Part shown: in pieces, positions 1 to 53,296 of the stretch
How positions within the stretch are numbered: the first letter of the stretch is position 1
How the letters are laid out: each line of letters begins with the position of its first letter
Assembly (NCBI RefSeq): GCF_001194135.2
Contig: NC_068995.1
Span: 36,285,157-36,338,452 of the forward strand
Reading direction: 5' to 3'
Length of the DNA: 53,296 nt
Source of the DNA: Octopus bimaculoides
Taxonomy: Eukaryota
Notes under the pieces: generated by a model
Told to the model about the DNA's origin: nothing
Database searches by the model: none
The model's input: the letters and a program-made list of their open reading frames with translations, nothing else
Position numbers and translations under genes: made by a program

Positions 1-45
<45 letters not shown>

Positions 46-547
46 ACGTGCGTGTACGCTTATACACATAAACTTAGCTGTTATTTCAATCTGAAATGGA
101 ATAAACGTGACTTTTCAAAATTTACAAAACTACCGCCAAGAAATGGAATGGAATCCATGCTTAAATAGAATATCTGAGATGGAGAGAGAGTGCACAGTAA
201 AAGACATTCGATCACAAAGAGAGGGAGGACTCCAGTATAAACACGAAAGAGAGAGAAAAAGCAAATGAGTGAAGTCGTAGACGCAGGCGAAAGAGAGGAG
301 GAGGAGGAGCGAATTACAACATAATAAACAGAAAAGGGTGGAAGTAAATGAAAATTTACGTCTATTGTCATAGCCAGACTAATTTAAAATTGAAATTTCG
401 TTGACATATTGGACCACAAAGCAATACAGATAAAAATTAATGAATCACTAAAGCTTTCGAATTAGTCGCTTTTTTTTTAACGCAGATTTAGCTGGCATTT
501 TTTTTTATATAAATGTATATAGGTAAATTTTGTTTTTGATTTCTATT

Positions 548-776
548 TCAAATGACAACAAAATGAAATAGACAAGTGAATAACATAACGGAGAAGACAA
601 TTTGCCACAGAAAAGGAAAAGTAGAGATCAATGAAATAATCGTATAATTCGCTGCAAATTTATCACCAACGATCGTAAATAAAGCTATCGCGCAATAATA
701 AATCTTTTCATGCGCGCACTTGCTTTCCACTACTGTTTGTAAACATGGGACTTTACAGCAGTCGTCAACTGTTTCC
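548..776 (-). CDS. Candidate terminal exon 2: BH3-like motif plus C-terminal hydrophobic anchor
   Basis: Acceptor TTGTTTCTGCCAG|G at 777/776 completes the phase-2 codon (GA+G=Glu); 75 open codons ETVDDCCKVP...AIALFTIVGDKFAANY...WQIVFSVMLFTCLFHFVVI to TGA at 548-550. A T-rich strand could give hydrophobic residues by chance. Confidence 0.45.
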
Positions 777-1150
777 CTGGCAGAAACAATATTTTCTTAA
801 TAATCTCGTCTAATGTATATTTCACAATAGATATAAAGATTAAAGAAACTTTATCAGTTTCCTTATGAACTTTAGAGGATAGTAAATTAGTTTTTTTTTT
901 TGTTTTGTTTTGTTTTTTCCAGCAAAAATATTTACATACAGATGAAGATTTGATATCTTGGAGACATAGGAATGTATTAAAATTGACTAAATATTAAGTT
1001 TATGTTGCAAACAACGGTAAGGCATATAGATAATACAAAGACAGAAAATCCAGGAAGCGACAACAAAAAAAAAATCGAGTCTCCCAAAAATCTTGGTCAG
1101 AACAAACACAGATCATTTTTAGATAATAAATATATAAAACATTAACTTAC

Positions 1151-1413
1151 TCGATGGTTTCCTCACATGGAACTTCCAAGCCTTCTTTACTAATCTGTTC
1201 GTTTACAAAAGATTTAAGCAAGTAATCTCCTTGTAAACTTGTTTTAGAAATGTGCCCAGGTTTATTTTGCACAGAAGCAGCAAATTCGCTATCAGATTCT
1301 CGATCTGGTGGTAAACAATCATCATTGGAATGCAAAGACATTATTGACAATTCACCTAAAACAGTGGATGTTGCGCCAGGTGGAGTATAAGTGTCGGTAA
1401 GAGTATTATCCAT
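1151..1413 (-). CDS. First coding exon of a host gene; possible Bcl-2-family (Bax/Bak-like alpha1) N-terminus
   Basis: ATG at 1413 in AAAATATGG context with an in-frame upstream TGA; 87 codons plus 2 nt, then a consensus donor GA|GTAAGT (intron starts at 1150). Acidic/Ser/Pro N-terminus followed by SLQGDYLLKSFVNEQISKEG, which resembles Bax alpha1 (KTGALLLQGFIQDR). The exon is well supported; the family assignment is by eye only. Confidence 0.7.
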
Positions 1414-2212
1414 ATTTTGTTCCGAACAAAAAATGTTTCATTGAACAAGTGTTGTAGTTCTGGCTCTTAAATTAGATTCGCCACCAAAATCTACTACTTT
1501 CAGTTCTCTTTTTAAAGAAATAACGTTAATAAGAATTATGGAAGAGAATAGATTTGTTGTGAAGGCTGGTTCATTATTAAAATAGGAAAATAAATCCGAA
1601 ATGTCAACAAAATAAAGGCGAAAAAGCGAAAGGTATCGAAAAAAAATTTTAAATCTGGATACTTTCTTTCACATTTGTAATTCATATACTTCGTTTATAG
1701 TTAAAAAAACTCCAGACAATTTCAAAACATCCAAAGCGTAACAGGAGAAAAGACGTAATGAGTTATATATTTCACAAACAGACTTAGGAATGCGTTGGGT
1801 GAATATGATAACTTCCACTACTGAGTTGTCTACCACTTTTCATAGGAGGACGTCAGACGAACGTATTTCGTCGGACTTGCGCATTTTGAAGTATCCACAA
1901 ACATATTTGAATTTAGAAAAAGACACAACTATCTATCTATCTACAAAAATAAGAAAGATGACCAGCAAAAGTGGACTCCTATATGCTAGAAATAGATGCT
2001 GAATCATCTAACCACGAAAAAAATATATGTTCTCAGTAAAAATTCAGCGACACAACAATTTCTACCCTCATAAATAAATATCTATCTATCTATCTATCTA
2101 TCTGAGTGTTTGTTTGTTTATGTAGTATTATAATAAAAACAACTTAATACTAAACTGAATAATTACTCAATATTTTTTTGTTGAGTACTTATTTATTATA
2201 CTTTTACAAGAC

Positions 2213-2250
2213 GAGAGTGACTTCGAAGTTTCGGTCTGCTAACCTTCGTC
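2213..2250 (-). ncRNA. 5'-truncated hammerhead-ribozyme-like remnant
   Basis: Minus strand (AC)GACGA-A-GGT-TAGCAG-ACC-GAAA-CTTCGAAG-TC-ACTCTC: stem II, GAAA, palindromic stem III and GUC site present; the CU of CUGANGA and the stem I 5' arm are replaced by a (CA)n tract. Confidence 0.4.
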
Positions 2251-2305
2251 GTGTGTGTGTGTGCGCGCGCGTGCGTGTGCGTGCGTGTGCGCGCGCGAGC
2301 GTACA
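2251..2305. repeat. Alternating purine-pyrimidine (GT/GC)n tract, potential Z-DNA former
   Basis: gtgtgtgtgtgtgcgcgcgcgtgcgtgtgcgtgcgtgtgcgcgcgcg with CpGs retained, about 0.85 kb upstream of the 1413 ATG. Confidence 0.8.
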
Positions 2306-2469
2306 CACATCCATATTCACACGAAAACTTGTCAACACTTCCGCATTTTGTGGGAATTACTTCTCTAGGCGTATTTACACATTTCATTGAAAATTTCGCG
2401 TTTTAGAAATTCTCCCTTTTTTGCAATACTTTATCACGGTCCTCTGTTCATTTGGTGGGATGGGGGTTT

Positions 2470-2530
2470 CGCTGACGACGTCCCATTGGCTTTGATATGG
2501 ACTGTCTTTCGGCTCATTGCTAAGTAAGTG
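2470..2530. promoter_or_regulatory. Candidate promoter elements (CCAAT box, CRE-like GACGTC)
   Basis: ATTGG at 2485-2489 (CCAAT on minus) next to TGACGACGTC, within the CpG-retaining 1-2530 region. Motif matches only. Confidence 0.3.
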
Positions 2531-3345
2531 AAANNNNNNNNNNNNNNNNNNNNNNNNNNNNNNNNNNNNNNNNNNNNNNNNNNNNNNNNNNNNNNNNNNN
2601 NNNNNNNNNNNNNNNNNNNNNNNNNNNNNNNNNNNNNNNNNNNNNNNNNNNNNNNNNNNNNNNNNNNNNNNNNNNNNNNNNNNNNNNNNNNNNNNNNNNN
2701 NNNNNNNNNNNNNNNNNNNNNNNNNNNNNNNNNNNNNNNNNNNNNNNNNNNNNNNNNNNNNNNNNNNNNNNNNNNNNNNNNNNNNNNNNNNNNNNNNNNN
2801 NNNNNNNNNNNNNNNNNNNNNNNNNNNNNNNNNNNNNNNNNNNNNNNNNNNNNNNNNNNNNNNNNNNNNNNNNNNNNNNNNNNNNNNNNNNNNNNNNNNN
2901 NNNNNNNNNNNNNNNNNNNNNNNNNNNNNNNNNNNNNNNNNNNNNNNNNNNNNNNNNNNNNNNNNNNNNNNNNNNNNNNNNNNNNNNNNNNNNNNNNNNN
3001 NNNNNNNNNNNNNNNNNNNNNNNNNNNNNNNNNNNNNNNNNNNNNNNNNNNNNNNNNNNNNNNNNNNNNNNNNNNNNNNNNNNNNNNNNNNNNNNNNNNN
3101 NNNNNNNNNNNNNNNNNNNNNNNNNNNNNNNNNNNNNNNNNNNNNNNNNNNNNNNNNNNNNNNNNNNNNNNNNNNNNNNNNNTTACAGGAAGTTAATTTA
3201 CAATAATGTCAATACATTATTGTTCTAACGTTTATCGTGTGCTTCTTTTTCGGATATCTGATCCTGATATTATGTATGTAGGTATATATGTGTGTATATA
3301 ATATATACATATGTGTGTGTGTGTGTGTATGTATTTATATATATA

Positions 3346-3386
<41 letters not shown>

Positions 3387-3566
3387 GGGAGAATTTACGA
3401 AAAAAACGACATATACACACACACACACACACGCACACACACATATATATATATATATATATAATAAAAAGGAAATAAATTTCAAACGCGGAATAGTTGT
3501 GAAAACAGCCTAGAAATTTGGGTAAATACCCCTGGAACTCGAAGATGGAAAAAAAGTTGTCAGCAG

Positions 3567-3646
3567 GGGACTACAGGGAATTGATCCCTGTGCTTCTTGG
3601 ATACCAGCTGAGTGAACTGTACAATTACAATTCAGCTAAATGGTCT
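3567..3646 (-). pseudogene. Degenerate tRNA-like sequence
   Basis: Minus strand has an A-box-like TAGCTGAATTG, a T-arm CAGGG-ATCAATT-CCCTG and a downstream T7 run; D and anticodon arms are poorly paired. Confidence 0.4.
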
Positions 3647-3735
3647 GTGTGTGTGTGTTCTATATGTATGTTTATAAATATATATGCATGTTTATATTAT
3701 CCGAAATATATAGTATTACATATCCAACATGGCTG

Positions 3736-4515
3736 ATCTTACCAATCAGTTTCACATTAGGAATACAATGGAGTGTTAGTTAACAATCTGATCATATAAC
3801 CTTACACTCATCAGAGTTAGCCAATTTGGAAGGGAATATGGCAATTGCTTTCTATTGTCAGAGGTGGATTGACACAACCTGTCAGCAGCTGGTGTGAAAA
3901 AGGGCGGTGATACGAAAAGGGGCCAAGGGATTAGGTTAGGAGTTATGCCTTTTGGTTGAGTATACTGTGAGGCCAGTAAGAATTGTGGGGGAAGTGTGCA
4001 TTAATAAGTGTTCGACTCCTGTGGGGGAGAGGTGTGTGATATGGGTAGTGGTATCATGCATAATTTTTCTAGAGTTGTAGGTATATGTGGCTGTGTTCGC
4101 TGGTCTGTTTTCTTTCTGTAAAGAATAAGGTTGTGGGAGGGGAGGGTTATGTTAGCATGCGGGTGGTCTATATGAGTGTGGGTGAACAATGTGTGTGAAG
4201 GGGTGTATGTTGGAGGTGGTGGGAGGCAGCCTATTTTGTGGGGTGTCTGTCTTATAGTGGTGTGCACGTGTGTGCTTGGGTGTAGTGGTGTGTGCTTTGG
4301 CAAGCACTTTGCCGGGCCTTTGGTGGACGGTCAAGGCCAGGAACCTGCAGTTGTAGTCATGTTGGTGGGGCACAGGTGTGATAGGATGTACTTCCTTTCA
4401 TGGGGGCAAGGATCAAACACCTCACTCTTGCTATTCAGGTAAACATCCTGGCATTGAGTACCCTTTAAAATTGCTCTATTCTCAGTCAGGCATAACCTGC
4501 ACTTCCTACTGCTAT
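3736..4515 (-). mobile_element. Penelope-like element 3' remnant (ORF C-terminus, 3' region, decayed hammerhead)
   Basis: Minus translation SRKCRLCLTENRAIL...LNSKSEVFDPCPHERKYIL (about 4515-4375) matches the Cys/His C-terminal motif of Penelope ORFs; CTGATGA (3814-3808) ... GAAAC..GTA (3753-3740) lies at the distal end. Confidence 0.65.
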
Positions 4516-4621
4516 GCATGTATGTATGTATATACATACTAACACATATAAACATAGATTTATGTGTATATGTATAATGCATGTGTGTATGTATGTATCC
4601 ACATATATGTATATGTATAAA

Positions 4622-4676
<55 letters not shown>

Positions 4677-4678
<2 letters not shown>

Positions 4679-4885
4679 TCATCATCATCATCATCGTTTA
4701 ACGTCCGCTTTCCATGCTAGCATGGGTTGGACGATTTGACTGAGGACTGGTGAAACCGGATGGCAACACCAGGCTCCAGTCTGATTTGGCAGAGTTTCTA
4801 CAGCTGGATGCCCTTCCTAACGCCAACCACTCAGAGAGTGTAGTGGGTGCTTTTACGTGTCACCCGCACGTTACGTGTCACCCGC

Positions 4886-4888
<3 letters not shown>
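4677..4888 (-). mobile_element. (ATG)n-tailed RTE 3'-end retroposon copy
   Basis: (CAT)n followed by gtttaacgtccgctttccatgctagcatgggttgg...ctggatgcccttcctaacgccaacc; same sequence at 8885, 27083 and 53247, and in plus orientation at about 6600, 27590 and 32450. Confidence 0.85.
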
Positions 4889-4930
<42 letters not shown>

Positions 4931-5056
4931 AAGTATGAGGGTTTAGTTCACAGATAATCTAAACAATTAGGTACGCTAGGTAAGTGCTGTAAGGGCTTAC
5001 TAGGGCTCCAAGGTTGTAGCTGAGATGGTAGTTATGGAGCCATTGCAGATTTCCGA

Positions 5057-5285
5057 TATAGGAGATATATAATTGTTAAAGAGGACAACAAGTGTTAAGG
5101 CAAGGCAAACATCTCAAGTCATATACATTATCATTACTGGAAAAAATTCAATGTCTTACAGCTGTTTTTGGGATATCCCAGAAACAGCTGTAAGACTTTG
5201 AATTTTTTCCAATAATAATAATGTATATGACTTGAGATGTTTGCCTTGCCTTAATGCTTGTTGTCCTCTTTAACAATTATGTATC

Positions 5286-5292
<7 letters not shown>
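5057..5292. repeat. Spacer-less palindrome, arms about 115 bp
   Basis: Centre GGGAT|ATCCC at 5174/5175; arms pair without indels, about 7 mismatches across 5063-5286 by manual comparison. Confidence 0.95.
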
Positions 5293-5330
<38 letters not shown>

Positions 5331-5367
5331 AATTAAAATTCAGAAAATGGAGATGTAGCGTTAATAT

Positions 5368-5451
5368 TCTCTTACAGCTGTTTCAATTTTGCCCAAAGAT
5401 TAAATTCCAATAATTAAATCATTGTTTTGGGCAAAAATCTCATCTGAGGAG
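5368..5451 (-). ncRNA. Type I hammerhead-like motif with a core substitution (probably inactive)
   Basis: CAGATGA (U4>A) - stem II TTTTGCCCAAA/TTTGGGCAAAA with a long loop - GAAA-C-AGCT-G-TA-AGAGA. Confidence 0.6.
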
Positions 5452-5459
5452 AGAGATTT

Positions 5460-6061
5460 TGGTTCCAGAAATTCCAAGCCAGAATCTACAGCCTAGAAGA
5501 CAAGCCTCATCCCAGAAGATCTCTACAGCTTGACAAGGACATCCTGCAAACCCTGGTGGAACAAAATCCCATCGTAACTGTTGAGGAACTAGCAGAGAAG
5601 CTTGGATTTGGTCATTCAGCCATTCATCAATACCTGCGCTAGAAGGAAAACGACTATCTTTGGTCTCAAGACAAAAGGTGTTCTTCCGTAAGGATAATGC
5701 TCAGCCACATACAGTGAGGATGACATTCCAAAAGTTAGAACAGTTTGAATGGGAAACGATACCCCACCCACCATATTCGCTGGACATTATCATTTATTCT
5801 GCAGTCTTCAAAATCATATGGACGGAAGAAATATGAATTCTGTAGACAAGGTCAGAACAGTACTGGAGGAGTATTTTTCATCACAAACAAGTGAATTTTG
5901 GAAGAGGGGCTTTGCAAGTCTACCAGATAGATGGAAGGGCATTGTAGAAAATTGTAGAAAATGAAGAAGAGTATATTTAAGATTAAAAAAGAACTTTGTT
6001 TATTATAATTTTGAAAAATAAAAGAAGTATTAAAAAACACATTATTTATGAAATGACCCAA
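5460..6061 (+). mobile_element. Internally deleted mariner fragment
   Basis: Translates to EDKP..RSLQLDKDILQTLVE, DNAQPH and HPPYS-like motifs; 3' TIR cattatttatgaaatgaccca; same family as 28534-29628. Confidence 0.85.
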
Positions 6062-6309
6062 TATGTGTGTGTGTGTGTGTGTGTGTGTCTTTGTGTCTGT
6101 CCTCCACCATCGCTCAACAACCAGTACTGGAATGTTTATGTCCCTGTAACTTAGCAGTTCTGCAAACAAGATCGATAGAATAAGTACCAAGCTTTAAAAA
6201 TGAAGTACTGGGGTTGATTCATTCAACTAAAAAACTAAAAACCCATTCTCCAAGGCAGTGTCCCAGCATGACTGCAATTTAATGAGTGAAACAAATAAAA
6301 AGGGAAACA

Positions 6310-6800
6310 ATCCACTCGCCTTATGCCGTTCTTGGTTCCACTTCACTTATCAATACGCTTCCTTGTAACTGGAGTGTATGCCCCATCACATCTTCACCAT
6401 CTTCTCTTTCTCCTCTCTCACTCCCTTTCTCTTTCCATCAGAGGTAGCCATGTATCTTCTCTACTGCATGACACCTATTTTTGTCCCTCTATTCCTAATC
6501 GAACTGCTCCTCACCTAGCACAAAGCCAACTCTCTCAATACGGTTCCCCACTCACTTGAGGGTGGGGGGGGGTCTTGTCTTGCAAGTTACTTAGTGATTT
6601 CACAGCTACTGGTTGCACAATAAAAGCACCCAGTACATGCTGTAAAGTGGTTGGCTTTAGGAATGGCATCAAGCTGTTGAAACTATGCTGAGCTGATATT
6701 GGAGCTTGATGTGGCTCTCTGGCTTACTGAATCCTGTCAAACCATCCAACTTATGCAAGCATGGAAAACACATAAAATGAGAATGGTGGTGGTGGTGGTG
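6310..6800 (+). mobile_element. RTE LINE 3' UTR ending in the (ATG/GTG)n tail
   Basis: Pyrimidine-rich 3' UTR, then aaagcacccagtac...ggttggctttaggaatggcatc...gcatggaaaac and a GTG-repeat tail; parallels 32040-32625. Confidence 0.6.
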
Positions 6801-6839
6801 GCGGCAGTGGCGGTGGTGGTGGTGAAAGGCAGTAAGTGG

Positions 6840-7050
6840 GCAAAAATCATTAGAACATCAGTAAAAATGCTTGGTAGTATTCCTTCCAATTCATTATGTT
6901 TTCGAGTTCAATTTCCACCAAGGTCAACTTTGCCTTTCATCTTTTTCTGGGTCAATAAAATAAGAACCAGTTGAGCACTGAAGTCAATGTAATCAATTTA
7001 CCAATCCCCTAAAGTTGCTGACCTTCAGTCTGAATCTCACAGAGACAATG
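6840..7050 (+). mobile_element. tRNA-headed SINE type B, decayed
   Basis: ggcagtaagtgggcaaaaatcattag...gagttcaattt...gtcaactttgcctttcatc; matches 13405-13625, 25284-25490 and 41494-41733. Confidence 0.7.
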
Positions 7051-7745
7051 ACAAGTGACCAAGACTTATGGCAATTTGCTGTACTTGAGCAGACACGACA
7101 GTTAAGTGAAGTTGTAGTCATGGCTGGTGCCAGTGTCATGTAAAAGTTACCCAGAATTATTATTATTCTTATAAGTTCATTATTGTTGTTGTTGTTGTTA
7201 TCATTGAGTGCCATCAAAGTGACACTGAGGTAAAATATACAAAGCCCAGTATACCCACCATGACTACTTGTCTGATAAGGGTACACCAGGCACATGCATC
7301 ACAACCATATGTGCACAACATAGTGATCTCATATCAAGATAAACAGTGCATGACCTTGCAGGCAGGGCCCAGTTAGAATTTTCTTTAGGTCAAGTGGTCC
7401 ATCCCACTCAAAAGGTCCCTGAATAACCGTTGTTTAAGGATGTTGAACAAAACCCCTATGTTTCTAGAGGTGCATTATTCAAACTCCAAAGAATTCTTCT
7501 CAACACATGGCTATGATGCTCCCCGACTACTTCTGCTCGTGATCAGAGATACACATATCATCAGCCACCTAGAGACATGCTCAACTGGTTAAGGTCAAAC
7601 AACTGACAAGCAAATCTGTGGTATTAAGCAGAATATTTGCTGTAACCTATCTTTTACCCTTGGACAAAACATGTACATGATAACTCTTCCAATCAGTTAA
7701 GATTAGAAGCCATGAAAGCCAGTGTTTGGTACTGCATCAGGGCAT

Positions 7746-7835
7746 TTCTTCTTCTTCTTCTTCTTCTTCTTTTCTTCTTCTTCTTCTTCCTCTTCTTCTT
7801 CTTCCTCTTCTTCTTCTTCTTCCTCTTCTTCTTCT

Positions 7836-7876
<41 letters not shown>

Positions 7877-7883
7877 TTCTTCT

Positions 7884-7918
<35 letters not shown>

Positions 7919-7925
7919 TTCTTCT
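7746..7925. repeat. (CTT)n/(CCT) homopyrimidine tract, about 180 bp
   Basis: Direct reading; source of the spurious poly-K/R/S/L/F ORFs. Confidence 0.98.
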
Positions 7926-8689
7926 CATTATTTGTCATTATATCATTTTTCTCATTTCCTACTGCAGTACATATGCCCTGACACAACATATCCGTGTGGG
8001 TGTCTAAATGATTTCTAAATGATTGTAGCATAGAATATTGTCACTTTATTTATCACCTGTTGTTGACCTTCAGTACATTGCAAGTTCAGTAATAAGTGAC
8101 AAATATCAAGAGGTAATGGGTGTTTAGAGTGGGTGAGGATCATGATTTTATTTTTTGGAAGTAAAATATTTAAACTAGATACAGTACTTGTATTTTAAAT
8201 ACAATTTCAAAAAATAATCTCTGTCATGGCACAACACTAAACTAAAGGTCGACAGTATGTAACAGTTGATGTGATAGTGTTATTTTCAAATGTCTGTTCA
8301 ATTATATTGCATCAGACGTAGCATTTTCCAAGGATGGGCATGTGTTTATTGATGAATTTTTATGTTTCATATTTAAGTTATTAAATGTTTGGGTAACATC
8401 TTGCTTCCCTGGACATGGACACATTAAAGCTCTCACACCTGGCAAATGACTTGGTACACACCCTCAAGATTATCCACCATTTTTCCAAAATAACCTTGTG
8501 CACCTTTGATAATTCTGTATGTCTAACACTCATGGACATACTTAAAAATTTTAAAAAAACAACACAGCACCCATGACTTTCAGAAATACTTTTACACACT
8601 CAGAATTGTTGAAGCATAGAGTAAACTACCTGTATCAATTGTTAACTGTCAAGACACTACATCCTTCAAAACGGCTATGCTTCAGGAAA

Positions 8690-8884
8690 TTCGACAAGAG
8701 TACCCTTGATGCCCTAGTGCTCTGAGTGCCCCAACAACTACTGGAATGACAGACACTCTCCTCATAGTCCACATTCTTGCAATTTCGTCTTTTAGTAGTC
8801 TGTATTTTTCAATCTTTTCTAGTTCTTTGTCACTAATGCTTGCATCCCCAGGCATTACAATATTTATAATCTTAGTTTCCTTAT
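8690..8884 (-). mobile_element. R4/Dong-type LINE C-terminal restriction-like endonuclease fragment
   Basis: IINIVMPGDASISDKELEKIEKYRLLKDEIARMW...IPVVVGAL is the typical PD..EK..KY..L tail of R4-clade elements. Confidence 0.8.
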
Positions 8885-9175
8885 TCATCATCATCGTTTA
8901 ACATCCGCTTTCCATGCTAGCATGGGTTGGACGATTTGACTGAGGACTGGTGAATCAGATGGCTACACCAGGCTCCAATCTTATTTGGCAGAGTTTCTAC
9001 AGCTGGATGCCCTTCCTGACGCCAACCACTCCGAGAGTGTAGTGGGTACTTTTACGTGCTACCGGCACGAAGGCCAGTCAGGCGGTACTGGCAATGGCCA
9101 CATTCAAAATGGTGTATTTTACATGCCACCTGCACAGGAGCCAGTCCAGCGGCACTGGCAACGATCTTACTCGAA
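8885..9175 (-). mobile_element. (ATG)n-tailed RTE 3'-end retroposon copy
   Basis: Same sequence as 4677-4888, extended by ggcggtactggcaa/ggcactggcaac internal repeats. Confidence 0.85.
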
Positions 9176-9551
9176 TGACTTATTATTATTATTGTTGTTG
9201 TTGTTGTTGTTATTATTATTTGTCATTATATCATTTTTTCCATTTCCTACTGCAGTACATATGCCCTGACACAGCATATCCCTATGGATGTCTAAATGAT
9301 TGTAGCATAGAATATTGTCACTTTATTTATCACCTGTTGTTGACCTTCAGTACAGAATTACCTTTAAATCATTTTGCATATTCATTCTGAGCTCTTATTT
9401 TTTATGCTACCATTAAAAAAAAAACAAACACCCTGTATTATTTCCACTCAATCATATTTGTTTATTTCCACTTGTATAATGAACCCTCATTAAACACCAT
9501 CCTGTTAAACCAGATATTTGATGAAACAAAAAAAAACCCAGGAATAATACT

Positions 9552-10570
9552 CAGGCATAGGAGTGGCTGTGTGGTAAGTAGCTTGCTTACGAACCACATG
9601 GTTCNNNNNNNNNNNNNNNNNNNNNNNNNNNNNNNNNNNNNNNNNNNNNNNNNNNNNNNNNNNNNNNNNNNNNNNNNNNNNNNNNNNNNNNNNNNNNNNN
9701 NNNNNNNNNNNNNNNNNNNNNNNNNNNNNNNNNNNNNNNNNNNNNNNNNNNNNNNNNNNNNNNNNNNNNNNNNNNNNNNNNNNNNNNNNNNNNNNNNNNN
9801 NNNNNNNNNNNNNNNNNNNNNNNNNNNNNNNNNNNNNNNNNNNNNNNNNNNNNNNNNNNNNNNNNNNNNNNNNNNNNNNNNNNNNNNNNNNNNNNNNNNN
9901 NNNNNNNNNNNNNNNNNNNNNNNNNNNNNNNNNNNNNNNNNNNNNNNNNNNNNNNNNNNNNNNNNNNNNNNNNNNNNNNNNNNNNNNNNNNNNNNNNNNN
10001 NNNNNNNNNNNNNNNNNNNNNNNNNNNNNNNNNNNNNNNNNNNNNNNNNNNNNNNNNNNNNNNNNNNNNNNNNNNNNNNNNNNNNNNNNNNNNNNNNNNN
10101 NNNNNNNNNNNNNNNNNNNNNNNNNNNNNNNNNNNNNNNNNNNNNNNNNNNNNNNNNNNNNNNNNNNNNNNNNNNNNNNNNNNNNNNNNNNNNNNNNNNN
10201 NNNNNNNNNNNNNNNNNNNNNNNNNNNNNNNNNNNNNNNNNNNNNNNNNNNNNNNNNNNNNNNNNNNNNNNNNNNNNNNNNNNNNNNNNNNNNNNNNNNN
10301 NNNNNNNNNNNNNNNNNNNNNNNNNNNNNNNNNNNNNNNNNNNNNNNNNNNNNNNNNNNNNNNNNNNNNNNNNNNNNNNNNNNNNNNNNNNNNNNNNNNN
10401 NNNNATATATATATGCGTGTGTGTGTGCATATGTTTATGTGTCTGTGTTTGTCCTTCAACATCACTTGACAACCGATGCTGGTGTGTTTACATCCCTGTA
10501 ACTTAGCGGTTTGGCAAAAGAGACCAATAGAATAAGTATTAGGCTTACAAAGAATAAGTCCTGCTAGATC
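9552..10570 (+). mobile_element. tRNA-headed SINE type A spanning a gap
   Basis: Head aggagtggctgtgtggtaagtagcttgc; 3' part gtaacttagcggtttggcaaaagagacc after the N-run. Confidence 0.85.
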
Positions 10571-10574
10571 TTAT

Positions 10575-11150
10575 GTCAGAATGTATTTCAGAATCTCATC
10601 AATCTTTCGAGCTGAGCGTTTCACATTGTTATGGTCGAAGCTTCTCAAATTCACCAGCTTGGTCTCTGTTCTTGTAGCTATTTTATCTTTGAGTCTTGTC
10701 CTGAGGTTTCTCTGTTCCTCAGTCATATCCTCTTGTAATACAGGGTTTTCTACATTATATTGATTGGCTGGCCTCTCCTCAACTACAGCTTCACCTTGCC
10801 AATGCATTTGCTGATCTTCACCTACATTATCTTCCTCAAGGTTATCACCACTATGGAGTCTTTTCCTGATTGTCTGAATCTGGGTCTCATTAAAAAAACC
10901 CTCTATTCCAAATTATTCTTAGCTGATTCATGAGCCCGTTTTCAGTAATCTAGAATATACCCAGCTTGTTCCAAAGTTCTAATGATCTTTTTCTGACAGC
11001 TTTACCTTTGCCCTTGTCCTTGCCTAGCTAGGCTTGTTCATGGCACTTAATTGCCTTTTTGCTCATATCAACAGACCACTTGCGTTTGCAGGCAGATTGC
11101 ATATTTTGACCAGTAAAAGGATTATGACTGGGTGGAGTCTGGTGTTCCAC
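10575..11150 (-). mobile_element. R4/Dong-type LINE ORF N-terminal fragment
   Basis: Minus translation KAVRKRSLELWNKLGIF*ITENGLMNQLRIIWNRGFFNETQIQTIR resembles the R4 N-terminal motif (RKRM..IW....TEQRL.DQ.R.I). Confidence 0.6.
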
Positions 11151-11359
11151 TCCATTGCTCTCTGAGGGGCCCCAGCCGGGTGCAGGAGATCTGGTACCTT
11201 GGACATCCAGAGCAGTTTTCCTGTTCATGTCGTTATTTGGGTTTGAAACACAGACACAAAGATACACTCAGATATATGTATACAAATACGATGGACTTCT
11301 TTCAGTTTCCGTGAACTAACTTCACTCACAAAGCTTTGTTCACCTTTGTTATTTGTTAT

Positions 11360-11800
11360 AACCTTGATCCACTTTCTGTAGCCGTACACATAGTCAACAT
11401 GCACTATGAGCTGAGAAAGAATGGACCTTGTCTCAACCACCTTCTCTTCATGGATGATTTGAAACTGTTCACAAAAAAACAGAGCTTGAAATGGAGAGGC
11501 TGGTTGAGACTGTGCAAATGTGCAGCAAGGATAAGGGATGGAATTCAGTATCTCAAAGTGTGCAGTGCTCACTCTGAAACAGGGGAAAGGGGCAGATTGT
11601 AGGGGCATAGAATTGCCAAATAGAGAGAGAATGGAAGACCTGGATGATGATGGGTACAAGTACCTTAGGATCCTGGAGCTAGACAATATCTTGCACAGAG
11701 GAATAAAAGATAAGGTCATCACTGCATATTTGAAGCGGCTCAAACATCTCTTGAAATCAAAACTCAACTCAAGAAACCTTGTGACTGCCAATACAACTTT
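11360..11800 (+). mobile_element. R4/Dong-type reverse transcriptase fragment
   Basis: NHLLFMDDLKLF, MEFSISKCAVLTLKQGK, YKYLRILE and RLKHLLKSKLNSRN; frameshifted. Confidence 0.85.
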
Positions 11801-11821
11801 GCCCAGGCTATTCTTATTCTA

Positions 11822-12335
11822 GCAGCTACACTTTCAGCGCATCCTCCCCCACTACTAACTTGGTCACCTATATAGCAGAAGCTATCAACTACATCTAGTT
11901 TTTCTCCCTGGAATGTGGCAGAAGTTGTTTTCTGCACATTTTCAGTGTTTATTGCTCCTGAACATCTGCCACATACAAAAACTAACTTCCTAGTTAGCCT
12001 TCCTTTGATATTGCTGCACTTCTTATGTGTCCATAGCATACACTGGGTACATCTTATAGAGTTTCTACCTTTGCCTTTTCTACAGATCAAGCAGGGCCAT
12101 CTACCTGAAGGGGTTTGTGTTTTGTCTACCTTCCTACTTATTATGACTTTGGTTTTAGCTAGGTTGACTCTAAGGCCCTTCAATTCTAGTCCTTGCTTCC
12201 ACACCTGAAACTTCTCCTCTAGTTCTGATAGTGACTCAGCAATTAGCACAAGGTCATCAGCATAGAGGAGCTCCCAGGGGCATCCAGTCTTGAATTCCTG
12301 TGTTATTGCCTGGAGGACTATGATAAATAGGAGGG
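11822..12335 (-). mobile_element. RTE LINE RT fragment with an embedded C4HC3 (PHD-like) finger
   Basis: PLLFIIVL...LLYADDLVL (YADD at 12264-12253)...VNLAKTKVI, then CLIC-CTQC-H-C-CGRC (12093-11962) and VDSFCYIGD. Confidence 0.9.
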
Positions 12336-13139
12336 GTCTGATGACTGAACCTAGGACCATGTGGTTGGGAAGCAAGCTTTTTATTACACAACCATGCCAG
12401 TTTCCAATTAGATTGTACTGTGAATGCTATGAGTTGATGAATGTCTTCATAAAGCTTGTACAAAAGGTGCTATCATCAACACAAGGGTTAACAGTTGATT
12501 CAGTAAAGAACTTAGTGTATACGTACTTGTTCAGTCATCCTCTCTTGATTTCTGTACATTACAGTCTTCATGGCAAACACAGTTTTGACTTGAGAGAAAT
12601 ATTATATACAGATAATCCAGTTGTCATTGCAGAATGTGTTGAATCAAAATGAACTAAAAAATAAAATAAAAATGTGCTGATAAAAATGAAAATAATTTCA
12701 GAGTCTTCAAGTTTGGTTTAAAGCTTAATATCTAAATATGTAATCTTCAATACAGAAAGACCAAAGTACTAATTAACCACAGATAGCAAACAACGTCAGT
12801 GTTAAATGCAAAGTTGTTTTGCTTAATATGTAACAAAAGAATTAATAAATGAAATACCAGCACAGCAGTTGTGGAACTGTTAGAGTGCCAGACAATATAC
12901 CTTGTGGTATTTGTTCTGGTTCTATGTACTCTGAGTTCAAATCCTGCTGTGGTCCACTTGGAATGAAGACTTAATTTGTTGCTTGGTTTAACACTACAAT
13001 CTAATCTTTATGTGCTTCTTCTAGTAGAGACTACTCCTAAATGTCATGTTGCCCGACACAACTACTCACCTTCCTGTCTCGTTATTGCTGTGAACATCTA
13101 TTCAGTTGTTTGTAGTAGTGATGTCCCAAGTTTATAATT

Positions 13140-13755
13140 TTTATCTTTTTCTTCTACTCATTTCACTTATTACACTGCAGCCATGCTGGGGCATTGCCTT
13201 GAAGAATTTTTAATTGAATAAATGGACCTCAGTGCTTAATGTTATTCGATAAGTCGAGTACTTATTCTATTGATCTCCTTTGCCGAACTGCTAAGTTATG
13301 GGAATGTAAACACAATAACACCAGTTATCAGACAGTGTGAGGAACATCCTCAGGAGCATGCACACATACAAGCACGCACACGCACACACACACACACAGA
13401 GCTTCTTTTAATTTCTTATTTCTTTACTGCCCACAAGGGGCTACACACAGAGGGGACAAACACAGACAGACAAACGGATTAAGTCGATTATATCGACCCC
13501 AGTGCGTAACTGGTACTTATTTAATCGATCCTGAAAGGACAAGAGGCAGAGTCGACCTCGACGGAATTTGAACTCAGAACGCAGCGGCAGACGGAATACT
13601 GTGAAGCATTTCGCCTGGCTGCTAAATTTCTTTTAATTTCTGCCTACCAAATCCACTCACAAGGCTTTGGTTGGCCTGAAGCTATAGTTGAAGACACTTG
13701 CCCAAGGTTCCATGCAGTGGGACTGAACCTGAAACCATGTGGTTGGGAAGCAAAT
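13140..13755 (-). mobile_element. SINE type A with a type B SINE (about 13405-13625) nested in its central microsatellite
   Basis: Type A tail at 13140-13400 and head at 13625-13755 flank a nearly complete type B copy. Confidence 0.8.
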
Positions 13756-13945
13756 GTAACAATAAATAAATATATATTTTTCATTTGAAGTCTCAACAGA
13801 ATTTGTGTTTATTTGATTAACATCAACTCAATATCAAACTGTAGCATTGTTCATGCATCCAAAGAAACAGTCTATCATAACAAAGTCATATATACTCAAT
13901 ACAAGCAATGTTGGCATAGGAGAGGCTGTAGAGAAAAGTGTAGGT

Positions 13946-14019
13946 GGCTAGCTGTGGACTCGAACTCACATCCCCGTGATTACGCGTCACGATGCTTTGA
14001 CCGATTAAGCTAAACTACC
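13946..14019 (-). pseudogene. tRNA-like gene, Thr(CGT)-like, atypical
   Basis: Cloverleaf: acceptor GGTAGTT/AGCTAGC (one G.G), D stem GCTT/AAGC, anticodon stem CGTGA/TCACG with loop CGCGTAA, T loop TTCGAGT, TTTT downstream. G at position 33 and a 1-nt T-stem deletion argue against a canonical tRNA. Confidence 0.65.
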
Positions 14020-14249
14020 CACTTGGGATTAGTAAGTTTGAGGTGAGGGGATAGTCTGTTTTTTATGGGAGTGGCACTTTTGAGTCTGCTGTATATGCCT
14101 GTACAGGCTTGGGTCCTAGGAGAGGGGATGGGATGGCAAATTCATGGACTGCCATGGGTGACATGCACTCTAGTGACAGTTTTGGCAAACTGAGTGGGAA
14201 TAACATCAATTGTAGTCACACAATCTTATGTCTTTTAATGTCTTTTATC

Positions 14250-14530
14250 TTTTCTTTTGCTTGTTTCAGTCAAAAAAAAAAATTTAAGCCCCACCCCCGG
14301 CTTATTTTTTTTAAGCCTAGTACATATTCCATTAGCTTTCTTTGCCAAACCACTAAGTTATGGAGACATAAATAAACCGACACCAGTTATCAACTGGTGG
14401 TGGGGGACAAACACAGACAAAAAGACATGCACAAACATAAGACATGTGCCAAAGATGTCACACAGTGGGACTAAATCCAGAACCATCTGGTTAGGAAGTA
14501 AGCTTCTAACCACATAGCCAAGCCTGTCCC
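14250..14530 (-). mobile_element. SINE type A, decayed
   Basis: Reverse-complement head (aagcttctaaccacatagcc) and body motifs. Confidence 0.7.
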
Positions 14531-15217
14531 TATATTAATATTAACAGTACATTCACATTTATATATATATANNNNNNNNNNNNNNNNNNNNNNNNNNNNN
14601 NNNNNNNNNNNNNNNNNNNNNNNNNNNNNNNNNNNNNNNNNNNNNNNNNNNNNNNNNNNNNNNNNNNNNNNNNNNNNNNNNNNNNNNNNNNNNNNNNNNN
14701 NNNNNNNNNNNNNNNNNNNNNNNNNNNNNNNNNNNNNNNNNNNNNNNNNNNNNNNNNNNNNNNNNNNNNNNNNNNNNNNNNNNNNNNNNNNNNNNNNNNN
14801 NNNNNNNNNNNNNNNNNNNNNNNNNNNNNNNNNNNNNNNNNNNNNNNNNNNNNNNNNNNNNNNNNNNNNNNNNNNNNNNNNNNNNNNNNNNNNNNNNNNN
14901 NNNNNNNNNNNNNNNNNNNNNNNNNNNNNNNNNNNNNNNNNNNNNNNNNNNNNNNNNNNNNNNNNNNNNNNNNNNNNNNNNNNNNNNNNNNNNNNNNNNN
15001 NNNNNNNNNNNNNNNNNNNNNNNNNNNNNNNNNNNNNNNNNNNNNNNNNNNNNNNNNNNNNNNNNNNNNNNNNNNNNNNNNNNNNNNNNNNNNNNNNNNN
15101 NNNNNNNNNNNNNNNNNNNNNNNNNNNNNNNNNNNNNNNNNNNNNNNNNNNNNNNNNNNNNNNNNNNNNNNNNNNNNNNNNNNNNNNNNNNNNNNNNNNN
15201 NNNNNNNNNNNNNNNNN

Positions 15218-15249
<32 letters not shown>

Positions 15250-15660
15250 TACTGTTAATAAAAGTCAGGATGAGTTGCATTCAGTTAATAAATGACAAAT
15301 GCACTAAATACTAAAAAATGTACACGTGAGACAGATAAAGAAGGACCCTAATTCTTCTTCAGTAGTTATCAACCAAAATGTGAATACTCAGTTTCATGCC
15401 TTTAATGATAAGACTGAGAATTTCACATATTGGCAGCACCCGCAAAATTTGTAGGGAATTAGGGCTCAAGCAAACAAAATGATACAGAGTGGATGTATGA
15501 AAGTAAACAAATGTAATTTAAAACGATTGACAAAGACAGAATAAATATGGCCTTTCAGCCAAACAGATAGGAATGATAGGTAACATCTGAAAGAAATCCT
15601 GAATGGATATAGAAAGAGAAATAGCAAGAGTGGAGACTGATATTGACCAGCAAGCTAAGC

Positions 15661-16115
15661 ATCTGGTGCCCTTATGCATAGAATATAATTGCCAAATTTC
15701 ATAAAGATCCATTCAGTACTTTTGACCTAGTTTTGGATCATAAGAAATGAGTAAAATTTGGTAAGAAACTTGGTTCCAAAACACATGGTCCTGGTTTCAG
15801 TCCTACTGTGTGGTGACTTGGCATGTGTGTTCTGCTATAGCCTCAGACCAACAAAGCCTTGTGAGTGGATTTTGTAGACAGAAACTGAAAGAAATCAATC
15901 ATATATATATGTAAGTGTATGCGTGTGTCTTTGTTTTTCTCCCTCATCACTGCTTCACAACTGCTGTTCGTTTATTTACATCCCTATAACTTCCTGGTTT
16001 GACAAGAAGAAACTGATAGAATAAGTACCAGGCTTATCAAAATAAAAAAAAACACTAAGCAGTGTCTCATATTTTTCTTTGCCCACTCAGTTGTATCTAT
16101 CAATCTATCTTTTTG

Positions 16116-16166
<51 letters not shown>

Positions 16167-16273
16167 CACACACACACATACATGTATGTATATGTGTATG
16201 TTCATATCTATTATATAAAAGCCAATGTCTTCATGTGTGTTCGTGTGTTACTTATACATTCGAAAACTACTGC
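15661..16273 (+). repeat. Rearranged paralog of the 51697-52620 region (SINE A + tail + Helitron-like 5' end, plus an inverted Helitron-like internal piece)
   Basis: 15760-16273 aligns co-linearly with 51697-52242; 15661-15760 is the reverse complement of 52522-52620. Confidence 0.8.
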
Positions 16274-16436
16274 CATGTTGTGGCTGTGGTGGAAGTTGAG
16301 GGTGGCTACTTGAAGTAAACGTTTATCTCTCAACCATAATCTTGTCGATAATTAAAAAATTTTTTTAAATACTTTTATTTTTGAATGGATATTGTGTTTT
16401 ATTTTCTCAACTGTCAAATTTTGCATCAACACCCTG
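16274..16436 (+). mobile_element. Tc1/mariner-superfamily 3' end
   Basis: AVVEVEGGYLK* transposase-like tail and terminus caccctg|TA. Confidence 0.5.
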
Positions 16437-17345
16437 TATATATATAAATATATATATTATAATAAGCAAAAGGGATTAATAAATCCAGGCAGATATCAAT
16501 AAAGCAATCATAGTTAAATAAATTTGGTTAACTATATCCAACAATCAGATACCAATAAATGCTCGTAGAATAAACATTCAAGGTAATTCTTCATGTATGA
16601 CAAGTAAATCCAAATATCATTTGAGAGTATTTCAAGAAATTCAGAGTATAAGACAACAAGAATGTAGAAAATCACATCTTTAATTAGTGATTACTCCAAA
16701 CAATACCAATGGTTGTTTTTGTTGTCCCAGTATATTTAGAAACAAGAAAAGCTATAAAATACCAGTCAAAATATATCTGAAAATATATGTTAACACAATG
16801 TTATCAAGGCAATCAAAAATAGATTGAATTCAAAGTGAACTAAGAAAATATTTCTAATAGACAAATGCATACAAAAAGAAGAAATATGATATTCTGAAAG
16901 AAGCCAGTTTAGTGTTTAACTTTTGATGACGTGAGTAGATAATGAAAGAATAAAAATAAATGTTGGAATTCTGTGTTATAACAATTAGAAACATAGAAAT
17001 TCTACATCACAACAATTAGTTATCTATCTTGTAAATATTGCTAAGCATTTTTAGAAAAATCATGCGTATTAATGAATTATTTAGAATTGAAATATCTAAA
17101 TGCTTTTCTATATTTGAGAGAATATTTCAATGTAGAATTACCTTTGCAATTTAATAATATTAATTTAGAAGTAATTATGTAATATATTTCCTCAAGGTGA
17201 AGATCACTTTAAAAAGTGCATAATTAATAACGGACCACTTTAAATTCTAATTAATATTCCTATCTTTTAAATCCCAAACACATTTACTAAGATTTGTAGA
17301 ATTACATTTTCTTCTATACTTAAATGAATGAGAATGATTATGTAA

Positions 17346-18785
17346 AGTTAAAGAAGTGATTTTAAATTCTCAATCGCAGAATAATGCTAATAATATAGCC
17401 TGAACAGGATAAACTACCCCTATTTTGCAGAGAAAAGTGTAGGTGGCTAGCTGTGGACTCGAACTCACATCCCCGTGATTACGCGTCACAATGCTTTGAC
17501 ANNNNNNNNNNNNNNNNNNNNNNNNNNNNNNNNNNNNNNNNNNNNNNNNNNNNNNNNNNNNNNNNNNNNNNNNNNNNNNNNNNNNNNNNNNNNNNNNNNN
17601 NNNNNNNNNNNNNNNNNNNNNNNNNNNNNNNNNNNNNNNNNNNNNNNNNNNNNNNNNNNNNNNNNNNNNNNNNNNNNNNNNNNNNNNNNNNNNNNNNNNN
17701 NNNNNNNNNNNNNNNNNNNNNNNNNNNNNNNNNNNNNNNNNNNNNNNNNNNNNNNNNNNNNNNNNNNNNNNNNNNNNNNNNNNNNNNNNNNNNNNNNNNN
17801 NNNNNNNNNNNNNNNNNNNNNNNNNNNNNNNNNNNNNNNNNNNNNNNNNNNNNNNNNNNNNNNNNNNNNNNNNNNNNNNNNNNNNNNNNNNNNNNNNNNN
17901 NNNNNNNNNNNNNNNNNNNNNNNNNNNNNNNNNNNNNNNNNNNNNNNNNNNNNNNNNNNNNNNNNNNNNNNNNNNNNNNNNNNNNNNNNNNNNNNNNNNN
18001 NNNNNNNNNNNNNNNNNNNNNNNNNNNNNNNNNNNNNNNNNNNNNNNNNNNNNNNNNNNNNNNNNNNNNNNNNNNNNNNNNNNNNNNNNNNNNNNNNNNN
18101 NNNNNNNNNNNNNNNNNNNNNNNNNNNNNNNNNNNNNNNNNNNNNNNNNNNNNNNNNNNNNNNNNNNNNNNNNNNNNNNNNNNNNNNNNNNNNNNNNNNN
18201 NNNNNNNNNNNNNNNNNNNNNNNNNNNNNNNNNNNNNNNNNNNNNNNNNNNNNNNNNNNNNNNNNNNNNNNNNNNNNNNNNNNNNNNNNNNNNNNNNNNN
18301 NNNNNNNNNNNNNNNNNNNNNNNNNNNNNNNNNNNNNNNNNNNNNNNNNNNNNNNNNNNNNNNNNNNNNNNNNNNNNNNNNNNNNNNNNNNNNCCTATTT
18401 TGCAGAGAAAAGTGTAGGTGGCTAGCTGTGGACTCGAACTCACATCCCCGTGATTACGCGTCACGATGCTTTGACCGATTAAGCTAAACTACCCACTACA
18501 AATTCCTCTGCAAATTTAAGATATATAAATCTCGCTTTATGAGACGCTCTCATATGTTAAATTCAAATTACGACAAACATAAATAAACAAACAAAGTTTG
18601 CTTTTTTAGAAGCGTTGAGATGCCTTAGAAAGTTAAAGAAGTGATTTTAAATTCTCAATTGCAGAATAATGCTAATAATATAGCCTGAACAGGATAAACT
18701 ACCCCTATTTTGCAGAGAAAAGTGTAGGTGGCTAGCTGTGGACTCGAACTCACATCCCCGTGATTACGCGTCACAATGCTTTGAC
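17346..18785 (-). repeat. Tandem array of a 310-bp tRNA-like unit flanked by a 12-bp direct repeat
   Basis: Units recur at 17419, 18394 and 18704 (cctattttgcagag); ATGATTATGTAA at 17334-17345 and 18786-18797. Confidence 0.8.
18420..18493 (-). pseudogene. tRNA-like gene, Thr(CGT)-like, identical to 13946-14019
   Basis: Same 74-nt sequence and TTTT terminator; truncated copies at 17445-17501 and 18730-18785. Confidence 0.65.
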
Positions 18786-19192
18786 ATGATTATGTAATTT
18801 ATATTTCCAAATAGGAGTAGACGAACCTATGTAATAATATGTATGATCTCCTGTTATGAATTTACATTTTCACACCATATTCTTCCTTAAACACTGATTT
18901 TCTGAAGGACAGATAATTTTGTTTTTGAAATTACAAAGACATGTATTCACTTGTATGTGGTACTCATGGTTAAAAGAATTAGTACTAATCCTCCTCTCAG
19001 AACTAGGTGTTATTGCAGGATTATTATCAGTATCATAATTAATATTATTACTAGGAGTTATCTTAACAGTATTATTTACAATCAGAATTACTTTTACTTA
19101 AAGTATCAAAATTTAGTCCAGGAAAATTATCAGTAGAGTTAATTCTGCAATTTTAGTTTTTATGTACCAAATTCACTCACAAAGCTTTAGTC

Positions 19193-19489
19193 CAGGGGTT
19201 TTCAAACTTTTTGACTTGCGGGCCCCTTTATATTTCAGGCTTTACCTTAGGGACCCCCTTATAAACGCTTATGAAATTTATACATAAATATTTGCTTAAA
19301 ATAACATATATTTTTACATTTATATATTTAACAGTATTTAACAAATAGGTTTATTGTCAATTAAAAGATTTCGATTAAAAAACATATATAAAATCAAATT
19401 GCCCATAAAAAGTATTTGCTGTCTACGGAACCCCTGTCTTGTCCTTGCGGACCCCCTGTGGTCCGCGGACCACAGTTTGAAAACCCCTG
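19193..19489. mobile_element. hAT (Charlie-like) MITE inserted into a type A SINE
   Basis: Perfect 16-bp TIRs CAGGGGTTTTCAAACT; perfect 8-bp TSD CTTTAGTC (19185-19192, 19490-19497) with central TA; subterminal GGACC/GGTCC motifs. Confidence 0.93.
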
Positions 19490-20897
19490 CTTTAGTCAAC
19501 CTAAGGCAATAGTAAATAATACTTGCCCAAATTTCATACAGCAGGACTGAACCCAAAACCTTGTGTTTAAGGAGTGTAATTCTTAGCTAAACAGCAATGC
19601 TGTATATAGCTTCAGTAATTGATTACAAAATATGTGGATCTTTCAAGAATTTTATTTACATATTTTGCATAATATTTTCTACAATTTTTTTTACATCATC
19701 GAATTTCCAATTTCTTTGTCCACTTCTATTTTACTTAGTCTAAGAAATATTCTGTAAATGTTTAATGTTCATGTGATATGGCTGTAACATATAGGTCTAG
19801 TAAGTGGTTTTATAGGATTAGCTACGGGTAAAACTTTCACACATATTCATATTTTTCATTACACCTGTTAGTTATTGTCAGTTGTTAGCAACCATTACAC
19901 ACAAAAATCCTATAAGTAGGCATGCATATGTGTGTGTGTGTGTGTGTGTTTAAACAGTTCTGTTCTCTTGGAATATGGTTAGAAGACAAGAGATATCTTC
20001 TTTCTGGTGAAAACATTTTGAATACTCTAAAAAAAAAAATAGAGATTGGAAATATAGAGTTTCATTCATCATGTAATACATACATTCAGCTAAAGTGTTA
20101 ATTGCTTCACACATTCTATACTTCCAGATATTGAGAAAATATGTGGGAGAAATTACAAGCAATAAAGTGGCGGTGGTGGTGGGGAAGAAAAACAAAGGAA
20201 AAAAAGAGGCTAAAGTCATAGATAACATTGACTTTTGGTTTTTCGCCCCCTTTTTCTTTATTTTCTTTTTTTTTTTTTTTTAATTTCCTCTACTTTTACA
20301 TGACATGTCAAAAAGTCTGGACAAAAACTGCATTGAAATCTAAGTTTTACTTTGACAGAGATAACAGTAAACTCAAGTATAACGAAAATACTCGCATATA
20401 TACACCATGACACTTACTTCCATTAATCTTTCATAACGTGAAACTTGTTAAAAACTTTGAAATGAAGGCTAATTTTTCATAACAAATTATGGGTGAAAAA
20501 TCAAGAAAGATGATCAAGAACAGAATATCATGTGACATATGAACACATCTCAGAGCAATTTCTAATGCAGCAGCAATGGTTGGATCAGTTTCAAATTACA
20601 AACAAGTGTTACTAACATTTGCAGCTTCAGCCACAACCGAAGAACTTGGGAAAAAAAAACCTGCATAAGCTCAGGATGTTTTAGTTTTGTATCATCTGCA
20701 GCACTATTGTCACCTTATAAATTTATTCATGATGGAGAATCTACTGCCAATTTATGCCATACTGCATGAGTCAAGTTAATTTTTTTTTACACAGCTGTTT
20801 ATTCTTTGTCCTGAAATACATACATATATACATATATGTATGTGCGTGTGAGTGTGTGTGCGTGTGTGAGTGTGTGTGTGTACTTGTGCGTGCATGC

Positions 20898-20958
<61 letters not shown>

Positions 20959-21277
20959 CATACATATATATATCTACATATATATACATATGTATTTATA
21001 CATATATATATATATATATACATACATATATATATATACATATACATACACACACACNNNNNNNNNNNNNNNNNNNNNNNNNNNNNNNNNNNNNNNNNNN
21101 NNNNNNNNNNNNNNNNNNNNNNNNNNNNNNNNNNNNNNNNNNNNNNNNNNNNNNNNNNNNNNNNNNNNNNNNNNNNNNNNNNNNNNNNNNNNNNNNNNNN
21201 NNNNNNNNNNNNNNNNNNNNNNNNNNNNNNNNNNNNNNNNNNNNNNNNNNNNNNNNNNNNNNNNNNNNNNNNNNNNN

Positions 21278-21311
<34 letters not shown>

Positions 21312-21394
21312 CATACATAAAAATCTTTTTTGTTCATTTCCCTCACTTTCAGCCTGAGTCTATGTGATAAATAAAGTAGTTTTAGAGTCATTTG

Positions 21395-21815
21395 ACATAT
21401 TCTAGCATGTGGCTGGTGCAAAGTCCCTTCCAGACCTAGGGAAATGTGGTGGTGGAATAATACAGTAGACAAGGCCATACAGGCTTGGAAAACTTGAAAG
21501 AGTTGCGGTAGCAAGAAACTGTATCAGATAGTCAGGAGGAAGGCTAGGAGACAGGTATATAGCCAAGGGAGAAGCAGAAAAGAAGTTTGCTAATGTTCAG
21601 CAATGTGAGGACCAGAGAAATGTGTCCGCATGGAGGATGGTGCATTTGCTTTTAATGATTCTGCAAAGAAGGAGGCTTGGAGATGCCATTATGAAACGCT
21701 GCTGAATGTGGAGAATGAATGGGAGGAGGAGAGACCGCCAAATGTGACCCAGTCAAGGGACCAGCTACCCAATTCAGCAGCACCCTGGTAAATAAAGCAA
21801 TTAAAGATATGAAAA
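21395..21815 (+). mobile_element. RTE LINE endonuclease-RT linker fragment
   Basis: WWWNNTVDKAI...KEAWRCHYETLLNVENEWEEE...VNKAIKDMK across frames. Confidence 0.75.
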
Positions 21816-21879
21816 AACAGATATATAATAACAGATAACTTTATTTATCAAAAAACACTATGAGGATAAAAATAAACCT

Positions 21880-23015
21880 TCTTTTCTATAACGTTATTCA
21901 ATAAAGCCACCTTCAGCTTCAATAACTGCTTCTATATGAGATCTAAATCATCTACATGCTCGAATCAAGTGGTCCTGGTTCATTTTGGACATTACTTTGA
22001 CTATGGCAGCTTTCATAAAATTTTTGGTGTTATGGACTGGTTCTGACTTCTCTCTCAACAACATTCCACATGTAATAGTCCAATGGATTGAGACCTGGGA
22101 AATTAGAAGGCCAAATGTTAGGGGTTATGTGATCATGAAAATTTTCAGCCATCCATTCCTGTGTTATTAGAGCCATGTGCGTTAGTGCAGAGTCTTACCA
22201 AAACACATGGCCTTTCATTGCATACACTGTCTATCCAGGGCTTAACAGTTATTTCCAGGACCTCAGTGTAGGTGGCAGAGTTAACTCTAAAGTCTTGTGG
22301 AAAGAAGTAAGCAGGCATCACATGTCCTTCATTGCTAAAACTATGACAGTTGCAGGAAATTTTGTATGCATAACACCTGGAACTTCAGAAGGGTCTGCAC
22401 ATAACCATCTGTCATTTCTTCTGTTAACTTTTTTGATTTTGGTCAAAGTTTTTCTTGTTTGAGAAGAACAAAATCAAATCTTCTTCTGCTGGGTTTTTCA
22501 GTTTGTTTAAGAGCCTTTTAGATCTGATGTAGTGATTTTCTTTTGCTTTTTTGGACAAATTGACCTTTCCTCATCATATAAGACTTGATGTCTTCGTGGA
22601 CAACATTTCTGACTATTCCTTCTGACACATGGAAATGTTTGCTATTGACCTCATGGACTTTCTGGGATTGTAATCAATGGTCTGTTGAACTTGCTTGATA
22701 AATTCAGGTGTTCTGATGATTTCAGAGCATTTAGAATGCTTTTTATTCTTTGACACTGGTGATACATTTCGATCTTCAGTCTCTAAGCTCCTTACAAACT
22801 TTGTAGATGAAAGATCTGGCAACTTTTAAAATTCGAGACATTTCTATATCATTATGCTCAGCCTTTATAACCACAATAACAGCATGTCCCTTCATTTCTT
22901 GAGTAAGCTGAGGGTCTGCCATTATAATTTTCTGAAACAAAGATTATACAGAGTTAGTAAAAATTGCAGCAATGATCCAAAAAGGTACTTCCTCAGATAC
23001 CTTACACACCCTCTG
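21880..23015 (-). mobile_element. maT (DD37D) Tc1/mariner-superfamily transposon, decayed
   Basis: D codons at 22194-22192 (DSALTH) and 22080-22078 (LNPLDYYMW) are separated by 37 residues (counted); FFSDEKNF-like first D region; terminus TA|CAGAGGGTG at 23015. Confidence 0.85.
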
Positions 23016-23109
23016 TATATGATGCATTAAATGTTTATGAATTCTATCCAAGGATTATTGTTATGATTATTATTATGATATATAAATATATATGTGTGTG
23101 TGTGTGTGT

Positions 23110-23157
<48 letters not shown>

Positions 23158-23231
23158 GTATATGTGTATGTATGTTAGGGAGGGGGATGTATGTGTCTGT
23201 GTGTGTACTTATGTATGTATATATATATACA

Positions 23232-23277
<46 letters not shown>

Positions 23278-23667
23278 TGTGTGTGTGTTTGTGTGTGTGT
23301 GTCCGTGTCTTTGTGTCTGTGTTTATCCCCCACTACTGCTAAGTACCAGGTTTAAAAAAATAAGATAAGTACTGGGGTTGAATCGTTTGACTAAAAATTC
23401 TTCGAAGCAGTGCCCCAGCATGGCCACACTCTAATGATTGAAACAAGTAAACCATAAAAGATAAAAGACAAACACATAAACCCATAAACAAACTACCAAT
23501 GACTAATGTGATTAGTATTTTGTATATAAATTTGACTACTAAAGCTGTTATGTTGGTATGACACTCCTACCATGCATTTACATAGAAGAGCAATTATAAT
23601 GCACTGCAGTATGCATTACAAACCAAAACTAAATAATAAAACTTAGGTAGGCAATACATATACAGTC

Positions 23668-24053
23668 TTAGGAGAGTGGGTTATATATCATTAGATATAC
23701 ACCTAACTTTCCTATATTAAATTAGAAGTGAACTGAACGCAGAAACTCCAAACTGATCAACAACAACAAATATTTATTGGTCGGTGGAAAATAAAACAGC
23801 TTCCAATTGTCCGGTTTTAGAGTAGCCTGAAATGTAGATGTACGGTTCCTCGAGCTGGTGTCGTTGTAGAGACAACTTGGTTCAACCACACTCAAATGGG
23901 AGAGCTTGCTTAGACGTCTTGCTTGGTCGCTGTCAGGCCTGGTAAAGAGACAGTCTAATAGCGGGAACGCTTCGATGTTGAAACCCACGCATGCGTGGTT
24001 AAGGATTCAGCAATGGCGACTATTCCTTTTGGCGCCAATATGACGTCACTACA
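23668..24053 (-). mobile_element. Solo LTR (candidate)
   Basis: Minus 5' end TGTAGTG; CpG-rich U3-like region with CRE, E2F-like and NRF1-like motifs; AATAAA at 23777-23772; 5-bp direct repeat CAGTC at 23663-23667 and 24054-24058; the other terminus is imperfect (TTAGG for TGTAGG). Confidence 0.55.
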
Positions 24054-24417
24054 CAGTCTACAGAATTCCCCACAAAAAAAGATGATTAATCATAGAAGCA
24101 ATACTCATATAACAGAACAATGCTAAAGCAAATACACAAACATCCCCTAATCACAAATAAATACATAAGCGGTGATGTACAAATCAAATGGTCAATATCC
24201 AATTTCATTGGTGTTGTCTACACCAATCACATCGTCCCTCTCTACTATGAATAGGCAGCAATATATACTAGTATCACTTCATCATGAAGATAAGACTGTG
24301 AGGTCTAGAAATGTGGGTTATGAATTTAGAAACCTTGCTGTTTTTATGAAACTGCAAGAAACTCGTATGGAAATATAGGAGAAAAAATTTACTTTATAAT
24401 ATGTCCAAGTAATTGGA

Positions 24418-25014
24418 CAGGTGTGAGTGTTTGATAAGGAGCTTGCTTCCTAACCACATGGTTTCAGATTCACTCCCTCTGAATGGCATCTTAGGCAAGT
24501 GTCTTCTACAATAGCAATGGGCGGACCAAAGCTTTGAGTCAATTTGGTCAACAGAAACTGAAAGAAGCCCATCGTTGCATATATAAATATATTTACATAT
24601 GTATTTGTCCTGCACCACTGCTTGACAACCAGTGTTGATATGTTTACATCCCTGAAACTTAGCGATTCAGCAAAGGACATCAAAAAAATAAGTACCAGGC
24701 TTACAAAAGAAAAGTACTGGGGTCAATTCTTTCAACTAAGAAATCTTCAAGGCAGTGCTCCAGCATGGTCACAGTTTAATCACTGAAACAAATTAAAAGA
24801 TAAAAGATAAACAATGCAAAAATGTTTTGAGGTGTTTGAGGCGCAGGAGTGGCTGTGTGGTAAGCAGCTTGCTTACCAACCACATGGTTCCGGGTTCCGT
24901 CCCACTGCGTGACACCTTGGGCAAGTGTGTTCTACTATAGCCTCGGGCCAACCAAAGCCTTGTGAGTGGATTTGGTAGACGGAAACTGAAAGAAGCCCAT
25001 CGTATATATGTGTG

Positions 25015-25052
<38 letters not shown>

Positions 25053-25135
25053 TCCCCGTAAACTAGCAGTTCGGCAAAAAGTGAACGATAGAATAAGTAC
25101 TATCAAATAACTGAAACAAGTAAAGGAATAAAAGA
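24418..25135 (+). mobile_element. Two tandem type A SINEs (24418-24810, 24839-25135)
   Basis: Heads, CTTGGGCAAGTG core-like box, central (TG)n and aaaga-type tails. Confidence 0.85.
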
Positions 25136-25283
25136 ATATCCTAACACAGAGAGAGAAGTGTTTATATTTATTTTACTTATTTTAAGCCCGTTAAAGTATG
25201 AAAATATTTATAGTGGGTTAGAAGTTCAGTAAATAATAACAGTGCCATGTGTCGTTCTTAATGTATATACACTGTTAAAGCGG

Positions 25284-25490
25284 CAAGCTGGTAGAATCAT
25301 TAGTATGCCAGACAAAATGCTTAGTGATATTTTGTTCATCTTCACTTACGAAATTCAAATTCTGCTGAGTGTGACTTTGCCTTTCATCTCTTCAAGGCCA
25401 ATAAATTAAGTACCAGTTATATACTGGAGTCAATGTAACTGACTTACCCTTCACCTAAAATTGCTGGCCCTTGCCAAAATTTGCAACCGA
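25284..25490 (+). mobile_element. SINE type B
   Basis: aagcggcaagctggtagaatcattag...gactttgcctttcatc...taagtaccagtt. Confidence 0.75.
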
Positions 25491-25500
25491 TGTATGTATG

Positions 25501-25533
<33 letters not shown>

Positions 25534-27082
25534 NNNNNNNNNNNNNNNNNNNNNNNNNNNNNNNNNNNNNNNNNNNNNNNNNNNNNNNNNNNNNNNNNNN
25601 NNNNNNNNNNNNNNNNNNNNNNNNNNNNNNNNNNNNNNNNNNNNNNNNNNNNNNNNNNNNNNNNNNNNNNNNNNNNNNNNNNNNNNNNNNNNNNNNNNNN
25701 NNNNNNNNNNNNNNNNNNNNNNNNNNNNNNNNNNNNNNNNNNNNNNNNNNNNNNNNNNNNNNNNNNNNNNNNNNNNNNNNNNNNNNNNNNNNNNNNNNNN
25801 NNNNNNNNNNNNNNNNNNNNNNNNNNNNNNNNNNNNNNNNNNNNNNNNNNNNNNNNNNNNNNNNNNNNNNNNNNNNNNNNNNNNNNNNNNNNNNNNNNNN
25901 NNNNNNNNNNNNNNNNNNNNNNNNNNNNNNNNNNNNNNNNNNNNNNNNNNNNNNNNNNNNNNNNNNNNNNNNNNNNNNNNNNNNNNNNNNNNNNNNNNNN
26001 NNNNNNNNNNNNNNNNNNNNNNNNNNNNNNNNNTAGTTGAATTTCAGCCTCTTTGTGCCTCCTCAGTGACATGTACTCTGTGCATTAAAAATTCAATGAA
26101 TTTCTTTCATAAAACTGAAGCAGAATATCTCACTAGCCAATTTTTTGATTTAACCAACTAAAGAAAAATACATAGAATGAAGGTAGTCATTGATTACTGT
26201 CTTGAATGAAAAAGGAGAATTTTCCAACTGGCAAAAAAAAACCTTTGCTATAAAGACAAGTTGTTGAGAGAGAGAAATATAGCGAGAGAGAGATAGTATG
26301 TGACAAAGAAAGAATTAAAATTTGTTTCAAAAAAAGAAAAACATAAAACAGGTTGTTGTTGAGCCTAGCAATGTGATCATTGCAGTAGGTTTCTACTGAA
26401 TGATCGATTTCATCTTGACCAGGTTGTTACCTGGCAGCATAGTAATCGTTTACTTATCAAAAGAATCTATTGCCTAAGACATTCACCATTAACATCATCC
26501 AATACTCGCATTTCCATGTTTGTGTGGGTCAGATGGAATTTATTGAGGTAGATTTTCTTTGGCCAAACATGTTTTTCCTCATTGCCTGTAATTATTTATT
26601 TGTTTATAAAGATCCAAGTATGGTCCTTAACAGCATAAGAAAATTTACCAGAAATTTTCTGAAAAAATATGGAGAAATTATTTAAGTTAAATAGGTGCAG
26701 GTGTTGGTGTGTGTTTATGAAACATTGCTTGTATGACAGCAACTATCACATGATATCATGACAAGAGCAAATCACACACACACATGTGCACACACACACA
26801 CACACACACATACATGCATACATATATACATACCTGTATATCCACACACACACACACACACACATATATATGGTTTGTTTTGATCCTCTATTCGTGTTTA
26901 GTGCTTAACTGATGTTTGGAGATGTTGGAAGCATTGATACCTAAATGTTGAATGATGAAAATGAGTGTTCAACACCGCACTGGTCGCTTTAATTCACAAA
27001 TAAAGAAATTCTACCCACCAATGCAGTGTTGAGCACTCATTTTCACTGTTCGACATTTACATACATACATACATAACATATA

Positions 27083-27434
27083 TCATCATCATCATCGTCG
27101 TTGTTTAACGTCTGCTTTCCATGCTAGCATGGGTTGGACGATTTGACCGAGGACTGGTGAAACCAGATGGTTACACCAGGCTCCAATCTGATTTGGCAGA
27201 GTTTCTACAGCTGGATGCCCTTCCTAACGCCAACCACTCCGAGAGTGTAGTGGGTGCTTTTACGAGCCACCGGCACGAAGGCCAGTCAGGCGGTACTGGC
27301 AACAGCTACGCTTGAAATGGTGTATTCGACGTGCCACCTGCACAGCAGCCAGTTCAGCGGCACTGGCAACGATCACACTCGGACGGTGCTCTTAGTGTTC
27401 CACTGGTACAGGTGCCATCACGATATATAAATAA

Positions 27435-27477
<43 letters not shown>

Positions 27478-27750
27478 NNNNNNNNNNNNNNNNNNNNNNN
27501 NNNNNNNNNNNNNNNNNNNNNNNNNNNNNNNNNNNNATACATACATACATACATACATACATACATACATACACATAAAATGTACCTACACCCCACTCTG
27601 TAAAGTGATTGGCATTAGGATGAACATCCAGCTGTAGAAACCATACCACAACTGACAATTGGAGTCTACACAGCTCCCTGACTGGCCAACTTCCATCAAA
27701 CCATCCAAGCTGTGCCAGTATGGAAAACGGACGTTAAATGATGATGATGA
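27083..27750. mobile_element. Two oppositely oriented (ATG)n-tailed RTE 3'-end copies (27083-27420 minus, 27580-27750 plus)
   Basis: (CAT)n tail on the left, (GAT)n tail on the right, shared ggcattagga..catccagctgtagaaa motif. Confidence 0.8.
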
Positions 27751-28533
27751 TATGTATGTATGTATGTATGTATGCATGTATGTATGTATGCTAAAGGATT
27801 CTTTCAGTTTTCTGTCTACCAAATCCATTCACAAGGTTTTGGTCAATCTGGAACTATATTAGAAGACACTTGCCCAAGGCGCTACATGCAGTGGGACCTG
27901 AGATCACATCATTAAGATGCAAGTTTCATAAACATAAAACAACATCTGCCCCTATTATACATAAATAATTTCTCCACCATTTTTCAGAAAATTTGTGGGA
28001 TGTTTATAAACAAATAATTAATTACAGACAATGTTATGTTCTTTTTAACTGTTTGAACAGAATGGTATAATAATATCCTGTTTAATTTAATGCTTAGGTA
28101 ATTAATGCAATGATTTCAGAGCAAGCACTCATTGGTGTACAAAACCAAGACAATTGACACAATGAAAGAGAGATCCATTGTTTTTCTTTTGTAAGTAGAC
28201 TATCATGACTTTTAGATGTGTTGACACATGTACTGTACTGGCTGTTTTAAAGTCATACTTTAACTGTATGTGTGCATGTTTGAAGCTCTTACGTTTAAAT
28301 ACTTCCAATTGTTTGTAAATTACTACTGTGTGGTAAGAAGTTTCCTTTCTAACCACATGTTTCTGAGTTCAATGCTACTGCATAGCAGTGCCTTCTACTA
28401 TAACAGCGCTGAGTGGACCAAAGCTTTGTGAGAGGATTTTCTAGACGGAAACTGAAAGAAGTGTGGCACATGAGTGTGTGTGTGCTTGAGTTTATCTCTC
28501 ACTGACGCTTGACAAGTAGTGTTTGTTTATATA

Positions 28534-29628
28534 CTGAGTCATCTCATAAATAATGCAGTTTTTTATACTTCTTTTATTTTTCAAAGATAAGATACACAAA
28601 GTTCTTTTTTAATCTAAAATATACTCTCCTTCATTTTCTACAATGCTCTTCCATCTATCTGGTATACTTGGAAGGCCCCTCTTCCAAAATTCTCTTGTCC
28701 ATGACGAAAAATACAGCTCCAGTACTGTTCTGCCTTCGTCTACAGACGTCATATCTTTTCTGTCCAAATCATTTTGAAGAATGTGGAATAAACGATAATC
28801 AGATCTCCTTTGTTATTGTTTGGTTTGGGTTTAAAAGTTCAAAGTGGACTAAACCTTTCATATCCACCAAACAGATAACAACACCTTTCGTGGGCAAAGA
28901 CCTTTAGTCTGGGGAGCCGGTGTTTCTCAATTTCCTACCCACTGTCTTCAGCATTTGACATTTTTATCGAGAACCCATTTCCCGTCACCAGTTACTATTC
29001 AGTCCAGAAAAGGTTCATTCATGAGACATGACAGCAAAGAAGAACACACATTCACTCTCTGCACACAATCAGACTTGGAAAGTTTGTGAGGAATCCAATG
29101 ACCCAATTTGCTGACTTTTCTGATGACACACAGGTGTTGATGAATGGTTGAATAACCAAATCCAAGCTTCTCTGCTGGTTCTTCAATAGTTACAATGGGA
29201 TTTTATTCCACCAGGGTTTGCAGGACATCCTCGTCGAGCTCTATAGATCTTCCAGGACAAGGCTCGTCTTCTAGGCTGTAGTTTCTGGCTTGGAATATCT
29301 GGAACCACTGTTGACACTGGCTTACACTTATTGTCCAATCCCCATATACTGCATTAATATTTGTTGCACTTTCTGTTGCATTGTTCCCTTTATTGAACTC
29401 ATAAAGCGAAATATGCTGAATATGCTCCTTTGTCACTTTCATTATAGCTTTGAAAAAATAATTGTTAAAATCGATCTGCCCTCTTCAAAACTTGCACTAA
29501 GAATAAGGACAAGGTAAAATTACTACCTGCTTTTATAGCAAGTTAGTACAGGTAGTTTATCCCATCCCCCTCTGACTTTTAGTTCATGCAATTTAAGGAA
29601 AAAACACATTATTTATGGGATGACCCAG
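28534..29628 (-). mobile_element. Internally deleted mariner with both TIRs
   Basis: TIRs ctgagtcatctcataaataatg / cattatttatgggatgacccag; N-terminal ORF 29442-29203 (HISLYEFNKGNNA...WFQIF..LEDEPCPGR). Confidence 0.9.
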
Positions 29629-30019
29629 AAATACTAACTTAGTGGTTCAGTATATGAAACTCATACAAGAAATACCAGGTTTAAATAAAGATGTTCTGGG
29701 ATTGATTGTTTCTGCTAAAACCCATCAAGACACTGTCCCTGCATTGCTACAGTCTAAAGACTAAAGTGAGTAAAAGACAAAATAGTACAAACGTTGGTAT
29801 TGTTTGCAATATAGGTTTCATTAGCTAAGTATGGAAGTCATAAATGAAAGAAGGGGTAGTTAAAGTCAAGTGAATCACCTTCAACATATTATTGACACTA
29901 CAATTTTCCCTCCTTCCTTAGGCCCCTACTTACAAAGTAAAGAAAAAACACACACACATACACACACACAAATATACATATGCCTATCTATGTCAAAATT
30001 CTAATTCCAGAAAGAATTC

Positions 30020-30600
30020 AGAATCTGTTGGCAAACAAGGACAATTTGAACAGAAAGTCATGTTGTGTGTTTGGTGAAATTTCGAGGGGCTGTTGCACTT
30101 TGAGCCTGTCCCAGATAGTCATAACATGAATGCTAACCTTTATGCTTAACAACTGCAATGAGTATATGATGCTTCGAAAGCTCGCTACCCAGCATTGTTC
30201 AATCAAAGCTGTGCACTCCTACAGTATGACAATATCCCAACACACACTGGCACTGTGACCAAGTGCAAACTTGAAAAACTTGAGGAGCTGTATGTATGGC
30301 CTTACTCTGCCTACGGTTGAGATTTTATACCATCTGATAACTGCCTTTTCTAAGCCATGGCTCATTTCCTGCATGGACAGAGGTTCAGCAATGTGGATGA
30401 GGTTGAAAACAGGTGCAGAAATTTTTTGCCTCTAAACCAGCCAAACAGTATCAGCATGGAATTGAGCTACTATCTCAACAATGGCAATAGACAATAGAAT
30501 TTGGTGGGGATTATTTAGATGCATAAATGCTTTTTGTATGTAATTTGTTTGACCTATGAATTAAAACCTAAAATACAAAAAAACTTCTGACTCAACCTGG
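30020..30600 (+). mobile_element. Mariner C-terminal half; a second fragment of the same family at 31372-31525
   Basis: KVMLCVW, YDNIPTH and PSDN motifs in decayed frames; terminus caacctgg|TA. Confidence 0.75.
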
Positions 30601-30869
30601 TACACACACAAACTCGTGCACGTGTGTGCTTGTGTGTCTATGTAAACAGTACAGTATAAAATAGTGTAGTTGTGTCAAGTTACATCTCTTTGTTAAAAGG
30701 TATTTTATCAATGCAATAAAAGTACATGTATATGAGTACCAACAATTTTTTTTACTTTAGTGATTTCTCAAGAAACTATAAAAGATCAGGAATTCACGCT
30801 TTTATAGACTAATTGTTATGTCATTTAAATTAATAACATTGAGCCAAGATTCCATTCGTCATTGGTAGC

Positions 30870-31270
30870 AATTAAATCTAAGGGTTGTTGTTGGCACTCC
30901 GTCACTTACGACGTCGAGATTCCAGTTGATCTGATCAATGGAACAGCCTGCTCGTGAAATTAACGTGCAAGTGGCTGAGCACTCCACAGACACGTGTACC
31001 CTTAACGTAGTTCTCGGGGATATTCAGCGTGACACAGAGTGTAACAACACTGACCCTTTGAATTACTGGCACAACAGAAACAGGAAGTAAGAGTGAGAGA
31101 AAGTTGTGGTGAAAGAGTACAGTAGGGTTCGCCACCATCCCCTGCCAGAGCCTCGTGGAGCTTTAGGTGTTTTCACTCAATAAACACTCTCAACGCCCAG
31201 TCTGCGAATCGAAACCACGATCCTATGACCGCGAATACGCTGCCCTAACCACTGGGCCATTGCACCTCCA
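30870..31270 (-). mobile_element. tRNA-headed SINE type C, near full length
   Basis: Head GTGGAGGTGCAATGGCCCAGTGGTTAGG...GGTTTCGATT; (AAC)n tail; CpGs retained. A related head lies at 36216-36100. Confidence 0.75.
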
Positions 31271-31779
31271 CAAATTTAAGGGTTCAAAATTACTAATGGT
31301 ACAGGAGTGTCACCAATATCCTATTAGTTCCTTACCTATACAAATGAACCATTCTCCATCTTTCTCCTATCAAACAAGGACAATTTGAACAGAAGGTCAT
31401 GTCGTGTGTTTGGTGAAATTTTAAGGAGATGTTGCACTTTGAGCTTGTCCCAGATGATCATGTTGTGAATGTTAACCTTTATGCTCATCAACTGCAGCAA
31501 GTATATGATGCTTTGAAAGCTGAATGAATGAATGAGAGATATTCTGGGCTTTAATGAAGGTATGACAGAACATCATCATTACCATCACCCCCCCCCCCCC
31601 ATCATCATCATCATCATCATTTCAATGTCCACTTTTCTGTACTGGAATGGGTTGGATGGAATTTGTTGAGGTGAATTTTTCTACAAATGGATGTGCTTCC
31701 TGTTGCCAATCATTACTGCTTTGCAAGGAAGGCAATATATTCCCATGACTGCTCTGATGGATGTGCAATGTTAGTGTGC

Positions 31780-32625
31780 ATGTGCAACAAAGTACAAATG
31801 TGCTGAAAGGAAAATTTGGCAGAAGAGACATCAGAAAGAGAAGACTGCACTAGTGTGGTCATATGATGCAGATGGATGAGGACAGCTGCACAAAGAAGTG
31901 TCAATCACTAAAAGTGGGAGGAACCTGTGGGAGAAGAAGACCTAGGAAGATGTGAGATGAAGATGTTGAGCCTTTCAGGGATAATGGGGCACCACAATAA
32001 ATGTGAGATGCTGTGCTTAAGAAGACCCATCCACCTCAGCAGGATTGGGGTTCTATCAAGCCTTCCCCAACAACTCATCTTCTGACATTCAGTCTTCTAT
32101 CAATCTTCAATGTTGCCCTTTTTCTTCCCTTCACTTCCTCTCTGCTGATTTAATATCTTCTGTATCCACCTCATTCCCTATCTTTAATCATCTGTCACAC
32201 TATTTTCACCATGTACACATCCATCTTTTCTACTCCCCTATTCTATTCTGTCTCTTATTCATCTTGTACCTGGACCTTACATCTCTTTCTCACTTTCTAG
32301 GTAAGCATGCCATGTATTCACCTCTTCAGCAAGACATTTGCTCCTGTTCATTTTCCCCATAGTTTCTTATCCCTTCGCACTATACCCCACCCCACTCAGT
32401 TGAGGGGTCTTATCTTGCAGGTGTTTGGTGAAGTCACCAGTGCCACACACAAACAAAGCACCCAGTACACTATGTTAAGTGGTTGTTGTGAGGAAGGGCA
32501 TCCAGATGTAGAAATTATGTCAAAGCAGAAAAAGAACATGGCACAGTCCTCTGGCCCATCTGATCTAGTCAAACTATCCAACCCAAACCAGCATAGAAAA
32601 GAGGATGTTAAACGATGGTGATATG
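31780..32625 (+). mobile_element. RTE LINE 3' end: ORF tail, 3' UTR and (ATG)n terminus
   Basis: KRRLH*CGHMMQMDEDSCTKKC...GRRRPRKM* is contiguous with the 3' UTR and the gaggaagggcatccag...gttaaacgatg terminus. Confidence 0.75.
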
Positions 32626-33784
32626 ATTGTCTTCTTTCAGTTTCTGTCAACTAAATTCCACATGAGGCTATATTCTTTTATTCTTTTAGAAGTTACTTGT
32701 CCTAGATGTCACATGACTTTGGTTGGCACAGAGCTATAGTAGAAGACACTTGTCCAAGATCTCATGATTTTCCCAAAATGCCACTCTCACTTGCCCAAGG
32801 TGTCACACATGCTTGTCCAAGGTGCCAAAAGTTATAAAATATTTTGTTTCTACTTAAAACAATGAGCTATTGAAAGAGATTCTATAAAATATTAAATACA
32901 ATGTTGTGTTACTTTTGGTGCTTTTGAGGACACCAAAACAAAGAATTACCCAAGGAGATATTTCAATAAAAGCGGTTGGCAAAATCATTAGAGCACTAGG
33001 ACAATCATGCCGTACAATTTACTGACTACCCTTTACATCTGAGTTCAAACCCTGGTGAGATCAACGTTGCTTTTCATCATTTCAGTGTCAATAAAAAAAA
33101 AGTACCAGATAAATACCGAGTTGACTAAATATTTTTGTAAAGGCAAATGGATTATTATAGAAAACTAAAACGACAATAAGTAGATAGATAAATAAACAAA
33201 TAAATAAATAAATAAATAAGGTGGTGCCTGACACAGAAGTGCATAGCATTTAAGAAGCATTTGATGATCCGGTGATTTCTTGTCGTCATCATTAATTGGC
33301 GGTTAGGATGACAGTCGGAAGTAGGTGTCCGTGTCATTATCACCAGCAATCAGTTGAGTAATGGCGAAAATATTTACAACAATTACAGTATTAGACTCTC
33401 TCTCCCTCGTTCACTCTCTCTCTCTCTTTCTTTCTTTCTTTTTATCTCAACCTCTCTCAAACAGAATTGCGTGTAGAGTGAGATGTTCTGTTCGATATGA
33501 GACACAAATGGATGGTAACAGGTGGTGTGTTACCATTCATTCATGTAGTCTGTTAACCACAACAACTACGACAATTACAACAGCTTTGATATCGATATAA
33601 GAGGAAAGGAAAAATGAAACCGATAGTCATTATGATGATGTCAATACAACAACAATAACAACAAAAATAACATTTATTGTCTATCAAGATTTCGTAAACC
33701 TATATTGTGTCTTTCAACCAGTGAAATAGCATAGATTAGAAGATAAAAAGCAAGAGACAGAATTAGTCATTCGAGTCGATATTA

Positions 33785-33815
<31 letters not shown>

Positions 33816-33837
33816 TGTTGTTGTTGTTGTTACTCAC

Positions 33838-33879
33838 CTCTTCTCCCCTCTCTGTACTTTTGCGCAAATGTAACAGCAT
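33838..33879 (-). CDS. Candidate 14-codon first coding exon (MLLHLRKSTERGEE)
   Basis: AAAATC-ATG at 33879 and a strong donor GAG|GTGAGT at 33838/33837 (phase 0) inside a CpG-retaining, non-repeat island (about 33240-34280). No downstream partner exon identified. Confidence 0.35.
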
Positions 33880-34282
33880 GATTTTATGTAAAGCCATTTC
33901 CGTGAATTAATTGTATGACAGCTGATTTGTATTGTGCGCGAGCGTGTATGTATTCGTTTTTGAAATAACATATAAGAAGACCTATATTTTCGATATTTGA
34001 ATAGATATGTGTAATTGACAAGAAAATAAATATAGCAATCGAATGATTTTTCCTAAAAACTCAATACTTATCTCTACAACTACTATAATCTCGCCCACTC
34101 ACAAAAAACAAAACAGCGGGATTTTGTCTTTCGTAATATATCTATTATTTTTCTTTACCTTCAATGATGTATTAAAAAAAATCATTATTTATAACTCTAT
34201 ACTTTGTGGAAGTTTATATCTAAACAAAATGACACTAGGGCAGACAGGTGGCATCTCCATAAAGAGATTCGAAAGGCACAGA

Positions 34283-34540
34283 CGTGACTGAGGTAAGAAG
34301 TTTGCTTTCTAACCATATGGTTCTGGGTTGACTCCTACTGTGTGGCACCTTGGGCAAGTGTTTTCTGCTATGTCTATACAACAGGCTTCTTTCAGTTGCC
34401 GTCTACCAAATCCACTTACAAAGCTTTGGTCAGCCTGAGGCTATAGTAGAAGACACTTGCCCAAGGTGCCACACGGTGGGACTGAATCTGGAACCATGTG
34501 GTTGGGAAGCAAACTTCTTACCACACACCCACACCTGCAC
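34283..34540. mobile_element. Inverted pair of type A SINE heads
   Basis: Plus head at 34283-34370 and minus head at 34437-34540, about 70 nt apart. Confidence 0.8.
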
Positions 34541-34571
34541 TTATATATATTTTTGAAATTATAGAAAATTT

Positions 34572-35026
34572 TGTATTGAAGTGAGTCATGTCTGTGAAAA
34601 ACCTTATTGCAGCACAAGCAGTCAGCGCCATATTGGATGCGACCTCGCCGGCAGCCATTGCCATCTCCGAGACTGGAGCGAGATCACACCTGCATCCATT
34701 TGCCATGCACAACGAGGTTCGCAATGGCAAACTGGATATAAGGGCCCAACAAACAGATTCTATCTCTTCTTCACCACAAGCGCTTGCTGAACACACATAT
34801 TCGTGGGCTGGGTCTCCAGGCTAGACCTGTCTGCACGTCGTATCTCCAGAGGTAATGGGCCCATGTTAACGGAGATACAACGAGACGCACACAGCGTGAG
34901 ATGGTCAACTGAGAGCGACACACTCCATTTACTGTGTAACGATGTAAATAAAACTCGTTGTGAATTTGCATTTCCACTTGAGACTTCTTTCCTCACCTGC
35001 TGGAGCCTGAAACAACACAACGGACA
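34572..35026 (+). mobile_element. Solo LTR (candidate, Ty3/gypsy-like)
   Basis: TGT...ACA termini, 4-bp direct repeat ATTT (34568-34571, 35027-35030), CpG-rich body, TATA-like GGATATAAG near 34735 and AATAAA near 34947. Confidence 0.55.
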
Positions 35027-35144
35027 ATTTTAATGGGAGAAGGCAATATTCATTCGATATCGTGAACCTTGCCTCCCGTTATAAACCAACACATGAAAAG
35101 CAATGAACATATTTCAGCTTTATTAGATCTACAACAGCAAGTAT

Positions 35145-36216
35145 AAGACATGGCTGTGTAGTGAGAAGCTTGCTTCTCAACTACATGGTTCCAGGTTCAG
35201 TCCCACTACATGGGACCTTCAGCAGGTGTCTTCTACTATAGCCTCAGGCCAACCAAAGTCTTGTGAATGGATTTGGTAGACGGAAACTGAAAGAAGCCTA
35301 TCGTATATATGTGTTTGTCTTCCTATCACCACTTGTTGTTATGTTTATGCCCCTGTAACTTAGCGGATCGGCAAAAAAGACTAATTTAATAAGTACTAAA
35401 CTTTAAAATAAAAGGTCCTGGTGTTGATTTGTTAGACTAATTTAATGCTTGGTGAAAAGAGAGAGTTGTTAATGTTTCAAGCATAGCTCTTTATCGGAAT
35501 GAGAAAAGTCCAAAGAGAAAGAAGAAAAAATAACACCAACAATCCACATGCAGTTATGTATATATATATTGACAGTGGCCAAACAAGTTGACCAATACTA
35601 TAGGGCTAATCTCACTCAAGTTTTTTTTCCCTCAGGAGCTTCTGTTATTTAGAACTAACCACATATATATAGCCATAGGTTCAGGCTAATCCAAGATATT
35701 TTTCCTTGTAAAAGACTAGCAGTTACTCAGGCAAACAAGTTTTCTCTTTCCATGCCATCAGCGATGTCCATTGGAAAAAGTTTTTCTTAAAAGCTAATAA
35801 AGCATTAATATAATACTGATTTCAAATATCAGAGAGGAGATAAGTCAATTACATTGACCCCAGTGTTCAACTGGCATTTATTTTATCAACTCCAAAAGGT
35901 AAAGTCAACCTCAGTGGAATTTGAACTCAGGACACGAAGACAGATGAAATGTCATTAAGTATTTTGCCTGGCATGCTAACAATTCTGCCAGCTTGCCAAC
36001 TTATCATATAGACTCATAGACCCAGTTTCTGTGGTATATATATAAACACTGCTGGACAGGATGCTGGCCCCTCGCTGGATTACTCATTTTTTGCCAGCTG
36101 AGTGGACTGGAGCAGAGTGAAATGAAGTGTTTTGCTTGAGAACACAACACGTCACTTGGTCCAGGAATTGAAATGGAATTAAAATCATGAGTCAACCACT
36201 AAGTCACGTGCCTCCA
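35145..36216. mobile_element. SINE cluster: type A (35145-35440 plus), type B (35835-36000 minus), type C-related (36015-36216 minus)
   Basis: Motif matches to other copies in this window. Confidence 0.7.
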
Positions 36217-36239
36217 CAAAATAGTACAACACAACACAT

Positions 36240-36510
36240 AGCCATCCATCTGTCCATTTTATTTGCCTGCTATTCCTTGGAGGGTCATGATTAGGATAGA
36301 GTCCTCAGGCACTTCCTCCATTAGGTCCTATCAGAAGCAACTATCATTAGACTTTCTGACTGGATTCCCAAGTGTGACTAACTAAGACTATAGATATTAT
36401 CCAAGCATATGATTCTTGGGCTACCTCTAGGTCTCCTGCTAATTGGCTCAGTTTGAAATATTCATCTTATGAGTCTTTCCAGCAACATTCTAATCATGTG
36501 TGTAGGTAGG
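36240..36510 (-). mobile_element. RTE LINE 3' ORF end
   Basis: HMIRM...SRRPRGSPRIICLDNI...ASDRT*WRK followed by a GATG-type tail. Confidence 0.65.
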
Positions 36511-36597
36511 GGTTGGTGTACTGAATTGGAATTGAAATTTAACTTAGATTTAGATAGATTAACTGTTAAGGAATTTTCAGGGGTTTTTCCCTAATAA

Positions 36598-38319
36598 CAC
36601 TGGGCAACAAAAAAGATTTTTTGTCATGCTATTTAAACATTTTCAGCTGATTTAGGGTAATTTTAGGGTACTGAATCCAAATCTGACATCAGTTTTGAAA
36701 CAGCGCATGTAGTTTTTTAGTTATTCACAGCATCAAATTTTCCAACCAATTGATAATATTCACAAAGTAGTAGGCTATTTCCTTTCGATTTCCATTCATA
36801 TACTCATCACTGATACAAAAATAAGTGCTGATAGAGGGAAATGTAGGCTACCTGTTAAATTGCCTCACAAGATGAGAATTTATTTTACTTTGTTATCGCT
36901 GTAATTATGGTAAAGTTCTCCTCACAGTAGGTTATTCATATTAGGTTATAGGAAGCCACTCAGACCCCCTTTTCTTAATAACTGCTAGTACTGTTAAAAC
37001 AAAGCACATCAAACAGGAGAGCCAGGTTATATGAAAAGTACTTGAGTAGGAAGTTTAGTTATTTATTAAAGTGATCAATGTTTGAAATTTAGAAATGGAA
37101 AAAATTGTTTCATGATAGCCATAGCTTCAGTACATTCTATAATAATTTCAATGATTTTTGTTTTTGAGAAATATATTTTGATGTTTTACAGTAACATTTA
37201 CAGTTGCTTAATTTTATATTTTAGTTTACTGATAAGCTTCCTTGAGTGTTGATTTAGGTTATTACTATATGTATTTATAATGAGCAGAAATGTTTGTGTT
37301 AATCACCTGGACAGCTTTTGTTATGTGTGTGGAAAATTTAAGCCAAATGATCAGAGAAATAAGCCTATGAAGAAATTTTTAAATGCTTACAAGCTTTACT
37401 TTGGGTGCAAAGTTGGGGACCAAGATAAACTGTGAGCACCTCATGGTTGTTGCAAAATCTGCTACATAGCACTAACCCAATGGCTGAATGGTAAACAGAA
37501 AAGTATGCCATTTGCTGTACCAATGATATGGCACGAACCACCATACTGATTGTTATTTCTGCATAAGACCAAATCCAAGATTGTTTATCCAGATTGCCTT
37601 TCAGCTTTAAAACCAGTTGCTCATGCTGCTGAAAATATTCCAGTTCCAGAACCGTCTTCATCTTTTGACAAAGATAGTTTAAGTGAAGAAAATACTGCAT
37701 CTATTTCTATTAAAGGCATGTCGAGTGATACAACAGATCACTCTGATGAAAAAGGATCTTCAAAAAAATTTTCACATTATTGTAATTTTGATAGCAGTAT
37801 AATAATGATACTCTTTACTCTTTTACTTGTTTCAGTCATTTGACAGCGGCCATGCTGGAGCACCGCCTTTAGTCGAGGAAATCGACCCCAGGACTTATTC
37901 TTTGGAAGCCTAGTACTTATTCTATCGGTCTCTTTTGCCGAACCGCTAAGTTACGGGGGACGTAAACACACTAGCATCGGTTGTCAAGCAATGTTTGGGG
38001 GACAAACACAGACACACATACATATATATACATATTTATGACAGGCTTCTTTCAGTTTCCGTCTACCAAATCCACTCACAAGGCTTTGGTCGGCCCAAGG
38101 CTATAGTAGAAGACACTTGCCTAAGGTGCCATGCAGTGGGAATGAACCTGGAACCATGTGGTTGGTAAGCAAGCTACTTACCACACAGCCACTCTTGCAC
38201 CTATAGTGCAAAAATGTGACATGCTAGAGCAAAAATGATTGCAGATTCAGAATCAGCACTACCAAATTACCTATGAGCACCATTTTGTCTAATGGTAGCA
38301 AAAATGTTGTTGCCTAGTA
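36598..38319 (+). mobile_element. Internally deleted Chapaev3-like (CMC) DNA transposon
   Basis: Termini CACTGGGCAACAAAAA and (TTGTTGCCTAGTA); broken ORF from 37280, MSRNVC...FCYVCG...YFGCKVGDQDKL*APHGCCKIC...MPFAVPMIWHEP/HTDCYFC...IVYPDCLSALKPVAH. Family name is from recall of this Cys-rich motif. Confidence 0.65.
37811..38203 (-). mobile_element. Full-length young type A SINE nested in the Chapaev-like element
   Basis: Complete head-to-tail copy with most CpGs intact. Confidence 0.92.
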
Positions 38320-38613
38320 TCAGTATTAAAAGTAGTTCGTTTCTGTAAGTTAATTTGGAATTCTATTTCTATTGCTGATTTTGGAAATTTGTTCACTCTT
38401 TATAAAGCATGTACAAACAAATTGAACATGTTTGCTTTTGCACTGTTTCAGGTGTGTCCATACACCATTATTATCAGGGTGTAAATGACAAGCAAAACTT
38501 CTTTTGATTCTATTCATTCTGCACTATTTCTGTCATCAGAAACAAATCTACTTTTATGGACAATTGACAATAACAACAGGGTCAATAAGTATGACACAGT
38601 AAGATAAGATATA

Positions 38614-39222
38614 TGAGGTCTAATCAATAAGTATCCGGACTGTTGCCATAGTAATGAAGCTAAAGCACGTAGAGAGAAATCATTTGGCACAGATTGTCCT
38701 TGAACTCTGTTGTGCATGTGCACTAAAATTTTGACATTCTAGCTCACTTCCAGGCTTTACAGCAGTGCTTGGAAGGAAGGTGTGTAGTGTGTGATTGTCA
38801 TATTGACCATGACAGAGAAAGTTGTCATGGCGATGCCTACTCAAAGTTGCAGAAAGTGTATGGAGGGGAGTCGTCTATGAGTCACACACATGTGTACAAG
38901 TGGTTTAGACGTTTCCAAGAGGATCAAAAAATGTCAATATTGACGAATGTTCTGGGAGACCCACAACCAGCAGAATTGAGAAAAACATCACAGATGTGCA
39001 TGCCACTATGAGGGGAAATCATTGAATCACCATCCATGAGGATGTGCAGATTAGTTACAGTTCAGTTCAGTCCATTATCACTGCAGATTTGGGTATGAGA
39101 TGCATACCTGCCAGGTTTATGCCAAGACTGCTATCAGCTGACCAAAGAGACACTTGGGTTTCAGTTGCACAAGATTTCCTTGATTGTGTCAAGAACGATG
39201 AAAACGTTTTGAGAACTTTGCA
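38614..39222 (+). mobile_element. Mariner 5' half
   Basis: TA|TGAGGTCT terminus; AYSKLQKVYG...HVYKWFRRFQE and LGMRCIPARFMPRLLS (WVPR-like motif). Confidence 0.8.
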
Positions 39223-39559
39223 TAGGCCCCTGAGCAGGTATCACCAAACTTTTGGCAAAATTTTATGCAGATTCCCTGCTCAACTTTCTCTGTCATGGGC
39301 AATGCGGTGATCACACTCTACATACCTTCCTACCCCATGTTAAAATAAATTTGTTTGAAATTTTAAAGTGTTTCCATTATTTTGCCCAACCTCTGTATGT
39401 GTGGGTGTGTGTGTGTGCACGCGCACACCCTTGTCTAGACATCACATAATGGTTGTAAATGAGCCGCATTGTCATAGAAGTTAGGTTGTTAATTTCCAGT
39501 CACCCGGGGTGGACTGCCCGACTCTTCAGCTGATTTATTGCTTATTAACAATTTAATTG

Positions 39560-40055
39560 TCTACATGGAAGCCCGTTTGGCACCACTGCTGTATCTCCTG
39601 GAAGACAAAGCTCTGCATCTACAATGCATCAGCCCTCTCCATTTTCCTTTAAGGAGCAGAAACGTGCTCCACCCCCTCAAAGACCTTGGCAGAGAGGATC
39701 AACAGCTCTGATAGCAGATCCCTGAGAACCATTGAGAATCTCAGATGATACCATCATGGTTCCAACAAAGAACTGTGTGCATGCATGCATCAGCCTGCAG
39801 CCTCCCTCCTCATAGCTATCTGTCACATGCGCTGGTATGGATGTGTCCTCCATCGCTTTATTCTCATTTGATACAGAAGCTGCAAGCTGGAAGAGGCTAC
39901 ATGGAAGAGGCTACATGGAAGGCCCCTCACTAGATAGTTGGACATGATTGGGGAAGATCTCCAGAGGCATGATGTCACCTTGGAGGATGCTGAGAGGCTA
40001 GCATGGGACCACCAGTGTTGGAGACCACTAGTTGACCTGATTAACTCTACACATG
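39560..40055 (+). mobile_element. RTE LINE 3' ORF fragment
   Basis: KLCIYNAS..GAETC..INSSDSRSLRTIENLR*YHHGSNKEL..RWYG motifs across frames. Confidence 0.7.
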
Positions 40056-40243
40056 GAGACTTCTTTGGGTTCATGAAACTTGGGATGACCCCCAGCCCCA
40101 TCAAGCAAGAACATGAAATAAGCAAGCAGTGTGTATTTGTCATATCAGAGAAAGCATAGATTTTAAAAATTCCAACCAGTGATGATATCAGGTATAAGAT
40201 TCATGACACAAAGCAGCGTTATATTTTTAAAATTTTACCATAT

Positions 40244-40636
40244 AGGTGTAGGAGTGGCTGTGTGGTAAGTAGCTTGCTTACCAACCACATGGTTCCGAGT
40301 TCAGTCCCACTGCATGGCACCTTGGGCAAGTGTCTTCTACTATAGCCTCGGGCTGACCAAAGCCTTGTGAGTGGATTTGGTAGACGGAAACTGAAAGAAG
40401 CTCATTGTATATATGTGTATATATATACATGTGTTTGTGTGTCCGTGTTTGTCCCCCCACCACCGCTTGACAACTGATGCTGGTGTGTTTAAGTCCCCGT
40501 AACTTAGCGGTTCGGCAAAAGAGACCAATAGAATAAGTACTAGGCTTCCAAAGAATAAGTCGATTTGCTCGACTAAAGGCGGTGCTCCAGCATGGCCACG
40601 ATCAAATGACTGAAACAAGTAAAAGAGTAAAAGAGT
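40244..40636 (+). mobile_element. Full-length young type A SINE
   Basis: Head through the aaagagtaaaagag tail; inverted relative to 37811-38203. Confidence 0.92.
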
Positions 40637-41493
40637 ATATTGATCAGATTTTTGGGTGCGCAATCTGGATTTTATTCTGAATATGTTTTAATGATTTTAT
40701 AAACCTTACTGTTTTTGTGGAAATGTCCTTTCCAGTACAATCTTTTAACAGCTTGCACTTTGCTTATTAGCTGTATAACAGAGAAGAGGCAATGCTGTCT
40801 TAAAGCATGGGTACGCTGGACAGTTGTTTGGGGGCCCTTATGGGTCTAGAGTCCAGTTTTGATCTATATATGCTGTACTTTCTTTTAGTAAGTAAATACT
40901 ATAGAGCCCAGTGCATTTGATTTGCCATGGGGCTTACAATACTACTAAAACAGATAGGTATGAGACAGATGCATTCAATGCATGACAAAGGATTTCAAAC
41001 AACTGTTGGTGACTGAGGAATTTTGAGGGCAGTCAAAACAGTGGATAAACTTCAAGGAAAGATATTTTGAGCCAGAACTACAGGAAATTTTATTTTTATT
41101 TTTTCCCTAACATCTCAGCTCAAGTAATCTTTATTTGTTTGTGATTTTTGATTTTCATTTTTATGCTAATGTGGCTGATGAAGATTCCCTTTATTCAAAT
41201 CCATTACCTCCATAGCAGGCTCAAACCCGAGCCTTCACAGTTGCAGGCTTCAAGCCACTGATCCTTTCATATGCATGGTTAAAGTATCGCTAATCACTGG
41301 CTGTTGTTCACATGATAGCATCTCCAGACTGTTCTAGAAGGTTCCATGAACATAGCCTATAAATACAGAGGTAAAAGATGCCAAGTTTCTGAATGTCTTG
41401 AGTCAAATTTTGAATTGCACACTCTCTAGTCATTTTAATGCCTGTATACTTAACCAATGTGATTCTTGCAGCAGACATAACACAGTACATGTG

Positions 41494-41733
41494 TTATTTC
41501 TTTACTACCCACAAGGGGATACACACAGAGGGGACAAACAAGGACAGACAAACGGATTAAGTCGATTATATCGACCCCAGTGCATAACTGGTACTTATTT
41601 AATTGACCCCCCAAAAGGATGAAAGGCAAAGTCAACCTCGGCGGAAGATGAACTCAGAACGTAAAGACAGATGAAATACTGCTAAGCATTTCTCCCGGCG
41701 TGCTGTGCTAACGTTTCTGCCAGCTCGCCGCCT
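41494..41733 (-). mobile_element. Type B SINE, near full length
   Basis: Head GGCGGCGAGCTGGCAGAAACGTTAGC and tail gtagtaaagaaataa. Confidence 0.85.
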
Positions 41734-41843
41734 TGTGCATGTGTATTTATTTACCATGTTAAAACCAGCCCAGTGGTAGACTCTGGAGAGTCTACTTTTG
41801 CATGTTGTATTATGCTATTTTCCTTTCGCTGATTCTGTATATA

Positions 41844-43156
41844 TGAGAGGAAGTCAAAAATTATCTGCACTTTTGTTATAACGTATCTTTATTATTGTCA
41901 CACTGCCTTCTGTGCATGTGTGCTTTTAGTTGGTACTATTGTGGTCACATGATCAAAGTTTGAGCCTAATCATGCCATTTTTCTTTCTGGCTTTACAGTG
42001 TAAGCATGACTGCTCCACTAGCAATGTGCACCAAAGGAGAACAAAGAACAGTGATCCGATTTCCCTGGTCGGAAGGTGTGTCAGGTGCTGAAATTCATTG
42101 AAGGCTTTTAGCACAATATGGGGACAGTGCACTACCACATAGAAGTGTGTATGAGTGGATTCAGAACTTTAAAAGTGGCCAGACAAGCATGATGCTCGAA
42201 GAGGGAGCATGATACCCATCAACCTCTACCACTGACAAGAAGATTCAGCAGGCTTGAGAGATGGTAATGGTGAACCAGTGAGTTATCATCGATGAGGTAG
42301 CTTGTTGTCTGCAGATTAGTCATGGTTCTGCCTATCAAATCATCCACAATGAGTTCAGCTTCCATAAAGTCTGTGCAAGATGGATGCCAAGAGAGCTTAT
42401 TGCAGAGCACATACACACAAATGTGTTAAGGCCTGCCAATGTTTACTGGGTTGCTACAACTTTGAGGGTGAGAAATCTTTGAGCAGAATAGTCACAGGAG
42501 ATGAAACATGGGTCCTTAATTATGAGGCAGAATCCAAAAGACAGAGTATAGAGTGGGAAAATTCTGGCTCGCCAGCGATGAAGAAATTCAAAACTCAGTC
42601 TTCTGCGGAAAAGGTGATGCTAGCCCTTTTTTGGGACTCTAAAGGACCTATACTGGAAGACTGCCTGGAAAAGGGGTGTATGATCAACAGTGCAAGATAC
42701 ACTGCTTTACTGGCCAAGAAACTGAAGCCAGCAATTCGCACCAAATGCCAAAGCCTATTGTCAAAGAAAGTTTTGTTGTTGCATGACAATACATGCCCAC
42801 ATACGGCTGCCCAGACCGTTGAAACCATTAACCAATTGAGTTTTGAGGTGCTGGAGCACCCTGCCTACAGCCCAGACCTCACCCCTTCCGACTATTATAT
42901 CTCTGGACTGTTCAAAGATGGTTTACAAGGTCGTCAGTTTCCTACAGATGAAGATGTAAAGGAAGCAGTGCAAAGATGGTCACACAACTAACCAAAAACC
43001 TTCTTCTTAGAGGGAATACACAAGCTTGTGGACTGCTGGACCAAGTGCATCAAAAAGGAAGGAGACTATATAGAAAAATGATGCATTGTTTATCCCCTGA
43101 TTTTGTGTAAATACATTGAAAGATCGAGAGTGTGTATAATTTTTGACTCTCCTTCA
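41844..43156 (+). mobile_element. Full-length mariner (DD34D), 1313 bp, inactivated transposase
   Basis: About 28-bp TIRs and TA flanks; TGDETW, HDNTCPH and YSPDLTPSD with 34 residues between the 2nd and 3rd D (counted); several stops and a frameshift near 42410. Confidence 0.95.
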
Positions 43157-44400
43157 TATGTTGTAATGCATGAAGATTTTTTGATGCTTAATGTGACAAA
43201 ATTAAATCATGTTTAAATAGTGTAATCCAATTATTATATGCAGCTTTTCCACAAACTCACCATATCTCATTCCAAGTAACATTAGTATAATAACACATCA
43301 CAGCAACACCTCCATTATCACACTTTAAAAAAAAAAAATCATTTATCAATGAGTCATTCCCAAAATAAGTCATAGTCTAAAATACAAGTGAAATTACACT
43401 GATAAACAAGTAATTCCGAAAGTAAAGTTTCCCAAATTACTAGTATTTCTTTTTGCTATATTCTAATATTCTAGAATAGTATAGAGTACTTGACCTTAAT
43501 ATAAATATGATTGCCAGACGACTACTTATATGTTAAATTTGTGACCACATAACTTGTTGTCATCATAGTATTACAAATCCTATGAAACAGGATACACTAA
43601 TTCATTTCAGACAGTACATAAGACAATACCCTAACCTGCTATAAATAGCAACTAAACCTCTCTCAAATCACAATTTATCTTGAAATAAAGAAAAGAAATA
43701 TTGACAGTGTTTTCCATAAAAGATACAATAGTCAACAAGCCCATAATACATAAGTGGGTAATGATAACGACTTTTTAGTTCGTTTCTCTTAAGGTTTTAA
43801 CCGTAAAATAAGCAATTTCCACCTTCTTTCAGCATTGTGATAGTTTACATTATTCTTCTCTACAAAATGAAACTGGATTGCTGTTGGCTTTGATGATTAA
43901 CAATATTTAGTTATTCAATCAGTTATACAAAAAGACAGGATGGTCACAACTGGAACACTCCTGATCACAGGTCTGTTTGATCAGAACTGACAAGAGGCTT
44001 GTGGATTAGTATTAATCATTCGAATATTGGACACAATGTTGCACTGCAGTGTTTGTTCTGAATCTTTCTATCCAGGGCCGGAGCTATGCATGAGGCAAAT
44101 TAGGCCATCACCCAGGGCTCTAAAATCAGGAATGGCACAAATAAAATGAAATTTCTTCATCCAATTAAAAACACAAAGACTTAGTAATAAAGAGAACTGG
44201 AAAGGTCATCGCTGGAATAATGAAAACTGAGGTTGTAGGGTGCATAAAGTTAGGATGGAATTGATAAATGGGACTTGTAACATTAATATTTTTTCCTCGA
44301 GGACATTTCTGGTATAAAAGAACTGGACTAAATGAAGTGATAAAATGAGGAAAGAGAAGGCAGGATCACCATAACTAAACTTTTACAATAATCACTATTA

Positions 44401-45297
44401 CAAGGTGGTATCAAAAAGTACCTGGACTAGTTCTGTAGCATGCCAACAGATGGCAGCACATAGTTGTGTGCACAGTGAGAGCTAGCAGTGAGCTTAATGA
44501 GGCAGTGTGCTGAGTGACATCACTGTGTTTACTTCGCATGTTGTGAAATTTGTGTTTTTCTGATCATGTGTATGCTGTAGTCTGCAATTTTATCATGGAC
44601 AGGAAGTTGGAACAAAGAGCCAACGTGAAATTTTGCATCAAACTAGAGAAATTTGCTGCAGAGACATTGAGCATGCTTTGGCAAGCTTACAGTGACAAGG
44701 CAATGGGTTGTATGCAATATTTTGGGTGGCATGGACACTTCAAAAGTGGAAGAACATCCCTGGAAGATGATAATCGATCTGGAAGACCTGCTGTAAGCGT
44801 CTCCCCTAGAAATATGGAGAAAATTCATCAGCTTGTGCATGAAGATTGTTGGAAGACAATCAATGTTTTGAAGCATTTGAGAGAGAAAATTTGGCAAAAG
44901 CAACTGGATCTATGGAGCACAAAGAATTGGATTCTTCACGATGACAATGAGCCCTGTCACCAAGCTCTCTTCACTTGTGAGTTTCTCGCCAAAAGCAACA
45001 TGGGATCACTTTTGCACCCGCCCTATTCACCAGATTTAGTACCTGCAGACTTCTCAAAGTTGAAAATGCTGCTCAAAGTTCACCATTTAAACACCATTTT
45101 TGAGATCAAGAGCAAATCACAGAAGATCCTCAACTCGCTTACAGAAAACAACTTCCAAGCTGGATTCCAAAATGGCAGGAATGCTGGGCCTGGTGTATTG
45201 CTGCGCAGGTGACTATTTCGAAGATGATGTTAAAACTTAGGTAAATAAGTTGTTTTATTAAACATAACTAGTCCAGAAACTTTTTGATACTGCCTTA
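44401..45297 (+). mobile_element. Internally deleted mariner with both TIRs
   Basis: About 32-bp TIRs caaggtggtatcaaaaagtacctggactagtt; TA flanks; ORF 44550-45212 joins the HTH region directly to HDDNEPCH...HPPYSPDLVPADF. Confidence 0.92.
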
Positions 45298-45416
45298 TAA
45301 CTTCTGAGTCATTGATGGTTGCCTCTATATTGAATATGGGCCACTATTTTAAGAAACAGGCTGCATGAGACACACCTTATTATCAAGTGGGCCACACTAC
45401 TAAAAATACATTATTT

Positions 45417-45792
45417 GGCGATCTTTCGGTACGAGTTCCTAATTATCGACCTTTTCTGTAAAAAGCGTTGGAGAGAAACAGGGAAACGACGTCATAACAG
45501 CGAAAGACATACAGAGAGCACGATTTATTTTGAAGGGTTTAGAGTTAGGGTTAGGTTTATGGTTAGGGTTTGGGTTTTAGGGTTTGCGTTAAGGAATTCC
45601 GTCCCTAACCGTAACCGTAACCGTAACCCTAACCCTAAACACTAACCCTAACCCGGACACTAAAACCCTAACCCTAACACCCTAGTGAAGATCATGTGGG
45701 TGTTACGGAAAAGGCCGAGCTTTGGTAAAGATCGCCGAAGACACTTTTTACAGAAAAGGCCGATATTTAGGAAATCATACTGAAAGATCGCC
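45417..45792. mobile_element. Merlin-type MITE with internal inverted telomere-like repeats
   Basis: About 52-bp TIRs starting GGCGA (6 mismatches); perfect 8-bp TSD CATTATTT (45409-45416, 45793-45800); TTAGGG-like arm 45535-45585 and CCCTAA-like arm 45603-45684. Confidence 0.8.
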
Positions 45793-46974
45793 CATTATTT
45801 TTTTCATAAAATTAGATGTACCATTCAGAAAGTTTCACAAACTGCAGTTTGCCCATGAATACACTCCTTGTTTCCTTTAACTACTAGAAACAGCAACCAA
45901 TCTTCCTCAGACCATATCCAAACATTTCAAAAAAAAAAAAAGTCTTATGGACAAGTCAATTGGTGGTGGTCATGAGCTGGAAAGTCAGAGACCAGAAGTC
46001 GATTTGATCAAGGATAACCTACATGGTGAAAACAATAGAAATTATAACAACAATAACAGTGGCAGTGAGTACAGTGACAGCTGCAGCAGCAACAGCAGCA
46101 GTCCTACATACCTTCCGCCATAACTTACAACTTTATGAGTTGATAAAGAAAAAGTCCTCATTATTAAGATACGATCAACCTTGGTTTATATATCTATAAT
46201 TGGTTCCGCTTTTAGTTCACCCACGTTACCTGGTCAGATCTGAGTGCAGTCATACTCTAACTGTATCACTGTCTACTGACTGATTCAAATCTACATCGAT
46301 ATTTAACTATTAGGTCACTGATTGGAAGAGAAATGATATTTCCCGTATATTTACTTTATATATATTCCTTTGCTTTCTAATTTTTTCTTTCTCTCTTTCT
46401 CCTACTCTCCTTCTCTCACAGATACATGCGTGCACACACACACAGCTTCTTTCAGTTCCTGTTTTCCATTCTTTCTCATACACACGCGCATGCGCACGCA
46501 CACACACACACACACACACACGTTCATTGTACTTTGAATCTAACGATGACAATTCTCTGCTCTTTCATCTGTGGGGCCATTAATATTGTCATGGGCAACC
46601 TGTAGCCCACAGTACTTTCTGAATGGCGCAACTAATGGAAAATAACCTTGAATTTCTTTTAGTAATGTGGCCTGCTTAATGTTGAGCCATATCTCATGCA
46701 GCCCGCTTCTAGAAAAAGATTGCTTATGCCTTCTTTAATGGTTAGACACCTCAATCAATGATGTACTCCTCCAGTCACACACAAAAGCCTGTTAGTGTTT
46801 GGTTAGTAAAAGGCCTTGTGCACCTGTGTTTTTTCTTTCTATTTCTTGCTTCTCCTGATCGTGCCACATATATTTTTCTTGCATCCCTCCAACCCCTATC
46901 CTCAGAAATGAGACAGCCAAAGTTATTTCAGCTTGTTTTTGAACTGCTTTGATACTTTATCCAGTTGTTGCCCA

Positions 46975-47425
46975 TGTAAAAGGTAGATAGTTGTAATAGA
47001 GACATTAGTCTCTCTCTATCACCTTTCAACAAAATTATATATTAAGAAACAGTAGAACAATTAACAACATAATAAAAATAAGTTTTATTTTTGATGATGC
47101 TTGGTTTTACAAGTCCTGTGTCATTCAGCTTAGCAGCCGCTGATTAATTTGTAATCGGTATTGGAAGGTTAAGAGCTTCCTTGATGCATGCCAGAGGAGC
47201 ACGTAGCTATCACATTGATGGCATCGTGGTGAAGAGTGCTTCGTTGAGGAGCGAGGTGTTGCCACGTCGAAGGTGTCATGCTGAAGAGACTTATAAAACG
47301 AAAGTATAACTCTTTAAGTACTAGTTTTACTACGCATGCGCACTCAAGGGGCTTCCGGAAAGGCAAGTCCCTTGAGCATGTGCAGATAGCACTTCCTCAA
47401 TGGCGGCTAATTTCGTGCCACTACA
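46975..47425 (-). mobile_element. Solo LTR
   Basis: TGTA...TACA termini, 4-bp TSD CCCA (46971-46974, 47426-47429), CpG-rich U3-like region with CGCATGCG and CTTCCGG motifs, AATAAA at 47089-47084. Confidence 0.75.
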
Positions 47426-47908
47426 CCCATAATATAGCTAGCTGTTGATAATTTTGTGGTTGAGATGAGTCAAATAACTGCACTACTTGTCTGCACCATC
47501 TCAGATGATTTCTTGTTACTGTAGATTCACTGCTTCTTTGAATTGTTTGTTGATTTGACAGAGGATTTCTGGGCTTGAACCCCATTCCAGATGTAGGGTG
47601 ATATTCTAAAAATTAAGAATTTAAGGTCCAAATAGACTTAAAATTTCCAGTGAAACATTTAAAGTCCAAAAAGACTACAAATTTCCTATGAAATATCTTC
47701 AGTAACGATAATGGTATAACATAATATTTTATTTTAAAGTTGCAGTTCCCATTTTTGAAGGAAAATATGGTTATAATAAAATATGAACAAAGCAGCCAGC
47801 TTTTTGTATATCACTATGAAGCATAATTGAACATGATGACTAATCTTAGGCGATTTGAATATAACCATGAGTAAAATATGTGCACCAGACTGACCACACG
47901 TGTATATA

Positions 47909-47960
<52 letters not shown>

Positions 47961-48350
47961 NNNNNNNNNNNNNNNNNNNNNNNNNNNNNNNNNNNNNNNN
48001 NNNNNNNNNNNNNNNNNNNNNNNNNNNNNNNNNNNNNNNNNNNNNNNNNNNNNNNNNNNNNNNNNNNNNNNNNNNNNNNNNNNNNNNNNNNNNNNNNNNN
48101 NNNNNNNNNNNNNNNNNNNNNNNNNNNNNNNNNNNNNNNNNNNNNNNNNNNNNNNNNNNNNNNNNNNNNNNNNNNNNNNNNNNNNNNNNNNNNNNNNNNN
48201 NNNNNNNNNNNNNNNNNNNNNNNNNNNNNNNNNNNNNNNNNNNNNNNNNNNCTATAGTAGAAGACACTTGCCCAAGGTGCCACGCAGTAGCATTGAACCC
48301 AGAACTATGTGGTTGGTAAGCAAGCTATTTACCACACAGCCACTCCTGCG

Positions 48351-48385
<35 letters not shown>

Positions 48386-48390
48386 CAAAG

Positions 48391-48422
<32 letters not shown>

Positions 48423-49612
48423 CATGTGTGTGCGTGTGGGTTGGTGGGATTTTGGGTGGGGGTGTATGTGTGCGTGTGCATGCCTGGGTCTGCATGACTC
48501 CGTATGTGTGTGTATATATTTTTATACATATATAAATATACCCATGTATATGTGTACTATGTAGTATTCCATCCATATATTTCATTTTATTTTTTCATTT
48601 CAGCCAAACATGTTTAACTCATATAGTTTAGAATCCTCCTGACCACTCTTTGAGTATGTTAAACCCTAATTACTTTCTGTTTCAGTTTTTAGGCTTTTAC
48701 TGTCCCTTTTAGAGCTTCTCCTCCTCTTCTACCTCTTCATCTTTTTCTGTTCCTATTTTGTGTACCTTTCCCCTGCCAAAACACACCAGGGTCACAAATT
48801 AGGTCTCCCCATAACATATATCATAAATATGCTCATTATCTGATTCTGGACAAATGTCTAGTTCACAGTATCCCAACCTTTTCTGCCTTGAGGTAACTTT
48901 GCCAAGCCTTTCGGAAATCCACAGCACTCCTGATACAACATCAATATAACAAAACTTTGTCTCTGGATAATAACATCTGTGTACGAAAACTATATCCCTG
49001 GAATTGATAATAACAAATTTTCTTTATTTCACCGATGTTGATATAATAAACATAAAATAGATGACAATACAAAATATGACAATAATATTTATTGTTAAAA
49101 TAGTATCAAAATGTATTTTTGACTCAAAGTGATCAATCATGATGTCACATACATATGTATATTTCGTGGATTCCCTCTGTTGATCTCACAGTACCAACTG
49201 GTGTGCCTGGTGTGACACAGCACACCAGTTGGGAATCTGTGATCTAGTGATCCATTTTACAGATTTTTTTTGCACTTTCAGTTGTTGCTGGCTAATGCTG
49301 TTTGGTGGCCAAATACTTTTTTTTCCCCGTCAGATGAATTTCAATAACAATGGTTCTGCTTGTATTGACAGACCCACCACCAGCATATGATGAAATAAAC
49401 TGTTTTGCTTTATGCAGCCCTGCCCATTGTATCCGTGTTGGTTAGTCCCCCTCGCTCTTCTTCTTCTCTTTCACTTGAGTTTTCTGCTTGTTTTCCTCCC
49501 CTTTCTTTTCCCTTCCTCCTTCCTATTCTTGTGTGTATCCATCCTCTTGACCCACCCCCTGAATATCTACCCCAATTACTCATAGAAATACTCCAGCTTC
49601 ACATCTCACCTG

Positions 49613-49653
<41 letters not shown>

Positions 49654-49694
49654 TAATAAATGGAGTAATACGCATATGTTAAATGAATTTTTTT

Positions 49695-49784
49695 ATTTCC
49701 GACATATGTTTCGAAGATTACAAATGGTTCCTTCCAAAGGAATGAGTGATGTTGATAAAGATGTAATCTTCTCTTCAGGGAAAT
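49695..49784 (-). ncRNA. Intact type I hammerhead ribozyme
   Basis: ATTTCC-CTGAAGA-GAAGATTACA-(39 nt)-TGTAATCTTC-GAAA-C-ATAT-G-TC-GGAAAT: perfect 6-bp stem I, 10-bp stem II, complete catalytic core; predicted GUC cleavage between 49701 and 49700. Confidence 0.88.
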
Positions 49785-50401
49785 GGCCAACTTAACCATA
49801 AGACATTTTAACCGAATGTGATAACTGTGGGTAGAGAAGATTGCTACCTATCTTATTTGAAAAAAACCGTTGGAAGTTGCAACGCTACGAGACAGTACAT
49901 TGAACAAGGAGGGAAGAAAAGAAGANNNNNNNNNNNNNNNNNNNNNNNNNNNNNNNNNNNNNNNNNNNNNNNNNNNNNNNNNNNNNNNNNNNNNNNNNNN
50001 NNNNNNNNNNNNNNNNNNNNNNNNNNNNNNNNNNNNNNNNNNNNNNNNNNNNNNNNNNNNNNNNNNNNNNNNNNNNNNNNNNNNNNNNNNNNNNNNNNNN
50101 NNNNNNNNNNNNNNNNNNNNNNNNNNNNNNNNNNNNNNNNNNNNNNNNNNNNNNNNNNNNNNNNNNNNNNNNNNNNNNNNNNNNNNNNNNNNNNNNNNNN
50201 NNNNNNNNNNNNNNNNNNNNNNNNNNNNNNNNNNNNNNNNNNNNNNNNNNNNNNNNNNNNNNNNNNNNNNNNNNNNNNNNNNNNNNNNNATATATATATA
50301 TATAAACAGGCAGTAATCTAGTAGGTCTGCATTAGTAAGACTTGAAAAAATATAGAAAAAAGTGAAAGGGGCACAGTGAACTTGCCATGAGGAGTGGAAT
50401 A

Positions 50402-50433
50402 TCCAACGTTTCGGATTCAATCCTTCGTCAGGG
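50402..50433 (-). ncRNA. Minimal hammerhead-like motif (stem III reduced to a palindrome)
   Basis: CC-CTGACGA-A-GGAT-TGA-ATCC-GAAA-CGTT-GG; stem I is only 2 bp. Confidence 0.45.
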
Positions 50434-51379
50434 GGCAGAGAAAAAAAGAGAAAAGTCAAACAGAGTTTACATCCTCTCAGTTTAAAAAGCTTGCAAAACA
50501 TACATACATTACATACACACAAAGATACATACATAGATAGATACATATATACATGAATGTGTGTGCATGTGCGTGTGTAAACACTATTAAGTTTACTACA
50601 TATGTCTTGCTAATGCAGACTAACACCAGTCTCTTTAGAGTCTGTCTGATCATATATATGTGTGTGTGTGTGTGTTTGTGAAACATGTCATCTTTATTTA
50701 CCTTTCCGGCGATCTGCTACCTTTCCCATTTCTTACAGTCTTTATTTGCGTTTTTCGCATTTTTATAGCTAAACCATGAGTTGTGTGGTGACTGTCAACT
50801 TACTAGAAATTCCTATCGATTTTGATATCGGACAAAGTATATAACATACACCAGATACTAAACCTTCTTTAATAACTGACAATAACGTTATCCGTGTTTT
50901 GTTATCTCTACAAGCTATGTATATGACTGATGCTTACTGTTCCTTAATGAGATCTTTTCACATCATACTTCCCTATAGCTATGCATGTATATGTGTGTAT
51001 GTCATTATCGTTATCATTCAACGTCTGCCTTCCACACTGAGTAGTTTGAGTGATAGAGGTGATCTACCTCCTGCTGTTGTCAAGTGACATGACAGAGGTA
51101 GTGGTATGAGTGAGAAATGTCAGTACAAATATATATATATACACTTAGGTGAGCACATAAATGCAAAACAAAATGGGAAAAGTAGTACTCGAATCCCGTT
51201 CGGCCGACGGTTGTGATGTATTCATCACAACTGTCCGATGAACAGGAACATAAAACTCTGAATAACAGTTCTGTGATAAATTTTGCAGCGTTAATAAAAA
51301 GCGTGTGTATGTATGTATGTATGTATGTATATATATATANNNNNNNNNNNNNNNNNNNNNNNNNNNCAGTATATGTATA

Positions 51380-51500
51380 TCTATATATATAAAGATGAGA
51401 ATGTGTGTCAGTCTGTCTGTGTGAATCCCTAAAACTCGAGAACTACACAACCGATATGGGCCAAAAAAATTTTCAACCTCTTGCCTAATGCGAGCCCAGA
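51380..51500 (+). mobile_element. Helitron-like non-autonomous element 5' end
   Basis: A|TCTATATATATAAAG start followed by a GTCT microsatellite and aaaactcgagaactac..caaccgat. Confidence 0.45.
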
Positions 51501-51619
51501 GCAATCTCTTATCTCTCCCACTATTTCAGTGTTACGTGTCAAAAGTGAAGCAATAACATTTCTTTATTGTAATGTCAGATACTTTCACTTTAATAGTTTC
51601 ACTATTAATACTGAAACTA

Positions 51620-51671
<52 letters not shown>

Positions 51672-51675
51672 TATA

Positions 51676-51839
51676 TAGGTGCAGATGTGGCTGTGTGGTA
51701 AGAAACTTGGTTCCAAAACACAAGGTCCTGGGTTCAGTCCTACTGTGTGGTAACTTGGCATGTGTCTTTTGCTATCTCAGACCAACCAAAGACCTTGTGA
51801 GTGGATTTCATAGACAGAAACTGAAAGAAATCAATCGTA

Positions 51840-51876
<37 letters not shown>

Positions 51877-52085
51877 GTGTGTGTGTGTTAGTGTATGTGC
51901 ATGTCTTTGTCTCTGTGTTTCTCCCTCATCACTACTTGACAACTGCTGTTGGTTATTTAAATCCCCATAACTTACTGGTTTGACAAAAAGAGACTGATAG
52001 AATAAGTACCAGGTTTGTCAAAATATAAAATAAAAGCACTGGGGTTGATTCATTCGACAAAAAATTCTTTGAGGCAGTGTCTCAT
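51676..52085 (+). mobile_element. Type A SINE, old copy
   Basis: Head ggtgcagatgtggctgtgtggtaag through the gaggcagtg tail. Confidence 0.8.
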
Positions 52086-52183
52086 ATTTTTGTTTGCCCA
52101 CTCAACTGTATCAATCTATCTTTTTGTGTATATATATATATAATACACACACACATACATATATGTATATGTGCATATTCATA

Positions 52184-52850
52184 TCTATTATATAAAAGTC
52201 AATGTCTTTATGCGTGTTACTTATACATTCAAAAACTACTGCATCGATCCTAATGAAATTTGGAACACAAAATCCAAGCCTAGGGAGAAGGGTAATGCTG
52301 TATGTTTCATACAATTTCATGGATCCTTGTGATATTTGGAACTTAGATTCATTGCAGTATGTTTGATTTGAATTTGAGGTGGCAGAACCTCCCATGAAAA
52401 TTCATAAATTTTTGATGTTGATGAAATTTCAACCATAGGTAATTGACACACATCAAGAAGTAATCTCAAAGTTTCCGCTTCTCTTGAGAGGTCCAAGACC
52501 CCCTAATGGGAGCCTTAACTCCCAAATTTTAGTCATTTTTTATGATCCAAAACTACCTCAAAAGTATTGAATGGATCTTTATGAAATTTGGAAATTATAT
52601 TCTATGCATAAAGACAGATGTAATGCAGTATATCTTTGAAAGTGAGGAGGCATAAATGAGTCCATAACCCCCATGAAAATTCATATATTTTTGCTGTTGA
52701 TGAAATTTTAACCATAGATATTACACACAAATGAAGTAATATTTCTAAAAATTCAACTTCTTAGGAGTTAATGGTGGCTTAATAGGGGCTTAACACTCAC
52801 AATTTAGTCAGTTTTGCTAAGCCAAGACGAATATAATTGTACTCTTGGAA
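52184..52850 (+). mobile_element. Helitron-like element with an internal repeat of about 280 bp
   Basis: A|TCTATTATATAAAAG start; cccatgaaaattcata..gttgatgaaattt.aaccatag at 52391 and 52670; 3' end not identified. Confidence 0.5.
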
Positions 52851-53246
52851 GTTGTAAGGTCATCCGAGCATAAAAGATGAGCGCTATTTGTAATTCAATG
52901 GTGTAAGACTTTGCTTTGAGATATACTTAGATTGTGATTTTTGCAATGTGGTGCATAAATTGTCAAGTAAAGGAGAGGCATCTTTGCCTCCACTGATTCA
53001 GTTGCAAAGTGTTATTTTGAGTAAAGTTATTTGGTTGCAGACCTCCTTTGAGTCTTTTTATTATGACTGGGGCAGAGATAATCCCCAGATGGTAACATTG
53101 ATTTCAAGGCCTTCCCAGATAAGTGACTGGTTATACAAAGACATTTATAGATTAAAATCAAGCAAATTCATGGTTGAATAGAAATAATCAAATTAATTTA
53201 ATTTAATTAAATTAATTATATATCACTGTTCTCCTCAGTGCAAGAA

Positions 53247-53296
53247 GTCATCATCATCATCATCATCGTTGAACGTCCGCTTTCCATGCTAGCATG
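53247..53296 (-). mobile_element. (ATG)n-tailed RTE 3'-end copy cut by the window edge
   Basis: (CAT)n-gttgaacgtccgctttccatgctagcatg. Confidence 0.85.

What the first reader, a model, noticed from the sequence alone, without database searches (positions are those of the whole stretch)
548..1413. Compact two-exon gene that may encode a BH3-only-like, tail-anchored Bcl-2 relative
Seen: exon 1413-1151 (good ATG context, GTAAGT donor, phase 2) joins in frame over a 374-nt intron to 776-548, giving 163 aa. The order is acidic N-terminus, Bax-alpha1-like helix (QGDYLLKSFVNEQISKEG), a Cys-rich linker, IVGDKFAANY (compare Bim RIGDEFNAYY), then about 30 hydrophobic residues and a stop. I see no strong donor after the GD motif that would lead to BH1/BH2 exons. 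Known: BH3-only proteins are hard to detect by homology and poorly catalogued in molluscs; truncated BH3+TM isoforms such as N-Bak exist. Inference: a pro-apoptotic BH3+TM protein, or a short isoform of a Bax/Bak-like gene. Caveat: position -4 from Gly is Phe rather than the canonical Leu.
Basis: partly seen in the sequence, partly recalled or inferred. Interest (0 to 1): 0.7.

Follow-up and report, generated by a model that had tools for sequence, protein, structure and literature searches.

The report
Octopus BAX first exon plus intronic ORF
The first "exon" is the real first coding exon of the already annotated octopus BAX cell-death gene, but the proposed second exon with its BH3-like motif and membrane tail is a chance open frame inside the 25-kb first intron, so no new BH3-only protein is supported.

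Summary
The window is Octopus bimaculoides.

Exon 1 (window 1413-1151, minus strand) is the first coding exon of the annotated BAX orthologue. In every annotated model its donor joins an exon about 24.9 kb beyond the left edge of the window. That exon carries the true BH3 (LGRDLRRLADAFE).

The proposed exon 2 lies in intron 1 and is not a conserved coding exon:
- O. vulgaris and O. sinensis carry a +1 frameshift just before the "GD" motif and a TAA in the "tail"; O. sinensis has a second 1-nt insertion at the GD codons.
- Argonauta has stops, non-3n indels and no GD.
- Substitutions show no third-position bias.
- The tail is 49% T.
- The same intron holds 15 in-phase ORFs at least as long.
- No donor or poly(A) signal follows the ORF.
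- No protein anywhere resembles the peptide.

The ORF overlaps a CpG-rich non-coding element conserved from Octopus to Argonauta (core 667-748). It is probably regulatory. Interest is low.

The parts
1151..1413 (-). First coding exon of the O. bimaculoides BAX orthologue (LOC128249508). It encodes a disordered acidic N-terminal extension plus helix alpha1 and ends in phase 2.
   Evidence: It is 99% identical to residues 1-88 of P0001 and 78% to O. vulgaris 'apoptosis regulator BAX' P0002. Substitutions against O. vulgaris fall 8/9/19 by codon position, a coding signature.
1186..1245 (-). Codons for helix alpha1 (residues about 57-76, SLQGDYLLKSFVNEQISKEG).
   Evidence: A phmmer search of PDB aligns this segment of the orthologue to BAX residues about 17-37. 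AlphaFold2 of the orthologue gives helix 61-80 with pLDDT 92-93.
1145..1150 (-). GTAAGT donor of intron 1.
   Evidence: The donor is conserved in O. vulgaris. In the annotated models it joins to TTTTTTTTTTCAG|TGAAGAT at about L001 36299, which is about 24.9 kb left of window position 1.
1..1150 (-). Proximal 1.15 kb of intron 1. The intron is about 26 kb in O. bimaculoides, about 20 kb in O. vulgaris and 8.3 kb in Argonauta, and it runs off the window into an assembly gap.
   Evidence: Window 1-2533 equals L001 11413-8881 at 100% identity. L001 11414-12593 is N.
548..776 (-). It is not a conserved coding exon.
   Evidence: O. vulgaris and O. sinensis have a +1 insertion between window 685 and 684, and CAA>TAA at 604-602. 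O. sinensis has a further +1 between 668 and 667. Argonauta has stops and +2/+6/-16 indels. Substitutions fall 5/3/5 by codon position. The 75-aa peptide has 0 hits among 1.84 billion representatives.
656..679 (-). The BH3-like string FTIVGDKF, judged a chance match.
   Evidence: It fails the PROSITE-type BH3 pattern (as remembered). Two other loose matches occur in the six-frame translation of the window. Argonauta has VVPTK in place of GD. The O. sinensis indel falls inside it.
667..748 (.). Core of a conserved non-coding element in BAX intron 1. It is CpG-rich and contains the exact 14-mer TGTTTACAAACAGT at 732-745.
   Evidence: It is the only non-repeat syntenic nucleotide match between the whole O. 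bimaculoides locus and the Argonauta hians locus: 71% over 84 nt, E 3e-6 with the 229-nt query and 7e-4 locus-wide. The 14-mer occurs once per locus, on the same strand, in intron 1. There are 9 CpG in 141 nt, the 99th percentile for the window.
673..873 (.). Block of 96-98% identity between O. bimaculoides and O. vulgaris. It straddles the putative acceptor at 777/776.
   Evidence: Sliding 100-nt identity has a locus median of 91% and a 95th percentile of 96%. There are 33 such blocks in the locus, so the block is elevated but not exceptional.

Best explanation
The finding joins two unrelated things.

(1) Window 1413-1151 (minus strand) is the genuine first coding exon of the Octopus bimaculoides BAX orthologue, a multi-BH, pore-forming-type Bcl-2 family gene. 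It encodes a fast-evolving disordered N-terminal extension and helix alpha1. Its GTAAGT donor is spliced across a roughly 26-kb intron to the real exon 2, about 24.9 kb beyond the left end of the window. That exon carries the true BH3 helix (ALGRDLRRLADAFERSY). A BH1/BH2 exon follows, hidden in an assembly gap in this species, and then a transmembrane exon.

(2) Window 776-548 is not an exon of a conserved protein. It is a chance open frame in the first intron. Its 'tail anchor' is what T-rich intron sequence translates to, and its 'BH3' is a chance GD match.

The 5' half of that ORF coincides with a short CpG-rich non-coding element conserved across Octopoda. That explains why the region looks unusually clean. 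This element is most likely a cis-regulatory module in intron 1 that controls BAX transcription. This last step is inferred, at roughly 50% confidence. The conserved core TGTTTACAAACA is a palindromic pair of forkhead-type RYAAAYA sites, but which factor binds was not tested.
For: Identity of exon 1 and the gene:
- The window is 100% identical to O. bimaculoides CM046615.1.
- Exon 1 matches P0001 (LOC128249508) and O. vulgaris / O. sinensis 'apoptosis regulator BAX'.
- The orthologue has Pfam Bcl-2 at 3.6e-14. Its best PDB matches are BAX (7e-12, query 58-236 against BAX 15-188), with alpha1 and BH3 aligned.
- The AF2 model (pLDDT 81.5) has a Bcl-2 fold, with target-normalised TM-scores of 0.75-0.82.

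Where exon 1 splices:
- The real exon 2 is at about L001 36299, behind a strong polypyrimidine acceptor.
- All six annotated proteins in four species share the exon1>BH3-exon junction.
- Intronless contigs from three sequencing runs of a related animal carry the same junction.

Against the candidate exon coding for protein:
- It has a frameshift and nonsense codon in O. vulgaris, confirmed in the independent O. sinensis assembly, which adds a second indel.
- Argonauta has stops, non-3n indels and no GD.
- There is no codon-position bias, and the tail is 49% T.
- The same intron has 15 comparable in-phase ORFs.
- No donor or poly(A) signal follows.
- Pfam, PDB and an exhaustive phmmer search gave no hit.

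For the conserved element:
- It is the unique syntenic nucleotide match to Argonauta, conserved better than coding exons 1 and 2.
- The 14-mer is unique, and the CpG cluster is at the 99th percentile.
- No RNA family or stable structure was found.
Against: - Use of the 776 acceptor in this species is therefore not directly excluded.
- The acceptor and about 100 nt upstream are perfectly conserved in three Octopus species. That pattern also fits an alternative exon.
- Between the Octopus species, conservation of the block is only in the top 5% or so, and 33 similar blocks exist in the locus.
- The Argonauta match is short (84 nt, 71%).
- The regulatory role and the forkhead reading rest on sequence alone.
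Confidence: 0.85

Rival explanations
1. One reading: in O. bimaculoides, exon 1 is alternatively spliced to 776-548 as a terminal exon. This would give a 163-aa protein with alpha1, a BH3-like helix and a tail anchor, a lineage-specific N-Bak-like short isoform.
For: The frame is open and in phase, and the acceptor has a fair pyrimidine tract. The string FTIVGDKF matches h3-G-D-x-h4 of a BH3. The last 30 or so residues are hydrophobic (KD up to 2.1).
Against: - The frame is broken in O. vulgaris, O. sinensis and Argonauta.
- The ORF is within chance for this intron.
- No poly(A) signal follows within 547 nt.
- No annotated isoform uses it.
- The peptide has no homologue anywhere.
- The motif fails the stricter BH3 pattern and is not amphipathic.
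- The AF2 model has pLDDT 49.6.
Confidence: 0.03
2. The conserved block is an alternative exon whose function lies at the RNA level. It could be a non-productive (premature-stop, NMD-type) exon. It could also be a 57-nt in-frame cassette (776-720, donor CAA|GTGCGC) that would insert 19 residues into the alpha1-alpha2 loop. Either would tune BAX output.
For: The acceptor and its flanks are 100% conserved in three Octopus species. AGTGCGC is conserved in Argonauta. A 57-nt exon would keep phase 2 (read from the sequence). Alternative exons typically have conserved flanks (general knowledge).
Against: - The candidate donor matches only 6 of 9 consensus positions, and no site reaches 7 of 9.
- In Argonauta the upstream acceptor is not conserved. 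The equivalent exon would be 40 nt, frame-shifting, with a different peptide.
- None of the six annotated isoforms contains it.
- There is no transcript evidence.
Confidence: 0.08
3. Nothing functional lies at 548-873. The raised identity is stochastic variation in a slowly diverging intron, and the Argonauta match is fortuitous.
For: There are 33 blocks of at least 96% identity over 100 nt in the Octopus-Octopus comparison. The Argonauta match is short and 71% identical.
Against: - The match is syntenic, on the same strand and in the same intron. It is the only non-repeat hit in 46 kb x 32 kb, at E 7e-4 locus-wide.
- It includes an exact unique 14-mer.
- Coding exons 1 and 2 do not reach that threshold at the nucleotide level.
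- CpG density is at the 99th percentile.
Confidence: 0.12

Closest known systems
Vertebrate BAX (human/mouse; PDB 1F16, 5W62)
   Same: The orthologue aligns to BAX from alpha1 to the C-terminal alpha9 and BAX is the best PDB match. It has the Pfam Bcl-2 domain, the Bcl-2 fold, BH3 on a separate downstream exon and a C-terminal membrane helix. NCBI names the O. vulgaris and O. sinensis proteins 'apoptosis regulator BAX'.
   Different: The octopus protein has a disordered N-terminal extension of about 56 residues. Its BH3 reads LADAF (Ala, not Gly, before Asp). Its first intron is 8-26 kb. Pro-apoptotic activity has not been tested.
N-Bak and other short BH3-containing splice isoforms of Bax/Bak (from my own knowledge, not checked here)
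   Different: In N-Bak the true BH3 exon is retained and a small extra exon shifts the frame. Here the proposed isoform would skip the true BH3 exon and rely on a non-conserved look-alike. No transcript supports it.
BH3-only proteins such as Bim (IGDEF)
   Same: The four-residue resemblance V-G-D-x-F.
   Different: Position h2 is Phe, not Leu. There are no charged surface residues and the segment sits in a hydrophobic stretch. The motif is absent or frame-shifted in relatives. BH3-only proteins are polyphyletic and defined by a short motif that is easy to match by chance (PMC11463336, citing Aouacheria et al. 2013).
Intronic regulatory elements of pro-apoptotic genes, e.g. the p53 response element reported in intron 1 of mammalian BAX (own knowledge, not checked here)
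   Same: A short conserved non-coding element in the first intron of a BAX gene.
   Different: No p53-type half-sites are seen by eye. The conserved core looks forkhead-like instead. No functional data exist.

Membership tests
BH3-only / BH3 motif (for the 776-548 peptide) | Amphipathic helix with h1-x3-L(h2)-x2-h3-[G/A]-D-x-h4 and polar or charged faces (PROSITE-type BH3 pattern, quoted from memory) | tested here: not met
   Only h3, G, D and h4 fit. Position h2 is F, G-3 is T, D+1 is K and D+3 is A. The regex finds no match. The surrounding 19-mer windows have positive hydropathy of 0.6-1.0.
BH3-only / BH3 motif (for the 776-548 peptide) | Motif and reading frame conserved in orthologues | tested here: not met
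   O. vulgaris and O. sinensis have a +1 frameshift 6 codons before the GD motif and a TAA in the tail. O. sinensis has an extra base at the GD codons. Argonauta has VVPTK and flanking stops.
BH3-only / BH3 motif (for the 776-548 peptide) | The segment is expressed as part of an mRNA or protein | not testable with these tools
No annotated isoform contains the segment. The protein databases hold no such peptide, but they also hold no transcript-derived Octopus BAX, so this absence carries little weight.
BH3-only / BH3 motif (for the 776-548 peptide) | Binds the groove of a pro-survival Bcl-2 protein or activates BAX/BAK | not testable with these tools
   This needs binding or cell-death assays.
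Tail-anchored membrane protein (for the 776-548 peptide) | A single C-terminal transmembrane helix of about 20 residues with a short, usually basic, luminal end, conserved in relatives | tested here: not met
   The hydrophobic run is about 45 residues long with no basic flank. It is coded by 49%-T sequence. A stop codon interrupts it in O. vulgaris and O. sinensis.
Multi-BH Bcl-2 family, BAX-like (for the gene that owns exon 1) | Bcl-2 domain (BH1-BH2-BH3 region, PF00452) | tested here: met
   O. vulgaris orthologue: E 3.6e-14, 53.5 bits against a cut-off of 31.4. The O. bimaculoides model lacks the domain only because it is truncated.
Multi-BH Bcl-2 family, BAX-like (for the gene that owns exon 1) | Closest solved relatives are BAX, aligned over alpha1 to alpha9 | tested here: met
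   BAX chains rank first (7e-12 to 1e-10) and cover query residues 58-236. Bcl-xL follows at 3e-10.
Multi-BH Bcl-2 family, BAX-like (for the gene that owns exon 1) | Helical-bundle Bcl-2 fold | tested here: met
   AF2 gives pLDDT 81.5 and pTM 0.70. Foldseek against PDB gives probability 1.00 and target-normalised TM-scores of 0.75-0.82 to Bcl-xL, Bcl-2, BOK and BAX. Fold alone does not separate BAX from pro-survival members.
Multi-BH Bcl-2 family, BAX-like (for the gene that owns exon 1) | BH1/BH2 exon present in O. bimaculoides itself | not testable with these tools
   The expected position (between L001 38985 and 41054) falls in the N run 39158-40181. The transmembrane exon is present at L001 41302-41391.
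Multi-BH Bcl-2 family, BAX-like (for the gene that owns exon 1) | Pro-apoptotic permeabilisation of the mitochondrial outer membrane | not testable with these tools
   This needs a functional assay.
Conserved non-coding (cis-regulatory) element | Orthologous, syntenic conservation across distant lineages without a conserved reading frame or RNA structure | tested here: met
   Searches show the conservation. Searches show there is no conserved frame. Searches found no RNA family or structure.
Conserved non-coding (cis-regulatory) element | Enhancer or silencer activity, open chromatin, or factor binding | not testable with these tools
   No chromatin or reporter data are available here.

The most novel reading that the evidence does not exclude
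The octopod-conserved, CpG-rich block in BAX intron 1 (window about 640-780) is a functional alternative exon, either a non-productive exon or a 57-nt in-frame cassette, that sets BAX dosage. In O. bimaculoides its extended open frame is occasionally translated into an alpha1-plus-hydrophobic-tail product.
Probability: 0.07. Interest if true: 0.45.

Novelty: already known. Interest (0 to 1): 0.1.

Why it matters
As found, it matters little. The gene is an annotated BAX orthologue, and no new BH3-only protein needs adding to the mollusc apoptosis catalogue.

Three by-products have modest value:
- The O. bimaculoides RefSeq entry ('uncharacterized protein', 139 aa) can be explained and renamed. 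It is a BAX model truncated by an assembly gap.
- A short intron-1 element conserved between Octopus and Argonauta is a candidate regulatory switch for a core cell-death gene in cephalopods.
- The case shows how T-rich introns plus a loose GD motif can imitate 'BH3 plus tail anchor'.

Tried and rejected
- **Pfam and PDB sequence searches with the 163-aa product:** no hits at E up to 10.
- **Exhaustive phmmer of the 75-aa exon-2 peptide against 1.84 billion representatives:** 0 hits.
- **AlphaFold2 of the 163-aa product, single sequence:** pLDDT 49.6, uninformative.
- **Non-coding RNA gene in the conserved block:** rejected. Rfam gave only spurious mir-297/466-type hits on simple repeats elsewhere. 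The alifold covariation term was -0.21. Fold z-scores were -0.4 and -0.8.
- **Repeat or transposon origin of the conserved block:** rejected. The 14-mer and the block are single-copy in every locus.
- **p53-type response element in the block:** none seen by eye, not formally scanned.
- **Using Octopus-Octopus identity alone as evidence of function:** rejected, because the species are too close (median 91%, 33 blocks of at least 96%).
- **Decapodiform genomes:** they could not be reached with the available collections. Only transcript-like contigs of a relative were found.

Full report
**1. What is in the sequence**

On the minus strand, an ATG at 1413-1411 (context AAAATATGG, in-frame TGA upstream) opens a 263-nt exon. 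It ends ...ATCGA|GTAAGT at 1151/1150, which is phase 2. Downstream, TTGTTTCTGCCAG|G places a possible acceptor so that an exon would start at 776. The joined frame then runs to the TGA at 550-548.

**2. Source and identity of exon 1**

The 163-aa query found two proteins, and both cover only its first 55%:
- O. bimaculoides LOC128249508 (P0001, 139 aa, 'uncharacterized protein'), 99% identical.
- O. vulgaris 'apoptosis regulator BAX' (P0002, 239 aa), 76% identical.

The genomic locus of P0001 (L001, CM046615.1) is 100% identical to the window. Window 1-2533 equals L001 11413-8881, so window coordinate = 11414 minus L001 coordinate.

The evidence that the gene is BAX-like:
- P0002 carries the Pfam Bcl-2 domain (3.6e-14).
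- Its best PDB sequence matches are BAX chains (7e-12), aligned from query residue 58 to 236.
- In that alignment LQGDYLLKSFVNEQIYKEG lies on BAX helix alpha1, and LGRDLRRLADAFEQS lies on the BAX BH3 (LSESLRRIGDELDSN).
- An AlphaFold2 model built on 27 homologues (pLDDT 81.5) shows residues 1-60 disordered, alpha1 at 61-80 and the BH3 helix at 99-116.
- Foldseek places the model in the Bcl-2 fold, with target-normalised TM-scores of 0.75-0.82.

**3. Where exon 1 really splices**

tblastn places the next coding exon (EDYAKEQEAHALGRDLRRLADAFERSYERKAVKKKAS) at about L001 36299-36430. It sits behind a strong acceptor, TTTTTTTTTTCAG|TGAAGAT. This is about 24.9 kb beyond window position 1.

The same exon1>BH3-exon junction is seen in:
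- all three annotated O. vulgaris isoforms (239, 232 and 209 aa, which differ only at the C-terminus);
- the O. sinensis protein;
- the Argonauta hians protein;
- intronless 1-kb contigs from three sequencing runs of a related animal (P0004).

**4. The candidate exon 2 fails as a coding exon**

In the orthologous stretch of O. vulgaris, one extra base lies between window 685 and 684, six codons before the 'GD' motif. It turns ...YYCAIALFTIVGDKF... into ...YYCAIDFIYDRWR*. Even in the O. bimaculoides register, CAA (604-602) is TAA. The independent O. sinensis assembly has both changes, plus a further single-base insertion inside the V-G-D codons.

In Argonauta hians the region aligns only in patches, with +2, +6 and -16 nt indels. 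The 'PCLQTV' codons are flanked by stops, and 'GD' is replaced by VVPTK.

Between O. bimaculoides and O. vulgaris, substitutions by codon position are:

| Region | Position 1 | Position 2 | Position 3 |
|---|---|---|---|
| Exon 1 | 8 | 9 | 19 |
| Candidate exon 2 | 5 | 3 | 5 |

Exon 1 shows the third-position excess expected of coding sequence. The candidate does not, and its changes include a nonsense change.

Other points against coding:
- The hydrophobic 'tail' is coded by 49%-T sequence. T-rich sequence reads as F/L/I/V in any frame.
- The open frame is not unusual. In intron 1 alone, 49 of 1,195 AG sites are followed by at least 76 in-phase codons. They form 15 distinct ORFs, and the candidate is the shortest.
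- No donor-like site (7 or more of 9) and no AATAAA/ATTAAA follows between 776 and the window edge. The stretch therefore fits neither an internal exon nor an obvious terminal one.
- The peptide has no Pfam, PDB or database relative, including an exhaustive HMMER pass over 1.84 billion representatives.
- A single-sequence AF2 model is uninformative (pLDDT 49.6).
- The BH3 resemblance is limited to V-G-D-x-F. The stricter BH3 pattern (from memory) fails at four positions. The loose pattern turns up three times in the six-frame translation of this one window.

**5. Why the region looked good: a conserved non-coding element**

O. bimaculoides and O. vulgaris are 93.9% identical over 776-548, and 96.2% over its first 106 nt. 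Exon 1 and the neighbouring intron are 86-88% identical.

On its own this is weak evidence. The locus-wide median for 100-nt windows is 91%, and 33 blocks reach 96%. The block here (673-873) straddles the putative acceptor.

The comparison with Argonauta is more telling. In a 46-kb by 32-kb comparison, the only non-repeat syntenic nucleotide hit is window 667-748 against L003 11184-11267. It is 71% identical, with E 7e-4 locus-wide and 3e-6 with the short query. Coding exons 1 and 2 do not reach that threshold.

The match contains an exact 14-mer, TGTTTACAAACAGT (window 732-745). It occurs once in the window and once in each of the L001, L002 and L003 loci, always in intron 1 on the gene strand. 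Further conserved patches are AGTGCGC, TTGCG[C/T]GATA, ACGAATTAT and TTCACTTG.

The block holds 9 CpG in 141 nt (observed/expected 1.6). That is the 99th percentile of 150-nt windows in a window that averages 2. This also explains the Cys/Ala-rich translation (TGC, GCG codons).

The block is not an RNA gene by the available tests. It has no Rfam match, negligible covariation, and fold z-scores of -0.4 and -0.8.

I infer a cis-regulatory element of the BAX gene. TGTTTAC/ACAAACA reads as two overlapping forkhead-type RYAAAYA sites in a palindrome. That is a lead from memory, not a test.

**6. What remains open**

No RNA data could be examined. An O. bimaculoides-specific use of the 776 acceptor is therefore not excluded. 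Neither is a conserved non-productive alternative exon, nor a 57-nt in-frame cassette (776-720, with a weak CAA|GTGCGC donor). I rate these at about 3% and 8%.

The protein databases hold no transcript-derived Octopus BAX at all, so their silence on the peptide carries little weight for expression.

**7. Verdict**

Exon 1 is a known, annotated BAX first exon. The proposed second exon and the BH3-only/tail-anchor reading are not supported. The only mildly new item is the intron-1 conserved element. Literature context: BAX, BAK and BOK are conserved in lophotrochozoans, and BH3-only proteins are a polyphyletic group defined by a short motif (PMC11463336). This is why motif-only calls such as this one need conservation or expression support.

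Noticed in passing
L001 36299-36455 and L001 39158-40181 (left of the window): The RefSeq O. bimaculoides model LOC128249508 (139 aa, 'uncharacterized protein') is a truncated BAX. It reads through the exon-2 donor (GAC|GTAAAT) into intron 2 (...KKKASDVNHYLLITNFFKF*). The BH1/BH2 exon expected by synteny with O. vulgaris (L002 34796-35023) falls in a run of N. The transmembrane exon is present at L001 41302-41391.
   Followed up: yes
window 2251-2313: An alternating purine-pyrimidine (CG/CA)n tract lies about 840-900 nt upstream of the BAX ATG. It is the most CpG-dense spot in the window (17-18 CpG per 150 nt). It gives spurious sub-threshold hits to the mir-297/mir-466/mir-3149 Rfam models.
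   Followed up: partly
window 63-193: A second block of intron 1 is 98% identical between O. bimaculoides and O. vulgaris (…GGATTCCATTCCATTTCTTGGCGGTAGTTTTGTAAATTTTGAAAAGTCACG…). blastn found no match in Argonauta.
   Followed up: partly
window 1414-1425 versus L002 10001-10012: O. vulgaris and O. sinensis BAX start four codons earlier (MEQN-MDN). In O. bimaculoides that upstream ATG is TCG, so translation starts at the ATG at 1413.
   Followed up: yes
L002 (O. vulgaris), proteins P0072 and P0073: Three annotated O. vulgaris BAX isoforms differ only at the C-terminus: 239 aa; 232 aa, which lacks the last 7 residues; and 209 aa, which ends ...HGGWVRI and lacks the membrane helix. This resembles tail-less BAX variants.
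   Followed up: partly
window 42380-42991 and 44550-45212 (+): ORFs with partial DDE transposase domains (Transposase_1 at 4e-12, DDE_3). They are remnants of a mariner/Tc1-type element.
   Followed up: partly
window 4644-4843 and 8883-9042 (L001 6571-6770 and 2372-2531), and other copies: A SINE-like repeat of about 150-180 nt is present in many copies in the Octopus loci and, at 70-76% identity, in more than 15 copies in the Argonauta locus.
   Followed up: no
window 2534-3182, 9605-10404, 14572-15217, 17502-18393, 21058-21277, 25534-26033, 27478-27536, 47961-48251, 49926-50289, 51340-51366: These are runs of N (assembly gaps). Most of the long 'ORFs' listed mechanically in the window run across these gaps and are artefacts.
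   Followed up: yes
window 1-57; 7746-7925; about 1930-1945 and about 2085-2110: Microsatellites: (TA)n at the window edge, (TTC)60, and (GATA)n tracts upstream of BAX.
   Followed up: no
L004-L006 (Logan contigs SRR24189495, SRR24189497, SRR24189503): Intronless contigs encode a 235-aa BAX (P0004) 49% identical to O. vulgaris BAX. Its alpha1 is similar (LEAHILLDSFIGDQISKSG) and its BH3 also has Ala (RRMADVF). It is probably from another cephalopod. The species was not identified.
   Followed up: partly
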